Source of the DNA: Candidatus Hodarchaeota archaeon | Lineage (GTDB): Archaea > Asgardarchaeota > Lokiarchaeia > Sigyniarchaeales > SOKP01 | DNA length: 64,000 nt | Direction: 5' to 3' | Assembly (NCBI GenBank): GCA_048886685.1 | Contig: JBHLKM010000006.1 | Coordinates: 128,001 to 192,000 of the forward strand | In this document: positions 1 through 64,000 of the stretch, piece after piece | Layout: every line of letters begins with the position of its first letter | How positions within the stretch are numbered: the first letter of the stretch is position 1 | Made by a program: the position numbers and the translations under genes | Notes under the pieces: generated by a model | Database searches by the model: none | The model's input: only the letters and a program-made list of their open reading frames with translations | Told to the model about the DNA's origin: nothing

Positions 1-53
1 TGTGCTGCAAACTTAGCTAATGAATAGAAAGATTTTTGATTTTTATCTTTCAT
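1..53 (-). CDS. 5' end of a gene running off the window (probable ABC permease partner)
   Basis: Minus strand reads ATG AAA GAT AAA AAT CAA... open to the window edge, with a GAGGT motif upstream, directly after the ABC ATPase gene. Confidence 0.5.
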   Translation of the reverse strand, partial: MKDKNQKSFYSLAKFAA

Positions 54-67
54 AGGCAATTACCTCA

Positions 68-862
68 TTAATTTTTCGCTTTAAAGGAAGCTCTAAGTTT
101 CTTTACTATTTCATTGACTGAAGTATCTTGATCAGTCAATCGTAAGAAAACATCTTCTAGACTTGCACCTATTTTATTAGCTTGTTGACGGAGCTCTTCA
201 ATTGTACCAATTCCTACCATCTTTCCTTTATTAATTATCCCTATTCGGTCACATAATTCTTGGGCAATTTCCATAATATGTGTAGAAAAAAGGACTGTTC
301 CCCCGCTCTGGGTGTGAAGTTCCAAAATGGATTTAACAACTCTTACAGATTTCGCATCAAGACCCGCAATTGGTTCATCTAATATAAGTAAATCTGGTTC
401 ATGAAGTATTGCAGCAATAATTTGTAATTTTTGTTTATTCCCATGAGATAGAGTTGCAATTAATTGATCATAATATTGAATTGCTTCCAGACTTTCCAGA
501 TATTCCTTTGCAAGATTAGTAGTTTTATTTACATCTAAACCTCTAATAGATGCTACAAAATTAAAGAGGTCTCTTGGAGTTAGAGATTTGAAAATCAATG
601 GTTCTTCACTAACATATCCTACACGCTGTTTAATTGCAACTTCATTTCGTTCGGGATTTAATCCAAATATACTCATTTCACCTTCATTTGGTTCAAGTAA
701 TCCTAAAAGGAGTTTTATAGTAGTTGTTTTGCCAGCACCATTAGGTCCCAATAATCCAAAAACCTCTCCCTGATGAACTTTAAATGAGATGTCATCCACC
801 GCTTTTACTTCCCCGAAAAATTTCTTCAAATTTTCAACTATAATTATTTCGTTATTATACAT
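68..862 (-). CDS. ABC transporter ATP-binding protein (ABC-2/multidrug type)
   Basis: Walker A GPNGAGKT, signature-like LSHGNKQK, Walker B LLILDEP, H-loop STH. Confidence 0.95.
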   Translation of the reverse strand: MYNNEIIIVENLKKFFGEVKAVDDISFKVHQGEVFGLLGPNGAGKTTTIKLLLGLLEPNEGEMSIFGLNPERNEVAIKQRVGYVSEEPLIFKSLTPRDLFNFVASIRGLDVNKTTNLAKEYLESLEAIQYYDQLIATLSHGNKQKLQIIAAILHEPDLLILDEPIAGLDAKSVRVVKSILELHTQSGGTVLFSTHIMEIAQELCDRIGIINKGKMVGIGTIEELRQQANKIGASLEDVFLRLTDQDTSVNEIVKKLRASFKAKN

Positions 863-1090
863 ATTTATTCAACAAAATTGATTGCTTCTCATAAATCTTA
901 TCTTTAAAGCTGATCATAATTTAATATATTTGTTTATATATCTACATATATTACTATATTTAAATATTATGGAACTCTAGAAAACTAAGAGAAAAAACAT
1001 TCTATATAGATATTACTAATATTGTATCAGTATATACAGATATATATAAACATGAACTCATCAAGACGTTAGGAGTTTTTTTAGTATAAT

Positions 1091-2026
1091 TCAATCTTTT
1101 TTCTGATTTACAATCACAAATATAGATAAGATTACTAAAAGAATTCCAATTAAATGAAAAATTGTGAAACTCTCACCCAAAATAAGACTAGCAAATATGG
1201 CTGCAGTTATCGGTGTTGGGGCAAATATAGTACTTGCTTTAGAAACATCTAAATAAGAGAGTGTTTTATACCAACACACTAATCCAGAACCATAAACTGC
1301 CCCCATTATTAGATAAAAGAATAAATTGTCGGGATCAGACCATATTCTAATATCTATGGGAAAAAAAATAAGATATGTAATAATTAGAATAGAACCTGAA
1401 AGTAAATTCCTAATAAATACCATTTGGATAGGAGTGGCTTCTTTTTTATTAAAAATAGGTTTTGTCAACGTATGCCCAAACATCCATAAAAAAGAAATTG
1501 CTAATAATATTAGAACTCCGATAAAAATAGTAATATTAAATTCGACAAGTGAAAAAAATTGAGTAATTCCTATTGCTAAACCAAAAAATAATATAAAAGA
1601 AAATAATATTTGTAATTTTGTTATTTTTTCTTTAAGAATCAAGAATCCTAGAAGCATTGAAAAGAATACTGTTGTTTTTTGGGTTAAAGAGCCATTTATA
1701 GCACCAGCCATATCATATCCTATAAAGAAAAAGATTTGATTAACTCCAAAAATGAATCCTATGAAAATTAGTAGCCATAGATTATTTTTCCATCCCTGCA
1801 ATAGAGAAGGAGTACTTATATCATTGACTTGATTATTACCCTTGTTCCTTTTCACCTCTATTAACATCAAAGGAAAAAATAAAGCAGTTTCTACTAAACA
1901 AGTCATAGCAGCAGAGATATGAGCATTTAACATTGAAGGTTTTGAGATGGCAACAACAGGTTGCAATCCTACAAAAATTATCCCTATAAATCCAAATATT
2001 AATCCTTTTTTAGTATTATTAAGCAA
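1091..2026 (-). CDS. EamA/DMT family transporter
   Basis: About 10 hydrophobic segments in two repeats, with LGFLILKEK and ASLILGES motifs typical of EamA. Confidence 0.85.
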   Translation of the reverse strand: MLNNTKKGLIFGFIGIIFVGLQPVVAISKPSMLNAHISAAMTCLVETALFFPLMLIEVKRNKGNNQVNDISTPSLLQGWKNNLWLLIFIGFIFGVNQIFFFIGYDMAGAINGSLTQKTTVFFSMLLGFLILKEKITKLQILFSFILFFGLAIGITQFFSLVEFNITIFIGVLILLAISFLWMFGHTLTKPIFNKKEATPIQMVFIRNLLSGSILIITYLIFFPIDIRIWSDPDNLFFYLIMGAVYGSGLVCWYKTLSYLDVSKASTIFAPTPITAAIFASLILGESFTIFHLIGILLVILSIFVIVNQKKD

Positions 2027-2222
2027 GTTAAATATACAAAGAAGTTTAAGGATTATAAAATTTTAGACTACAGAATTTAGTTCGAATTTTTAATCCCTTC
2101 TGGACGAAATGAAATATCTGTTTAATTAATACACTTCTTATAAAACTTTTTTTACTAGGAAAATTTAAGGAAGATTAAATGAATAAATAGACAAATAGCT
2201 TAAAATTTGGAAGTGTATAAAA

Positions 2223-3044
2223 ATTTCTGAAAATTACGCAATAATAACAAATAACCTCACTAAGAACTTCGGAAATGTTGTGGCTGTTAATAATTTAAAC
2301 TTAAAAATCCCTTATGGCTTAACATTTGGATTACTTGGTCCAAACGGAGCTGGAAAAACTACAACTGTAAGAATGTTAAATTCAATTATTTCACCAACAT
2401 CTGGAACTGCCAAAGTTATCGGTTATGATATTATCTCTCAAAGTCAACAAGTTAAAATCAATTCAGGATTCCTTCCTGAAACACCAGGATTATATCAGAA
2501 ATTAACAGCAAAAGAATTTTTAGAATTTGTTGGGGAGTTATATTATTTACCAAAAGAGATAATTACTAATCGAATAGATGAATTAATTGATCTTTTTGAT
2601 TTGGAAGGCCGTGAAAATGATCTCCTAGAAGGATATAGCAGAGGGATGAAACAAAAAGTGTGTTTATGCGCAGCTTTAATTCAAGATCCAAAAATTATTT
2701 TTTTAGATGAACCAACTTCAAATCTAGATCCTGCAGCATCAAGAATGGTTAAAGATTTAATATCTGATCTTGCTAAGAAAGCAGATAAAACTATCTTTAT
2801 TTGTACTCATCTTCTTGATGCGGCAGAAGAATTATGTGATTTAATAGGAATAATTGATAAGGGAGTAATAAAAGTAGAGGGGAGCCCAAAAGAAATAATA
2901 GAATCAACGCAAACAGAAGATCTGGAGGAAGCATATCTCAAAATAATGGGTGCTACTCGTATTGAAGATTTATTAGCTTGGAGGGAAGAACTTCCGGCAA
3001 ATCTTGAAGATAATAAAAAATCAAAAAAAAAGAAAAGAAACTGA
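2223..3044 (+). CDS. ABC transporter ATP-binding protein; probable ATT start upstream of the tracked GTG (2280)
   Basis: GPNGAGKT, YSRGMKQK, IFLDEP. The in-frame extension ISENYAIITNNLTKNFGNVV supplies the usual first beta strands, and GGAAGTG lies 7 nt upstream of ATT 2223. Confidence 0.9.
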   Translation: MSENYAIITNNLTKNFGNVVAVNNLNLKIPYGLTFGLLGPNGAGKTTTVRMLNSIISPTSGTAKVIGYDIISQSQQVKINSGFLPETPGLYQKLTAKEFLEFVGELYYLPKEIITNRIDELIDLFDLEGRENDLLEGYSRGMKQKVCLCAALIQDPKIIFLDEPTSNLDPAASRMVKDLISDLAKKADKTIFICTHLLDAAEELCDLIGIIDKGVIKVEGSPKEIIESTQTEDLEEAYLKIMGATRIEDLLAWREELPANLEDNKKSKKKKRN

Positions 3045-3054
3045 TAAGATTATA

Positions 3055-4656
3055 ATGGTTCTCTGGAAATCAATAGCTAAGAATGAGATTAGGCTAAGAA
3101 CAAGCCTTTTTCGCAATAACAGAGTATTATTTTTCATTATTTTGTACAGTTTGCTACTAGTTTGGGCCTTTTTTCTGTGTCCAGCTATTTTTAATCTTTT
3201 TATGCCTACCTTAATGGATGTAATAGGTTCAGAAATCTTAAACGCTGTTTCTCTTTTAATTGAATTTGGTATGATGGCTTTATTTCTTTTTGTATTAATT
3301 TATCCGTTAAATACTGTATATAGAAAGACTGAAATTGGTTTTAAAGAAATTTTATTAGCATCTCCAGCTACCTCGGGGGATATATTTTTAGGTGAGTTTG
3401 TTGGAAAATTTCCTATTTATACCGCTATTATCCTAACTATAACACCTTTCATAATAGGTTTGCTGAATCCAATTATTAATCTTAATGCATTCCAATATAT
3501 TATCATATACATATGCATTTTTGTAATGATACTATTTGCTGCTCTACTTGGTTCTATTATTTCATCTTGGCTTGAACACAAAATCGCGAGAAATGAACGT
3601 GCTCGAGATTTAGGTAAGATTCTCATGTTTCTTCTTGCCATCGCAATGGTTGCAATAATTTATACTTTACAGTTTTTATTTAATTTTCTTATAAATAATC
3701 CACAATTAAGGAATTGGGTTAGCTTCTATCCTTCGATATGGTTTTCGAATATAATTTTGTATTTTATAGAACCAAGCCTGATAAACAGCTATATATTAAA
3801 TATATGGTACAGTAGTTTATTTGCTATAACTATTCCCGCCTTCATTCTATATATAGCTTATAAAAAAGCAGAAGGTTTTTTTACAGTAGAAGGTGGTGTT
3901 GAAAAGGTTACTTCTGTAATTGAAACAGAGAATCCATTCTATTTACTGATTAGAAGACTTACAGGTCATAAATGGGAAGGATTAATAATTACTCAATTAA
4001 AAGAATTTTTAAGAAAAAGAGAAACAATTATGAAAATCATTTATGTCTGTGGGATCGTAAGTGTTTTAGGAGTTGTTTTTACCTTTACTATGGGTACAGA
4101 AGAAATATTTGGTCAGTCTATGATTATCGTAATGCTTATTATCATAGGAGGAATTATGTATGGATTACTTTTTGGTAGTTATATTTTTGTTGGAACTAAA
4201 GATTTAATTTGGGTGTATAAAAGGAGTCCTAGGAATGTTCGGACATTAGTCTATTCATACATATTGGCGATGTTAATAATTGATACTCTAATGACATTAG
4301 GACTAACAATTTTCTTTACGATATTTTTTGAATTTAGTTTCTCCACAGTTATATTTTTCTTTGCTTTTTATTTAATCAATAATCAATTAGTAATATTTCA
4401 AGCTATTGGGATTCAGTGTTTAAGTCCCTCATTTGAAGAAAAAGGGCGAGCTATGACTACTAATAATTTAATGCTGATGGTTCTACAAATGGTTCCATTT
4501 CAATTTCTTTTTATGGTACTTATAATCGTTTTTACCCCACCTTCCTCTCCTGATCTTATGAAATTCTACTTTTTAAGTCCTATTTTGTTATTATCAGCAT
4601 CTATTGCTATTCCATTATTAATTTTTGGTATTAATAAAATAAGTAAAATTGAATAG
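3055..4656 (+). CDS. ABC-2 type exporter membrane protein
   Basis: Many TM segments, directly after the ATPase. ATG 3055 (MVLWKSIAKNE) is preferred over the overlapping TTG 3004. Confidence 0.8.
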   Translation: MVLWKSIAKNEIRLRTSLFRNNRVLFFIILYSLLLVWAFFLCPAIFNLFMPTLMDVIGSEILNAVSLLIEFGMMALFLFVLIYPLNTVYRKTEIGFKEILLASPATSGDIFLGEFVGKFPIYTAIILTITPFIIGLLNPIINLNAFQYIIIYICIFVMILFAALLGSIISSWLEHKIARNERARDLGKILMFLLAIAMVAIIYTLQFLFNFLINNPQLRNWVSFYPSIWFSNIILYFIEPSLINSYILNIWYSSLFAITIPAFILYIAYKKAEGFFTVEGGVEKVTSVIETENPFYLLIRRLTGHKWEGLIITQLKEFLRKRETIMKIIYVCGIVSVLGVVFTFTMGTEEIFGQSMIIVMLIIIGGIMYGLLFGSYIFVGTKDLIWVYKRSPRNVRTLVYSYILAMLIIDTLMTLGLTIFFTIFFEFSFSTVIFFFAFYLINNQLVIFQAIGIQCLSPSFEEKGRAMTTNNLMLMVLQMVPFQFLFMVLIIVFTPPSSPDLMKFYFLSPILLLSASIAIPLLIFGINKISKIE

Positions 4657-4694
4657 AAAATTCTGATAATAAAATTTTGAAGCTAAAAGGAAAT

Positions 4695-6512
4695 TTATTT
4701 AGTAAATTGTCCAAACTGTGGAATTGTCTTTAATTGTTCTTTATCAAATATAGGACCATCTTTACAAACAGAAATGTCATTATCTGCACCTATACAACAA
4801 GAACCGCACAATCCTACCCCACATTTCATTTTTCTTTCAAGAGAAGCTTGAATTTCTATGTTTTTTGATTCAGCTAGGTCAAGTACTTTTTTCATCATAA
4901 CTTCTGGTCCGCATGTAATAATTAAATCAATATCATTACTAGCGAGGATGTCTTCAATTGTGTCTGTTACATAACATTTTCTTCCAAAAGAACCATCATC
5001 AGTACTACAAGTCGTATTTGGAATTAGTTCTATCAATCTATCTGCAAAGATTAAAGAGGCTTTATCTTGAGCTCCAATTGTTACAAACACATTTTTTCTA
5101 TTGAGTTTTAATGGTTTTATTAGTGATGTTATAGCTGCTATTCCCATACCTCCTCCGACAATAAGAATATTAGAAGCATCCTCATAATTCCATGAGTTTC
5201 CGAAAGGACCTCTTATCCCAATGCGATCACCTACATTAAGATCAAATAATTTCGCAGTACCTTCACCAATCTTCTGGACTGTAATTTCAATAAGATTCCC
5301 TTCTATATTAGAAATAGACATTGGCAAGAAATCTATATCTGGTAACCATAATATTACAAACATTCCTGGTCTATATGCTCGAGCAATTCTTTCATTCCTG
5401 ATTATAAAGCTTTTGATTTCTGGTGAATGTTCTATGATTGATTCAATTTCTACAATATCGGTTTTATTTCTTGTAATATCTAGTATCAAATCCTTATTAT
5501 CTATTGAAAGGCTTTTTGTCTCAAGAAAACCTTCCTCACAGCATAAATCAATAATTTCTTTTCCTCTTTCAGTTCTAATAATCAGAGTTTTCCAACCATC
5601 TTCACTTCCGATATTGCCCACTGAAATATCTGCAAAAGCAGATGTATAATCAGAACATGAAAAACAGGCACTTCGAATTGATTTCTCGTAAATATAATTT
5701 AATGGAATCTCCTTAATTCTAGAGTTAGTATGGATCTTTAGTTTAAATTTACTTTTGTCTGAATCAATTTTAATTATTTCATTAGTATTAATGTCATGCT
5801 CTTTAAAGCATTCAGTTAAAAGTTGGTTATAATAAGTCCCAAAACAGAAGGTTCCTATTGCCAATGAAATCAAATCATATGCTTCATAATCAAATATTGG
5901 ATGATTCTGTAATTTCCTTAATGCTTGTATTTGGCAAGGAGTGCCCACAACCGCGGTATTTATATATTCATTATTAATCGCTTCTCCTATTAATGATAAT
6001 GTGGGACTCTGGCTCGGTTTATATCCTATACCCTTGAATATCTCTTTTTGATCTTTTGCCACAATAGGAAATGGTACAAAATCTCCATCTTTATCGGTAA
6101 TTATTGCACAATCAATTAAGTTTGCTTTCATTGCGGTGAATAACAATGCGGTAATAGGACCTGCTTCAATAGGAAGGTTTTCCTTGGCTTTATTCGTTAA
6201 TTTTACAGATACTATGTTTAAATAGTGTCCTAATATCTTATCTTGCTCCTTACCAAATACCCATTTATCTAATAATGATACCGGTATTTGATCATTTCCT
6301 GTTTTTGGGCATAAATTGTAGCATAATCCGAACCCATCTCTACAAGTATTCGCATCCTTACATGAACCATCCTCAATAGGAATTTCCTTAGAAGGATCAA
6401 ATTTAATATTAGCACAAAACGCTCCACATGCCCCACAATACACACACTTCCCCGTTTTAATTATTTCAGATTCAAGTTCTTGCCATCCCTTTTTAATTTT
6501 CTCAATATACAT
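4695..6512 (-). CDS. Fusion of an FrhB/FdhB-like F420-binding Fe-S flavoprotein and a PyrK/NfnA-like FAD/NAD(P)-binding [2Fe-2S] domain
   Basis: N-half: CVYCGACGAFC, VGTPCQ, IGTFC, CFSCSD, ADISVG. C-half: PGMFV, IRGPFGN, VGGGMGIA, TDDGS, CGPEVMM, SLERKMKCGVGLCGSC, VCKDGPIF. Confidence 0.9.
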   Translation of the reverse strand: MYIEKIKKGWQELESEIIKTGKCVYCGACGAFCANIKFDPSKEIPIEDGSCKDANTCRDGFGLCYNLCPKTGNDQIPVSLLDKWVFGKEQDKILGHYLNIVSVKLTNKAKENLPIEAGPITALLFTAMKANLIDCAIITDKDGDFVPFPIVAKDQKEIFKGIGYKPSQSPTLSLIGEAINNEYINTAVVGTPCQIQALRKLQNHPIFDYEAYDLISLAIGTFCFGTYYNQLLTECFKEHDINTNEIIKIDSDKSKFKLKIHTNSRIKEIPLNYIYEKSIRSACFSCSDYTSAFADISVGNIGSEDGWKTLIIRTERGKEIIDLCCEEGFLETKSLSIDNKDLILDITRNKTDIVEIESIIEHSPEIKSFIIRNERIARAYRPGMFVILWLPDIDFLPMSISNIEGNLIEITVQKIGEGTAKLFDLNVGDRIGIRGPFGNSWNYEDASNILIVGGGMGIAAITSLIKPLKLNRKNVFVTIGAQDKASLIFADRLIELIPNTTCSTDDGSFGRKCYVTDTIEDILASNDIDLIITCGPEVMMKKVLDLAESKNIEIQASLERKMKCGVGLCGSCCIGADNDISVCKDGPIFDKEQLKTIPQFGQFTK

Positions 6513-6516
6513 AATT

Positions 6517-7113
6517 CTAATTATCCTCCTTTAAGCCTTTAATGAAGTCTTGCGCTTCTTTTTTTCCAAGTTCGAAAGCTTCCAAATTTTTATCTAGCGT
6601 AGAACTGGGTACGAATTTTTTTAAGGTCTCAATCGCAGATTCTTCAGAGATTATTCTTGAGAGGAATGTAAACGCCCCGAATAGGATTGAATTTCCAAAT
6701 ACAATATTCCCAAAATTCTCAACCGCTATTTTTTGAACAGGAATACTTAATGATTTTTGAATATTCTTCACTGCTCTAAATTTTTGAATTGTTGAGGGAT
6801 CCCAAATTAAATATCCCGTATTTTCATCTTTCTTTATAAAATCAGGACTAACTCTTGCAGCAGACTCACCAGAGAGAACTATTAAGAAATCATATGGTCT
6901 TAATGCTTTTGGATAATCGATATTTTCAATATTTTTATCTAATTCTACAACAACTTCCGCCCAGCAGCGACCTCCACGAGCAGAAGCACTGTAAGCTTCT
7001 GTTTGAGTAGCAGCTAAATTTTCATATATGGAAGCAGCAGTAATTATCATTTTTGAGAGAGTAATAACTCCCTGTCCTCCATATCCAGCTATGTGTATTT
7101 CATATCGCACCAT
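6517..7113 (-). CDS. korC: 2-oxoacid:ferredoxin oxidoreductase gamma subunit
   Basis: IAGYGGQGV, YSASARGG, NSILFGA, NLEAFELG motifs; operon context. Confidence 0.9.
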   Translation of the reverse strand: MVRYEIHIAGYGGQGVITLSKMIITAASIYENLAATQTEAYSASARGGRCWAEVVVELDKNIENIDYPKALRPYDFLIVLSGESAARVSPDFIKKDENTGYLIWDPSTIQKFRAVKNIQKSLSIPVQKIAVENFGNIVFGNSILFGAFTFLSRIISEESAIETLKKFVPSSTLDKNLEAFELGKKEAQDFIKGLKEDN

Positions 7114-7116
7114 TTA

Positions 7117-8022
7117 TTACTTTCCCTCCATTGCAATTTTCTTAATCTTAGCATATTCTTCAGAATATTCTGGTTTGTGGGGATCATATCTAAATTCCCC
7201 TATAATATATTTATTTAGTAATTCTTCTTCTGACATGAATTTTGCTTGATTAATTCGAAGACTATTTCTTTTTATCCAATCAATCATAATTCCTGTGTTA
7301 TCCATTTTTTTACCTTGTATCCCCAAATATTCTTCTCCTAGACTATCTAGATTTTTTCTACCAAAATAAGTAACACACGGAGTCACTACTTCAATTATAG
7401 ACGTACCTTTATGCTTTAAGGCTTTTTTAAAATATTTCATCAGTGTACGTGGATGTGCAACTGTAGTTCTTGCGACATATGATGCACCAGCATCTAAAGC
7501 TAATTTTATGCCATCAATTCTATTTTCGAACATCTTATAAGGTGTGGTTGTGCTTGATGCACCATATAATGTTGTTGGGGCACCTTGTCCTCCTGTCATA
7601 CCATATATACTGTTATTAAAAACTAATATAACACAATCAAGGTTTCTGCGGCAAATGTGAATAAAATGATTTCCCCCAATTCCATAACAATCACCATCAC
7701 CAGTAAATACTATAGGTTTTAATTTAGGATTTGCCATTTTCATCCCGGTTGCTATTGGTGGTGCTCGACCGTGAAGTGTTAAAAACTTTTGAGAGGCATG
7801 ATGAACTAGAGTTAATAATTGACTATAACATCCAATCCCGATAATTAATGGGAATGTTTTAGGATCTAATTTTTCATCCTCAAAAACGCGAGTGAAAATA
7901 TGACCTATTATACCATAACCACATCCTGCACAAAATGCGGAGAAATAACCGCCCATTAATTTTCCTCCGAAAGAATATTGAACATACGGATTATCAGGCA
8001 TTTCTGTCGGATACCTTGACAC
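7117..8022 (-). CDS. korB: 2-oxoacid:ferredoxin oxidoreductase beta (TPP-binding) subunit
   Basis: FCAGCG, GIGC, LHGRA, GDGD...NNSIYGMTGGQ, TPCVT. Confidence 0.95.
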   Translation of the reverse strand: MSRYPTEMPDNPYVQYSFGGKLMGGYFSAFCAGCGYGIIGHIFTRVFEDEKLDPKTFPLIIGIGCYSQLLTLVHHASQKFLTLHGRAPPIATGMKMANPKLKPIVFTGDGDCYGIGGNHFIHICRRNLDCVILVFNNSIYGMTGGQGAPTTLYGASSTTTPYKMFENRIDGIKLALDAGASYVARTTVAHPRTLMKYFKKALKHKGTSIIEVVTPCVTYFGRKNLDSLGEEYLGIQGKKMDNTGIMIDWIKRNSLRINQAKFMSEEELLNKYIIGEFRYDPHKPEYSEEYAKIKKIAMEGK

Positions 8023-9194
8023 TATTTAGACACCTCCCTAATAACTCTTAAAATATCGTCGGGATGATGAAACACACCAACTTTGGGAACTTTTACTATC
8101 GGGATTTCGAGATTTGATACTCTTTCTACTTGTTCTGCTATAAATCCAGTATAATTTAATTCTGGTACTATAATCGCTTTAGCATTTTTGATAGCTTCTT
8201 TTACTTTTTCATCATGAAAGGGCCACACTGTTACTAATCTTAAGATTCCAACCTTAATTCCTTCTTTTCGAGCTATATCAACAGCACGATAACTCGTTCT
8301 CACAGGAAGGCCATATGAAATAATAACTATCTCTGCATCGTTTAATTTATATTCTTCGGTTATTGATATTTCATTAATATTGGTTTTTACTTTTTCAATC
8401 AACATTTCCATAAATCCTAACGCGTCACCTGTAGTAATTCCATCAGCATTATGAGGTTGATGAAGAAACATTACTGGACAATGATCTGTTCCTATTATTG
8501 GTGGTTTTGGGATAATATATTTCCCTGTACTGGTATCTTTATAGGAATATTTTCTACTCAAACTTTGAGGTAATTCACGACTAATAACTCTTTTTACTAT
8601 TTCTTCTTTAGGAGGAATATAGACACTTTCATGAAGATGTCCTAAATAGGCATCTGAGATAATAAATACTGGACATCGATAAGTTTCAGCAAAATTAAAT
8701 GCAGTTATTGTTAAATCAAAAAGTTCTTGACAGTTCATTGGTGCTAATGCAATAACTTGAAATTCTCCATGACCTGCAAAGCGGATTAGTCCTATATCGT
8801 TATGATGCGGATCAGTTACAGGTCCAGCACTACCCGGACCTATACGCTGAACATCGCAAAAGACAAATGGAATTTCTAGATTTGCCGCCATAGAAATTGT
8901 TTCTGTCATTAAAGATAATCCTGGTCCGGAAGTTGCTGTCATAGCTTTGGCACCCGCTAATGATGCGCCTATAACTGCGTTTATTGATGCTAATTCATCT
9001 TCCATTTGCATACAACACCCACCAACTTCAGGTAACCGTTTGGCGAGGTGTTCTATAGCCTCAGTAGAAGGTGTTATAGGGTAACCTCCAAAAAAATTCA
9101 AACCTGCAGCTAATGCGCCTTCCGCCATAGCTACATTTCCCATCATTACATGCTTTCCTTCTGATAAAAATCTTTTATCATTATTTATACTCAA
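8022..9194 (-). CDS. korA: 2-oxoacid:ferredoxin oxidoreductase alpha subunit
   Basis: GYPITPS, QMEDE, TATSGPGLSLM, VQRIGP, VPELN. Confidence 0.95.
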   Translation of the reverse strand: MSINNDKRFLSEGKHVMMGNVAMAEGALAAGLNFFGGYPITPSTEAIEHLAKRLPEVGGCCMQMEDELASINAVIGASLAGAKAMTATSGPGLSLMTETISMAANLEIPFVFCDVQRIGPGSAGPVTDPHHNDIGLIRFAGHGEFQVIALAPMNCQELFDLTITAFNFAETYRCPVFIISDAYLGHLHESVYIPPKEEIVKRVISRELPQSLSRKYSYKDTSTGKYIIPKPPIIGTDHCPVMFLHQPHNADGITTGDALGFMEMLIEKVKTNINEISITEEYKLNDAEIVIISYGLPVRTSYRAVDIARKEGIKVGILRLVTVWPFHDEKVKEAIKNAKAIIVPELNYTGFIAEQVERVSNLEIPIVKVPKVGVFHHPDDILRVIREVSK

Positions 9195-9208
9195 TTTTTT
9201 CCACCTCG

Positions 9209-9484
9209 TTAAGTTTTAGCTTTCTCAGTTTGATCGTCCTCTCCCTCTTCTAACACATAAATGCACCAATCGGGACAGCAATATTCACAGCGTCTACATC
9301 CGGTACAGTATTTTTCCTTACCTTCTTTAACTTTAGGAACATAGGCAATTCTATAATTCAGTTCATCACTAAGTTCCAAGATTCCTGTCGGACATACAGC
9401 GACACACGCTCTACAACCACCACATCTATCTTTATTTAAAAAGAGTGAGAATCCTTTTTCATGTTTTTCAATTAATTTTGGAAT
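9209..9484 (-). CDS. korD: 2-oxoacid:ferredoxin oxidoreductase delta subunit (2x[4Fe-4S] ferredoxin), absent from the ORF track
   Basis: Hand translation: (I)PKLIEKHEKGFSLFLNKDRCGGCRACVAVCPTGILELSDELNYRIAYVPKVKEGKEKYCTGCRRCEYCCPDWCIYVLEEGEDDQTEKAKT*. Two CxxCxxCxxxCP motifs; no in-frame ATG/GTG/TTG before the first Cys. Confidence 0.9.
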   Translation of the reverse strand: MPKLIEKHEKGFSLFLNKDRCGGCRACVAVCPTGILELSDELNYRIAYVPKVKEGKEKYCTGCRRCEYCCPDWCIYVLEEGEDDQTEKAKT

Positions 9485-9624
9485 TTTTCATCAACTTTCA
9501 GTTTATTTAATTATTGTAGGAAAATATTTCAATAATTATAAATTTCAATCTAATTTATATTAAGCTTATCTTAAACTTTTCAAATATAGTAAAAAAAGAT
9601 GGAATACTTTTTTCCTGTAAAATC

Positions 9625-10146
9625 TTATTCTCTTAATTCTTCAATAAGTTGGTTTTCTAAACCTCCAACTTTAAGAAGATTTAAAAGAATAGGATGTATT
9701 TTTGTACCTTTGAACTTTATACCCGTAGTCAAATTTATTACTTCTGCATTAGGAATATCAACCTTGACTTCTTCTCCAGTCTTAAAATGTTTAGAAATAT
9801 CATCAATTTCCAATACAGGGAAAGAGAGAGCAAACGAGGATCGATAAAATATTCGAGCAAATGATTCTGCAATTATGGCAACAATTCCTTTTTGTTGGAG
9901 AATTGTTGGCGCTGTTTCTCGACTTGACCCACATCCAAAATACCTTCCCGCTACTATGATATCACCTTCCTTTACCTTACTAGCAAAATCTTTATTTATC
10001 GTTTCACATGTATGTTCTGCCATTTCTTTTGGATCATTGATGTATTGACTAGGCGAAATAGCATCTGTATCTACATTATCCGGAAAAACCCATATATTAC
10101 CTTTTAAAACATCTCTATACTCTCTACCTTTTCTTGAAATTATCAA
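9625..10146 (-). CDS. leuD: 3-isopropylmalate dehydratase/homoaconitase small subunit
   Basis: DNVDTDAISP, YFGCGSSRETA, AESFARIFYR. Confidence 0.9.
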   Translation of the reverse strand: MIISRKGREYRDVLKGNIWVFPDNVDTDAISPSQYINDPKEMAEHTCETINKDFASKVKEGDIIVAGRYFGCGSSRETAPTILQQKGIVAIIAESFARIFYRSSFALSFPVLEIDDISKHFKTGEEVKVDIPNAEVINLTTGIKFKGTKIHPILLNLLKVGGLENQLIEELRE

Positions 10147-10153
10147 TCACCTT

Positions 10154-11422
10154 TTAAAAATATCTCGGATCAGCTATTTCTCCTTTCAATGCAGAAGCAG
10201 CTACAGTCGCTGGCGATCCTAAATACACTTTTGAATTAATACTTCCCATTCGACCCTGAAAATTCCTATTTGAGCTAGAAATGCATATTTCACCGGGACC
10301 AAGAATGCCTCCTTGACCACCAAAACAGGCACCACAACTAGGGTTGGTGATAATGGCACCCGCATTTATTAAAACTTCAGCAATACCGGATTTAGCAGCG
10401 TCTAACCAGATCATTTTTGAGGCTGGTGTAATAATCATTCGAACATCTCTATGAATTTCTTTTCCATCTAAAATCTTTGCTGCAACCTCTAAATCTTCAT
10501 ATCTCCCATTTGTACAAGAACCTAAAAAAGCTTGATTTATTTTTGTACCTTCTACATCAGAAACAGATTTTACATTATCAATTGTATGTGGACAAGAAAC
10601 TTGAGGGCTTAAATCATTAACATCCATTTCATATATTTTTTCATATATCGCATTATCATCAGGTTTTACTAACTCGAAGGATTCCTTGGTTCTCTTTTTA
10701 ACCCAATCAATCACTTTCTGATCAGGAACCCCAAATGCAAATTTTGCCCCTAATTCTAAAGAAAAATTAGACATTGTCATTCGAGAAGAAATACTTAATT
10801 TTTCCATTGTATTTCCAGTAAATTCTATTGACTTGTAGTTAGCAACTTCAGCAGAATAATCTCCTGCAATTTTGATGATAATATCTTTACTCATCACGTT
10901 ATGAGGAAGATTGCCAGAGATATTGAATTTTATTGTATGGGGAATTCTAAACCATAACTCTCCTTTCACATAGGCATAAAAAAGATCAGTATTCCCAACA
11001 CCACAACTTGCTGCATTAAACGCTCCATATGTTGTAGTATGGCTATCTCCTCCTACTATTAGCATTCCTGGTTTAACATGACCTTTTTCAGGTAGAACCT
11101 GATGGCAAATACCTTCTCTGATATCATAAAAATTAGCAATTTCTTGCTTCTTGACAAATTTTCGAATCATATCGTGAATAGCAGCCCATCTTTCAGTTGG
11201 AGCAGGATTGTAGTGGTCAAATAACACAACAATTTTATTCGGATCAAATACTTTTCTTTTTTTAGGAGATTTAATTTTGTTAAAATCTAAAGATACCTTG
11301 GCAGTACCAAAATGACTCATAATAAGATCGATTTTTGCATTTATAATATCACCTGGTTTGATTTTATCACCTGAAAGATTATGTGCTAATAAAATCTTTT
11401 CTGCAATTGTTTTTCCTGTCAT
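10154..11422 (-). CDS. leuC: 3-isopropylmalate dehydratase/homoaconitase large subunit
   Basis: GICHQV, GDSHTTTYGA, GSCTNGR, CGACFG, SNRNFQGRMG. Confidence 0.92.
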   Translation of the reverse strand: MTGKTIAEKILLAHNLSGDKIKPGDIINAKIDLIMSHFGTAKVSLDFNKIKSPKKRKVFDPNKIVVLFDHYNPAPTERWAAIHDMIRKFVKKQEIANFYDIREGICHQVLPEKGHVKPGMLIVGGDSHTTTYGAFNAASCGVGNTDLFYAYVKGELWFRIPHTIKFNISGNLPHNVMSKDIIIKIAGDYSAEVANYKSIEFTGNTMEKLSISSRMTMSNFSLELGAKFAFGVPDQKVIDWVKKRTKESFELVKPDDNAIYEKIYEMDVNDLSPQVSCPHTIDNVKSVSDVEGTKINQAFLGSCTNGRYEDLEVAAKILDGKEIHRDVRMIITPASKMIWLDAAKSGIAEVLINAGAIITNPSCGACFGGQGGILGPGEICISSSNRNFQGRMGSINSKVYLGSPATVAASALKGEIADPRYF

Positions 11423-11457
11423 TATATAATCTCCAATTAAAATAATATAAAATTAAA

Positions 11458-12885
11458 TTATTCTATATATGTTGAAGCGATATTGTCCAACTGTTTCTGG
11501 AGGGACTCATCTATAGGTTTTACAGAAGACCTGTCAAGTAATTTAATGGCTTCCTCTTTTGCCCGTTTCCTTGCTGATTTAGATCCTTGTTCTCTCCATG
11601 AATCCCTTGTCATTCTGTCTATTATTGGGCTAGGAAGATATAATTCTTTTCTAAAATATTTTAAAGTAGATGGATGAGAAAGTAATTCTTCTTTATCCTT
11701 ATAATCCTGTAAAATTTCTGAGGCAAAAGGAGTTCCACGATCTTCAATTCCCTCAATCAGTCTTTTTACCATACCAATTATTTCATTATCGATAACAAGT
11801 TTTTCAATACTTTGGGTAGATTCAAAATCAAGCATTCCAGGCCCCGATATCATATTTATTCCCGCAAGACCCGCGAGTAAAGCACCCATTCCTGCTTCAA
11901 AACCTGCTTGGCTGTCTGGAACTTTAGAATCGCTCAAACTCATATAAGCATGTGTAGGTAATTTTAAGAATTTACCCATTTCAATATCTCCAAGATTAAT
12001 CATCATTGTTTCAATAGCACCCATTGGAGTAGTCCCATGTTTCATATCAAATACAGCAGGAGAGCCCCCCCAAATCAATGGAGCTCCTTGTTTTGCTAAT
12101 TGAACAATTACCACACCTGCAAGGCATTCAGCACAATGTTGAGTGATAGAACCAATTAGTGTAATTGGAGCACTCGCTCCTGCTAATGGCATTGACACAA
12201 ATTCAGAAGGTATCATGCTTTTTGCAGCATCAATCAGTGATTGTGTAGTTAGATCAGACCATTTTAATGGTGGACTGGGACACGCATCAAAAATAGCTAA
12301 TGGTTTTCGAGCTAAATCATCCTCTGAGTTTCTACATGCTAATAAGATCTCTCTCATAATAGAAAAACTTTCTTTTCTAAACGTCCCAGTCACTATAGGT
12401 TTATAACAATTAGATAATGCGAGATATAAACGATGCCAATCTTGAGCATCTTTCGGAACATCTTGATAGATCAATGCTGTACTTTGAGCTTCGATATATT
12501 TTAATTGTTCAACCACCTTAGAAAATTGAATAAAGTCTTTAGACTGCCCTGCTCTTATTTCTCCCGTATTTTCATCAAGTATAAAGATAGCGGCTGAACC
12601 AGGATCAAAATGGACCTGATCATCTTTTAGTGAAATATGCTCTTCTCCTTCTCTATCGAATAATGTAATTTGATGAGGAACTGAGTCTAAACATTTATCT
12701 ATCAAATCTGAGGGAATAAAATATCGTTCATCTTTATGATTTAAACCATGTTGGTTAAACATTTCGATTGATTGTTGATTTTCAATAAAAACTCCTTGAG
12801 TTTCTAAAATTGATTTAGCCTCCTCAAAAATTAATCTCTTATATTCATCATTTAATACACTAATTTTTGGTCTAATAATTGGCAT
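11458..12885 (-). CDS. MttB-superfamily (non-pyrrolysine) methylamine/quaternary amine:corrinoid methyltransferase
   Basis: SPPLKW, GASAPITLIGSITQHCAECLAG, DMKHG, SDSKVPDSQAGFE, GMLD, EKLVIDNE; no in-frame TAG. Confidence 0.88.
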   Translation of the reverse strand: MPIIRPKISVLNDEYKRLIFEEAKSILETQGVFIENQQSIEMFNQHGLNHKDERYFIPSDLIDKCLDSVPHQITLFDREGEEHISLKDDQVHFDPGSAAIFILDENTGEIRAGQSKDFIQFSKVVEQLKYIEAQSTALIYQDVPKDAQDWHRLYLALSNCYKPIVTGTFRKESFSIMREILLACRNSEDDLARKPLAIFDACPSPPLKWSDLTTQSLIDAAKSMIPSEFVSMPLAGASAPITLIGSITQHCAECLAGVVIVQLAKQGAPLIWGGSPAVFDMKHGTTPMGAIETMMINLGDIEMGKFLKLPTHAYMSLSDSKVPDSQAGFEAGMGALLAGLAGINMISGPGMLDFESTQSIEKLVIDNEIIGMVKRLIEGIEDRGTPFASEILQDYKDKEELLSHPSTLKYFRKELYLPSPIIDRMTRDSWREQGSKSARKRAKEEAIKLLDRSSVKPIDESLQKQLDNIASTYIE

Positions 12886-12909
12886 ATAAATACTCTTTAA
12901 TCTTTTTTT

Positions 12910-13788
12910 TTAAGTCAAATCAATTATTTTTCGGATTTCGCGAATAGTTTCTGGTGTTGTACCACAGCAACCACCAACTATTTTTACTCCTAAATTTATC
13001 ATTTCTTGAATATCTCGAACAAAATCTTTAATGGGTTGATCATAATATGTCTTAGTGCCTTCTATCCTTGGTTGTCCAGCATTAGGTTTTACGGAGATTG
13101 GCATATTAGTCATATCAACAGCTTGTTTAGCCAAATCAAGCATATCACCTGAACCAAGTGTACAATTTGTTCCAATCACATCTACCCTTTCGTTTTCTAG
13201 TGTATTTATGCATTTTTCTAAAGGGTCTCCCATGATTGTGAAGAATCCTCTCTTTGTTTTTTTATATGTTATTGAGGCAATAATAGGTTTATTTGAGATC
13301 TCTTTTACTGCTCGAATGGCGCTTAGCATTTCTTCTAAATCTGAAACGGTTTCAATATGAAATAAATCAACACCTTTTTCTAATAATTTTGTCTGAGTAG
13401 CAAAACTAGATTTCCAGTCTTCACTTGAGGCATTTCCTACTGGTGGACGAAATTTACCGGTAGGACCAATATCACCAACAATTAAACGTCCTGGAGGACA
13501 AGCTTTTTTAATGTTTTCTAACGCTTTCTCTATAATCTCATTGATTCTTTCTTCAAGGCCGTGCGTTCTTAAATTTAACGGGGTTGAGCCGAAAGTATTC
13601 GATTGACATATATCAGATCCTGCTTCATAATAAGATTTATGAATCTCTGTGACCATATCTGGTTTTTCTATATTTAATAAATCTGGAATCTTCCCTAGTT
13701 TCAACCCTTTTTGGATTAGCATTGAACCCATGGCTCCATCAAAAAGTATAATTTTTGAATCGTCCTCTAACCAATCGTTAAACAACAT
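12910..13788 (-). CDS. Homocysteine S-methyltransferase (stand-alone MetH Hcy-binding domain)
   Basis: FDGAMGSML, YYEAGSD, SNTFG, GTNC, KPNAGQP, and Zn-binding GGCCGTTP. Confidence 0.92.
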   Translation of the reverse strand: MLFNDWLEDDSKIILFDGAMGSMLIQKGLKLGKIPDLLNIEKPDMVTEIHKSYYEAGSDICQSNTFGSTPLNLRTHGLEERINEIIEKALENIKKACPPGRLIVGDIGPTGKFRPPVGNASSEDWKSSFATQTKLLEKGVDLFHIETVSDLEEMLSAIRAVKEISNKPIIASITYKKTKRGFFTIMGDPLEKCINTLENERVDVIGTNCTLGSGDMLDLAKQAVDMTNMPISVKPNAGQPRIEGTKTYYDQPIKDFVRDIQEMINLGVKIVGGCCGTTPETIREIRKIIDLT

Positions 13789-13817
13789 TTATTTTCTTAC
13801 CTTTTTAGATATAATTT

Positions 13818-14465
13818 TTATTTATCTAGTAAAGATTTAACCAATTTTACAGCTTCTATCGCATTTTCTGCAAATCCATCTGCATTACATTCATTAACCC
13901 AGGAGCTTGTTACTGGAGCACCTCCTAATATAACCTTGAATTTATCAAGTAAATTTCGTTCTTTTAATAGTTCAATTATTTTTTTCTGACCAAACATGGT
14001 TGTTGTTAAAAGGGCAGAAACTCCAATGACATCTGCATCTTTTTCGATTGCGACATCGATAATTTTTTCAGCGGAAATATCTGTACCTAAATCAAAAACT
14101 GTAAATCCGTAAGCTCTTAACATTGTTCCGACGATAGTTTTTCCGATAGAATGAATATCTCCCTCTATTGTCGCAATTACAATCGTACCATGTGAAATTC
14201 CTTCTGTGCCTTTTTCTAAATGAGGAATAATTAAATCTAAACAATTTTGCATAATCTGTGCTCCTCTCATTAATTCAGGGAGGAAAAACTCACCTTCTTC
14301 CCATAATTCTCCAACCTTTCGAATGCCTGCTGCAAAACCTTTTTCAATAACATCCATTAAATTCATGTTATCCTCTATTGCCTTGTATGCTAATTCTACT
14401 GCTGTTTCTTCATCTAAATTAACAATAGAATCCACCATATCTTTAAAGATCTTTTCTTGAGACAA
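13818..14465 (-). CDS. Corrinoid (B12-binding) methyl-carrier protein, MtbC/MttC type
   Basis: Cap domain FFLPEL, GDIHSIGK (DxHxxG), SALLTTTM, GGAP. Confidence 0.93.
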   Translation of the reverse strand: MSQEKIFKDMVDSIVNLDEETAVELAYKAIEDNMNLMDVIEKGFAAGIRKVGELWEEGEFFLPELMRGAQIMQNCLDLIIPHLEKGTEGISHGTIVIATIEGDIHSIGKTIVGTMLRAYGFTVFDLGTDISAEKIIDVAIEKDADVIGVSALLTTTMFGQKKIIELLKERNLLDKFKVILGGAPVTSSWVNECNADGFAENAIEAVKLVKSLLDK

Positions 14466-14612
14466 TGCTATCGCTCTAAAAAAATAGTTAAATCATAAAA
14501 AAATATTATTTATTTTCATCTTGGAAATAAGAAAAACCTTATTGTTAAATAGAAAAAAATATTTGTTAAGCTTCTTTTTAGATTTTAATAGTATATTAGG
14601 AATACAAGTGAT

Positions 14613-15980
14613 TTGATGTCAAAAAAATTTTCAAAGGAACCACTTAGAGGAATGAGGGATTATTATCCTTCAGATTTGAGAGAATTTAACTGGATTATTG
14701 ATACATTACGAGACGTAGCAGAGAGATATGGTTATGAAGAATATGAAACGCCCCAAATAGAACCTATTGAAATATTTGCTGCTAAATCTTCTCAAGAACT
14801 AGTCAATGAGCAATCATTTATAGTGGAAAAAAAAAAAGGTGAGAAGCTAATATTAATCCCAGAACTTACTCCTTCTTTAGCTCGTATGGTAGCAAAAAAA
14901 AGTCAAGAACTCAAGAAGCCTATTAGATGGTTTTGTATTCCAACATGTTTCAGATATGAAAGACCTCAAAGAGGACGCCTTAGGGAATTTAAACAACCTA
15001 ATTTCGATATTTTAGGTGAAGAAAGTCTTTATGGTGAACTTGAAATCTTTAATATAATTGTAGACATTTTCACAGAATTTGGGGCCTCCCCAGAACAATT
15101 TAAAATTTATTATAATAGTCGACGTCTCGTCGATTCCATTCTAAATAATATACTCAAACTAAGTGAAGAAAAAATACCTCTAGTTTATAAAGTACTTGAT
15201 AAGTCTGATAAAATGGAAGAAGAGGAATATGAAAAATTTATTATCGACTCATTTCAGAATGAGGTAGATATTCAAAATATATTAAAATTAAAAGATGCAA
15301 ATAGTGTTGATGAATTATTGAAGCGATTTGATACTATTCCTGAGAAATTCTATGAATCTAAGGGATATCTTGAGTTTAATAAATTTGAAAAACTAATAAT
15401 GGAATCAGGTATATCTGATTATTGTAGTTTTTCTTCAAGTACGGTAAGAGGTCTTGATTATTATACAGGAATTATTTACGAAGTATTTGATACTGGAACA
15501 GAGAATAAAAGAAGCATATTTGGAGGGGGGAGATATGATGATCTTATCTCTTTATTTTCAGATGAAAAAATAACCGGTACTGGATTCGGTATGGGAGTAT
15601 ATACACTCTATTTATTTTTGGAGACATATAATTTAATTCCGAAAGATATCCAAGAGAAAGACTATTCAGATACAATTTATATCGCATCTATAAATGAAGA
15701 AGTATCTATGTATGCCATTAAACTTGCTCGAATTATTCGAGAAGAAGATTTTCCATGCATTATTGATTATAGATTTAAAAATCTCAAAAATCAATTAAAA
15801 AAAGCAAGTGAGTTAGGAGTCATGATTGCCTTAATTATTGGACCAGATGAAATGGAAAAAAATCGAGTAACTGTTAAAAATATGCTCACTGAAGAACAAA
15901 ATACTATATTAATTGACGATTTAATTGATGAAATTTATAGAATCATCGATGAATTTGAAGAATCTGAACCAGATCGATAA
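14613..15980 (+). CDS. hisS: Histidine--tRNA ligase
   Basis: RGMRDY, PELTPSLAR, FRYERPQRGRLREF, VRGLDYYTG, GGGRYD, anticodon-binding C-domain (ATG at 14616 may be the true start). Confidence 0.96.
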   Translation: MMSKKFSKEPLRGMRDYYPSDLREFNWIIDTLRDVAERYGYEEYETPQIEPIEIFAAKSSQELVNEQSFIVEKKKGEKLILIPELTPSLARMVAKKSQELKKPIRWFCIPTCFRYERPQRGRLREFKQPNFDILGEESLYGELEIFNIIVDIFTEFGASPEQFKIYYNSRRLVDSILNNILKLSEEKIPLVYKVLDKSDKMEEEEYEKFIIDSFQNEVDIQNILKLKDANSVDELLKRFDTIPEKFYESKGYLEFNKFEKLIMESGISDYCSFSSSTVRGLDYYTGIIYEVFDTGTENKRSIFGGGRYDDLISLFSDEKITGTGFGMGVYTLYLFLETYNLIPKDIQEKDYSDTIYIASINEEVSMYAIKLARIIREEDFPCIIDYRFKNLKNQLKKASELGVMIALIIGPDEMEKNRVTVKNMLTEEQNTILIDDLIDEIYRIIDEFEESEPDR

Positions 15981-16031
15981 TAATTTATTTTACTTCTGTG
16001 GATATTATAATAAAAGATAATGTGAAGAAAT

Positions 16032-16952
16032 ATGTATTTCATTGAACACCTAATTCAATTAATCAAAGAAAAAAAAAGCGTAATCTCCATGGGATTAGAT
16101 CCTAGAATGGATAATGAAGGCGAAATCCCTCAATATCTTATCAATGAAATAAATGATCCAAATAAAATAATTTTGGAATTTAATAAAAGTTTAATAGAGA
16201 ATACTCATGAATTAATCCCTGTTGTTAAACCTCAAATTGCCTTTTACGAAAAATATGAAGCTCTAAGTGCTTTGAAAGAAACAATTAAATATGCTCACAA
16301 AAATGATCTATTGGTGATACTAGATGCAAAACGGAATGACATTGGTTCCACTTCAGAGGCATATGCTTATTCAATTTTTAATAATTATGACGCAGATGCT
16401 TGTACAATTAATGCTTACTTAGGAATTGATGGAGTTAAACCTTTTCTTAATTTTAAGGAGAAAGGGTTATTTGTTCTTGTAAAAACATCAAATCCAAGCA
16501 GCTCTGATTTTCAAGATTTATTTAGCACTAAGATAATTGGCGTTTCTAATGAAATTTCTGAGTATAAATGTAGCGAGCAAATTCTGAAAAGAAATTACAT
16601 CTTAATGGCGCAATTAGTTGAAGATTGGGCTTCTAGCTTAGATAAGTTTTCAAATTTTACAAATTTAGGGGCAGTAGTTGGGGCTACTTATTCCATAGAA
16701 TTAGAAAAAATACGAAAAATTATAAAAAGTTCCTTCATTCTAATTCCTGGTTATGGCGCACAAGGAGCTCAAGCAAAAGATATTAAATATGGATTCTACG
16801 AAAATGGGTTAGGTGCTATCGTGAACTCGTCTCGAGGAATAATTTATGCTTATAATAAAAAGAAGGAATATACACAACATGATTTTGGTAAGGCAGCTAA
16901 AGATGAGATAATTAAAATGAAGAACCTAATTAATAGAGAAATCGGTTTATAA
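16032..16952 (+). CDS. pyrF: Orotidine-5'-phosphate decarboxylase
   Basis: GLDP, KPQIAFYE, DAKRNDIGST, KTSNP, GAVVGAT, LIPGYGAQG, NSSRGI. Confidence 0.95.
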   Translation: MYFIEHLIQLIKEKKSVISMGLDPRMDNEGEIPQYLINEINDPNKIILEFNKSLIENTHELIPVVKPQIAFYEKYEALSALKETIKYAHKNDLLVILDAKRNDIGSTSEAYAYSIFNNYDADACTINAYLGIDGVKPFLNFKEKGLFVLVKTSNPSSSDFQDLFSTKIIGVSNEISEYKCSEQILKRNYILMAQLVEDWASSLDKFSNFTNLGAVVGATYSIELEKIRKIIKSSFILIPGYGAQGAQAKDIKYGFYENGLGAIVNSSRGIIYAYNKKKEYTQHDFGKAAKDEIIKMKNLINREIGL

Positions 16953-16967
16953 TGGAATATTGGAACC

Positions 16968-17396
16968 CTACATAACATTCCCAATATTTCTAAAAATTAA
17001 ATAATTAGCCCCAATAATGGGACCTAAAATTAACAATGTTAATATAAATGAACGTGCTAATCCAGGTTTATGAATAATATTAATAATATTTAGAACTAAG
17101 AACACTGAAAAAACAACGGCTAATGCTATTAACCACTCTTCAGGTCCTCTATAATCACAAAAAGGTTGTCCTTTACATTCCGCAATAGCTAAAAACATAT
17201 CGAGAAGCATTGGACTACATACAAATAAGGTTACCCCATATTGAATAAGGTAACTACCAGCAACCCATTTAAAATTTGTTTTCGATTCAGCTTTAGTTAT
17301 AGCTAAACCAATCTTTAAAATTACAATACCAGCAAATATCATTACGCCAGCGATAATGAAGGGGTAGTACTTATCCATTTCTGTTTGAAAAAACAT
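16968..17396 (-). CDS. Hypothetical membrane protein (about 4 TM)
   Basis: Four hydrophobic segments; no recognised motif. Confidence 0.65.
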   Translation of the reverse strand: MFFQTEMDKYYPFIIAGVMIFAGIVILKIGLAITKAESKTNFKWVAGSYLIQYGVTLFVCSPMLLDMFLAIAECKGQPFCDYRGPEEWLIALAVVFSVFLVLNIINIIHKPGLARSFILTLLILGPIIGANYLIFRNIGNVM

Positions 17397-17599
17397 AAAT
17401 ATCGATTATTAAACAAATATAATTTTAGATTTTAACAATTAAATTTATTTTTAAAATGATTTTTAACTCATTATATTATAAAAGATATAAAAAACATTTT
17501 TGATTTAAATTTATTTAATTAAAATAGAATATTTACATTTTCAATAAAAATCTATGTTATAGTGGAGGCAATTATAAAAATAGAAAGGTATGTTATGCA

Positions 17600-19582
17600 A
17601 TGGTAGATACAAAAAGCGATACTATTCAAAAAGACGATGATATTCCAAGAATTGCCATTTTCATTTGCCAATGAGGTTTGAATATTGCAGAAATAATCGA
17701 CACAAAAAAATTAGGAGAATTCTCAAAAACTCTTCCAAATGTAGTGGAGGCTATAGACTATATAAGTTTGTGAACTGAACCTGGAGCTGAGTTTATAAAG
17801 GAAAAAATGATTGAAACCAATGCCAATAGACTAGTTGTAGGATCCTGTACTCCAAAAACTCACGAGCCTGTCTTTAAAAGTGTATTAGAATCAATGAACA
17901 TAGACCCGTCTTATTTAGAATTTGCTAATATACGTGAACATTCTAGCTTCGTTCACAGAAAAGACAAAGTAGGTGCCCAGAAAGTTGCTGAAGACGCTAT
18001 TCGATCTGCTGTCGCTAGAGCTGCTGTCTTAGAGAAAATCTTAATAAAAGAAGTGGATATAACAAGAAAAGCTCTTATAATTGGGGGAGGTGTTGCGGGA
18101 TTATCTGCGGGTATCGATTTGGCTGAAGAAGGTTTCGAAATCTATTTAGTAGAGAAAAAGCCTACAATAGGAGGAAAAATGGCAAAATTGGATAGAACTT
18201 TTCCAACAGATGATTGTAGTATATGAATATTAGGACCTGTTATGCTTCAAGGTGCAAGGACTCCTGGATTGAATCTTTATACATATAGTGAAGTAGAGGA
18301 TGTACAAGGATTTGTCGGGAATTTTACTGTAAAAATTCGTAAGAGAGCAAGATATGTAAATAAAGACTGTAATGGATGCGGAGCATGTTGGGAGGTTTGT
18401 CCTGCTTATGGTTACAATGAATTTAATGAAGGATTAGATTCAAGGAAGGCTATATATTCGGCATTTGCTCAAGCAGTCCCTTCATTAGCTCAAATTGATA
18501 TGGATAGATGTATTAAATGTGAACTCTGTAAGGCTGCTTGTGAAGTAGATGCGATTGATTTTGACCAAGAAGATGAAATAGTAGAATTACAAGTAGGTTC
18601 AATTATTGTAGCTACGGGATGGGACGAATTTGAACCTCCAACGGGATATTTAGGATATAACCAATATCCTAATGTAATTACCCAATTAAAACTTGAAAGA
18701 ATCCTCGCCCCAAATGGTCCTACTCTTGGACACCTTGTTCGTCCTTCAGATGGGAAAGTGCCAAAAAAAATTCTATTTATACAGTGTGTAGGTTCGAGAG
18801 ATTTAAACATGAACACTTATTGTAGCTCAGGAGTATGCTGTATGATCTCAATTAAAAACAGCAAGTTAATTAAACAACATTCACCTGATGCCGACATTAC
18901 GGTTGCTTATATGGATATGAGAGCAGCAGGGAAAGACTATGAAGAATACTTCACACTTTCACGAAAAGAGGGTATAAAATACATTAGAACGAATGTCAGT
19001 AGAATAAAAGAAGACCCAGAGACACATAATTTAAAAATTATTATGCAAAATACATTAGGATCTAGCGGATTAAAAGAGCTTGAATATGATATGGTTGTAC
19101 TCTCTGCTTCAATGGTACCCGCTAAAGGCGTAGAAAGCATTCAGAAACTCTTAAAACTTGAGATGAGTCAAGATGGATTCTTTAAAGAATTCCATGCTAG
19201 GTTGAATCCAATTGATACAAAAATTCCAGGGATTGTTTTAGCTGGGGTTAGCCAAGGTCCAAAATCGATTGTAGAATCAATTGCTCAGGGACGAGCTGCA
19301 GCATCTTCTTTAGCTAGACTTATGGGTAAAGACAAATACCGTATACTTCTAATTAGAGCAGCCGTCGAAGATAAAGAAAAATGTGCAAAATGTGGATTAT
19401 GTGAATTAAATTGTCCATACAATGCAATAACTCTTATGGATGATGGTGCTGAAGTGAATGAGATTCTTTGTAGAGGATGTGGTACTTGCTTAGCTAATTG
19501 CCCTTCAGAAGCAATTACATTACGCTACTATAGAGAACCTCAGTATGAGAAACAAATAGACGCAATCTTGGAAGAGATATAG
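17600..19582 (+). CDS. hdrA: Heterodisulfide reductase subunit A-like flavoprotein, selenoprotein with three in-frame UGA (about 660 aa)
   Basis: One frame from ATG 17600 to TAG 19582 joins the two tracked ORFs. TGA at 17672 (FICQ-U-GLNIA), 17771 (ISL-U-TEPG) and 18224 (FPTDDCSI-U-ILGP), each at a conserved HdrA Cys. Also GGGVAG FAD motif, ferredoxin motifs, QCVGSRD, CSSGVCC. Confidence 0.92.
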
Positions 19583-19596
19583 AGAGGTGTGAAAAA

Positions 19597-20058
19597 ATGG
19601 TAAGTGAATCGAATAATGATATAAAAATTCTAGCTTTTCTTTGCTGGAAATGAGGTTATGGTGCTGGAGACATGGCTGGAACGATCCGGGCTCAGTATCC
19701 TGCTACACTCAGACCAGTTCGAATAAATTGTACAGGAAGAGTTACTCCTTCTCTTCTGATGAGAGCGATTGGAAAGGGTGCTGATGGTGTAGTCGTAGGC
19801 GCCTGATACCATGGAGAATGTGATTATGAAACAGGTAATTTAGTAGCTGAGAGAAATGTTCAATATGTGAAAGAAATCTTAAAAGCGACAGGTATCTCTC
19901 CAGAAAGAGTACAAATGTTTCATTGCAGTGCTGCTGAAGGACAGAAATTTCAAGATGAAGCGACAAGGATTTCAGAATTGATAAAAAATTTAGGTAATAA
20001 TCCTATTAAAGATTCAATAAAATCTAATGAACCAAAAATCAAGAAAAAGAATAATTAA
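19597..20058 (+). CDS. mvhD: MvhD/VhuD [2Fe-2S] subunit, selenoprotein with two in-frame UGA (153 aa)
   Basis: ATG 19597 after GAGGTG. FLCWK-U-GYGAGD (TGA 19651), RINCTGRV, GADGVVVGA-U-YHGECDYETGN (TGA 19804), CSAAEG; in frame with tracked ORF 19867-20058. Confidence 0.92.
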
Positions 20059-20063
20059 ACCGA

Positions 20064-20105
20064 TTGAATGAATCTTATGAAAAAATTTTAGTCATAAGAC
20101 GACAG
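20064..20105 (+). promoter_or_regulatory. Putative eukaryote-like SECIS element in the 3' UTR of hdrA-mvhD
   Basis: ATGAA (20068-72), TCTTATGA, loop AAAAATTTTAG, TCATAAGA, CGAC (20100-03): a perfect 8-bp stem on a UGAN/NGAN core with unpaired As at the loop start, about 10 nt after the mvhD stop. Confidence 0.8.
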
Positions 20106-20151
20106 ACCACAGTGTAATGGTTTCGGGATTTATATATATTTGAATAAAGTA

Positions 20152-20160
20152 TTTTTTTTT
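20152..20160 (+). terminator. Oligo-T archaeal terminator candidate downstream of the SECIS
   Basis: T9 run after the operon and hairpin. Confidence 0.4.
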
Positions 20161-20251
20161 AAATTTCAGCCAATTTATACTTAATTTTTTCTAACAAAAT
20201 AAAAATAAAAAAAAAGGGAAGTCATTAAGTTTTAATAATTTATTTTATACT

Positions 20252-20713
20252 TTATGCTCCGCCGCGAAATATTTTATCTCCAAATTTCTCGAATATAAAT
20301 GCTATAATACATATAATTCCTGCTATTAAGACTCCAATTGGCGCAAAACCTACTGTTAAACCCTCTGCATCATAGACCAGCATTAAAATTGGGAAAATAA
20401 TCAAGGCAATCCCCACTAATACATAGACTAACCAATCCCATTTAAATTCCATTCCTCTCCAACTGTGAAGCCCATAAAACAATAATAACGCCGTAGAAAA
20501 TGCAGTTATCCCAAAAGTCCACAAGGTGGCAGTACCACCCCCCATCCAATCATCAAATCCGCCACCACTGACATATGAAATTATTCCACTCCACCAATTC
20601 TGGGTAGTAATACCCGCTACCTCATCACTGCTTACAGGAGTGAAGAGTGCAATAATAGCTAAGATTGCAGCAATTAAAATATAAATCCAGGTATCCTTTT
20701 TAAAATCTACCAA
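20252..20713 (-). CDS. Hypothetical four-TM membrane protein
   Basis: Four hydrophobic helices, with a Gly/Trp-rich loop after TM1. Confidence 0.7.
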   Translation of the reverse strand: MVDFKKDTWIYILIAAILAIIALFTPVSSDEVAGITTQNWWSGIISYVSGGGFDDWMGGGTATLWTFGITAFSTALLLFYGLHSWRGMEFKWDWLVYVLVGIALIIFPILMLVYDAEGLTVGFAPIGVLIAGIICIIAFIFEKFGDKIFRGGA

Positions 20714-21172
20714 AATTTTTTCAACTCTATTTTTTTTTTAATTAATATTTTATTAACTAAAAATCACTTTTTTGAAAAATTTCGTATTAATTTCTCTTTC
20801 TTCCCAAAATATATAAATCTTATTAAATTTCGTTCTCTTCTAATTTTAACTGTAAAATATATTAAAAGCAGAGTACTTCACGACAAAAAAACATTATTGT
20901 TATATTAACAGCTTAAAATAGTTGTAAATAGCTTTATCTAAGGTGTCATTATTTTAAGAAAAATTGTAAATTCTTTGAGTGCTATACACTTGTTTATAAG
21001 ATTATTAAATATTTAATAAAGAACGAATAATATTAATGAGTAATTTCACTAAATTCGATTATAATAATATTATTAGTAACTCAAAAGGGAATATGAGAAT
21101 TAGTATTTCACGTAATTTTTAATTTAAATATAAATTAATAAAAATAATATTATTCATCAAAATGAGTTAAAA

Positions 21173-22471
21173 ATGGTAAAAGACATCGAAAAACAACTGT
21201 TAAAAGCTGAGAAACTCTATAAAGCTATGCAGTATAAAAGAGCAGCAAAACTATATGATTCTGTAGGGGATTCTTATATAACTCAAGGGAATTTTGAACT
21301 TGCTAGGGATTGTTATTTTGATGCCGCAAAAAGTTGCATGAATGAAGATAAATACTTAAGTGGGATAGATTTCTTAAGAAAAGCTGGAAATGCATCACTA
21401 CTCAATAACCAGGTTTTAGAAGCTAATCAATTTTTTGAAGAAGCCGTAAAGTATATACCCAATTTAAGAAGTACCTCAGACCGAAATCATAACTTCATTT
21501 TATTCTCATGTTTATCATACCTATGTCATTTTGTTAAAGGAGAACAAGAGGAAGGTCTAAAATTAGTCAAGAAAATAAAATCTTATGTTGATGATACCTA
21601 TTTTAAAGAAAATTCATTAATTCGTCTTATAACAAATTTAACTATTGTAAAAACAGAGAAGAATAAGAAATATATTGAAAGAATCAAAAAGGATTTTACA
21701 AATTTAAAATTTCGTGAGGCTGAAATACTTCTTGTAAAACAAGCATTAGTAATAGCAAAAACTTATACCTCATTAGCTATTGATTTAAGTTTTGATAAAG
21801 ATGTTTACACTACAAATGAACCAATTAATTTATCATTAGATATCAATACCGAACCTCTGTTAGAAATTTCAAAAGAAGATTTCTACAATTATAACTTGAA
21901 GGAATTAAAAATATCTAAAATTGGAATTACATTGTCTGATAATCTAACCTCTCAGAGAAATCCTGAACTGCCAATTGTGATAGAAATAGGGCAAAAGCGA
22001 CAAATTAACCTTGTGATAAAACCACATTTTCAAATGGAAAATCCTTTTGTTGGGCCGATTTTAGTAACTGCCGAATTAAATGAGAGTCTAAATTTTATAT
22101 ATGAAATTACTCAAATCTTAAAGCCAAATCTAATATCTCCTCCTCCTACACTTGAGATTTCTTTAAAAAATTTAAGACCTCCCCTTATTGATCAATCATT
22201 TCCCCTTGAAATCTTAATTGAAAATAAAAGTGAGGGAGACGCTCTTAATCTTAATATAGACGTCGAATTTCCGGAAGAAATTAAAGTAATGAGGGGTACA
22301 TTAAAGAAGCAGATATATTCACTAAGGTCCAACGAAAATATAAAATGGGAGATAAATCTTAAACCCACTGAAGCAGGAGAATATATAATTAAAGTATTAA
22401 GTAAGTTTAATGATCCTGATCAGAATCTTATTGAAGATATTAAAGAATTCCCATTGTCTATAAAAATGTAG
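21173..22471 (+). CDS. TPR/alpha-SNAP-like helical N-terminus plus C-terminal Ig-like beta-sandwich domains
   Basis: Repeating A..Y/F..AA helices in the N-terminus; C-terminal IENKSEGDALNLNI...KPTEAGEYII pattern typical of CARDB/BatD-like Ig folds; no signal peptide. Confidence 0.6.
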   Translation: MVKDIEKQLLKAEKLYKAMQYKRAAKLYDSVGDSYITQGNFELARDCYFDAAKSCMNEDKYLSGIDFLRKAGNASLLNNQVLEANQFFEEAVKYIPNLRSTSDRNHNFILFSCLSYLCHFVKGEQEEGLKLVKKIKSYVDDTYFKENSLIRLITNLTIVKTEKNKKYIERIKKDFTNLKFREAEILLVKQALVIAKTYTSLAIDLSFDKDVYTTNEPINLSLDINTEPLLEISKEDFYNYNLKELKISKIGITLSDNLTSQRNPELPIVIEIGQKRQINLVIKPHFQMENPFVGPILVTAELNESLNFIYEITQILKPNLISPPPTLEISLKNLRPPLIDQSFPLEILIENKSEGDALNLNIDVEFPEEIKVMRGTLKKQIYSLRSNENIKWEINLKPTEAGEYIIKVLSKFNDPDQNLIEDIKEFPLSIKM

Positions 22472-22488
22472 AGAAGAATTTTAAGATG

Positions 22489-23628
22489 TTATATTAATAT
22501 AGGTTCCCTATGATTATATGTGACTTTTTCACACTTATCTTTCCCGATTATTATATCATCTTCTAATCTTACTCCCCATTTCCCTTTCCAATATAATCCC
22601 GGTTCATTTGTATATACCATATTTTCTGCAAGTTTTAATTCATCAGACATTTTCCAGGTAACTCTAGGACCAATATCATGGGCTACAAAACCTAAAGAAT
22701 GGCCAAAACCATGAAAGAATAATTCTTCATGATTATAACCTTTTTCTGCCAGATACTTACGACATTTTCTAGCAGGCAGATTAACTGGAGTATTATCAAC
22801 TAAATATTCATTTGCAATTTCTTTCGATTCATAAAGAGCATTATAAGCTTTAAGGAAATCTTCAGACGGTTTTTTGCCAACCCAAAGAGTCCAGGTTATA
22901 TCAGAACACATCTGATCAATTTTCAAGCCAGAATCTATTAATAACACCCCTTCCTCAATTTTTTTCTCTGAAGTATTATGGTGTGGATCAGCTGAATGAA
23001 CTCCAGTAGCTACAATTGAAGGAAATGAGGGGTTTCCTAATTTCATATATCTATACTCTAATTCAGCTTTAACTTCATTTTCACTCATTCCTTTTTTGAT
23101 TAAATCTGGGAGATTTTCTAGTATCTCTAGAGTTGCTTTACATACATTACGAAGATCCTTTAACTCTTTTTGAGATTTTACACATCTTAATCCATATATT
23201 ATTGGTGCTGCTGAGAAAAATTCTGTTTCCGGAGCTATTTCTTTAACAGAAAAATAATCACCTGCTCTCATAAAATCAGCAAAACGAGTTCCTTTTTCAT
23301 CAAGAATATTTTCTCCATAATTTAATGCGATTCGAGGTTTATTGATAATAGATCTTAATTTAGGTATTAATTCGTTTATTGATTTGAATGATTCTACACT
23401 TGCTTTAATATTCATATGTTCTAATGAGCGTTTAATCATCGGTGCTTCCATTTCAACAGCAAGAACTTTATGATCTCCATTTCTGGCAATAAGTATATAA
23501 TGCCGAGAAGGAGCATTCACACCTAACATAAAATGAGAATTCTCATCATTGTGTTCATCGCAAATTATTAACCATCCATCACCATCTATTTCACTCAATA
23601 TAATTTGTGCTCTTTCAAATTTATTCAT
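22489..23628 (-). CDS. Xaa-Pro peptidase (M24 family)
   Basis: ADPHH, IDSG, SDITWT, HGFGHSLG..AHD, TNEPGLY, GVRLEDD. Confidence 0.93.
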   Translation of the reverse strand: MNKFERAQIILSEIDGDGWLIICDEHNDENSHFMLGVNAPSRHYILIARNGDHKVLAVEMEAPMIKRSLEHMNIKASVESFKSINELIPKLRSIINKPRIALNYGENILDEKGTRFADFMRAGDYFSVKEIAPETEFFSAAPIIYGLRCVKSQKELKDLRNVCKATLEILENLPDLIKKGMSENEVKAELEYRYMKLGNPSFPSIVATGVHSADPHHNTSEKKIEEGVLLIDSGLKIDQMCSDITWTLWVGKKPSEDFLKAYNALYESKEIANEYLVDNTPVNLPARKCRKYLAEKGYNHEELFFHGFGHSLGFVAHDIGPRVTWKMSDELKLAENMVYTNEPGLYWKGKWGVRLEDDIIIGKDKCEKVTYNHREPILI

Positions 23629-23832
23629 AAGTAAACACTAAATATCATTTTTTTAATTTTATCAAAATGTTATTTGACTTATTTCATTTTTGATTTTTTA
23701 TATAGAAATCAAATCTATCTCTTTTAGAATCAACTTAATTTATCTTCTTTTTCTAAATTTTAAGTGTTAGTAATAAAATTATTAATCACTATTTTCTTAT
23801 ATCTGTATATATTATAAAAATTGGTTGAAATT

Positions 23833-25371
23833 ATGAAGCTTAAAGTAAAAGAAATAAATTTCGAAACAGGGAATACCAAAGATGTTGTATTGAATGTTAA
23901 TGATGCAATAGAATTAGGGCAAAAAGCAGGAGAGCGTATATTTATCAAAAATTTACATTCTAAAACAATAGAAGATAAATTTTGGACAGCTATTATTCAA
24001 ATTGACTATTCAAGTACAATAGTAAACTCTGGTGAAATTGGTATTTTTTTAGACATTTTACGTGAAAAAAAGGCTTTGAAAGATGGTATTGTGATTTCGG
24101 TGAAACCTGCTGATCCTCCCGAATCATTCAAATTTATCCAAAAAAAGATTAAAGGAATTAAGCTAAAAAGTGAAGAAATCAATGCTATTATCTCTGATGC
24201 CGTTTCAGGATCATTATCTCGAATTGATCTTGCTGCATTCATTACAGGAGTTTCTATTAACGGAATGGATAAAGAAGAGATGACCGCATTAACCTTAGCA
24301 GAAACGAAGAGTGGAGAAATCTTTTATTTTGGAATGGATGTATATGATAAGCATAGTACCGGGGGTGTTCCAGGGAATAAAGTCTCGCTTATCATTGTTC
24401 CAATTGTAGCTGCAGTAGGCCTAACTATACCAAAATCTTCAACGAGAGCAATAACTTCCCCTTCAGGGACAGCAGATTCAATGGAAGTATTAGCACCAGT
24501 TGCTTTTAATCCTAAAGAACTTAATGAAATCGTGTCCAAGGAAAATGCATGCATAATTTGGGGTGGAGCACTTGAAACGGCTCCAGCAGATAATGTGTTA
24601 ATCGAAATTGAACGACCTTTACATATGGATCCAGTTGGTCTAATGATTCCTTCTATACTCACTAAAAAACTTTCATTAGGTGTTAAAAAACTTGTTTTAG
24701 ATATACCCGTTGGGGAAGGCACTAAATTTCCAACACCAAATAATGGAAAACAATTTGCTTATCTGTTTAAAGAAATTGCTGGTAACGTAGGAATTGAAGC
24801 AGAATGCGCATTAACATTAGCTCATCAACCAATTGGTCACGCTGTAGGACCAGCAATAGAAGCCAGAGAAGCCTTAAACTTACTAATGGATTATTCTGCT
24901 GGACCGAATTCTCTAATTGAAAAATCTACAGATTTGGCTGGAATTATTCTTGAAATGAGTGGAAAAGCTCAGAAAGGCATGGGTCAAAGTTTAGCAAAAG
25001 ATATTCTTCGTTCTGGCAAAGCTTATGAGAAAATGAAAAAGATTATTGAAGCCCAAGGTGGTAATCCTGATATAACTTCTGATGATATTGAACTTGGACC
25101 ATATATGAATGAATTTTTTGCAGTAAAAGAAGGATATATTGTCGAAGTAAATAACTCGATAATAAATCAAATAGCAAAAACTGCTGGGTGCCCTAGTTCG
25201 AAGAGTTCTGGCGTAGAAATTATAAAGAAACAAGGAGCAAAGGTACAAGAGGGAGACATAGTTTTCAGAATTTATTCTCATAGCCAATCTAAACTACGAA
25301 AAGCAGAAAAAATTTATAACGCTACTGGTGGTCCCATTCGCCTTGGAGGAATGATGATCGAACGTATTTAA
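23833..25371 (+). CDS. deoA: AMP phosphorylase (archaeal thymidine-phosphorylase family)
   Basis: DKHSTGGVPGNK, PKSSTRAITSPSGTADSMEVL, APADN, LDIPVG, QPIGHAVGP, with the N-terminal extension typical of AMP phosphorylase; ATG 23833 chosen over TTG 23821. Confidence 0.9.
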   Translation: MKLKVKEINFETGNTKDVVLNVNDAIELGQKAGERIFIKNLHSKTIEDKFWTAIIQIDYSSTIVNSGEIGIFLDILREKKALKDGIVISVKPADPPESFKFIQKKIKGIKLKSEEINAIISDAVSGSLSRIDLAAFITGVSINGMDKEEMTALTLAETKSGEIFYFGMDVYDKHSTGGVPGNKVSLIIVPIVAAVGLTIPKSSTRAITSPSGTADSMEVLAPVAFNPKELNEIVSKENACIIWGGALETAPADNVLIEIERPLHMDPVGLMIPSILTKKLSLGVKKLVLDIPVGEGTKFPTPNNGKQFAYLFKEIAGNVGIEAECALTLAHQPIGHAVGPAIEAREALNLLMDYSAGPNSLIEKSTDLAGIILEMSGKAQKGMGQSLAKDILRSGKAYEKMKKIIEAQGGNPDITSDDIELGPYMNEFFAVKEGYIVEVNNSIINQIAKTAGCPSSKSSGVEIIKKQGAKVQEGDIVFRIYSHSQSKLRKAEKIYNATGGPIRLGGMMIERI

Positions 25372-25431
25372 ATTTTCACCAATATCTCAGCAAAAGTTTA
25401 TTTAGAAATTTAATTATTCTAAAATAATTAT

Positions 25432-26922
25432 ATGCCCTTAACACCAAAAGCTATTTATGAAGATTTAGTAAATAAGGACCTAGATAAGCCATTTGCTATA
25501 GAACTATTGCTAACTCTCATAGATAATGCAGAAAATATTGAAACGCGTATAGAGAGCATTAATACATTGAATACAATTCAAGTTGATGATGAGAAGACCT
25601 TTAAATTCTTAGAACATCTATTAATTTCTGATCTCAATGAAGATATTAGGAATTTAACAATTATAGTTCTTAAGAATCACTATTTAGATAGAGCCCTTGA
25701 TCCTATGGTATGGGCTCTCGAACATGAAAGATCATTAAAATGTAAGATTTCAATCATAAAAACTATCGGCGAGATTAATACTGATGAAGCCAAATCTGTT
25801 TTAATTAAAAAAATAAAGAAACTATATAATAAAGAAAATTACTTTGTTTTAAAACATCGATTTACAAAAGATTCCATAGAAAATATCCCAAATATAGAGC
25901 TTGCGGAAATTTTAATAAATTATTATGTTATTTTATTCTTAAAAAATACTTTTGGATATATTAAATATAAGAATAATGAATTTGGTTCGATTAATGAATT
26001 AGATTTATCCAATGTTGAAAGATATAGTTCTGGTTTAAATAAATTAGAAAATTTTCTTGAATCAATCTTTTCTTTAAGAGATCTTAAAAAATGTGATTTA
26101 CGATTTAATCATCTAACGAATATTCCTGAAATTTTCAATGATTCAATTGAGTATTTAGATTTAAGTTATAACAAAATAGTAAAGTTACCTGATCTCCAAA
26201 ATTTTAAAATGCTCAAAAGTTTGAATTTGAAATCAAATAGGTTAAGAAATCTTCCTGAATCTATAGGGTCACTCACATCACTCGAATATTTAAATCTGAG
26301 AAATAATATGATATCATCTCTTCCTAAATCATTAAGTTATCTTTCTTCACTGAAAATATTAGATTTACACGGAAATAAATTAAATTCAATATCGGTAAAT
26401 TTAAATAAATCGATATTGGAATTAGAAATAGGTTGGAATTATTTTGATACAATTCCAAAAGGTATAAAACTTCTACCATCTCTGGAAAGACTAGGGTTTG
26501 GTGGTAATAAATTAATTAATTTACCGAATTGGATTAGGCTCTATCATTCACTTAAACAATTAGAACTATATGATAATAAACTAATTAAAATTCCAGAATC
26601 AATAGGCTCACTTAAATCTTTAGAACGGTTAAATTTGAGAAATAATCAATTAAATACCCTTCCCCGCTCATTAATCAACCTACAATCTCTTAAGCTCTTA
26701 AACCTAAGTTGGAATAATTTTGCTATTCTTCCTGAATGGATTGGATCCCTATCTTCATTAGAAGAGTTAAACTTATGGGGGAATCAACTTGAGAGTGTTC
26801 CTAAATCTATTGCTTCTTTATCGTCATTAAAATTAATAGATTTGAATTTCAATAAAATTGAGGAAATTCCTTCATTCTTAAAGGAATTAGAACAAGAAAA
26901 AGGGCTTATCATAAAAATTTAA
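25432..26922 (+). CDS. HEAT-like N-terminal domain plus leucine-rich repeat protein
   Basis: Many LxxLxLxxNxLxxLPxxIxxL repeats; N-terminus shared with the genes at 29159 and 38333. Confidence 0.9.
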   Translation: MPLTPKAIYEDLVNKDLDKPFAIELLLTLIDNAENIETRIESINTLNTIQVDDEKTFKFLEHLLISDLNEDIRNLTIIVLKNHYLDRALDPMVWALEHERSLKCKISIIKTIGEINTDEAKSVLIKKIKKLYNKENYFVLKHRFTKDSIENIPNIELAEILINYYVILFLKNTFGYIKYKNNEFGSINELDLSNVERYSSGLNKLENFLESIFSLRDLKKCDLRFNHLTNIPEIFNDSIEYLDLSYNKIVKLPDLQNFKMLKSLNLKSNRLRNLPESIGSLTSLEYLNLRNNMISSLPKSLSYLSSLKILDLHGNKLNSISVNLNKSILELEIGWNYFDTIPKGIKLLPSLERLGFGGNKLINLPNWIRLYHSLKQLELYDNKLIKIPESIGSLKSLERLNLRNNQLNTLPRSLINLQSLKLLNLSWNNFAILPEWIGSLSSLEELNLWGNQLESVPKSIASLSSLKLIDLNFNKIEEIPSFLKELEQEKGLIIKI

Positions 26923-26948
26923 TCAAAATAGTTCAGGCTTGAAATATA

Positions 26949-27197
26949 ATGACCGAAAAAAGCATCATTAAAATAAAAGTTAATGAAGAAAATTGCACTG
27001 GATGCATTATCTGTAAAATGTGGTGTTCTTACACTTATCATAACATTTTTAATCCCTCAAAAGCAAATTTAGAAATTGAAGAAAGGTATGGATTAACTCC
27101 GAAAATTGTCTTTCTAGAGACCTGTCATCATTGTGGGCAATGTGTCCAATATTGTCTTTATGGGGCATTAGAATTAAAGGAGAATATTGAACAATGA
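26949..27197 (+). CDS. 4Fe-4S ferredoxin (AOR-associated)
   Basis: CTGCIICKMWC and CHHCGQCVQYC; ATGA overlap with the AOR gene. Confidence 0.9.
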   Translation: MTEKSIIKIKVNEENCTGCIICKMWCSYTYHNIFNPSKANLEIEERYGLTPKIVFLETCHHCGQCVQYCLYGALELKENIEQ

Positions 27198-29101
27198 AAT
27201 GGAATGGATACACTGGGAATATTTTACATGTGAATTTACGTGAGAAAAAGACTAAAATTACAAATCAAAATATTGATGACATCAAAAAGTTCATAGGTGG
27301 GTTTGGAGTAAATGTTAAACTCGCAGCGGAATTAATTAAACCTAATATCTCTCCATTTAGTTCTAAAAATTATATCATAATAGGAGCAGGACCATTAGTT
27401 GGTACAATTACCCCGGGTTCCTCTCGAACTGTAGGAGTAAGTAAATTTCCAGCCAGTGGAGCAATTGGTTATTCATGTGGGAGTATGAGCTTTGGATCCC
27501 AGTTGAAAAATGCCGGATTTGATCATATTATTATCTCAAGCAAAGCAGAAAAGCCATCTTATTTATTGATTCAAAATAATCACGTTGAACTCAAAAATGG
27601 GTATAAAATTTGGGGAACAGATATTGTAGATTCCACAAACTTTTTGCAAAAAAAGTACAAAGATTGTAGCGTAATTGCAATAGGACAAGCTGGGGAAAAC
27701 CTTGTATATAATTCTTTAGCACTTATTGATAAAACTTCAACATTTGGACGTGGAGGACTAGGAGCAGTTATGGGATCTAAAAACCTTAAAGCAATTGTAG
27801 TACAAGGAACACAAGATATTTCAATTGCATATCCTAATGAATTCAATAATTTATATTTTAAACTATTTGAAAGGATTCGAACCTATCCCCTGAGAGAATC
27901 TTGGATTGATTTTGGAATGCTAAGAAGTTTACCCGTTGGGGCGCTTTTAAAAGTTAAAGGTCAAAAAGAAAAAGCTCACCAATGTAGTGAATCAGAATAT
28001 TTAAAAAAGTTGAAAAAACGTCGAATAGCTTGCCCCTCTTGCCCTATGGCGGATAAAGATATTCTTGAGCTTAAAGATGGATGTTATTCCGGATTAATAA
28101 ATTATACTTCTTCAGTAATAAATCCTTTCCTCATCTTTACACTTGAAGGGTTAAACAATGTTAATGAAAATATAAAATTTTTTGACCTTATTAATCGGTA
28201 TGGACTGGATGCATTAAATATTAAAGGTCTATTTGAATTTTTAGATAGAATGTATAAAATAAAGATTTTATCAGAACAAAATACTGGGTTAGATTGGAAA
28301 AATGAAATTAATAGTATGATTAGGCTAATTGAAATGATTGTTTTTCGGAAGGGATTTGGTAATATTCTGGCAGATGGCTGGGAAAAATTGGGTGAAAGCT
28401 ATGAAAATCTTATAGATAGAATGACTATAGTAAAAGGGTTAGATATAGTATTTGAACCTCGACTATTAAGGTTAGGAACGATGGAATTTGAACAAGTTGT
28501 TAACCCTAAAGGGGCACACGTTGCTTCTGGAGGGTCGCCTACATATGTAGGTGTTGGAACATCTACTGAAAAATTTAAAAACCACTTTGATCGAATGGGA
28601 ATTCCTAAAGAAGCGATTAAAAGAATATTTTCACCCTCAAAAAAAGAAATGATAATAAATATTGGTAGAATAACAAAATATTCAGAGGACTGGTATGCCC
28701 TATTGAGTTCTTTAGGTTTATGTGCAAGGGCTCAAATGAATCGTTTTTGGAGTCTCGAATCTGCTACCAATTTTTATAATGTAATAACAGGAATAAACCT
28801 GAAATCTGAAGAAATAAGGAAAGCTGCTGAACGTTCATGGAATTTACTTAAAATTTTAAACACTAGAGAAGGTTTCTCTCGAAATGATGATAAATTTCCT
28901 GAAGAATGGTTTAAACCTTTAAAATATGGAAAAAACTATTTCCCATTCAAGGATTTCTTTGGAGAAATAACAATTACCCAAGAAATTGCTAACCAATTGC
29001 TCGATGATTATTATGAAGAGCGGGGTTGGAATATATTTGACGGAAATCTAACTGAAGAAAAGATAAAAGAACTAGATTTAGAAGTCTATATAAATAATTG
29101 A
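27194..29101 (+). CDS. Aldehyde:ferredoxin oxidoreductase family (tungsten) protein
   Basis: GYTGNILHVNL, AIGQAGEN, GRGGLGAVMGSKNLKAI, YGLDA, SLGLC, YYEERGW. Confidence 0.9.
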   Translation: MKWNGYTGNILHVNLREKKTKITNQNIDDIKKFIGGFGVNVKLAAELIKPNISPFSSKNYIIIGAGPLVGTITPGSSRTVGVSKFPASGAIGYSCGSMSFGSQLKNAGFDHIIISSKAEKPSYLLIQNNHVELKNGYKIWGTDIVDSTNFLQKKYKDCSVIAIGQAGENLVYNSLALIDKTSTFGRGGLGAVMGSKNLKAIVVQGTQDISIAYPNEFNNLYFKLFERIRTYPLRESWIDFGMLRSLPVGALLKVKGQKEKAHQCSESEYLKKLKKRRIACPSCPMADKDILELKDGCYSGLINYTSSVINPFLIFTLEGLNNVNENIKFFDLINRYGLDALNIKGLFEFLDRMYKIKILSEQNTGLDWKNEINSMIRLIEMIVFRKGFGNILADGWEKLGESYENLIDRMTIVKGLDIVFEPRLLRLGTMEFEQVVNPKGAHVASGGSPTYVGVGTSTEKFKNHFDRMGIPKEAIKRIFSPSKKEMIINIGRITKYSEDWYALLSSLGLCARAQMNRFWSLESATNFYNVITGINLKSEEIRKAAERSWNLLKILNTREGFSRNDDKFPEEWFKPLKYGKNYFPFKDFFGEITITQEIANQLLDDYYEERGWNIFDGNLTEEKIKELDLEVYINN

Positions 29102-29158
29102 AGCGTCAACAAAATAAAATAAGTAATTTAAAAAGTTAAAATCTATTTTGTAAAACTA

Positions 29159-30517
29159 ATGGAATTAAAACCTGATAAAATCTATAAGGATTATTTAAAA
29201 AATAAATTAGATAAATCCTCTGCTACTAAATTATTATTTTCTTTAATTGAAAATAGTGAAAAAGAAAAAATTAGGGCTGATTGTATTAAAGAGCTGGGTC
29301 GTATTGAAGCGAAAGACAGTCAAACTTTTAAATTTTTAGAAAATTTACTTATTTCTGATTCTAGTGAAATAATTCGAAATTCTGCCGCGCTTGCTTTAAG
29401 AAATAACTTTTTTGATAAAATTTTAGAGCCAATGAAATGGGCTCTCATTCATGAGGAATCTTCTTTTTGTTTAAATACAATCTATTTAATATTAATTAAT
29501 ATTATTCAAAATTTAGCCTCTAATTCAAATGTATTAGCAAAATCAACCTTATTAACAGAAGTTAGAAAAATTAGAAGGAAAGAATTTAAATTGGGATTTG
29601 AAATTCTATGTGAAAAAAAGGGATTAGATACTTTTACTAATAATGATTTAAGTGAGATTTTGATCAATTATTTTACTATAATCTTTTTAGAAAAATCCTT
29701 TTGGAGATTAAAATTTAGAATCGAGAATTGTACAATTGTTGAATTAGATTTTATTTTTAAAGGTTTAACAAACATACCTAGTGCAATTAAATATCTGACT
29801 CACTTGAGAACATTAATTGTTAGATATAATCAATTAACCCAACTCCCTGATTGGTTAGGATCTCTTTCCACTCTTGAAGAATTAAATATTAATGTAAATA
29901 ATTTGAATAAATTAACAAGCTCAATTGGAATGTTGAGTTCACTTAGGAAATTATTATTATGGAAGAATGAACTCACATATCTTCCACCTACAATTGGAAA
30001 ATTATCCTCTTTAGAAATCCTGAATTTAAGGCTAAATCAATTAAAAATATTACCAGAAACTGTAGGAAAGCTATCCTCACTGAAAGAATTAAACCTACAT
30101 GATAATCAATTAACCTATCTCCCAGAGTCATTGAAAGGACTCATCTCGTTAGAAAAACTCAATATAAGTTGGAATAATATTAAATTATTACCAAACTCCA
30201 TAGGATATCTTCCTTCACTTAAATTCTTAGATATCGAAAGAAATGAATTAGCTTTTCTTCCGAAAAGTATTGGTTATCTATCATCTTTAGAGTTTTTGAA
30301 TTTAAGTGATAATAAATTAAGAAGGATCCCGGAGACTATTGGGAATCTATCTTCTCTTCAATATTTAAATTTATCAAGAAACGAGTTAGATTCCATTCCT
30401 GAATCAATAGGATCGCTTAAATCACTAAAAGAGCTATATTTAGGGGAAAATAATATTAATAAGATTCCTAAAAACCTAAAAAATTTAGAACATAGCAAAT
30501 TGAAAATTTATATTTAA
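29159..30517 (+). CDS. HEAT-like N-terminal domain plus leucine-rich repeat protein
   Basis: Regular 23-aa LRRs (LPETIGNLSSLQYLNLSRNEL); paralogue of 25432. Confidence 0.9.
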   Translation: MELKPDKIYKDYLKNKLDKSSATKLLFSLIENSEKEKIRADCIKELGRIEAKDSQTFKFLENLLISDSSEIIRNSAALALRNNFFDKILEPMKWALIHEESSFCLNTIYLILINIIQNLASNSNVLAKSTLLTEVRKIRRKEFKLGFEILCEKKGLDTFTNNDLSEILINYFTIIFLEKSFWRLKFRIENCTIVELDFIFKGLTNIPSAIKYLTHLRTLIVRYNQLTQLPDWLGSLSTLEELNINVNNLNKLTSSIGMLSSLRKLLLWKNELTYLPPTIGKLSSLEILNLRLNQLKILPETVGKLSSLKELNLHDNQLTYLPESLKGLISLEKLNISWNNIKLLPNSIGYLPSLKFLDIERNELAFLPKSIGYLSSLEFLNLSDNKLRRIPETIGNLSSLQYLNLSRNELDSIPESIGSLKSLKELYLGENNINKIPKNLKNLEHSKLKIYI

Positions 30518-30533
30518 ATAAGATTGCCTTTAA

Positions 30534-32291
30534 CTATTGGGTTTCGTATAATTCTTTAATTTCTTGCACTGTTGTGATGTCTCTAGGTCCTTTTTCATAT
30601 CGTATACGTAAAAAAACAGGGAATCTCATAGAATAACCCAAAGTGACAAATTTTTCACTAATTGTAATCTCATCACCAGTTATCTCCATTACTACTTCTG
30701 GTTGAAACCATATGTCTGGTGTATCCTCACATATAACATAGTTCGATTTTTTATCAACTATATATTTATCCATTTCATTAGTTAGAGATTCTGATAATTC
30801 ATCGGTTAAACCCGAGAAAAAGCGAGTAAACGCAACAAATTTATCTAATTCTGGGTCATAAACTGCACCTACATATGTCCCAAATACTCCCGTTCTTCGA
30901 CCCTTTCCATAAAAAGCACCTATTAACACTACATCTACAGTGTCTTTTAATTTCCCTCCTTCTAAACTTTTTAATTTAAGCCACTTGTATCCGCGATTTC
31001 CTGCTTGATAAATTGAATCCTCTTTAATCGATTTAGCCATTATCCCTTCATTTCCTTCTTCTCCAGCTCTATTAAAGAATTCGAGCAATTCTTCGGTGGA
31101 ATTTATCAAAACTGAATTGACTAATCTTAGTTCATCTCTATCCTTAACAATTTCCTCAAGCTTTTTCCTACGTTCTGGAAAGGGTTTATCGACATATGAT
31201 TCATCTCCAAATTTTAAAAGATCAAATACAAATAAACATACTGGAACTTCTTTTAAAATCTCATCTACATCATATTTCCGTCTTCTTTGGCTTAAAACTT
31301 GAAAGGGGAGCATTTTTTCATAAACGTGATCCATAGCAACAACTTCTCCTTCAAATATCACATTTTCTGCCATGATATTTTCTCTAACGGTTTGACAGAC
31401 ATCAGGATATTGCTCTGAAATATCAAGTAATCGTCGTGAAAATAATATAACATTATCCTCACTTTTATGAATTTGAAGCCTTTCTCCATCTAATTTATAT
31501 TCCGCTACAAAAGGAACTCCTAATCTATTAGTGAACTCAGTATATATTTCTCGTGAAGCGAGCATACTTAGAATAGGTATACCATATTGTATATCTATCT
31601 TTTTTACTTCTTCTAAACCATGTTCTGCTAATACTTTTGAAATTTCGCCTAAATCAGGATGTAAGCTATAGGCTTTTTCAATAAAATCTTTATTTTCTCT
31701 CGTACCAGTGAAAGCGAGAGCTAAACCTTCTATTATTGTTGGTGACTGTACTCCTACTCGTAATGTAGAAGTTATAATCCTCAATAGATATTTATTTTCT
31801 AAGGGTGAACTTCTTCGCATCAATCCTCTCAATATTCCTAATTTTATATCATGTGAGCCGGCACCTTCAGTTAAAGCAATTTTTCTTAATTCAGAATACA
31901 ATTCAGAAATGTTTAGAAGCGGTTTCGATACCTCCTCACTTTGATTATAATCAAAAAGAGATTTTTGTTTCTTTTTTTTTGAAAGAATTAATTCTGCAGT
32001 AGCTCCTATATCTCCTTGTTTCACTAGTACTTCTTTAATTCTTTTAACTTCTATTCCGGAGTGTACTGATAATGCTTCGACAATCATCTTTTCAGCTATT
32101 CCCATTTTAGGGAATTGCTTTATGTTAGGAGTTAATTGGCCCTGCAAAAGATAAACAATTTTATCCAAATCTTCGAAATCTTTTCTTTCCTTTATAAGGC
32201 TAAAAAATTCTGATAGTAAATCAATCATTTCAAGCCTTTTTGTTGTTCCTTCAAGTTCAGAAAATAATTTCGCTAATTTATTGAATTTCAT
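30534..32291 (-). CDS. lig: ATP-dependent DNA ligase
   Basis: EYKLDGERLQIH (adenylated Lys), FEGEVV, EGIMAK, WLKLK, RFPVF. Confidence 0.97.
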   Translation of the reverse strand: MKFNKLAKLFSELEGTTKRLEMIDLLSEFFSLIKERKDFEDLDKIVYLLQGQLTPNIKQFPKMGIAEKMIVEALSVHSGIEVKRIKEVLVKQGDIGATAELILSKKKKQKSLFDYNQSEEVSKPLLNISELYSELRKIALTEGAGSHDIKLGILRGLMRRSSPLENKYLLRIITSTLRVGVQSPTIIEGLALAFTGTRENKDFIEKAYSLHPDLGEISKVLAEHGLEEVKKIDIQYGIPILSMLASREIYTEFTNRLGVPFVAEYKLDGERLQIHKSEDNVILFSRRLLDISEQYPDVCQTVRENIMAENVIFEGEVVAMDHVYEKMLPFQVLSQRRRKYDVDEILKEVPVCLFVFDLLKFGDESYVDKPFPERRKKLEEIVKDRDELRLVNSVLINSTEELLEFFNRAGEEGNEGIMAKSIKEDSIYQAGNRGYKWLKLKSLEGGKLKDTVDVVLIGAFYGKGRRTGVFGTYVGAVYDPELDKFVAFTRFFSGLTDELSESLTNEMDKYIVDKKSNYVICEDTPDIWFQPEVVMEITGDEITISEKFVTLGYSMRFPVFLRIRYEKGPRDITTVQEIKELYETQ

Positions 32292-32387
32292 ATATAATTA
32301 TAAAATTGAAGATTTGGTTATAAAATCTTATTAAATATAAAAAAGGTAATAATAAAAATTATATTAATTTTGAGAGTTTTAATACTA

Positions 32388-33332
32388 TTAAATGAGTTTT
32401 GATAATTCAATAAATTTCTTTTGAATTGCTGTTTTGATCTTTGGGTCAATTCGGTTGAAAGAATCTACTGAAAAATTAATTTTACTTCCTTCCTTTAATT
32501 GAAAAGTACAGATTGGACCATCCATTTCTTCAACAGAATAACTTCCATCTTTCTTCTTTGAGATCCAAATGTCATCAAAATGTTCCAATATAGCACTAAA
32601 TACAAAAGATATCTTCGTATTTGCAGCTAAACTTGCTTTTGAAACTTGTATAGCCGGTATTGGTTTTGTAGCGGGTTTTATTGAAGGCAATGGTTCTGAT
32701 TCATCGTATTCAGAGGCTGTATTAGATGATTTTACGGAAGTCGGTGATGGTTTTGAAACTGCAGGTGCTGGTGTGGGTTTTGAAACTGTGGGTGTGGGTG
32801 TGGGTTTTGAAACTGTGGGTGTGGGTGTGGGTTTTGAAACTGTGGGTGTGGGTGTAGGTTTTGAATCAGTAGGTGTGGGTGTAGGTTTTGAAACTGGAGG
32901 AGTTTCCACTGGTTTAGCCTCTATTTTGGGTGCTACAGTAGCTGGTTTAACAGCTCCAGCTTGGAATGTAACAATAAAATTGTCTAACTCCGTAGATTTT
33001 CGATCTAATAAAGCTTGTAATTCTTCATTTAATTGAGTATCATCTGGCACTTTTCCTACTTTTCTTGCATCTATTTCCTTTAATGTTTTGATATCACGCC
33101 CTATAATACTTTTACCCACAGTATAGCCGTGTCCTTTTAGAGATTCTGCTTGCCTTAGGGCTGTTCTTCTAGCAACTAAACCTTGCTGAATACCATGCCA
33201 TAAATAAAGTGATTCCGAAGCTTCGTCTAAAACTATTATTGAAGTATCTGGTAAAAAATTATCTTTACTCCATTTAACTGGAACAATTTCCCCACCAGGT
33301 CTTGCGTTGAACATAAGAGCAAAATCTGTCAT
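32388..33332 (-). CDS. Gelsolin-like domain protein with Pro/Thr-rich linker and small C-terminal domain
   Basis: FLPDTSIIVLDEASESLYLWHG....LVARRTALRQAESL matches the gelsolin pattern (D..ILD....Y.W.G...helix); followed by SKPTPTPT repeats. Confidence 0.7.
   Translation of the reverse strand: MTDFALMFNARPGGEIVPVKWSKDNFLPDTSIIVLDEASESLYLWHGIQQGLVARRTALRQAESLKGHGYTVGKSIIGRDIKTLKEIDARKVGKVPDDTQLNEELQALLDRKSTELDNFIVTFQAGAVKPATVAPKIEAKPVETPPVSKPTPTPTDSKPTPTPTVSKPTPTPTVSKPTPTPTVSKPTPAPAVSKPSPTSVKSSNTASEYDESEPLPSIKPATKPIPAIQVSKASLAANTKISFVFSAILEHFDDIWISKKKDGSYSVEEMDGPICTFQLKEGSKINFSVDSFNRIDPKIKTAIQKKFIELSKLI
32749..32897. repeat. 27-bp coding tandem repeat, about 5.5 copies
   Basis: Units beginning GGTTTTGAA at 32749, 32776, 32803, 32830, 32857, 32884; encode (V/D)SKPTPTPT on the minus strand. 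Confidence 0.95.
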
Positions 33333-33546
33333 TGGTTAACAACTTTAGTTATTTTTTTATAATATTCACGAATGTTTTGTTATCTATAAAATAGTGTTAA
33401 TAAATTTAAAAATTCAGTTTTCGAAAAAATTTTTTATATATCCTTTAAAAAAGGATTAACTTCAATTAGGGCTGCTAAATTTAAATTGAACAATATGATT
33501 ATTTGAATGATTAAATTCTTAAATTTACAATGTTTATTGATTTTAA

Positions 33547-34527
33547 ATGAGTGAAAAAGTGTTAAAACTAACAATTCCTAAAGGGAGTCTACAAGAAGAT
33601 ATAGCTTCTTTCTTCGAAAGAGCGGGTTTAAAGCTAAAATCGGTGTCAAAAAGAGATTATCGACCATCAGTAGGAGATCCAGAGATTTATATTAAATTAT
33701 TAAGACCACAAGAAATACCAAATTATCTAATAGGAGAAAATGAATTTGATTTAGGCATTTCAGGAATTGACTGGGTTAAAGAAACAAAAGCGGAAGTTGA
33801 AGTACTATTAGATCTAAAGATTGGGGCAGTCTCAATAGTTCTATGTGCTCCGAATAATTGGGATAATATACATAACCTAGATGATGTTCTCCAAAAATTT
33901 TATGATGAAAATAAATCCTTAAGGATCTCGACTGAGTATCTAACTTTGTCAGCTAATTATTTAAAAGAAAATGAGACTTATAAAAAACTCTATGGGGATA
34001 CCATACCATTAGTGATCACCCCTTGGAAAAGATGGGGAGAAAATGAAAAAGTTAAGATATTCCTCTCATTTGGTGCTACAGAAGCTAAACCTCCTGAAGA
34101 AGTAGATGTAATAATTGATAACACATCAACAGGTACAACCATAAAAGCTAATAATTTAAAAATAGTAGAAATTATCGATACCTCTACTGCTGTACTGATA
34201 GCCAATAAAACTGCTTTAAAAGATAAATGGAAGCAAGAAAAAATTAAAGATATTCTGGTTTTGTTAAAAGGTGTTATAGAGGCTAAAAAGAAGCTTCATA
34301 TATTCATGAATGTTCGAGAGGAAAATTTAAATCAAGTTTTATTAGAATTACCTGCCTTAAAGCGACCAACTATTTCAAAATTAGCTGGAACTGAGGGATG
34401 GTATGCCATAAATACAATAATCAAAAAGCAGGAATTCTTGAGTTTAATCCCTTTATTAAGAAAATATGCTCAAGGATTAGTTGTTCACGAGCCTCGTCAA
34501 ATCTTACCGCTTGAAGAGTTACAATAA
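33547..34527 (+). CDS. hisG: ATP phosphoribosyltransferase (long form)
   Basis: IPKGSL, LRPQEIP, DLGISGIDW, GATE, DNTSTGTT..ANNL, C-terminal regulatory domain (PTIS). Confidence 0.95.
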   Translation: MSEKVLKLTIPKGSLQEDIASFFERAGLKLKSVSKRDYRPSVGDPEIYIKLLRPQEIPNYLIGENEFDLGISGIDWVKETKAEVEVLLDLKIGAVSIVLCAPNNWDNIHNLDDVLQKFYDENKSLRISTEYLTLSANYLKENETYKKLYGDTIPLVITPWKRWGENEKVKIFLSFGATEAKPPEEVDVIIDNTSTGTTIKANNLKIVEIIDTSTAVLIANKTALKDKWKQEKIKDILVLLKGVIEAKKKLHIFMNVREENLNQVLLELPALKRPTISKLAGTEGWYAINTIIKKQEFLSLIPLLRKYAQGLVVHEPRQILPLEELQ

Positions 34528-34532
34528 TTATT

Positions 34533-35846
34533 TTGATTAACATGAATACTTTAAGAATTATTGATTCTGGTCAAATAAGTGAGGAAACGATATCCAAATA
34601 CATTCCTCGTGCAGATACTCAATTAGAATTAGTTAGAGATTCTGTAATCAATATTATTCAAGAAGTAAAAGAAAATGGCGATAAAGCTTTAATCAAATTT
34701 ACCCACAAATTCGATAAAGTAAAATTGGCGAGTGAAGAAATTCAAATTTCAAAACAAGAATTAACACAAGCTTATGAAAGAATTGATCCTAGCTTATTAC
34801 AAGCAATACATCATGCTAAGGAAAATCTAATTAAATTTAATGAAAATCAAAAACGGAAGGATTGGACTGTTGAAATTGAAAAAGGAGTTTTCGCAGGACA
34901 AATTTACCGCCCATTGGATGCAATTGGGATTTATATTCCGGGTGGTAGAGCCATATATCCTAGTACAGTTTTGATGATTGCAGCACCCGCATATGTTGCA
35001 GGAATAAAAGAAATAATTATGTGTACACCCCCTCAAGTAAATAGAAAAATTGCTCCCGAGATCATAGTTGCTGCCGATGAATTTAATATAAATAAAATTT
35101 ATAAGGTAGGAGGTGCGCAAGCTATTGCTGCTATGGCTTATGGCACAGAAACAATTCCAAAAGTTCAAAAAGTAATTGGACCTGGCAATATTTGGGTAAA
35201 TGCTGCCAAACAAATTCTTTCAAATACTATTGCTATAGATGCACCCGCAGGACCTTCAGAGATTTTAATTATAGCTGATGAAACAGCAGATCCAAATTAT
35301 ATAATCGCTGATTTTATTTCTCAAATTGAACATGATCCTGATAATGTAGGAATTCTAGTATCTGACTCAGAAAACTTAATTAATAAAATAAAAAATCAAA
35401 TTGAGAAATACGTCTCACAATCTATAAGACGCGATATAATAGAGAATGCATTAAAAAATAATTCAATAATAATTAAAGCTAAAAATTTGAAAGATTGTAT
35501 ACGAATTAGCAATTTAGTTGCTCCTGAACATCTTGAGATTTTAGTTGAAAATCCAAACGGGTTAGTAAAAGAAGTAACTAATGCAGGGGCAATATTTCTG
35601 GGGCCATATTCTCCAGTACCTTTAGGAGATTACTGTGCTGGTACAAATCACATCCTTCCAACAGGTGGAAGCGCTAAAAAATATTCTGGTTTAAATTTAT
35701 ATGATTTCCTAAAAACCATTGATGTCTTAAAATGTAAGAAAGAGGGTTTAGAAAAACTTAGAGAGACTGCAATCAAATTAGCAGAATTTGAAGGATTACT
35801 TGCTCATAAAAGATCAATCGAAGAAAGATTAAAAGATAAAGATTAA
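34533..35846 (+). CDS. hisD: Histidinol dehydrogenase
   Basis: YIPGG..IYPSTVLM, GGAQAIAAMAYG, GPGN, AGPSE, EHD, APEHL, GDYCAGTNHILPT. Confidence 0.97.
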   Translation: MINMNTLRIIDSGQISEETISKYIPRADTQLELVRDSVINIIQEVKENGDKALIKFTHKFDKVKLASEEIQISKQELTQAYERIDPSLLQAIHHAKENLIKFNENQKRKDWTVEIEKGVFAGQIYRPLDAIGIYIPGGRAIYPSTVLMIAAPAYVAGIKEIIMCTPPQVNRKIAPEIIVAADEFNINKIYKVGGAQAIAAMAYGTETIPKVQKVIGPGNIWVNAAKQILSNTIAIDAPAGPSEILIIADETADPNYIIADFISQIEHDPDNVGILVSDSENLINKIKNQIEKYVSQSIRRDIIENALKNNSIIIKAKNLKDCIRISNLVAPEHLEILVENPNGLVKEVTNAGAIFLGPYSPVPLGDYCAGTNHILPTGGSAKKYSGLNLYDFLKTIDVLKCKKEGLEKLRETAIKLAEFEGLLAHKRSIEERLKDKD

Positions 35847-35926
35847 TTAAGTAAATACATAAATAATTATTTTGACTAGAAAATCAATCAGAAATCATAG
35901 TTTTAAAATTATAAAAGGTTAATCAA

Positions 35927-37012
35927 ATGGAATTAAATGAATTGATAAGAGAAAATTTAAGAAAATATTCTGCTTATGAACCCGGTGAACAACCAATTGA
36001 AGATGGTTGGCTTAAATTAAATACAAATGAAAATCCTTTTCCACCAATTCCTGAAATATTAGATGACATAAAAAAGGCTGTTAATGAAAAAATTAGACTT
36101 TACCCTGATCCCACCTCCTTTGAATTACGAAAAGAAATTTTAAATGTATTGCTAAGAGATAAAGATACACTAACTAATAGAAATTCAATATTTATAGGAA
36201 ACGGTTCCGATGAAATTTTTGATGTAATTTTTAAAATGTTTATTGACCCTGGAGACGAAGTTGTTCTTTTTTATCCCTCTTATGGATTGTACAAGGTTTT
36301 AGCCACACTTTATAATGCTAAAATTACAGAAATTCAATTAAATGATGATTTCTCTATACCTGATTCAGCATATAACGCTAAGGGTAAACTAATGTTTATT
36401 AATTCACCGAATAATCCTAATGGAAAATCATTTGGGAATGCAACAATTTTAAAATTGTGTGGAAGCTTCCCTGGAGTAGTAGTTGTTGATGAGGCTTATG
36501 CAGATTTTTCAAACCAGACAAGCCTTCCTTTATTAAAAAAAGTAAAGAATTTAATTGTAAATCGATCATTTTCTAAAAGCTTTTCAATTGCCGGTTTAAG
36601 AATGGGTTTCGCATTAGCAGATCCCGAGATTATTAAAGAAATGAATAAAATTAAATTACCATATAATACCAATTATCTAGCACAAATTGCAGCTATTTCA
36701 TGTATTAAAAATAGTAGTAAAATTTTTGAAAGAAACAAGAAAATAGTTTCGGAAAGAGAGAGATTATCTGAGGAGTTAAATAACTTTCGGGGTGTTAGCG
36801 TTTTACCTTCAGATGCAAACTTTATATTTATAAAATTTGAAGATAAATCTAAAACCCTAAAGTTTGTTTGGGATTTAAAGGAAATGAAGATTCTAGTTCG
36901 TCACTTTAGTAAGCCCGGTCTTTATAACTATATTAGAGTAACAATTGGAACTGTTGAAGATAATAATAAATTTATTGAAGCTTTTACTAATATAGCGGAG
37001 AAGTATTTATAA
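35927..37012 (+). CDS. hisC: Histidinol-phosphate aminotransferase
   Basis: LNTNENP, GNGSDE, SPNNPNG, VDEAY, RSFSKSFSIAGLRMG. Confidence 0.95.
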   Translation: MELNELIRENLRKYSAYEPGEQPIEDGWLKLNTNENPFPPIPEILDDIKKAVNEKIRLYPDPTSFELRKEILNVLLRDKDTLTNRNSIFIGNGSDEIFDVIFKMFIDPGDEVVLFYPSYGLYKVLATLYNAKITEIQLNDDFSIPDSAYNAKGKLMFINSPNNPNGKSFGNATILKLCGSFPGVVVVDEAYADFSNQTSLPLLKKVKNLIVNRSFSKSFSIAGLRMGFALADPEIIKEMNKIKLPYNTNYLAQIAAISCIKNSSKIFERNKKIVSERERLSEELNNFRGVSVLPSDANFIFIKFEDKSKTLKFVWDLKEMKILVRHFSKPGLYNYIRVTIGTVEDNNKFIEAFTNIAEKYL

Positions 37013-37051
37013 AAATTACATTAATTTTTTTATAATAGATTTTTAGGCGAG

Positions 37052-38296
37052 TTGGTAAAAATTCCAAAAAAAGAAAAGAAAACAAAAAAGAAATTAAAAA
37101 AGAAAAAAGAAAAGAAAATAGAAAAAAAACGTCTTGCAGAAGATAAAAAAAAACTGGTAGAATGTAAATTCTGTGGATACAAAATTTCAAGACCTTTTCC
37201 AAAGGACCAACTTTGCCCTAAATGTGAAAGATTTTTAGTTGAATTATATGAATTAACAACTGAAGGGAAAGAAATAATCCAGCCCAAACAGTTTGAAACT
37301 AAAACTACTACACTATCCTCAAAATTACAAGATAAGGTAAAAGTAAAAGAAAAATCTATAGACATTTCTTTAAAAAGGGAAAAAATACCTTTGAAGAAAG
37401 GTGAATACGTTAAATTACTCGGAATCACGTCAATTGATAGGAATCAACTATATTGCAGTAATAATAGTCTAAGATATTTATTAGAATTAACGAATAATCT
37501 AGATTTTATAGCTACTGGTATCTTAGGTGGAGTACTTGATAAAATGCTTTTAATTTCTGTAGAGGATAATACTGAAGAAAAGTGTCAATTCTATGTTAAA
37601 GATGGTATAATATATCTTGTCTATGGTAAATTCCCAGATAAGAAAGGAAAATGGCTCCTTGAGCAAATGTCGAATAATTTCTCTGAATTAGTAAAAGATA
37701 AAGATGTTAATAACCTAGATAAATTAGAATCATATCAAATTGAAAGAGAATTCAGTGGTCGTACAAGTTTTATTCTTAGAGAATATCTTAAATTGCAAGA
37801 AGTATTTTCTGATCAAGAAATACCGTACGTCGAAGACACTATTCGAATTGATTATCTAGGTTTATCTTCGATGTCAATTGGAGTTATTTCATTGTTAGTA
37901 GGAGATGATATAAACGTTGAATTACAAATAGAAGTAAATAGTCTAGAAGAAGAAAGAGAAATGAAAGAATCGATGTTAACGGCAAGGATCGAAGCTATTG
38001 CTGCTAATACTCAAGGAAACACGGGAGCATTCCCTCGCTGGATATCAGTAAAACTTGAATTTCAAAAATATAGATTCTTAACATTCAAGAAATATCCAAA
38101 TGATTACTTCCTATCGTTACTTTCTGAAGGAAACTTAGGAAAAATTGATCAAGCTGAGGAAATATTAAATCCTAAAATAAGTAAAATTACTGAATCAGTT
38201 TTTTCTGGAAATTTAAAACCCTTTAATGAATTAAAGGCAAGTTTAGAGAAAGATCTAAAGATTAGAAGAAAATTTCCACCTTTTTCATTTAAATAA
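37052..38296 (+). CDS. Hypothetical protein: Lys-rich N-terminus, Zn ribbon, and alpha/beta (possibly longin-like) domains
   Basis: CKFCG...CPKC; 414-aa ORF co-oriented with the his genes. Confidence 0.65.
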   Translation: MVKIPKKEKKTKKKLKKKKEKKIEKKRLAEDKKKLVECKFCGYKISRPFPKDQLCPKCERFLVELYELTTEGKEIIQPKQFETKTTTLSSKLQDKVKVKEKSIDISLKREKIPLKKGEYVKLLGITSIDRNQLYCSNNSLRYLLELTNNLDFIATGILGGVLDKMLLISVEDNTEEKCQFYVKDGIIYLVYGKFPDKKGKWLLEQMSNNFSELVKDKDVNNLDKLESYQIEREFSGRTSFILREYLKLQEVFSDQEIPYVEDTIRIDYLGLSSMSIGVISLLVGDDINVELQIEVNSLEEEREMKESMLTARIEAIAANTQGNTGAFPRWISVKLEFQKYRFLTFKKYPNDYFLSLLSEGNLGKIDQAEEILNPKISKITESVFSGNLKPFNELKASLEKDLKIRRKFPPFSFK

Positions 38297-38332
38297 GAAC
38301 AGAATAAAATTCTTCTTCTTCTTAGTATTATA

Positions 38333-39298
38333 ATGATTTTAAATCCCGATAAAATTTGGAAAGAATTTGAAAATAATAGATTGGATAAATTAACCGCTTC
38401 TGAATTATTAATTGCTTTAATTGAAAATAGTAATAACGAAGATATTAGAATAAAAGCTATTGAATACCTAATGAAAATTCGGATTTTAAAAGACAAATTA
38501 TTCGATATTCTAGAAAACTTACTCGTTTCAGATGAAAGTGAAAAAGTAAGATATTTGGCTGTAAAATTTATTGGAGAAAATTTTTTACATAAAAGCATAT
38601 CCCTGCTGATTTGGGCAATCAATCATGAAAAAAATTATAATTCTTTAATTGAAATCATAAAATTATTGGGCAAAGTAGATAATGAGGAAACTAAATTGGT
38701 ACTATTTAATGAAATTAGGAAAATTATCAAAACAAAATATTTGAACAAAAAAAGAAAAATTGAAAATAAAAAATTTAAGAAAGTTCTGAAAAAATTGCTA
38801 AAGGAAAAAGATTATGAAGAGTTCACTCATAATGAGTTTGTCCAAATTTTAATAAATTTCCTCACTATTTCCAACTTGTTCAGCCATTATTATAATGTTT
38901 ATTATGAAACAAATTCACAGAACGGATTAATAGAAAAATTAGATTTGTCAGATTACGTAGAATATGAAGTTAAAGGAACTCCGTGGGAGTGGAAAAATAA
39001 CATTACTGATCTCTCAGAGATTCCTGGTTTAAATAACTTAAATAATCTAAAATATATTGATCTATCAAATAATCAAATTAATGATATTGAGCTCATAATT
39101 CATTTTCAAGATTTAACTCATCTCATATTAACTAATAACAATTTAAGTGCAGAAATAAACTTAAATTATTTAACAAGTTTACCTAATTTAATTTATTTGG
39201 ATTTAAGGGGAAATGATATTATTAATAATATTAAACTTAATGATTTTCCTCCACAAACCCGAGTTCTTTTACGAGATTCCTATATAAAAATAAAATAA
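38333..39298 (+). CDS. HEAT-like N-terminal domain plus short LRR protein
   Basis: N-terminus matches 25432/29159 (LDK..A..LL..LIEN, LENLLVSD); about 3-4 LRRs (LKYIDLSNNQI). Confidence 0.85.
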   Translation: MILNPDKIWKEFENNRLDKLTASELLIALIENSNNEDIRIKAIEYLMKIRILKDKLFDILENLLVSDESEKVRYLAVKFIGENFLHKSISLLIWAINHEKNYNSLIEIIKLLGKVDNEETKLVLFNEIRKIIKTKYLNKKRKIENKKFKKVLKKLLKEKDYEEFTHNEFVQILINFLTISNLFSHYYNVYYETNSQNGLIEKLDLSDYVEYEVKGTPWEWKNNITDLSEIPGLNNLNNLKYIDLSNNQINDIELIIHFQDLTHLILTNNNLSAEINLNYLTSLPNLIYLDLRGNDIINNIKLNDFPPQTRVLLRDSYIKIK

Positions 39299-39309
39299 AA
39301 AAAAAAGAT

Positions 39310-40641
39310 TTAATCTTCGATTAATTGGGTTTTGCCAGTACCCCATACTCCAAGTGCGATCCCTAATTCTTTATGTTCTTTAGCAACTTGTTTTACATTT
39401 TTTCCTTGCATAACAGCATCAATTGCTTGTCTAAATGCTTTAGCACCAGAGATTGGACCATCAGGATGACTATGAATACCACCACCGCTACCAATTAAAA
39501 TGTCATTACCAGCTTCTTTCATACATTTTTCGACCATTCCTGGGGTAATTCCTCCACTGGGCATTGGTAATGTTGGTCTGATATGTTGAAGTGGATATCG
39601 AAGTGCTTTAAGATTCTGCTCATATCTCTCATCTAATATCTCGGCTTTACCATAAGGTGCAGGAATTACAACAGTATCCGCACCACAAATTCGAGGTAGT
39701 TTCGCAAAAGTCAGCATGCTAGTCATTCCAGTCCAGATTCCTCCAAAATAAGTCCCACCAAAGTCCATATGCCCCAGAATCGGTACTTTTATTGATGGAT
39801 CTTCAGCAATTTGTCTTAAAGCTTCAAAACCAGTCGTTAAATAATTTATCATTAACGCGTTAGCACCCAATTCAATCATTTTGTCAGCATACTCAAACAT
39901 ATCAGGGAATTTTGTTGTAATATTAATTGTATATAGTGTTTTCTCTCCTTTTTCTGAATCAGCTTGATCCACGGCTTCCATAACTTGAACAATTCTATCT
40001 TCGAGTGTGTTAAAGGATGGATCTGAGATTAATTCATCATCTTTTACCACGTCACAACCACCAACTGCCGCTTTATAAACCAAATCAGCTGCTACATCTG
40101 CTGTGTGTCCGGTACAAGGTTTTACCATATTATTTAAAAGAGGACGCTCAGGAACGTTCAATAACTTTCGAAGACCATCTATACCAAATTTAGGGCCTTT
40201 GAAATCTTCTAACCATGTTTTTGGAAATGATAGATCTACTAGTTTTAATCCGTGAGTAATTGATATATTGCCAATAACAGTAGTAAAAAGCATAGGAATA
40301 CCCATTCCCTTAATATTCACGACAGGGAATCCAATTTGAACAAAATATATTCTTTCTTTAATATCCTTTGGAATTATATATTCATACATAGGCAACTCAT
40401 ATACTCCAAGCACTCTTGCTACATGATGTTTTCTAACCTCTTCTGTTTCGGCAGGAACTCGAACCCAAGTTCCTGTTGATTGTTCGATAGCTGCGAATCT
40501 AGAGAGATAGTTAACATTTTGTCCCTTAGGACGTTTTATGATATAACTGGCAATAATGTATTTTTCTAAATCTATACCATCCAAACCAATTGCTTCTGGA
40601 ATATCTAAATATTTTTCACAGCTTGGAAAAGTTTTATCCAT
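39310..40641 (-). CDS. RuBisCO-like protein (form IV)
   Basis: EQSTGTW, GPKFGIDGLR and DVVKDDE are retained, but VKPCTG, GHMDF and IPAPYGK replace the KPKxG, HRAxH and HxGTxxGK motifs of true RuBisCO. Confidence 0.88.
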   Translation of the reverse strand: MDKTFPSCEKYLDIPEAIGLDGIDLEKYIIASYIIKRPKGQNVNYLSRFAAIEQSTGTWVRVPAETEEVRKHHVARVLGVYELPMYEYIIPKDIKERIYFVQIGFPVVNIKGMGIPMLFTTVIGNISITHGLKLVDLSFPKTWLEDFKGPKFGIDGLRKLLNVPERPLLNNMVKPCTGHTADVAADLVYKAAVGGCDVVKDDELISDPSFNTLEDRIVQVMEAVDQADSEKGEKTLYTINITTKFPDMFEYADKMIELGANALMINYLTTGFEALRQIAEDPSIKVPILGHMDFGGTYFGGIWTGMTSMLTFAKLPRICGADTVVIPAPYGKAEILDERYEQNLKALRYPLQHIRPTLPMPSGGITPGMVEKCMKEAGNDILIGSGGGIHSHPDGPISGAKAFRQAIDAVMQGKNVKQVAKEHKELGIALGVWGTGKTQLIED

Positions 40642-40754
40642 TTTTCTTTCACATTAATTATTGATTGTACTAAGTGAGACTAATATCAACCAATTCAAAA
40701 ATTTTTTGAAAAAATAAAAAAGGAAACAAAAAGTAAAAAAATAATAAGATTTAA

Positions 40755-41870
40755 TCAATCTTTCGCTTTAACTTCTGCTTTTTCTGTTGCTTTTAAATTT
40801 GTATAGGTATTTTCAAGTACAGTCAAGTATTCAATTAAAACTTGATCAGATTTTGATTTTTGTTCATATACTGTTTTAATAACGTTCATTAGGTATTTTG
40901 GAAACATTAAGTCTAAGTGAAAATCAGAAAGAAGTGCATAATATTCATTACCTCTTTCATCCTGGAACACTTGTATTAATTGAGTGTCCCAAAGCATCTT
41001 TAGCACATCGTCAAGATCTTCAACACCCTTTTTTTTAAGTTTCTCTAGGTCATTCTTAGTGACTACTGTAGTTCTTAGTAAACTTATAGTTTCATAAACT
41101 TGTGGATTAGTAAGAACATCTAATATTCTGAGATTATCTCCTTCTGAGGGTTGATAATTTTGAAAATATCTCTTCACATCAGTTTTATAAGTTTCAACAA
41201 GCTGAGAAGGTAAACCTCGATCTGCTGGATCTCGTAAAATAATAACCGGTGGTACGCGCATAAGTACAATATCTTTAATTAAGAATATTAGTTCAGAAGG
41301 CATCCCTTTTACTGATGCTTCTTTGACTATTTCACGTTTTATAAGTTCCATTAAAACGCCATCGACATCCACAAAACCTTGTTTATATCTATCTTTTAGC
41401 CATATCATTAATTCTGATTTAGAAACTACACCTTCATCCCTTAAACGTTTAATTATCATACGTTTTATTTCATCTTGATATGTAAGCGCAAGTCGTTGTT
41501 CAATACTTAAAGTAGGATATACTGATAATCGTCGGAATAGCGTAGGGATCATCTGTAGAAAGGCATCATCTTTTAAATTTGACAGGATAATTCTAGAAAC
41601 ATCTATCAATCCTTCTTCATACATATCAGGATCATCATCAAGATTCAAAAGTAGAAGAATGTAGAAGTTTTTCTCTGGTCCGGTATAATATGATGCAATA
41701 TTTAAGGACCCAATCATTAGACTAATCATCCCTGATTCTCCGCTATATTCATGGGTGCTATAAACTTGCATCAGTGTTTTTTCTGTTAAAACAATTTCCT
41801 CTGGGTATTTAGATAATATTTCAGTACCTGCCCTGTCATCCCATCTCATTATAACTAATCCAATTGGCAT
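40755..41870 (-). CDS. Longin/uDENN-like N-terminal domain plus predicted winged-helix domains (paralogue 1)
   Basis: N-terminal GLVIMRWDDRAGTEILSKYP resembles the uDENN/NPR2-type start; its ATG abuts the upstream stop (TAA ATG) and is preceded by GGAGGTG. Confidence 0.65.
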   Translation of the reverse strand: MPIGLVIMRWDDRAGTEILSKYPEEIVLTEKTLMQVYSTHEYSGESGMISLMIGSLNIASYYTGPEKNFYILLLLNLDDDPDMYEEGLIDVSRIILSNLKDDAFLQMIPTLFRRLSVYPTLSIEQRLALTYQDEIKRMIIKRLRDEGVVSKSELMIWLKDRYKQGFVDVDGVLMELIKREIVKEASVKGMPSELIFLIKDIVLMRVPPVIILRDPADRGLPSQLVETYKTDVKRYFQNYQPSEGDNLRILDVLTNPQVYETISLLRTTVVTKNDLEKLKKKGVEDLDDVLKMLWDTQLIQVFQDERGNEYYALLSDFHLDLMFPKYLMNVIKTVYEQKSKSDQVLIEYLTVLENTYTNLKATEKAEVKAKD

Positions 41871-44800
41871 TTATTCTACACCTCCTTTAAGATTTTTAAA
41901 TTCTCCCGTCGTTTCGGGTAATATTTTCTTTTTCTTCCTTTCAGTGCCTAATATATTTTCTAGCGATAATCCAAGCATGTCCCATCTATCTCCTAGCCGC
42001 TTTACTAAATATTCTTCCTTTGAAGGATACAGAAGTGAATCTGAGATAGCCTTTTTGCCTTTAATGTCTTTCTTCATTTTTTTTGTTTTCTTAACAAATG
42101 TGGGAATTCTAGCTTGTTGAACTACTCGATAAATAGCCAAACTACCAACAACAGCTATTGTTGCGCCAACAATCATTAAGAAATAAAATGCAGGAAAGCC
42201 AGAAATTGGCCATTCAACCATTTTAACTTCAACAACAAATGTTTTTGTTTTTGTAGAGTAATTAGTTTTTTGAACTGTAATCATTGCTGTATATGTTTGT
42301 GGAGCAAAAAATGCATCTGGTGTTTTAGGAATAGTTACTGTATACGATCCATCACCATTATCTATAATATCACCTTGACTAATAGTATAATTATTACTTC
42401 GAAATGTTACCGTGACTTCTGTTCCATTTACTAGATTATCATTGAGAAGATCTTTAATTTCAATGTCAAAAACTAAAGGTTTACCTGAAATTACTTTAAT
42501 TATATCAGATGAGTCAACTGAAAATTCTCTGGGTATAACTTTTAAAATAATAATGGCAATCCTTAGAGCGTAATTTGATTTCCCTATGGATATTGATAAC
42601 GTGTAAGTTGCAATTTCTTTTATATGAGTATCGAAGTCTAATTCATAAATTCCATCATAGAGGTTAGTTAAGAATAATATACCACTATCTACCACATTTC
42701 CATTACTATCTTCTTTTTCCCATTCACAATGAGCAATTTCACAATTAGATAGCCCTAAACCAGTATCTGCTTCGGTGTAGTTAAAGTAAAATATCTTTTC
42801 TTCCCCAAATGGCAATTCAACGGCATCTAATATTCCAGTACTATCGTTTATTCTTGTATTAATCGCATTAATTTTCACAGGAAGAATTATTTGTTTCGTT
42901 TCGTAATTTTGTTTATCTGCAATTATTTGTATAAAGTAATCACCATAACCTGGAAAATCTCCTGTATCTAAAACAAGTCTATATCTACCTCCAGAACCTA
43001 ATGGATCAAGGAGACCACTAACCCCAATAACTCCAATACCTAAATATTGAACGATAGCGTCCTCTATATCCAAATCAGGATCTGCATAAATATCTTGATA
43101 ATGAACTTCCAAGTTAATAACATCATTCCAATATGCTGTTCCAATACTCACATTAGCAGTTAAACTAGCAGTTTTATCTGCAAGTACAAATGTTATTGCA
43201 GTTGTTTTTGATATAAAACCGGGTTTTGATGCAAAGATCTCCATAGTGTATGTTATACTAGACTCCCATAATTCACCTCCAACATCTATAGGATTAGAAG
43301 TGTCAATGGTTAAGTTGTAAAGTCCTCCTCCAATGTCATTGAACTCTAATGTCTGTATATTTAATATTTGAGTCCCAATCTTTATATTGTAATTCACATC
43401 AGCATCAATTATCCCTGTTGGGTTAGTTTCATTTACTGTAAATGTATAATTAACTTGAAAGGATATCAATTCACCTAAAATTGTACCTTCTTCATAAACT
43501 TCGGGTAAAGCTATTGCGGTATCAAAAGAAGGTGCGAATGTAACATTAACAATTTTTGAGTCGGCTTGATAAAAGGGAAGTGTTATATTTTTCAAATTAG
43601 AAGGATCTAAATCACCAAGGGCACTGATATCTCTTGGTTCAGTATCAAACCAGGTAAGTGTGAAAGTAACATTACCATCAGGACTACTAGTGAAATTTTG
43701 CCAACGAAAAATTACATTCCCATTTTCATCTGAGTTTTCCGAACCAATGAAATCTGGTCCAGTTCCATTATCAATCCAAAAATCGACTTTTGCTCCTTCT
43801 AAAAATCCCTTAAAAGCTGCCGTTTCATTATATCGGTGTAGTGTTAAATTCAGAGTAGTAAGCTCTACATTTGTAAATTCTGTTAAATTAACGCCAAAAG
43901 TATCAACAGTATTATCATTGATGTCAATTGTTTTAGGGGTAGTTATAGTTAAAGGTTCTTTACCATATTTTTCATATGATACATTTACTACATATGAACC
44001 ATTATTCAGTCGATTAAAAATAGCTATTCCAGAATCATCCGTATATTGAACCCAATTTTCATTATAATTTGAAGCATTCCATAAAGTAACAGTCGCATCG
44101 GGAACAAGATTGTTGTCTATATCTGTAACATTCACTTTTAAATTGTAAAACAGACTGTCCTGTTCATAAATGTAAAAATTGATAGGATTTCTTAGAGTCT
44201 TAAAGGTATTATCGAATAATTCGATCAGTTCAGTCGTATTTAAAGGAGTAGAGACACCTATATTATCAATATATTCCCAGAAATCAATAATTAACTTATA
44301 ATCGCTTCCCCCAATATTATTTTGGAAATCATTTAGAGAACCGGGTGTATATCTAACGATATCATTTATTGCATCGTAAAAAACAGTTCCATTTAAATAG
44401 GTAATGGTTGCAAGAATATCGGAAGTTGAATATCCAGCAACAAAAACTCCAAGTGTGTCTTTTGTAGCAACATGTATTGGATCATGAATTATTGTATAAT
44501 TTTCTGATATAAACTGATCATTATTTAAACCATCTACAAAATTTCCATCATAATAGAAATGAAAGTTTTCATTCTGGCTCAAACCAGATAGATCATAATA
44601 TGTATTCATTGGAATCATTGACGCAATTGTCGAATTATATACATTATCAAAATAAATTTCTCTATTGATGTTCCATAGATTATAATCATAGTAAAAAGTA
44701 CAATAATCTATAGTGGACATATCAAATGCTTTATTCCATTCTATACGATAACGCGAAAATACTTGTCCATTTTCGATTTCAGTTATTGATTGAATTGTAG

Positions 44801-46259
44801 ATGGAATTGATGCATATTTATAATCCTCGATCATTTGATCTGAAAGAGCACTATTATAAATTGCAACCTCATCAATATCACCATTAAAATAGGTATCAAT
44901 ATGATCTGTGGATCCAATTGTAAATGGACTTCCCTCAGCTTGATCTAAATCAGTAGCACCACTCCATGCAGTAGAAGTATACCAGGCATCGTTTATCTTT
45001 ACATCAACATCACCAGAATCATATCGAAGAGCAATAAAATTCCATTCACCAACACTAACATCTCCGGAGTTACCAAAATTAGCATAAGTATCTCTTGTTT
45101 CAGTATCGATATATACATGGATTGTTCCTGGACTTGTTCCTCCAATTGATCCAGAATTTATTCCTATTTCAAAATTATCGTTATATGGATCGCTTGCTTT
45201 AGCCATAAAACAATTCTGTGTATAATGATTACTTTGCAGATCTGTTAAAGCTGCTGGTTTAATCCAGAGAGTGATGGTAAATTCTGTGCTATAATCATTG
45301 AAAGGATCCCCAGATCCTTCCAGAGCAGCTCCAAAACTCAAATCATCATTTCCATCAAATGATAAACCATATTTTACAACACCAGAGGTCCAAGTAGGAT
45401 CACCTCTATAGAACGAGCCATCCACCCCATAGCCACTAGTGTCCAAAACAGTTGTTCCTTGATTCTCATCCATATGAGTTAATAGTCTTAGATCTGGATG
45501 AGATAATTGTTTTTCAGGAACTAAAGATTTGTCTGTATGAAAATTATATGTGTCTTTATTTAATTCCGATACAGCCAAACCTTGCTGTAACACAGCTTCA
45601 TATAAAGATCCTGATTCTCCTACTGTAACAGTAAGTTTTCCCCCAACTAGAACACTAGTAAAGTCAGTATTATAATCTGGAATCTCAATACTATCCATAT
45701 TCTCATTATAGTAAAGGAAAAATGTTTGGTTAGATAATGCAGAAATACTAGCAATAAATGTTATAGTACAAGATTGGATATAATTTGGATTAGGATAATA
45801 GGTGATATTCCAAAGTTGAATAGGAATTGGATTACTCCATTCATTAATCCCTGTCGCATTATAACTTACTAATCTTGTACTCCCTTCATAATGTTCATTT
45901 TCCTGGAAATTAAAAAATATATCAACAGGTTGATACTTATCAAAATCATCAAGATTTTCTATTTTAAATCCAATTCTAAACCGATAAGTCTTATTCCACC
46001 ACTCTGATAAATCATACTTAAAAGCTGGATAGAATATATCGGAAGATTTTAGTGAATTGAAGTTATTATTAAAACTATCTTCATTGAAAATTTCCTTCTC
46101 TGCGGGTAAATTTGAAACATCACTGGAATTAGTAGAATTTAAAGGCAATACAGTTATAATAGAGCTTACAATAAAAATCAACAACAAACTGGCTGTTATC
46201 CTCTGTTTAAATTTCTTTTTTGCCTTAATCATTTTTTTTCTCAAATTTTTTTTAAACAA
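41871..46259 (-). CDS. Large single-pass cell-surface protein: signal/anchor, DUF2341-like, LamG/concanavalin-like, Ig-like repeats, C-terminal TM, cytoplasmic tail
   Basis: WWNKTYRFR; LamG pattern HMDENQGTTVLDTSG...LSFDG...FTITLWIK...FNGDIDEVAIYNSALS; many NxS/T sequons; TM FYFLMIVGATIAVVGSLAIY followed by a basic tail. Confidence 0.85.
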   Translation of the reverse strand: MFKKNLRKKMIKAKKKFKQRITASLLLIFIVSSIITVLPLNSTNSSDVSNLPAEKEIFNEDSFNNNFNSLKSSDIFYPAFKYDLSEWWNKTYRFRIGFKIENLDDFDKYQPVDIFFNFQENEHYEGSTRLVSYNATGINEWSNPIPIQLWNITYYPNPNYIQSCTITFIASISALSNQTFFLYYNENMDSIEIPDYNTDFTSVLVGGKLTVTVGESGSLYEAVLQQGLAVSELNKDTYNFHTDKSLVPEKQLSHPDLRLLTHMDENQGTTVLDTSGYGVDGSFYRGDPTWTSGVVKYGLSFDGNDDLSFGAALEGSGDPFNDYSTEFTITLWIKPAALTDLQSNHYTQNCFMAKASDPYNDNFEIGINSGSIGGTSPGTIHVYIDTETRDTYANFGNSGDVSVGEWNFIALRYDSGDVDVKINDAWYTSTAWSGATDLDQAEGSPFTIGSTDHIDTYFNGDIDEVAIYNSALSDQMIEDYKYASIPSTIQSITEIENGQVFSRYRIEWNKAFDMSTIDYCTFYYDYNLWNINREIYFDNVYNSTIASMIPMNTYYDLSGLSQNENFHFYYDGNFVDGLNNDQFISENYTIIHDPIHVATKDTLGVFVAGYSTSDILATITYLNGTVFYDAINDIVRYTPGSLNDFQNNIGGSDYKLIIDFWEYIDNIGVSTPLNTTELIELFDNTFKTLRNPINFYIYEQDSLFYNLKVNVTDIDNNLVPDATVTLWNASNYNENWVQYTDDSGIAIFNRLNNGSYVVNVSYEKYGKEPLTITTPKTIDINDNTVDTFGVNLTEFTNVELTTLNLTLHRYNETAAFKGFLEGAKVDFWIDNGTGPDFIGSENSDENGNVIFRWQNFTSSPDGNVTFTLTWFDTEPRDISALGDLDPSNLKNITLPFYQADSKIVNVTFAPSFDTAIALPEVYEEGTILGELISFQVNYTFTVNETNPTGIIDADVNYNIKIGTQILNIQTLEFNDIGGGLYNLTIDTSNPIDVGGELWESSITYTMEIFASKPGFISKTTAITFVLADKTASLTANVSIGTAYWNDVINLEVHYQDIYADPDLDIEDAIVQYLGIGVIGVSGLLDPLGSGGRYRLVLDTGDFPGYGDYFIQIIADKQNYETKQIILPVKINAINTRINDSTGILDAVELPFGEEKIFYFNYTEADTGLGLSNCEIAHCEWEKEDSNGNVVDSGILFLTNLYDGIYELDFDTHIKEIATYTLSISIGKSNYALRIAIIILKVIPREFSVDSSDIIKVISGKPLVFDIEIKDLLNDNLVNGTEVTVTFRSNNYTISQGDIIDNGDGSYTVTIPKTPDAFFAPQTYTAMITVQKTNYSTKTKTFVVEVKMVEWPISGFPAFYFLMIVGATIAVVGSLAIYRVVQQARIPTFVKKTKKMKKDIKGKKAISDSLLYPSKEEYLVKRLGDRWDMLGLSLENILGTERKKKKILPETTGEFKNLKGGVE

Positions 46260-46732
46260 TATTAGATTACTAAATTTTTAAAAAAAGGTTTTCAATAATA
46301 ATACTAACTAATTTCCGTATTTAATTTTTTATCTATCAAATTTGTATATCTAACTTAGAATTGTTATTTTCTCTCCAGCATTTTTATTCTTTAATAGTCA
46401 AAATATTCTATAATCATTATTGAATTTCATATAACAATATTATGATTTTGGCTGTAAAAACCTTTAATTTGGCTTTAATCATTATAAAATGTTATATTTA
46501 GTCTCTCTTATTAAGTATGAAGATTCTAAGTTATGATATCAGTATCAAAAAAAATTTAAAATAAATTTTTACCTTGAATAGTCTGACTACTTCTATCTCC
46601 TATATCGCACGTTTTCTAAATCATAAAAATTTAAATATTTTAATTTAGATTGAAGATTCAAGGAATAATTTCAAAATTTTATAGCCTCTAAATAAATGGA
46701 AAATTAGTTTTTCTTTAGATAGGTATTAAACC

Positions 46733-47767
46733 ATGTTAAGACAAGTCTACATTTTAAAAGACGATATAATGCTATACAATAAGAATTTTGGAAAATCAAT
46801 ATCAGTGGAGGATTTCCAAAAACTTATTCAAGAAATTCTTGAAGAAACTGAAAAAGGAACACATTTAGAAAGCTATGACTTTTTCAAATATAAACTCGTG
46901 TACTCTTACGGAAAAGATGAAGGATTGATGTTCATATTCATTACTGATATAAACGATGAAATAAAAAGATCTAAAGAGGAACTGAAAAAACTAAAAAATG
47001 AATTTTTAGAGACATTTGGAGATAGTTTAGACAATTTAGATCCCACACTTATGGAGATATTAGATCCCATCATAGATACAACCCATAGAAACCTTAAAAC
47101 AAAAATATCTTTAGTAGGATTTTCAGGAGTAGGGAAAACAACAACAACTAATTTAATCTGTGCTGATGAAATTCCTTCTGTTCATATTCCTACTATAACT
47201 GGGAGGATCTCAACCGTTAAAATCGGGAAACTCTATTTCCATCTATGGGATTTTGCCGGACAAGAACAATTTAGTTATTTATGGAATGATTTTATTCTTG
47301 GTAGTGATGCTGTACTAATAATAACAGATTCTACATTAGAGAATGTAGAAAAAAGTAAATTTTTCGTTGAGTTAATAAAAGAACACGCTCCTTATGCTCA
47401 TACTGCTGTAATTGGGAATAAACAAGACTTACCTGATGCCTTAAGCATTGAAAAAATACAGGAGATTTTAGGATTAAAAACTTATTCGATGGTTGCGATA
47501 GATCCAGAAAATCGCGATAAAATGATTCAAATCGTTGCAGATATATTAGAAATTAGCACTGATGCATCACCGCTGCTAAAACCATTATTTGAAAGAGATC
47601 AATTAATTAATAAGGCAAGAGCGTGTCTAGAAAGCGGTGATATAGCCCAAACTGCGGAATATTTCGAAAAAATATCAGACTTATGCCTTGAATTAGGAGA
47701 TGATACTCTTTACAAGGAGTTTTATGAGAAAGCAAAAAAATTAAAGGGTTATTTAACGAACCAATAA
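46733..47767 (+). CDS. Small GTPase (Ras superfamily, Arf/Rab-like) with N-terminal longin-like domain and C-terminal helical hairpin
   Basis: G1 GFSGVGKT, G2 PTI, G3 WDFAGQ, G4 NKQD; about 120-aa N-terminal alpha/beta domain. Confidence 0.9.
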   Translation: MLRQVYILKDDIMLYNKNFGKSISVEDFQKLIQEILEETEKGTHLESYDFFKYKLVYSYGKDEGLMFIFITDINDEIKRSKEELKKLKNEFLETFGDSLDNLDPTLMEILDPIIDTTHRNLKTKISLVGFSGVGKTTTTNLICADEIPSVHIPTITGRISTVKIGKLYFHLWDFAGQEQFSYLWNDFILGSDAVLIITDSTLENVEKSKFFVELIKEHAPYAHTAVIGNKQDLPDALSIEKIQEILGLKTYSMVAIDPENRDKMIQIVADILEISTDASPLLKPLFERDQLINKARACLESGDIAQTAEYFEKISDLCLELGDDTLYKEFYEKAKKLKGYLTNQ

Positions 47768-47847
47768 ATTAAAACTTTTTTATACGTAAGTAGCTTTTCA
47801 CTATGAATTAAATATAAAAAAAATTAAAATAAATATTTAAAAAAAAT

Positions 47848-48960
47848 TTAGTCTTCTTCTTTTTCTTCTACTTTAACCTTAATCGGTCGATAGTTATCAT
47901 CAAGAACATTAAGATATTCAATCAGAACCCCAGTTGATTTTGATTTTACTTCATATTGGTGAATTATTGTTCTTAACATGTATTTAGGGTATATCAAAGA
48001 GTTATAAAAATCTGTAAGTAAAGCATAATATTCGTTTCCTTTAGTATCTTGAAAAACATGAATCATCTGATTATTCCATAACTTCTTTAATCCACTATCG
48101 ATGTCATCAACTCCTTTTTTTCGGAGTTTCTCCAGGACATTTTTTGTAACGATTGAAATTCTAAGTAATTTTAAAATTTCATATACTTGAGGATCTGCGA
48201 TAACTTCATCTAGTATTTTAAGATTGTCCTCATCTGATGGACGATATTTTTGGAAGAATTTCCTAACAGCTATATTATATTCATCCGTAAATTTGTCAGG
48301 AAGTCCTCGCTCAGTAGGATTTTTAAGTAAAATAATTGGTGGTCTTCGAATCATGAACAAATCATTTATAAGAAAAATTAATTCTGAAGGCATACCTTTA
48401 ACTGATGCTTCTTTTATTATCTCCTTTTTGATTAATTCCATAAGAATCGCATCCACATCGAAAAATCCTTCCCTATATCGGTCCTTTAACCATATTTTCA
48501 ATTCTGATTTGCTTATCACGCCTTCTTCTCTTAACCTATTTATAATTAATCTGTTTACACCGTCAAGATATGTGATAGCTAGACTTTGCTCTTCATTTAA
48601 ATGAGGATATGTTGATAATCTTTGGAATAAGAACGGGATCATTTCTAAATATGCATTATCTTCATAGTTTTGAAAAATCACGCGTGAAATATCAGATAAT
48701 CCACCCTCATATGTATCAGCATCTTCATCTAAATTCAAGAGTAGGATGATATAAAGAGGTTTTTCTCTCCCAGTATAATATGAAGCAATGTTTAATGGAC
48801 CTACAAGTAAACTAATCATTCCTGGTTCTCCTGTATATTCATGAGCAGCATATATTTGCATTAATGTTTCCTCGGTTATAACGAGTTCATCTGGATATTT
48901 CGCAAGAATCTCTGTACTTACTTTAATATCCCATCTCATTATTACTAATCCAATTGGCAT
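47848..48960 (-). CDS. Longin/uDENN-like plus predicted winged-helix protein (paralogue 2)
   Basis: 43 of the first 60 residues identical to 40755-41870; TAATG stop/start overlap with the upstream gene, GGAGGTG upstream. Confidence 0.65.
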   Translation of the reverse strand: MPIGLVIMRWDIKVSTEILAKYPDELVITEETLMQIYAAHEYTGEPGMISLLVGPLNIASYYTGREKPLYIILLLNLDEDADTYEGGLSDISRVIFQNYEDNAYLEMIPFLFQRLSTYPHLNEEQSLAITYLDGVNRLIINRLREEGVISKSELKIWLKDRYREGFFDVDAILMELIKKEIIKEASVKGMPSELIFLINDLFMIRRPPIILLKNPTERGLPDKFTDEYNIAVRKFFQKYRPSDEDNLKILDEVIADPQVYEILKLLRISIVTKNVLEKLRKKGVDDIDSGLKKLWNNQMIHVFQDTKGNEYYALLTDFYNSLIYPKYMLRTIIHQYEVKSKSTGVLIEYLNVLDDNYRPIKVKVEEKEED

Positions 48961-51900
48961 TAGTTATTTTCACCTCCTTCTTTGGTGATCCTGTCTTTTA
49001 TTGATGATTTCTTGGTTTTTAAATCTTGTATTCCTAATGTTTCATCTATTGAAAGACCAAGTTCCTTCCAATCATCCCCAAATAGTTTTGCTGTCATTTC
49101 TTCTTTTGTTGGAATTGAAATCTCTGAAACTTTTTTCTTTGATTTGATGTAGCCCTTGATTTTCCTTATCTTTTTAACATGTTTGGGAATTCTTGCTCGT
49201 TGGATGACTCTATATGCTACAATACTTCCTACTACTCCAACTACTGACGCAGTAATCAAAATGAAGTAAAATGTTGGCATTCCTGGAAATATTTCTTCCA
49301 TTAAAACCTCTATTGTTATAGGAATCTCTCTAGTAGTAAAATTAATCATTTCAATAGTAATTTTGGCAGTCAATGTTTTTGAAGAGATGAATGTGTCAAT
49401 GCCACTTGTGCTGTAATTTAAAGTATAAATCCCTGGTATAGAAATAAAAGGAATAAAATCAATATCAACACCTCTAATGTTCAATGAAACTTGAGCATCT
49501 ATTAAACTAATATTATTCCTAGAAAGATCAACTAAATTGATAACAAAGTTAATAATATCTCCTTGATCTACTTTAATCTGATCATTCGCTTCTTTAGATT
49601 TTTTATTTGCTTCTAAAACATAATCGAACTCTCTTAATTTAATTTCTAGATTTATAAAAGCAAACCTAGCTTCGAAACTTATTTTTTGCATAGTAATAAA
49701 TAATGAATATTCACCAACTTCTCTTAATTCTGTATTAAAGTCAACATAATATGTTCTGTTAGGATTTTGTATCAACGTTCCTGTGCCCTCATATCCTGGT
49801 CCAGTAAGAGGATTTCCATTTTCATCTAATTCATGCCAACTATAGCTTGCTGTTGTTAAATCTCCAATTACCTCAAGGCTATTTGCATCTATATATGCAA
49901 ATGTGAAGTATCGAGTATCTTCAACCCAAACCTCTGGAGTTAGATAAACTAACTCTGTCAGGTCATTAAGAAGAGTTTTTCTTTCGAGAATATTAAGGTA
50001 GACTGGGAATGAAAGCCTAGTATAATTTTCAAGTGAGGCAGAAATGCTTATAACTTTTATACCTGTACTTTGCGCATCAGAACTATTAAGAGTAAATGTA
50101 TAGTATTGACTATTTAAAGGATCAGAATAGAAAGTAATAGGATCAAGTCCAATCCAACTATATGTTAACAATGCGTTTTCTAAATGAAATCCTGATTCTG
50201 CAATTGAATATTTAACTGTAATGTTTATAAGTTCGTTAAAATTTGTTGTATATGTCTGATCTAATATCAATATACGTGTATCATAATCATGTGCAGTGAT
50301 TATCGTTGGTAGTGCCTTTATTTTAACTAAATATACTATAGAAGTTGGATTGTCATATGTCGGGTGATAGCCACTTATTGCGACATCATAGTATTCTTTA
50401 TCAGTTCCGGCAGATAGAAGTCCTGAATTAACAGTTATTGTAAAATTACCATTCCCTACATAGGTCATTTTCTCTGAAATCAATATTTCTTCTGAACCGG
50501 CCACTTTTATTGTCAAATAACAGTTTCCTGGGGGTTCTGAAACGTAATCCCACGTTTGCCAGTTATCAGAAGTGGATATAAATTCTGCCCAGAAACTTAT
50601 ATCATCTTCCCAGAACGCTTCACTTGTTCCCCCTGTTGTATTAAAGGCTGTATCATAATTAGTTACATTTACTCCTGTTCCTTCTAATCTCAGGTTAAAT
50701 GTAATTGAGGAATCTCCGTGTAAAGTATAATTATATTCATTTATTTTCGCAAGTCCTGGGATCCACTGTGGAGGATCAACATACGTTATATTAAAAGGAG
50801 CATCAGTTATGTTTGCAATGTCTAAAGAGAAATTATACTTTCTCCCTATCAAGAACCAAAATGGTGTTTCATAACCATTTTTAGGACTAAATGCATATCC
50901 ATCTCTGTCGCTAAATGAGGACAAATTGACTAATGGTTGTCCGGTTAAATCATCGACTACTTTAATTGTTGCACTCCTAGGATCTCCCTCTGGGGATTCT
51001 ACACTTCCGTAATTTTCTATTACTCTAAGGTTTAACCTTGCTAAGGCTGTTCTATTATAGATATTACACGATTCTATTAAATCCAATTTAATCATACCGT
51101 TGCTAATTGTACTATTGAATCCATTGACTTCAACTAATAGACCATAAACTTCAAAATTATCACTTCTTAAATTATCATTATCAATATGTGTGATATCAAG
51201 CTCTATAAAATCATCTGTTATATTGGTGGCACTATAGACTTTATTATAAATAAGGTTTCCTACAGTTGAATCGTCCTTATCTATATAATAGATAGAAACA
51301 TCTTCAAGATAATTCTGCATATCTGTTAGAGTAATATTGGCTTTAAGGATTTTTATATTACTTAATTCAGTTTTAGAACCATTAGTATAAATTCGTTCAG
51401 AAACAGAAAAACTACCTACACTTGATTCATTTAAATTTATTGTATGATCCCTAAATTTTGCATTATCCTGAATATATTGACTTCTATAGATATAACTCTC
51501 ATTTAGCGCCAAAGGAATAAAATCACCATAATCCTCGTTATCATAAAAAACTTTATAATAATAACTCGATTTATTTAGCCACCGAAATGTTGCCCTACCA
51601 TTATTATCAAGTGTCACGCTATCTAAGAATGCGCCGCCTTTACTTTCATTAATTTCAATGTATCCATATTTTAATGGGATCCCATCCCAATCGACAACTT
51701 CAAAATCAATAGTCCATAAATCTAATTGAATATCGGTTGTATAATCTATTCCATTAAAATAGTATGGACCTATACCGGATTTACTACTATTGAAAACTTC
51801 AACTTCCTGAGAACATAAAGTATAATTCGCAGTAATATTATATCTACCACGGGGTAAGTCAGTAAACGTTATCTTACCATCAGTAGCAACTTTAGAATCA

Positions 51901-53345
51901 ACAATAAATCCACCTGTTCCCTTAGCACTATTATTTACAATGAAGATTTCTGTGTTGGGTACTATTCTTCCATCAACGTCTTTAGCTATAACAGTAACAT
52001 CAGATTTACGAGCCTGTAACTCTTCTATTGAAGTAGTAAGTGTATAATTGAATCCCACATAATCTACTTGAAAAAATCCTGATCTAAGGTATTTAGCATC
52101 TCCATTTTCAAAACCCCAAGATCCAAGCTCTAAAAATATTTCTTCACCCATATAATCTGATATATCAAAAATTATATTTCCTGTTAAATCGTTATATGAT
52201 ATGCTAGTGTCCACTACAGGACCCTTAAAATGTTCCCATAAATTAGGCTGATTATTATAAACTTGACCTGTTTTTTGTGCATACCCTCCATATGCTTCAA
52301 TATAATTATTATAACCTGTTCCGATATTCTCATGTAAATCAACATCACTAGTATACTTTGAAGCCGTACCATTGCAAAGCCTGATGAAATAACCATCATT
52401 ATCTATAGTAGCACCACCTGCTTTATTTCTCTCAAAAATAAAAGTTCTTACATTACGCCACATATTTAAACTAATTTTACCTGTACCATCATTTATTACA
52501 GGAACTTTAAAAGGATAAGAATATAATGTCCCAACATAATCAAATGAACTTGCAGAAGTACCCACAGTAGCTGTTTTAGTTCCCCATTTGTATGCATAAT
52601 CACCATGCCCAACTCCCTCGAGATCGGTTGGATCGTTGATTACACTATACATAAAATTATCATAACTAGTTTCTGAGTTATTATATGATTCTAGATTAGA
52701 AACTATTAAATCATCAGTAACATAGTCAGTAGGATCATCTATAAAATTCCATCCATAAGGTATAAATTTAATACTTGTATCAGTATCAAATTCGAAATCA
52801 CCATTCTTGATCCAACCAAAACTATCTGTAACACCACTAGCTTCAGCATTTCCAGCCAAACTATTTCCAAAATATAAATATGTGTCACTTTCAGTTGCAT
52901 ATTGTAATATATCAGTATCAAACCATACAGTAGCTAAATCTGTAGATGGATAGTCTTTAACAACATAATATTTCAGTAAATTACCATTCTCTACGATTCT
53001 TATATCGTCTAAATCTGATTGAATTAGACTTCCTAATTCGGCATAATTAAATGTTAAACTAACTCCAAAATTAGTAAAATTCGCATTATAAGGGTTTGTT
53101 ATAGTAATTAATCGGCGATAGGCAAAATCAGTATCCCACCATGGATCATCTCCTAATAAACTTGACTTAAGCCCTGTTGGAGTGGAAAAATCATTAAAAT
53201 CATTATTTTCTTCATAAATATTCTCTGAATTGGTCGCAGAATTAAATAAATTTGTTAGATATGCTGGAAAAAGCATTATCACTAATGTTATTGAGAGTAA
53301 CAATACAATTTTTAATCGAATTTTATGTTTATTAAATGTTTTCAT
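48960..53345 (-). CDS. Large single-pass cell-surface protein: signal/anchor, DUF2341-like, CBM-like, Ig-like repeats, C-terminal TM, cytoplasmic tail
   Basis: WWDTDFAYRRLITI...DLDDIRIV...YLYFGN (DUF2341-like); IKNGDFE...GW; TM FYFILITASVVGVVGSIVAY and a tail homologous to that of 41871-46259. Confidence 0.85.
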   Translation of the reverse strand: MKTFNKHKIRLKIVLLLSITLVIMLFPAYLTNLFNSATNSENIYEENNDFNDFSTPTGLKSSLLGDDPWWDTDFAYRRLITITNPYNANFTNFGVSLTFNYAELGSLIQSDLDDIRIVENGNLLKYYVVKDYPSTDLATVWFDTDILQYATESDTYLYFGNSLAGNAEASGVTDSFGWIKNGDFEFDTDTSIKFIPYGWNFIDDPTDYVTDDLIVSNLESYNNSETSYDNFMYSVINDPTDLEGVGHGDYAYKWGTKTATVGTSASSFDYVGTLYSYPFKVPVINDGTGKISLNMWRNVRTFIFERNKAGGATIDNDGYFIRLCNGTASKYTSDVDLHENIGTGYNNYIEAYGGYAQKTGQVYNNQPNLWEHFKGPVVDTSISYNDLTGNIIFDISDYMGEEIFLELGSWGFENGDAKYLRSGFFQVDYVGFNYTLTTSIEELQARKSDVTVIAKDVDGRIVPNTEIFIVNNSAKGTGGFIVDSKVATDGKITFTDLPRGRYNITANYTLCSQEVEVFNSSKSGIGPYYFNGIDYTTDIQLDLWTIDFEVVDWDGIPLKYGYIEINESKGGAFLDSVTLDNNGRATFRWLNKSSYYYKVFYDNEDYGDFIPLALNESYIYRSQYIQDNAKFRDHTINLNESSVGSFSVSERIYTNGSKTELSNIKILKANITLTDMQNYLEDVSIYYIDKDDSTVGNLIYNKVYSATNITDDFIELDITHIDNDNLRSDNFEVYGLLVEVNGFNSTISNGMIKLDLIESCNIYNRTALARLNLRVIENYGSVESPEGDPRSATIKVVDDLTGQPLVNLSSFSDRDGYAFSPKNGYETPFWFLIGRKYNFSLDIANITDAPFNITYVDPPQWIPGLAKINEYNYTLHGDSSITFNLRLEGTGVNVTNYDTAFNTTGGTSEAFWEDDISFWAEFISTSDNWQTWDYVSEPPGNCYLTIKVAGSEEILISEKMTYVGNGNFTITVNSGLLSAGTDKEYYDVAISGYHPTYDNPTSIVYLVKIKALPTIITAHDYDTRILILDQTYTTNFNELINITVKYSIAESGFHLENALLTYSWIGLDPITFYSDPLNSQYYTFTLNSSDAQSTGIKVISISASLENYTRLSFPVYLNILERKTLLNDLTELVYLTPEVWVEDTRYFTFAYIDANSLEVIGDLTTASYSWHELDENGNPLTGPGYEGTGTLIQNPNRTYYVDFNTELREVGEYSLFITMQKISFEARFAFINLEIKLREFDYVLEANKKSKEANDQIKVDQGDIINFVINLVDLSRNNISLIDAQVSLNIRGVDIDFIPFISIPGIYTLNYSTSGIDTFISSKTLTAKITIEMINFTTREIPITIEVLMEEIFPGMPTFYFILITASVVGVVGSIVAYRVIQRARIPKHVKKIRKIKGYIKSKKKVSEISIPTKEEMTAKLFGDDWKELGLSIDETLGIQDLKTKKSSIKDRITKEGGENN

Positions 53346-53493
53346 AAAATCATCATTTCTTTATGTGTTTTTGTAGAAAAATTATTTACAAATATTATAA
53401 CAGAAGTTAAATAAAATATTATGCTTAAGGATAAAACATTGTGATAGAACTAAATGGTCATTCAATAGTCTCTTGCATTATTAAATCTAATAA

Positions 53494-54129
53494 TTACGAT
53501 TTCTTATCGAGCAAAAGAAAAACTTTTCGCTTTTTTTGCCTATTCGGGTTATCTATTATGAAATTTCCAATAAAATCTGTATGGTTCACAATTATTTTGC
53601 CTGTTTTGTCCATGAGTTCCTTATTTTTTGGATAAAATTGTATAACTATTCGTCCATCTGGTTTCAAAATCTTATAAAATGATGTTGAGAGATTTTTCAG
53701 CATTGAATACATCACTCTATCGTTTAAGTCCCTATATACCCATTGTAATGCTGAAATAGAAATAATAGCATCAAATGTATTTGGTTTAAAAGGAAGAAAA
53801 CACATATCCGCATTAATTGGATTTAAATCACTTATTTCATAAAAATATAGAAATTCTGAAATAATATCAAGAGCTACTATCCTATATCCTATTTCTTTTA
53901 AATATGTTGCGGCAAAGCCAGGACCACAACCAGCATCTAAAATCAGAGAGTCCTTCTTTTTAATATTTAAAAGTTCTAAAGCTCTTATTGTTATTTTTTC
54001 TTGAATTTTCATCATAGATTTAGAAGTGGCATATTGAGTTAAGACGTCCCCTCTAAAATAATCTGAAACATTTTCATATTCTTCTTCTGGTCTCTTCCTC
54101 TTTACATTGAAGCTATATTCGGTGTTCAA
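53494..54129 (-). CDS. Class I SAM methyltransferase, Bud23/WBSCR22-like (small-subunit rRNA m7G)
   Basis: RPEE, IQEKITIRALELL, ILDAGCGPG, FDAIISISALQW, QFYPKN, IDNP...KKRKVFLLL, in the same order as in yeast Bud23. Confidence 0.8.
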   Translation of the reverse strand: MNTEYSFNVKRKRPEEEYENVSDYFRGDVLTQYATSKSMMKIQEKITIRALELLNIKKKDSLILDAGCGPGFAATYLKEIGYRIVALDIISEFLYFYEISDLNPINADMCFLPFKPNTFDAIISISALQWVYRDLNDRVMYSMLKNLSTSFYKILKPDGRIVIQFYPKNKELMDKTGKIIVNHTDFIGNFIIDNPNRQKKRKVFLLLDKKS

Positions 54130-54284
54130 ATTAATGGGCTAGTAATCAAATTATTATTTTAGTAAATGAGATATAACCTTTTAAGTTTTAAATAATAAAC
54201 CAAAAATTTTATTTAATTCTAAATATTTATATTTTCATTCTATTTTAATTTATTAACTCTTTAATTCGTTAAAAAAGACTCATT

Positions 54285-54584
54285 ATGTCAGAGAAAGAAG
54301 AAAAATTACTGGTTAGAAAAGCCACATTAAATCTTAGAAGAAAATATGGCAGAACTAAACAGATAAATGTTGTTGAAAGAGATGCTTTTATACCCAAGAA
54401 TTTAGAAAAAGAAATAAGAGATTCAATCGCGAAGAAAAAAACGATTTTAGCATCAGATATCGCTTTAAAGTTTGATATTAGGGTTTCAACAGCAAAAATA
54501 CTTTTAAAACATTATGAAGAAGAAGGTTTAATAAGGCTACTGGATCCAACCTTAAAACTAAAAATTTATGTTCCTACTTCTTAG
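54285..54584 (+). CDS. rps25e: Ribosomal protein eS25
   Basis: Basic 99-aa protein with winged-helix pattern ILASDIALKFDIRVSTAKILLKHYEEEGLI...KIY. Confidence 0.75.
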   Translation: MSEKEEKLLVRKATLNLRRKYGRTKQINVVERDAFIPKNLEKEIRDSIAKKKTILASDIALKFDIRVSTAKILLKHYEEEGLIRLLDPTLKLKIYVPTS

Positions 54585-54717
54585 TATTTTCTAATCATTA
54601 TTGTTAAATCAAACTAATTATTTGGTTTCTTTCATACAAAAAGAAAGAATTTTATATTTGAGATGTTTTAAATTTCATAAGAAAACAGTAATGAAGCTTG
54701 TAATTTAAACTGACTTA

Positions 54718-54822
54718 GCAGATGTAGCCTAGCTGGTAAGACGCTGGCCTCGAGAGCATTTTTCGATAACCTAGAGAGCCAGTGCGCGTAAGCGCTCGGG
54801 GGTTCGATTCCCTCCATCTGCG
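54718..54822 (+). tRNA. tRNA-Ser(CGA) with a 22-nt intron at 37/38 (54755-54776)
   Basis: Acceptor GCAGATG/CATCTGC plus discriminator G, anticodon stem CTGGC/GCCAG, anticodon CGA at 54751-53, long variable arm GCGC-GTAA-GCGC, T arm GGGGG TTCGATT CCCTC; CCA not encoded. Confidence 0.9.
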
Positions 54823-54894
54823 CTTAATTAAATTATTCATTAATCTATTTGATGAACAAAAATTATTGATTTGCTTTTAGATAAATTGTAAGCT

Positions 54895-55827
54895 TTATTG
54901 GATAATTTGTAAGATTAGATTCTCCATTTGAGGCTTAGCTGATTCAATTTTATCTAAAAGTGTAACTGTCTTCTCTAAATCTTTTTGATCTTCTTCTACT
55001 ATGAATAACAAATAAAAATCTAAATTCCCAAATTTGAGGACTTCTATAACACCTGAAAATCTCTCCCCACTTTCGAATGAATCGGAAAATTCGAATAAAA
55101 TTCTGTTTTCTGAAACAATACGTTTTTGTAAATTTAGATATATCTCGTAAATTTTCATTTTTTGAGTCAACTGTAGGTGTGGACGATAAAATTCACCTAA
55201 AGTTATACCCTTATTGTCGAATAAGGCTATTAGAATTGCGTCATAGCTTTTACTAATTTCTGCAAATAAATTCGAGACCATCTCCATTTTCTCGAATAAC
55301 ATTGATAATCCGCTTGAAAAAGCGTCCATGACAGATTTGATATCAAATATAGTCGTTTCAAAGAAGAAAATATCGAAATCGTTAGAATATCTTGTTAATG
55401 CTTGCTTTAATGTGAGGATCCTTTTGTTTATTTCTACATTGTCCACAAGCTGGGGGTCGAACTTATGAAAGAGGATTGCCACTATTACATCCTCTTGGTA
55501 CTCCTTAAAAAATAATAATACTTCTTCCAAATAATCTATTGATTCAATATATCTATCAAAATCTTGAGCATCTATAACATAAAAAATTAAATCTATTCCA
55601 CTCAAGAATTTCTCTGGATGTTTTAAATAATCTTCCCGATATATTCGCTGTCCACCAAAATCTAGCCTTGAAAACTCTAAACCTAAAAATTTGAAGGAAT
55701 CACGAGCAATTCTTCTCGTAGGCATTAATTTGGCTATTTCTTCTTCAAAACCAAACCGTTTCGTGATCGCTGTAATAATACTGGTCTTACCGGCGTTATC
55801 AAGGCCTATAAATGCTATCTTTTTCAT
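54895..55827 (-). CDS. Small GTPase (Arf/Rag-like) with C-terminal roadblock/longin-like domain
   Basis: GLDNAGKT, PT, DFGGQ, HKFD, FETTIFD; C-terminal alpha/beta domain (IALFDNKGITLG). Confidence 0.9.
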   Translation of the reverse strand: MKKIAFIGLDNAGKTSIITAITKRFGFEEEIAKLMPTRRIARDSFKFLGLEFSRLDFGGQRIYREDYLKHPEKFLSGIDLIFYVIDAQDFDRYIESIDYLEEVLLFFKEYQEDVIVAILFHKFDPQLVDNVEINKRILTLKQALTRYSNDFDIFFFETTIFDIKSVMDAFSSGLSMLFEKMEMVSNLFAEISKSYDAILIALFDNKGITLGEFYRPHLQLTQKMKIYEIYLNLQKRIVSENRILFEFSDSFESGERFSGVIEVLKFGNLDFYLLFIVEEDQKDLEKTVTLLDKIESAKPQMENLILQIIQ

Positions 55828-55994
55828 ATGCTACATACCGTATCGTTTATCTAAAGAGTACTTACTAATTTAATCAAAATTCAATACAATTAATAAATTA
55901 TAGGTTTTAGTATAAAAAATATGATTCTTTTTATATTTAAGGTTAACGTTTAAATAAACTATGTGTTCATCCCACTATGAGAACTAAGTCTATA

Positions 55995-56276
55995 TTAACC
56001 ACCTGCTAGAGCGAAAGATAAGTAAATATCGTCATTCTCGTTGAGTTGTGTTTTAAGGTTTTTCAGATATTTGATGTTTCTTCCATTCAACAGAATTAAA
56101 ATTTGAGGATTTAACTTGGTTCTACTTTTATCCAATAAATCATCACCAAGATTCACTTTATGCTCCTGTAAAAATTGGGAAATAATATCTCCAACGTTTT
56201 TACCTTCATATTCAATGAACTTCTTATTGATTTTTAGTTGGAAAATGTTTAGTAAGTGTAATTTTACTTTAACCAT
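55995..56276 (-). CDS. MoaD/SAMP/Urm1-type ubiquitin-like protein
   Basis: ILILLNGRNI...L...D.I ending in ALAGG. Confidence 0.88.
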   Translation of the reverse strand: MVKVKLHLLNIFQLKINKKFIEYEGKNVGDIISQFLQEHKVNLGDDLLDKSRTKLNPQILILLNGRNIKYLKNLKTQLNENDDIYLSFALAGG

Positions 56277-56369
56277 AATAATTTTTCAATTAAAGCGTTT
56301 AACTTACTCATATAAACAAAATATTCTTTTTAAGTTTATTTTTTATGAAAAGAATACAAATTTCTCGAA

Positions 56370-57965
56370 TTAAATAAATATAGTAATGTTATATGTACCT
56401 ACAGTTTTTATTTGACCCGTTTTCAAATTATGCTCTTTTAATACCATATATCCTTTTTTATAAATTTCGATTTCAATAAAAGCCTCATCAAATCTTTCAG
56501 ATCTAAGACTTCCACCATTAGAAAATACCGTATTATCAATTTTAACATTAAACGCGATGCTTGGTGTGCTATTTAAGCAAAGATCTATTTGAGAGCGGGA
56601 AAATTGAGAGAGTACATCTCCAGAATCAGTTAATTCTGTTCTCCATACACTTAAAGGGGTGGGAATTAAACTATGAAAACAACATACACCAAATATTTTT
56701 TGATGGCTGAGAGATAAAACTTTTTCTATAAATTTATGCATTCTATTTCGTCCGATAAACCCCTCAGTAGAATCTCGAGTTGTAGAATTTAATCCTTGAA
56801 AATATATTTTATCATTTTCAAACAAAGGATCAAATTCACCGAAATAATGTTTCCAATATACCCAAGCTGGAGGTTTTGAATCTGTATATCCAGGCACTAT
56901 TATATATGGGTATTCTAAATTATCCATTTTTTCTTTAGCTATTTCGAATTCTTCCTTATAACTATTTTGAGTTACATTTCCAGTATGTGCAACTAGGTCT
57001 ACATCGTTTATTTCATTTATGCGCTCAACTGCTTTATCAAGGTTAGTATTCATATTTTCTGATTCAGCATTGATTAAAGACTGAGATAACTGGATAAACC
57101 TACATAGTGGTTTTTGATCTTTTTTTATTTCTAAGGGAAGATAATAGTTAACCTCACGATGAATTTCATGCAAAGAATTAGAATCTAATATCGGAATTAC
57201 CTTAAAAGTAAGGTTATTTCCCTCAATATCGATGATCGCATACGTAAATAAATCGCGATATCTTGTTTTATTACAACAAAATGTACCCGCATTAAAAATA
57301 TATAGATCTTTTTCACTACTACTTAAAGTATATAAATTCCAAGTATGACGATGTCCATTTAAAACTAAATCTGCTTTTGCTTCTAAGAGCATCTTAAGCA
57401 TATCGCCTGAATCATCAATTGCAGACCTTTCCTTTCCAGTATTAGGAATCGGGATAAGTTGATGATGAAAACAAACTATCTTAAATTTGTTTTCTCTTTC
57501 TTTTTTTATTAACTCATCTCGAACTAATTCAATTATATCATGATGAATAATTCCCCCAGGTAAGTCTGGTTTAGTACTATCGATTCCGATAACGAATAAC
57601 TCATCATCCTCATATTCATAGTCTCTTCTCCCGATCATCTCCTCAAATAAACGGTATCCTACGTTCATCGCATCATGATTTCCAATTAAGATCATTAAAG
57701 GACATTTAGATACGGGCTCAAATTTTTTAAACTGCTCTAATGTGAATTCATATTCTAATAAGGTACCATTTTGAGTTATATCACCTAAATGCAAAAATAA
57801 GTCGACATCTTCAATCTTATTAATTTGCTCTATACCTAAATTATATGTATGTAAATTAAAGGGTCCACCTGACCGACTAATATGAGTATCAGAAATAATT
57901 ACGAGTCTTTTTTTTGTTTCAATTTTTTGTTTAATTCCTAATCTATTACTTTTTTCGGTTATCAT
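56370..57965 (-). CDS. Tandem calcineurin-like metallophosphoesterase (second domain degenerate)
   Basis: Domain 1: SDTH, GD, GNHD, HH, GHRH. Domain 2 has the same layout with SQS, GN, GYTD, NST. Confidence 0.88.
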   Translation of the reverse strand: MITEKSNRLGIKQKIETKKRLVIISDTHISRSGGPFNLHTYNLGIEQINKIEDVDLFLHLGDITQNGTLLEYEFTLEQFKKFEPVSKCPLMILIGNHDAMNVGYRLFEEMIGRRDYEYEDDELFVIGIDSTKPDLPGGIIHHDIIELVRDELIKKERENKFKIVCFHHQLIPIPNTGKERSAIDDSGDMLKMLLEAKADLVLNGHRHTWNLYTLSSSEKDLYIFNAGTFCCNKTRYRDLFTYAIIDIEGNNLTFKVIPILDSNSLHEIHREVNYYLPLEIKKDQKPLCRFIQLSQSLINAESENMNTNLDKAVERINEINDVDLVAHTGNVTQNSYKEEFEIAKEKMDNLEYPYIIVPGYTDSKPPAWVYWKHYFGEFDPLFENDKIYFQGLNSTTRDSTEGFIGRNRMHKFIEKVLSLSHQKIFGVCCFHSLIPTPLSVWRTELTDSGDVLSQFSRSQIDLCLNSTPSIAFNVKIDNTVFSNGGSLRSERFDEAFIEIEIYKKGYMVLKEHNLKTGQIKTVGTYNITIFI

Positions 57966-57971
57966 GTCTTT

Positions 57972-58709
57972 TCAGACTTCTTTTAATTTTGCAGGATGAC
58001 CTGAATAAATTGAATTACCTTTTAAGATATCATCAAAATTTGTGTAAGAATGGGCTGATAATTTTGAGTTTTTTTTCATAATGGTGCCTGGTAGTAGTAC
58101 ACATTTGGCTCCAATTATTACATTATCTTCTACATGAATCCTTTTTAATATAAATTTATCTTGTTCAATTCCAAAAGTTAGAAGTGTACTTCCCATTCCA
58201 ATAATAGCATTGTTACCAATATTTACAAACTCAGAAGAGATCCAACATGAATCACATAACGAATTCTTACCAATCTTAACTCCAAAAAATCTGAGAGTAA
58301 AACGATTTTTCAACCATGGAAAAGGATTTGATGCTGTAATAAAAAGTGCCCACTTTTTAGAAATATTTCGTAAATTCCAAAACAAATAATTTTTATCTTT
58401 TTTATCTCGAGTAAAAATCCCCTCTTTAGGGGTAAACATTAAATTAATAATTGTTAAAAATAAAGCAGAAAATAATATTGCACTTATCTGCAGAGTATAA
58501 ATTAAAACAAAGAAATTAAATGGGAGTAGTAAAAAGAAAATCAAATATAATCCTTTCTTCCATAAACAGAGCACATAAATATATTCAAATAAAGAGCACG
58601 GGATGAAACTCAAAATAATGATTATTAAATAAATGATAAGATGTTTATTTCTGACTCTCTCATCTATGGGCGTAGGTGAATCACCTTTTAAACTTGCAGG
58701 TTGAAACAT
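57972..58709 (-). CDS. Membrane protein with left-handed beta-helix (hexapeptide) acyltransferase-like domain
   Basis: Two TM helices, PKEG, RFFGVKIGKN, VNIGNNAIIG, VIIGAKCVLLPG, GHPA. Confidence 0.8.
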   Translation of the reverse strand: MFQPASLKGDSPTPIDERVRNKHLIIYLIIIILSFIPCSLFEYIYVLCLWKKGLYLIFFLLLPFNFFVLIYTLQISAILFSALFLTIINLMFTPKEGIFTRDKKDKNYLFWNLRNISKKWALFITASNPFPWLKNRFTLRFFGVKIGKNSLCDSCWISSEFVNIGNNAIIGMGSTLLTFGIEQDKFILKRIHVEDNVIIGAKCVLLPGTIMKKNSKLSAHSYTNFDDILKGNSIYSGHPAKLKEV

Positions 58710-58711
58710 AG

Positions 58712-59557
58712 TTATTTATCATCTCCATCCTTATTTTCGACAGGTTTCTTAATAATTCTTTCTACTTTTTCTTGAGACTCTTCTAATGTTTGGATTGGAA
58801 ATGTCATACTTACTGGAGTCCCAACATGAATCAAATCACTCTCTAATTCTTGCCCTAACCAAGTATAACTATTTGCTCCTAAAACGGCTCCATCTTGCAT
58901 AATTGTACCTGGACTGACGATTGTTTGAGGTCCAACAACACAAGCTTTACCAATTTTTACCTTTTTTATTATCATTTTCTCATGATATATCATATGGGAA
59001 AAGATACATATGTTCAAAGAGGTCATAGTAAAATCTCCTATTTCTATAAACTCAGGATCAATGTAACCTTCATATGCAACTACATTTTTTCCAATCGAAA
59101 CCCCAAAGAAGCGGTAAACAAAAATATCAGACCAGGGTATGGGTAATGCCCTTGCCAGCCAAATAGGGAAATACGCATTCCAAAATCTGCGATGAGTATA
59201 TTTCCACTCTTTACTGCCTCTTTTGAATACGCCTTCTTTTGGAGGACACAGTTTGCTTAAAATTTTATTGATACCCGCTGAAAATATAATAATAGAAAAG
59301 GCAAATAAAAATACATTACCATAAAGGTTTAAAGGTAATAATAACCAATAATACCATTGAGCAGTAACGCCTATAGATAAAAATTGAGTTCCTGTAAGAA
59401 GATAATATAGTTGGTTGACAAACCAAAGATTAATAAAAACTAAAACCATTCCCCCAATAAATAATTGTAGGAGAATTATTAATGTAAATGGAGTTTTATA
59501 AACACCTGAGGTTGATATATATTCAATTTTGATTTGTGAGTTATCTGTATTGTTCAT
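58712..59557 (-). CDS. Membrane protein with hexapeptide-repeat acyltransferase-like domain (paralogue)
   Basis: Two TM helices, PKEGVF, RFFGVSIGKN, IEIGD, VKIGKACVVG, GTP. Confidence 0.8.
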   Translation of the reverse strand: MNNTDNSQIKIEYISTSGVYKTPFTLIILLQLFIGGMVLVFINLWFVNQLYYLLTGTQFLSIGVTAQWYYWLLLPLNLYGNVFLFAFSIIIFSAGINKILSKLCPPKEGVFKRGSKEWKYTHRRFWNAYFPIWLARALPIPWSDIFVYRFFGVSIGKNVVAYEGYIDPEFIEIGDFTMTSLNICIFSHMIYHEKMIIKKVKIGKACVVGPQTIVSPGTIMQDGAVLGANSYTWLGQELESDLIHVGTPVSMTFPIQTLEESQEKVERIIKKPVENKDGDDK

Positions 59558-59755
59558 TTAATCTATCTAACTTCACTAATGATTTCCTTATAATATATTA
59601 TAATTTTGAAAATAATTAAATCATAATACTCAATTCAAATATTTGATACCCTAAAGTCAAAAAAAATTAAAAGCTTAATTCAATATGATATATATATTAT
59701 TATCAAAATAATTCAATAAATCAAAGTTAAATATATTTGAATAGATCAAAGGTGA

Positions 59756-60619
59756 ATGATTATTAGCATTGACTGGGAAAAAGCAGAAGCAAAACCAGAA
59801 AAGAAGATGGCTGTTGAAGGCAGATTCTTGTTGGATCTTAGAGCTAAAGTAAATGATCTGGAAAAACAGCTGTCAGAAACTAAAAGTGAATTATCCTCAA
59901 CCAAAGATAAACTTGCAGACACTCAAAATGATCTTGCGGATACAAAAAGTAGTCTTAATAACACTCAGAATAGGCTTGAAAAGACGATTGGAGAAGGTAA
60001 AAGAAAAGATCAAGCTATTGATGCTCAAACAGCAGAAACAGAATCTTTAAAGAAGGACTTAGAAGATTATAAAACTAAGGTTAGTGAACTTGAATCAAGC
60101 CTAAGTTCTTCAGAAGAAAAAGTAGCTGAATTAGAAGTTTCAGCACAAAAAGCAGCAGATCTAGAAACTCAATTAAATGAAGCAAACAGTACAATCTCAG
60201 CAAATCAAGATGAAATAAGTTCTCTAAAGTCAGAAATTGAAGAATTAAACTCAAAACTTTCTGCATCTCAAAGTGAACTTGATCAGCTAAACTCACAACT
60301 TAGCGAATTAAATAATTCCTTATTACAAAGAGATACTCAAATCCAAGAATTAAGTGATGCTATTGCTAAAAAAGAACAAGCATTAGAGTCTGCAACTACT
60401 CACTTGACCGAAGTTGAATCTGAATTAGAAGAATTAAAACCCCCTGATATAGGTTCGGGAGGTTTTGCTGCCGATGAGAGGATTACCTGCCCAATGTGTG
60501 GAGCTGTAGGCCATGACATAAAAACAGTTGAAGATAAGAGCAAAGTCTTAAGCTATGTTGGACATATTCCAATGTACGCAAAAAAGCATGTATGTAAGAA
60601 GTGTGGTTACGAATTTTAG
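59756..60619 (+). CDS. Long coiled-coil protein with C-terminal Zn ribbon
   Basis: About 200 aa of heptad pattern; CPMCG...CKKCGYEF. Confidence 0.8.
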   Translation: MIISIDWEKAEAKPEKKMAVEGRFLLDLRAKVNDLEKQLSETKSELSSTKDKLADTQNDLADTKSSLNNTQNRLEKTIGEGKRKDQAIDAQTAETESLKKDLEDYKTKVSELESSLSSSEEKVAELEVSAQKAADLETQLNEANSTISANQDEISSLKSEIEELNSKLSASQSELDQLNSQLSELNNSLLQRDTQIQELSDAIAKKEQALESATTHLTEVESELEELKPPDIGSGGFAADERITCPMCGAVGHDIKTVEDKSKVLSYVGHIPMYAKKHVCKKCGYEF

Positions 60620-60762
60620 AGATTTTTTTTATTTTTCCTTTTTCTTTTATAATTTAGGATTAAAAATTCTTTTTGTTTTTTAATTTAGAATTTTGAATTC
60701 TTTCCTTTACTTCTGTTTAAATTTCATAATTTTAAAATAACTTTAAGTTTTTTATTTAAATT

Positions 60763-62073
60763 ATGAATGATAATCCTAAAAAGAAATTTATTGGTACTTT
60801 ACCTCAGAAAGAATTATTAAAACTTTATTCCCTACATGTGAATGGGCCTAAAGTTCGATTTTTCAAAAGCCTTGGATTAGGAGTGATTCCAGGCGAGAGA
60901 GAAGGGATTATCCTACGGACATTAGAGGGACCAAGACCCGGTGAACCTCTTCTAGAAATGTTTAATTGCCGTACTTCTGGGGGGGTGTATAACTTAGGGC
61001 ATGGAAATCCAAGAATTGTTCAGATTGTTAAAGATGCCTTAGATGGGGGGTTGGATATAGGTGATCATATTCTCTTATCAGAACAAAGAGCCCTATTAGG
61101 AAAGAAACTTGCAGATTTAATGCCTGGAGATATCAGTAAAACAACATTTGGGGTGGCGGGAGGAGAAGCTGTAGATTGCGCGATTAAATTCTCAAGAGCA
61201 TATACAAAACGTAAAGGATGTGTATCTGCTATAGGTGGTTATCATGGTCATACCGGGTTCGCATTAGCAACTGGAGATCCGATATTTAGAGATAATTTCC
61301 TTTGGGATCTTCCCGGATATAAGCAGATTCCATTTGGAGATGTTGATTCTATGAGGAAAGCCGTAACTGATGATATTGCATGTGTTATTTTAGAAACTAT
61401 TCCTGCTACTGCAGGGATATTAATAGCTTCTGAAGGATATTTTGCAGAAGTAAGAGAAATTTGTGATGATAATGGTACGATGATGATTATTGATGAAGTG
61501 CAGGCAGGACTCGGTAGGACAGGAGAATTATGGGCAATATATGGAGGACTTTATCCAAATGAAAAAGTTGTGCCAGATTTTATGGTATTAGGGAAGGGTA
61601 TGACAGCTGGGATTTATCCTTTATCAACGTGTAGCTATAAACCATTTATCGAAAAAGCAGTCTATAAAGATGATCCCTTTATCCATATTTCTACTACAGG
61701 TGGTTCTGATATTGGATGTGCTATCGCGCTAGAGATGTTGAATATTCAATCTGATCCAGATTTTTTAAATCATGTCAAGGAAATGGGAAAAGTTTTTCAG
61801 AAAGGATTAGAAGATATAAAATGGGAATTCCCTGATCTGATTAAAGAGATAAGAGGGAGAGGACTTATGTGGGGTGTTGAATTCCATAATGAAAGTGATA
61901 GCCAATTAGCAATGTTATCAATTATAAAAGAAGGCGTATTGCTTGATTATTGCAATAATAAAAAGGATACTCTTAAAATATTACCACCTTTAGTTGTTCA
62001 AAATCACGAACTTGATGAAATTTTAGAAAAAATTCGCAGTGGAGTTAATAAATTAAAAAATTTTAAGAAATAA
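60763..62073 (+). CDS. Class III PLP aminotransferase (acetylornithine/putrescine type)
   Basis: NLGH, GGEAVDCAIK, GYHG, IIDEVQAGLGRTG, PDFMVLGKG, RGRGLMWG. Confidence 0.93.
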   Translation: MNDNPKKKFIGTLPQKELLKLYSLHVNGPKVRFFKSLGLGVIPGEREGIILRTLEGPRPGEPLLEMFNCRTSGGVYNLGHGNPRIVQIVKDALDGGLDIGDHILLSEQRALLGKKLADLMPGDISKTTFGVAGGEAVDCAIKFSRAYTKRKGCVSAIGGYHGHTGFALATGDPIFRDNFLWDLPGYKQIPFGDVDSMRKAVTDDIACVILETIPATAGILIASEGYFAEVREICDDNGTMMIIDEVQAGLGRTGELWAIYGGLYPNEKVVPDFMVLGKGMTAGIYPLSTCSYKPFIEKAVYKDDPFIHISTTGGSDIGCAIALEMLNIQSDPDFLNHVKEMGKVFQKGLEDIKWEFPDLIKEIRGRGLMWGVEFHNESDSQLAMLSIIKEGVLLDYCNNKKDTLKILPPLVVQNHELDEILEKIRSGVNKLKNFKK

Positions 62074-62078
62074 AGAAT

Positions 62079-63503
62079 TTAAATTTTTAATTTCTTTTGT
62101 TGATGAATTTCCTCTAATTTTTCTTTTACTTGTTTTAATCTTTCTCCGTCTAAGGGATATTTATAAATTGATAAAATTGCGATTATCAATGCCGCTGAGG
62201 GATATACAAACATTAAAATACGTAGTGTTAGTTGAATTTCTGGGGATGCTGGAAGTGAAAAAACCTCCCAATCTGCAATAATAAACATGGGGCCTATACT
62301 TATAAAAACTATAATGATCGCCAGTCGTAGGAAAAAAGCATTCACGCCATAATATCCTGCTTCTCTACGGGTTCCTGTATTGACCTCATCTTCATCAATG
62401 ATATCGCTAACAACTAAGTCGATTATATAGAAAGAACCTGACAAGCCAAGACCAATAAAAAAGAAAACTATTATAGCAAGTACTTCCATATTTGGTCCTA
62501 GAAACATCAACGGAAATAACGTAATAATCCAAGACGTCATTGAAATCATCCATGCCTTTCTATTACCAATCCTCCTAACTATAGGTTTCCATACAAATGT
62601 AATAAATATTACCGAAGATATAAACGCTGCTCCTATAAGAAGTGAAATTATAAAAGCATCTTCAATGCCCAATACTGCTTTTGCATAAAGCGGTATCAAG
62701 GTCGGTAAGATTCCATATACAAACCAATTAGCAATTTCAGCGGGAATATACCACATAAACGATTTACTTTTCACACACATTTTAATAGAATTAAAGAAAC
62801 TAGGTGCGTTTTTATACTCTTCCTTAAATTCTACCTTTTCTCTTGGAGTAAATTTAATGAAAATTCCCCCAACAATAACAATAATTATCGCAGCAACAAT
62901 TCCAAATATCTGATATTCACCTAAAGTTTTAACTCTGTCTGTGCTTTCCGGAGTATAATCTTCAATAAAAAAACCGGGTAATACAAACGCTATTATTAAC
63001 CCTAAAATGAGAAAGGATTGTCTTACATTATTAGCTTTAGTTCTCTCATCTTTTGAAATAAATGTTTCGGGGAATAAAGAGGTAGCGTTAAGACTGAACA
63101 TTGTATAGAAGAATTCAAATAAAATAATGATGACTAGAAAATAAATAAACATCCCAATCTCATGTTCTACAAGTATAGGGAAATTTGGGGTAAATAACAA
63201 AAACACTATGACACCTAAAGGTATAAATGCTATCATAATGTATGGTAGGCGTCGTCCAAATCTAGTGTGTGTTCGGTCTGATAAGTATCCCAGCATAGGA
63301 TCATTAAAACTATTCCAAACGGCCCAAATTATAAACCCAATTGTAATATAAGTAATATTGAGTTTAATCACGGTGTAATAAAATGTAAATACTAAAAAGG
63401 TGAATGTTTGGTACGCCGCTTGATCCGCAATTTGTCCTGTAGAATAACTAGCAGCTTTTTTAAATGAAAAACTCTCTTCAGATTCTTCTTTTTTCTCGTT
63501 CAT
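62079..63503 (-). CDS. MFS transporter, glycoside-pentoside-hexuronide (MelB-like) family
   Basis: WNSFNDPMLGYLSDRTHTRFGRRLPY, DIIDEDE..TG.RREAGYYG; about 12 TM. Confidence 0.92.
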   Translation of the reverse strand: MNEKKEESEESFSFKKAASYSTGQIADQAAYQTFTFLVFTFYYTVIKLNITYITIGFIIWAVWNSFNDPMLGYLSDRTHTRFGRRLPYIMIAFIPLGVIVFLLFTPNFPILVEHEIGMFIYFLVIIILFEFFYTMFSLNATSLFPETFISKDERTKANNVRQSFLILGLIIAFVLPGFFIEDYTPESTDRVKTLGEYQIFGIVAAIIIVIVGGIFIKFTPREKVEFKEEYKNAPSFFNSIKMCVKSKSFMWYIPAEIANWFVYGILPTLIPLYAKAVLGIEDAFIISLLIGAAFISSVIFITFVWKPIVRRIGNRKAWMISMTSWIITLFPLMFLGPNMEVLAIIVFFFIGLGLSGSFYIIDLVVSDIIDEDEVNTGTRREAGYYGVNAFFLRLAIIIVFISIGPMFIIADWEVFSLPASPEIQLTLRILMFVYPSAALIIAILSIYKYPLDGERLKQVKEKLEEIHQQKKLKI

Positions 63504-63845
63504 TTTGATTTTTTAACGATAATTAAAATTGATCTACTATCTTTTTCTTTCTTAATAAATATTTAATTTTGATATTCATAGTTAATCTTATTAATAAATT
63601 ATAACAACGTAAAATTTCCTATCTTTTCAGTTTTACAAGTCATTGAATTTGTATATGAATATATAGAAAGGTGTTGAAAAAATATGAAGATTTTTTCGAA
63701 ATGCATAAAAATATAAGAATTTAATCACAATTTCTGATAAACTTTTTCACTTTCGTATAATGTTTTTTAAGAAAAGATACCTAAATTAAAATGTATCATG
63801 AAATTGAAATTAAAATAATATATAAATTAAAATCCTACTAGAATA

Positions 63846-64000
63846 ATGGTTAGTCTTGAAAATATAATTCTAGTTTTATCAACCTTTATCGCTGCAACTT
63901 TAATCTTGGTTGGTGCTATAATTACCTTATACTATGCTACAAAGAGGAAAAACTATTTAGTCTATCTATTTTCTGCAAGTTGGTTAGTTCAATCAGTTTT
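63846..64000 (+). CDS. 5' end of a membrane protein gene, truncated by the window edge
   Basis: MVSLENIILVLSTFIAATLILVGAIITLYYATKRKNYLVYLFSASWLVQSV, open to the end. Confidence 0.6.
   Translation, partial: MVSLENIILVLSTFIAATLILVGAIITLYYATKRKNYLVYLFSASWLVQSV

Follow-up and report, generated by a model that had tools for sequence, protein, structure and literature searches.

An hdrA-vhuD gene pair with five in-frame UGA codons and a single downstream lokiSECIS element in a Loki-type archaeal genome

HdrA-VhuD gene pairs of Lokiarchaeota have been described in which one lokiSECIS downstream of VhuD serves up to six UGA codons spread over ~2 kb (Mariotti et al. 2016, PMC4989117), and a later study repeats this shared-SECIS arrangement for 227 Asgard genomes that use Sec (Huang et al. 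2024, PMC11227280). The published lokiSECIS consists of an AUGA, a 9-bp stem, an 11-nt loop that starts with A residues and ends in an ultraconserved G preceded by A, and then GA; standard SECIS tools fail on such elements (PMC4989117). Experimental testing of a Loki SECIS was found in the literature once, for vhuU, whose element gave 21 mU/mg in an M. maripaludis reporter compared with 22 mU/mg without a SECIS, i.e., background, in a heterologous host and apparently with a minimal hairpin (PMC11881835).

Two more distant systems bear comparison with the locus described here. The Methanococcales share with it the HdrA and VhuD protein families, the Sec positions (HdrA 197 and two in VhuD), the hdrA-vhuD synteny, and a signal in the 3′ UTR, but their HdrA contains one Sec and has its own SECIS, of the euryarchaeal (GAA_A) type rather than the lokiSECIS type. 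Eukaryotic type I SECIS elements have in common with the Loki element an AUGA...GA core at the foot of the upper helix, unpaired apical A residues, a 3′-UTR position, and distant action on several UGAs, whereas the lokiSECIS differs in its shorter stem, in an extra hairpin on the internal loop's 3′ side, and in the two cistrons served.

The locus reported here is one more well-conserved example of the arrangement already published in 2016. As in the described Lokiarchaeota pairs, hdrA is located upstream of vhuD on the same strand with a very short spacer and has a UAA or UAG stop; several Sec residues, one of them near position 200, occur in HdrA and two, about 50 codons apart, in VhuD, and a single element with all published lokiSECIS features sits just after vhuD. 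The two arrangements do not differ in any essential way, with up to six UGAs over ~2 kb in those pairs and five UGAs over 2.4 kb here. The point of departure is a lower helix with an inserted second hairpin around the element, both absent from the main texts of the two papers.

Reading frames and UGA codons of the hdrA-vhuD pair

The window analysed is a 64-kb stretch of DNA from a Loki-type (Promethearchaeota) genome of 4.4 Mb in 47 contigs. Reading TGA as U opens two long frames, which are listed here with their UGA codons and flanking features.

17397..17599, + strand: AT-rich 5′ intergenic region; 203-nt leader, presumed to hold the bicistron's promoter and 5′ UTR
17600..19582, + strand: hdrA; 660-codon selenoprotein frame with TGA read as U, stop TAG
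17672..17674, + strand: hdrA UGA codon 25 (U25); N-terminal Fe-S domain, aligned to Cys13 of 5odc_A
17771..17773, + strand: hdrA UGA codon 58 (U58); Sec/Cys-variable site, aligned to Cys46 of 5odc_A
18224..18226, + strand: hdrA UGA codon 209 (U209); canonical HdrA Sec position, aligned to Cys197 of 5odc_A
19583..19596, + strand: hdrA-vhuD spacer; 14 nt with a Shine-Dalgarno-like GAGGTG before vhuD, read from the sequence
19597..20058, + strand: vhuD/mvhD; 153-codon selenoprotein frame with TGA read as U, stop TAA
19651..19653, + strand: vhuD UGA codon 19 (U19); aligned to an X in 9sfi_K and to Cys in other MvhD chains
19804..19806, + strand: vhuD UGA codon 70 (U70); aligned to the second X of 9sfi_K, 51 codons past U19
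20152..20160, + strand: nine-T run, 26 nt 3′ of the junction described below; candidate archaeal terminator

This translation recovers the five in-frame TGAs that a first-pass annotation of the DNA had placed at 17672, 17771, and 18224 (hdrA) and at 19651 and 19804 (mvhD), together with its 14-nt gap between the genes and its TAG and TAA ends for hdrA and mvhD, respectively. Translated with table 11, the same locus yields ORFs of 139, 446, 44, and 63 aa broken at the TGAs, and gene callers will therefore fragment it, as had been anticipated. Since both genes end in codons other than UGA, termination is spared from recoding.

The upstream neighbour (16968-17396) lies divergently on the strand opposite to hdrA, so that hdrA transcription presumably starts within 17397-17599, and the downstream neighbour (20252-20713) is convergent, on the strand opposite to vhuD; the two genes thus form an isolated unit. 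Given the 14-nt spacer, the opposite-strand neighbours, and the T run, a single bicistronic mRNA is the simplest reading, and co-transcription of hdrA and vhuD is presumed for this locus as it is in the literature.

The hdrA product contains Pfam FAD/Rossmann and several 4Fe-4S (Fer4) ferredoxin domains, and its frame can be aligned over the whole length with the HdrA structure from Methanothermococcus thermolithotrophicus (5odc_A, E 1.6e-204), the three UGAs falling on Cys13, Cys46, and Cys197. The vhuD product is an FlpD/MvhD domain protein (PF02662; Pfam, 5.8e-42) that aligns with solved VhuD/MvhD chains (4e-34). In 9sfi_K, an F420-non-reducing hydrogenase delta subunit, the X positions to which both vhuD UGAs align are non-standard residues at known Sec sites, and Cys occupies these positions in other MvhD chains. 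Alignment to Cys homologues, which the first-pass annotation had proposed as a check, thus places the UGAs of both proteins where relatives have cysteine.

All five TGAs stand on conserved Cys/Sec columns, and three of the five coincide with known methanococcal Sec sites (HdrA 197 and the two in VhuD). In hdrA orthologues taken from 20 congeneric species, TGA occupies codons 25 and 209 without exception (20/20), and codon 58 reads TGA in 12 of them and TGT or TGC in the other eight. Within this genome, four Sec-type HdrA paralogues have Sec at 25 and 209 plus 83, 267, or 304, and two Cys-type paralogues have Cys in all Sec columns, 209 included. Two TGAs each are found in the best 29 vhuD orthologues, which come from congeneric genomes, and also in the paralogous set. 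Three complete genomes from the order likewise have a vhuD with two TGAs. The UGAs are accordingly either kept in relatives or replaced by Cys codons only, and such exchange at fixed columns is what classically marks Sec.

The columns were initially described as Cys ligands of Fe-S clusters throughout. The Cys/Sec identity of the columns holds for all five, while the ligand role is questionable for U209: M. maripaludis HdrA has its selenocysteine at position 197, and a 2026 cryo-EM study proposes for this Sec197 a selenenylsulfide relay between Cys and Sec instead of simple cluster ligation (PMC13518236). Among the papers searched for ligand assignments of HdrA Cys13 and Cys46 and of the MvhD cysteines, none gave any.

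The genome encodes machinery for selenocysteine. A tRNA-Sec (63 bits; anticodon TCA by ARAGORN) adjoins a SepSecS gene (388 bits), with an EFSec/SelB-like GTPase gene (G000:C1:225153-226340) 4 kb from these two genes (237 bits); a PSTK-like gene gives a full-length match (136 bits), and two tandem selD genes have one in-frame TGA each. The PSTK and EFSec candidates score under the curated cut-offs of foreign models yet are clear best matches, either along the full length or in the N-terminal part. Together, these sequence comparisons support the view that all five UGAs would be decoded as Sec by the genome's own system.

The lokiSECIS downstream of vhuD

The element that follows vhuD comprises the parts listed here.

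20060..20126, + strand: lokiSECIS in a three-way junction, as given by the best covariance-model match and the minimum-energy fold
20068-20071, + strand: AUGA, starting 10 nt past the vhuD TAA
20072-20080 with 20092-20100, + strand: upper stem; nine positions, eight Watson-Crick pairs plus a basal A.C
20081-20091, + strand: apical loop; 11 nt, A-rich with a final G, AAAAAUUUUAG
20101-20102, + strand: GA, directly after the upper stem

These parts match the published features of the lokiSECIS (PMC4989117) and agree with the expectation that Lokiarchaeia use eukaryote-like elements. The AUGA lies 2396 nt downstream of the first UGA, and the UGA-AUGA distances range from 264 to 2396 nt. The lokiSECIS is placed after the last Sec-containing cistron.

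A pairing-aware SECIS pattern script was noisy in this AT-rich genome (111 matches), and covariance models were used instead. A model built from 28 related elements, with which both strands of the window were scanned with filters off, returned a single significant match in the 64 kb (20056-20133; 75.9 bits, E 1e-17). No other site in the window scored above 12.9 bits (E ~1), so that this filter-free scan detected no second SECIS within or upstream of hdrA, in line with the earlier observation of a single SECIS-like hairpin, after mvhD and about 2.4 kb from the first UGA. Under default filters the model R1 missed diverged paralogues, most of which the model R2 recovered; in the alignment A4 a few rows are shortened or off by one, and the alignment A1 was left out because MAFFT had shifted C11-type paralogues by 12 columns.

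Of 80 public orthologous loci, 79 yielded a single element in model searches, positioned just 3′ of vhuD. AUGA is present in 78 of the 79 aligned orthologous elements and GUGA in the remaining one, and GAC follows the upper stem in 79/79, with AAC in two paralogues. Covariation extends over eight or nine of the nine upper-stem pairs. The stem pair beside the G.A/A.G core is non-standard in 17/31 aligned elements, comparable to the non-canonical stems of K-turns.

Other types of recoding signal were searched for in the same region. Rfam SECIS families gave no match over the window at gathering scores, nor over 17000-20600 at E<=10, where the only Rfam match was a snoRNA by chance. The 70 nt that follow each UGA fold no better than shuffled sequences (z −1.4 to +0.7), and this lack of excess folding 3′ of any UGA speaks against a local element of the bacterial type. 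A loose, Huang-style descriptor produced two weak extra hairpins within hdrA, at 17754-17802 and 18114-18156, both without AUGA and neither of them a conserved candidate. The first, a 13-bp hairpin that encloses U58, was rejected as a local element, with folds that differ among the 20 orthologues and energies equal to those of shuffles.

An hdrA paralogue (G000:C2:318059-320002, minus strand) that contains four UGAs and is not followed by vhuD carries a lokiSECIS of its own directly at the stop, which implies that HdrA UGAs rely on this type of 3′ element.

Elsewhere in the window, an Rfam PYLIS_3 match at 11838-11937 was considered as a pyrrolysine signal and dismissed: it falls in an MttB-family ORF (11458-12885) that is uninterrupted and hence free of TAG, so that the match is read as coding-sequence homology.

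The three-armed fold around the element

In the minimum-energy fold, a helix I closes both the lokiSECIS hairpin, which is putatively of K-turn type, and a second hairpin.

20060-20063 with 20123-20126, + strand: helix I; CCGA paired with UCGG
20105-20122, + strand: second hairpin; loop contains GUAA

The three-armed fold is shared by SECIS elements of other genes in this genome. Lower helices of different sequence occur in paralogues (AUGUGUU/AACACAU, ACCCCU/AGGGGU, UUCCGAA/UUCGGAA, and UCUGAAA/UUUCAGA) and in further families of the class (UCGAUGG/CCAUCGA, CUGCC/GGCAG, and GUUGGU/ACCAAC). In an alignment of 32 elements, which was fitted to the model and is hence biased towards the model's structure, double changes are present at all five lower-helix pairs, and 92% of cells pair compared with 35-50% when the partner is slid. 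An alignment-free test recovered the junction fold in 13/14 representatives. Helix I was judged by constrained chimera folds and pair counts, unconstrained duplex energies of the 5′ and 3′ flanks being too noisy, and in the constrained folds only 10 of 148 chimeras with a foreign 5′ flank matched the cognate energy.

Helix I of this locus is the weakest of its family, with 4 bp that alone are no better than chance (43/200 shuffles), and its CCGA/UCGG is nearly invariant in 77 distinct orthologous elements. Of 70 distinct sequences, which are related rather than independent, 49 have a GNRA-like tetranucleotide in the loop of the second hairpin, compared with ~15% in controls.

The three-armed fold is undescribed in the main texts of PMC4989117 and PMC11227280, and no account of it turned up when full texts were searched for SECIS together with ‘three-way junction’. 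We tentatively suggest that the functional lokiSECIS might be a three-way junction rather than a minimal hairpin, a proposal that we regard as possible but somewhat doubtful: it would consist of a lower helix, the K-turn hairpin, and a short second hairpin with a usually GNRA-like loop, would resemble a ‘k-junction’, and would be conserved from the genus to other families and to other selenoprotein genes. Recruiting the factor, or acting over a long range, may depend on the junction.

Alternative readings, proposed mechanism, and implications

The TGAs could be true stops in a decaying or fragmented gene pair, as the four fragments of table 11 gene calling would have it, and the open frames by themselves, with nothing further in its favour, would fit a genome-wide reassignment of TGA, for example to Trp or Gly. 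The true-stop reading, which we regard as highly improbable, is at odds with identical TGA columns in dozens of genomes that alternate only with Cys codons, with full-length frames that align with solved HdrA and MvhD, and with the presence of Sec machinery and a conserved SECIS. Reassignment is more improbable still. Five other long ORFs in the 64-kb window terminate in TGA, the in-frame TGAs occupy Cys/Sec columns only, and the tRNA-Sec with anticodon TCA is present. The first-pass annotation had named 3044, 27197, and 29101 as ordinary TGA stops; 3044 and 29101 are indeed the last bases of such stops of long ORFs, but 27197 is no stop, the ORF that runs to 29101 having its start at 27194. 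Both readings are effectively refuted.

A third alternative accepts Sec insertion and divides the signals, with hdrA carrying an unrecognised recoding signal of its own (another RNA fold or a UGA context) and the 3′ lokiSECIS serving vhuD only. A reach of 2.4 kb across a cistron boundary would be unprecedented for one SECIS, a model trained on known lokiSECIS elements is blind to other types, and the loose descriptor did return weak hairpins inside hdrA. Against this stand the absence of AUGA from both of those hairpins, the poor conservation of the U58-enclosing one, whose folds differ among the 20 orthologues, the lack of excess structure after any UGA, and the vhuD-less hdrA paralogue, whose stop is followed at once by a lokiSECIS. 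Furthermore, hdrA never ends in UGA, as distal recoding of all upstream UGAs predicts (PMC4989117). We therefore consider a separate hdrA signal unlikely.

It is highly probable, in our assessment, that the five UGAs of the hdrA-vhuD bicistron specify Sec through the genome's own machinery with the one 3′ lokiSECIS as the only recoding signal. The claim of the first-pass annotation that one element recodes five UGAs over two cistrons is in this way supported, with the single transcript presumed, and corresponds to the model already proposed in PMC4989117.

According to this model, one bicistronic hdrA-vhuD mRNA would carry the single lokiSECIS 3′ of vhuD, and the element would deliver Sec-tRNA to ribosomes at UGAs located 264 to 2396 nt upstream. 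It would act across the hdrA stop and so serve ribosomes on the upstream cistron too; such long-range action past the stop is deduced rather than observed, here as in the literature. Sec would be supplied by tRNA-Sec, PSTK, SepSecS, an EFSec-type factor, and Sec-containing SelD. We know of no SBP2 in archaea.

With five stop codons recoded over two cistrons and 2.4 kb, the reach would be greater than that proposed for any other SECIS, and the locus confirms that automated annotation breaks such genes. The junction context is a modest, testable refinement to the published lokiSECIS; if the proposal is true, a need for the full junction might explain the inactivity of the minimal Loki hairpin in the methanogen reporter. 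A single 3′ signal of long reach also bears on the origin of the eukaryotic Sec system from an Asgard one, a point made in 2016.

Selenocysteine codons and decoding genes

Within a single genus, HdrA codon 58 (17771-17773) alternates between selenocysteine and cysteine. Among 20 orthologues (L093-L112), it is UGA in 12 and TGT or TGC in the remaining 8, while UGA is invariant at codons 25 and 209. The MvhD-like N-terminal Fe-S domain contains both codon 25 and codon 58. The source genome also encodes a paralogous hdrA on the minus strand of a second contig (G000:C2:317884-320002; L081, L087), with four in-frame UGAs that include positions 267 and 304. No vhuD is found downstream of this paralogue, which has its own lokiSECIS, the eukaryote-like selenocysteine insertion element; there seems to be an overlap between the AUGA of this element and the stop codon of the gene. 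Genes for SepSecS, tRNA-Sec, and an EFSec-like GTPase are clustered within 7 kb (G000:C1:219573-226340; L001, L004, L013).

Other features of the window

11458-12885, MttB-family ORF of 475 codons
11838-11937 (-), Rfam PYLIS_3 match, 44.6 bits
12910-13788, homocysteine S-methyltransferase-family gene
13818-14465, corrinoid protein gene
41871-46259 (-), ORF of 1462 aa
48960-53345 (-), ORF of 1461 aa
54718-54822 (+), tRNA of 105 nt

The PYLIS_3 match lies inside the MttB-family ORF, which is grouped with the corrinoid protein and methyltransferase genes. Because this ORF is uninterrupted and contains no TAG, a pyrrolysine signal is disfavoured and the match is probably coding homology. The two long ORFs are near-equal in length, share a strand, and are separated by a few kb. 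The tRNA, reported by Rfam and absent from the ARAGORN output, presumably contains an intron.

A conserved three-way junction around lokiSECIS

The lokiSECIS hairpin downstream of vhuD is held within a conserved three-way junction (20060-20126), in which one lower helix encloses two arms: the K-turn hairpin and a short second hairpin. The same junction was identified at further loci (L021, L024, L027, L074, L076, L077, L079, L081-L084, and L091), and its lower helix covaries among paralogues and between families of the class. This three-armed context is not mentioned in the main text of Mariotti et al. 2016 (PMC4989117) or Huang et al. 2024 (PMC11227280).

The non-canonical stem of a kink-turn predicts a non-standard pair such as that observed beside the AUGA/GA core, where 17 of 31 elements carry one at the adjoining stem position (columns 23 and 62 of alignment A4; A.C at 20072/20100 in the window). 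In the second hairpin (20105-20122), the loop contains a GNRA-like tetranucleotide (GCAA, GUGA, GCGA, or GUAA) in 49 of 70 distinct sequences from lokiSECIS alignments A4 and A5, vs. ~15% in controls. This hairpin may be a tertiary-contact or protein-binding arm.
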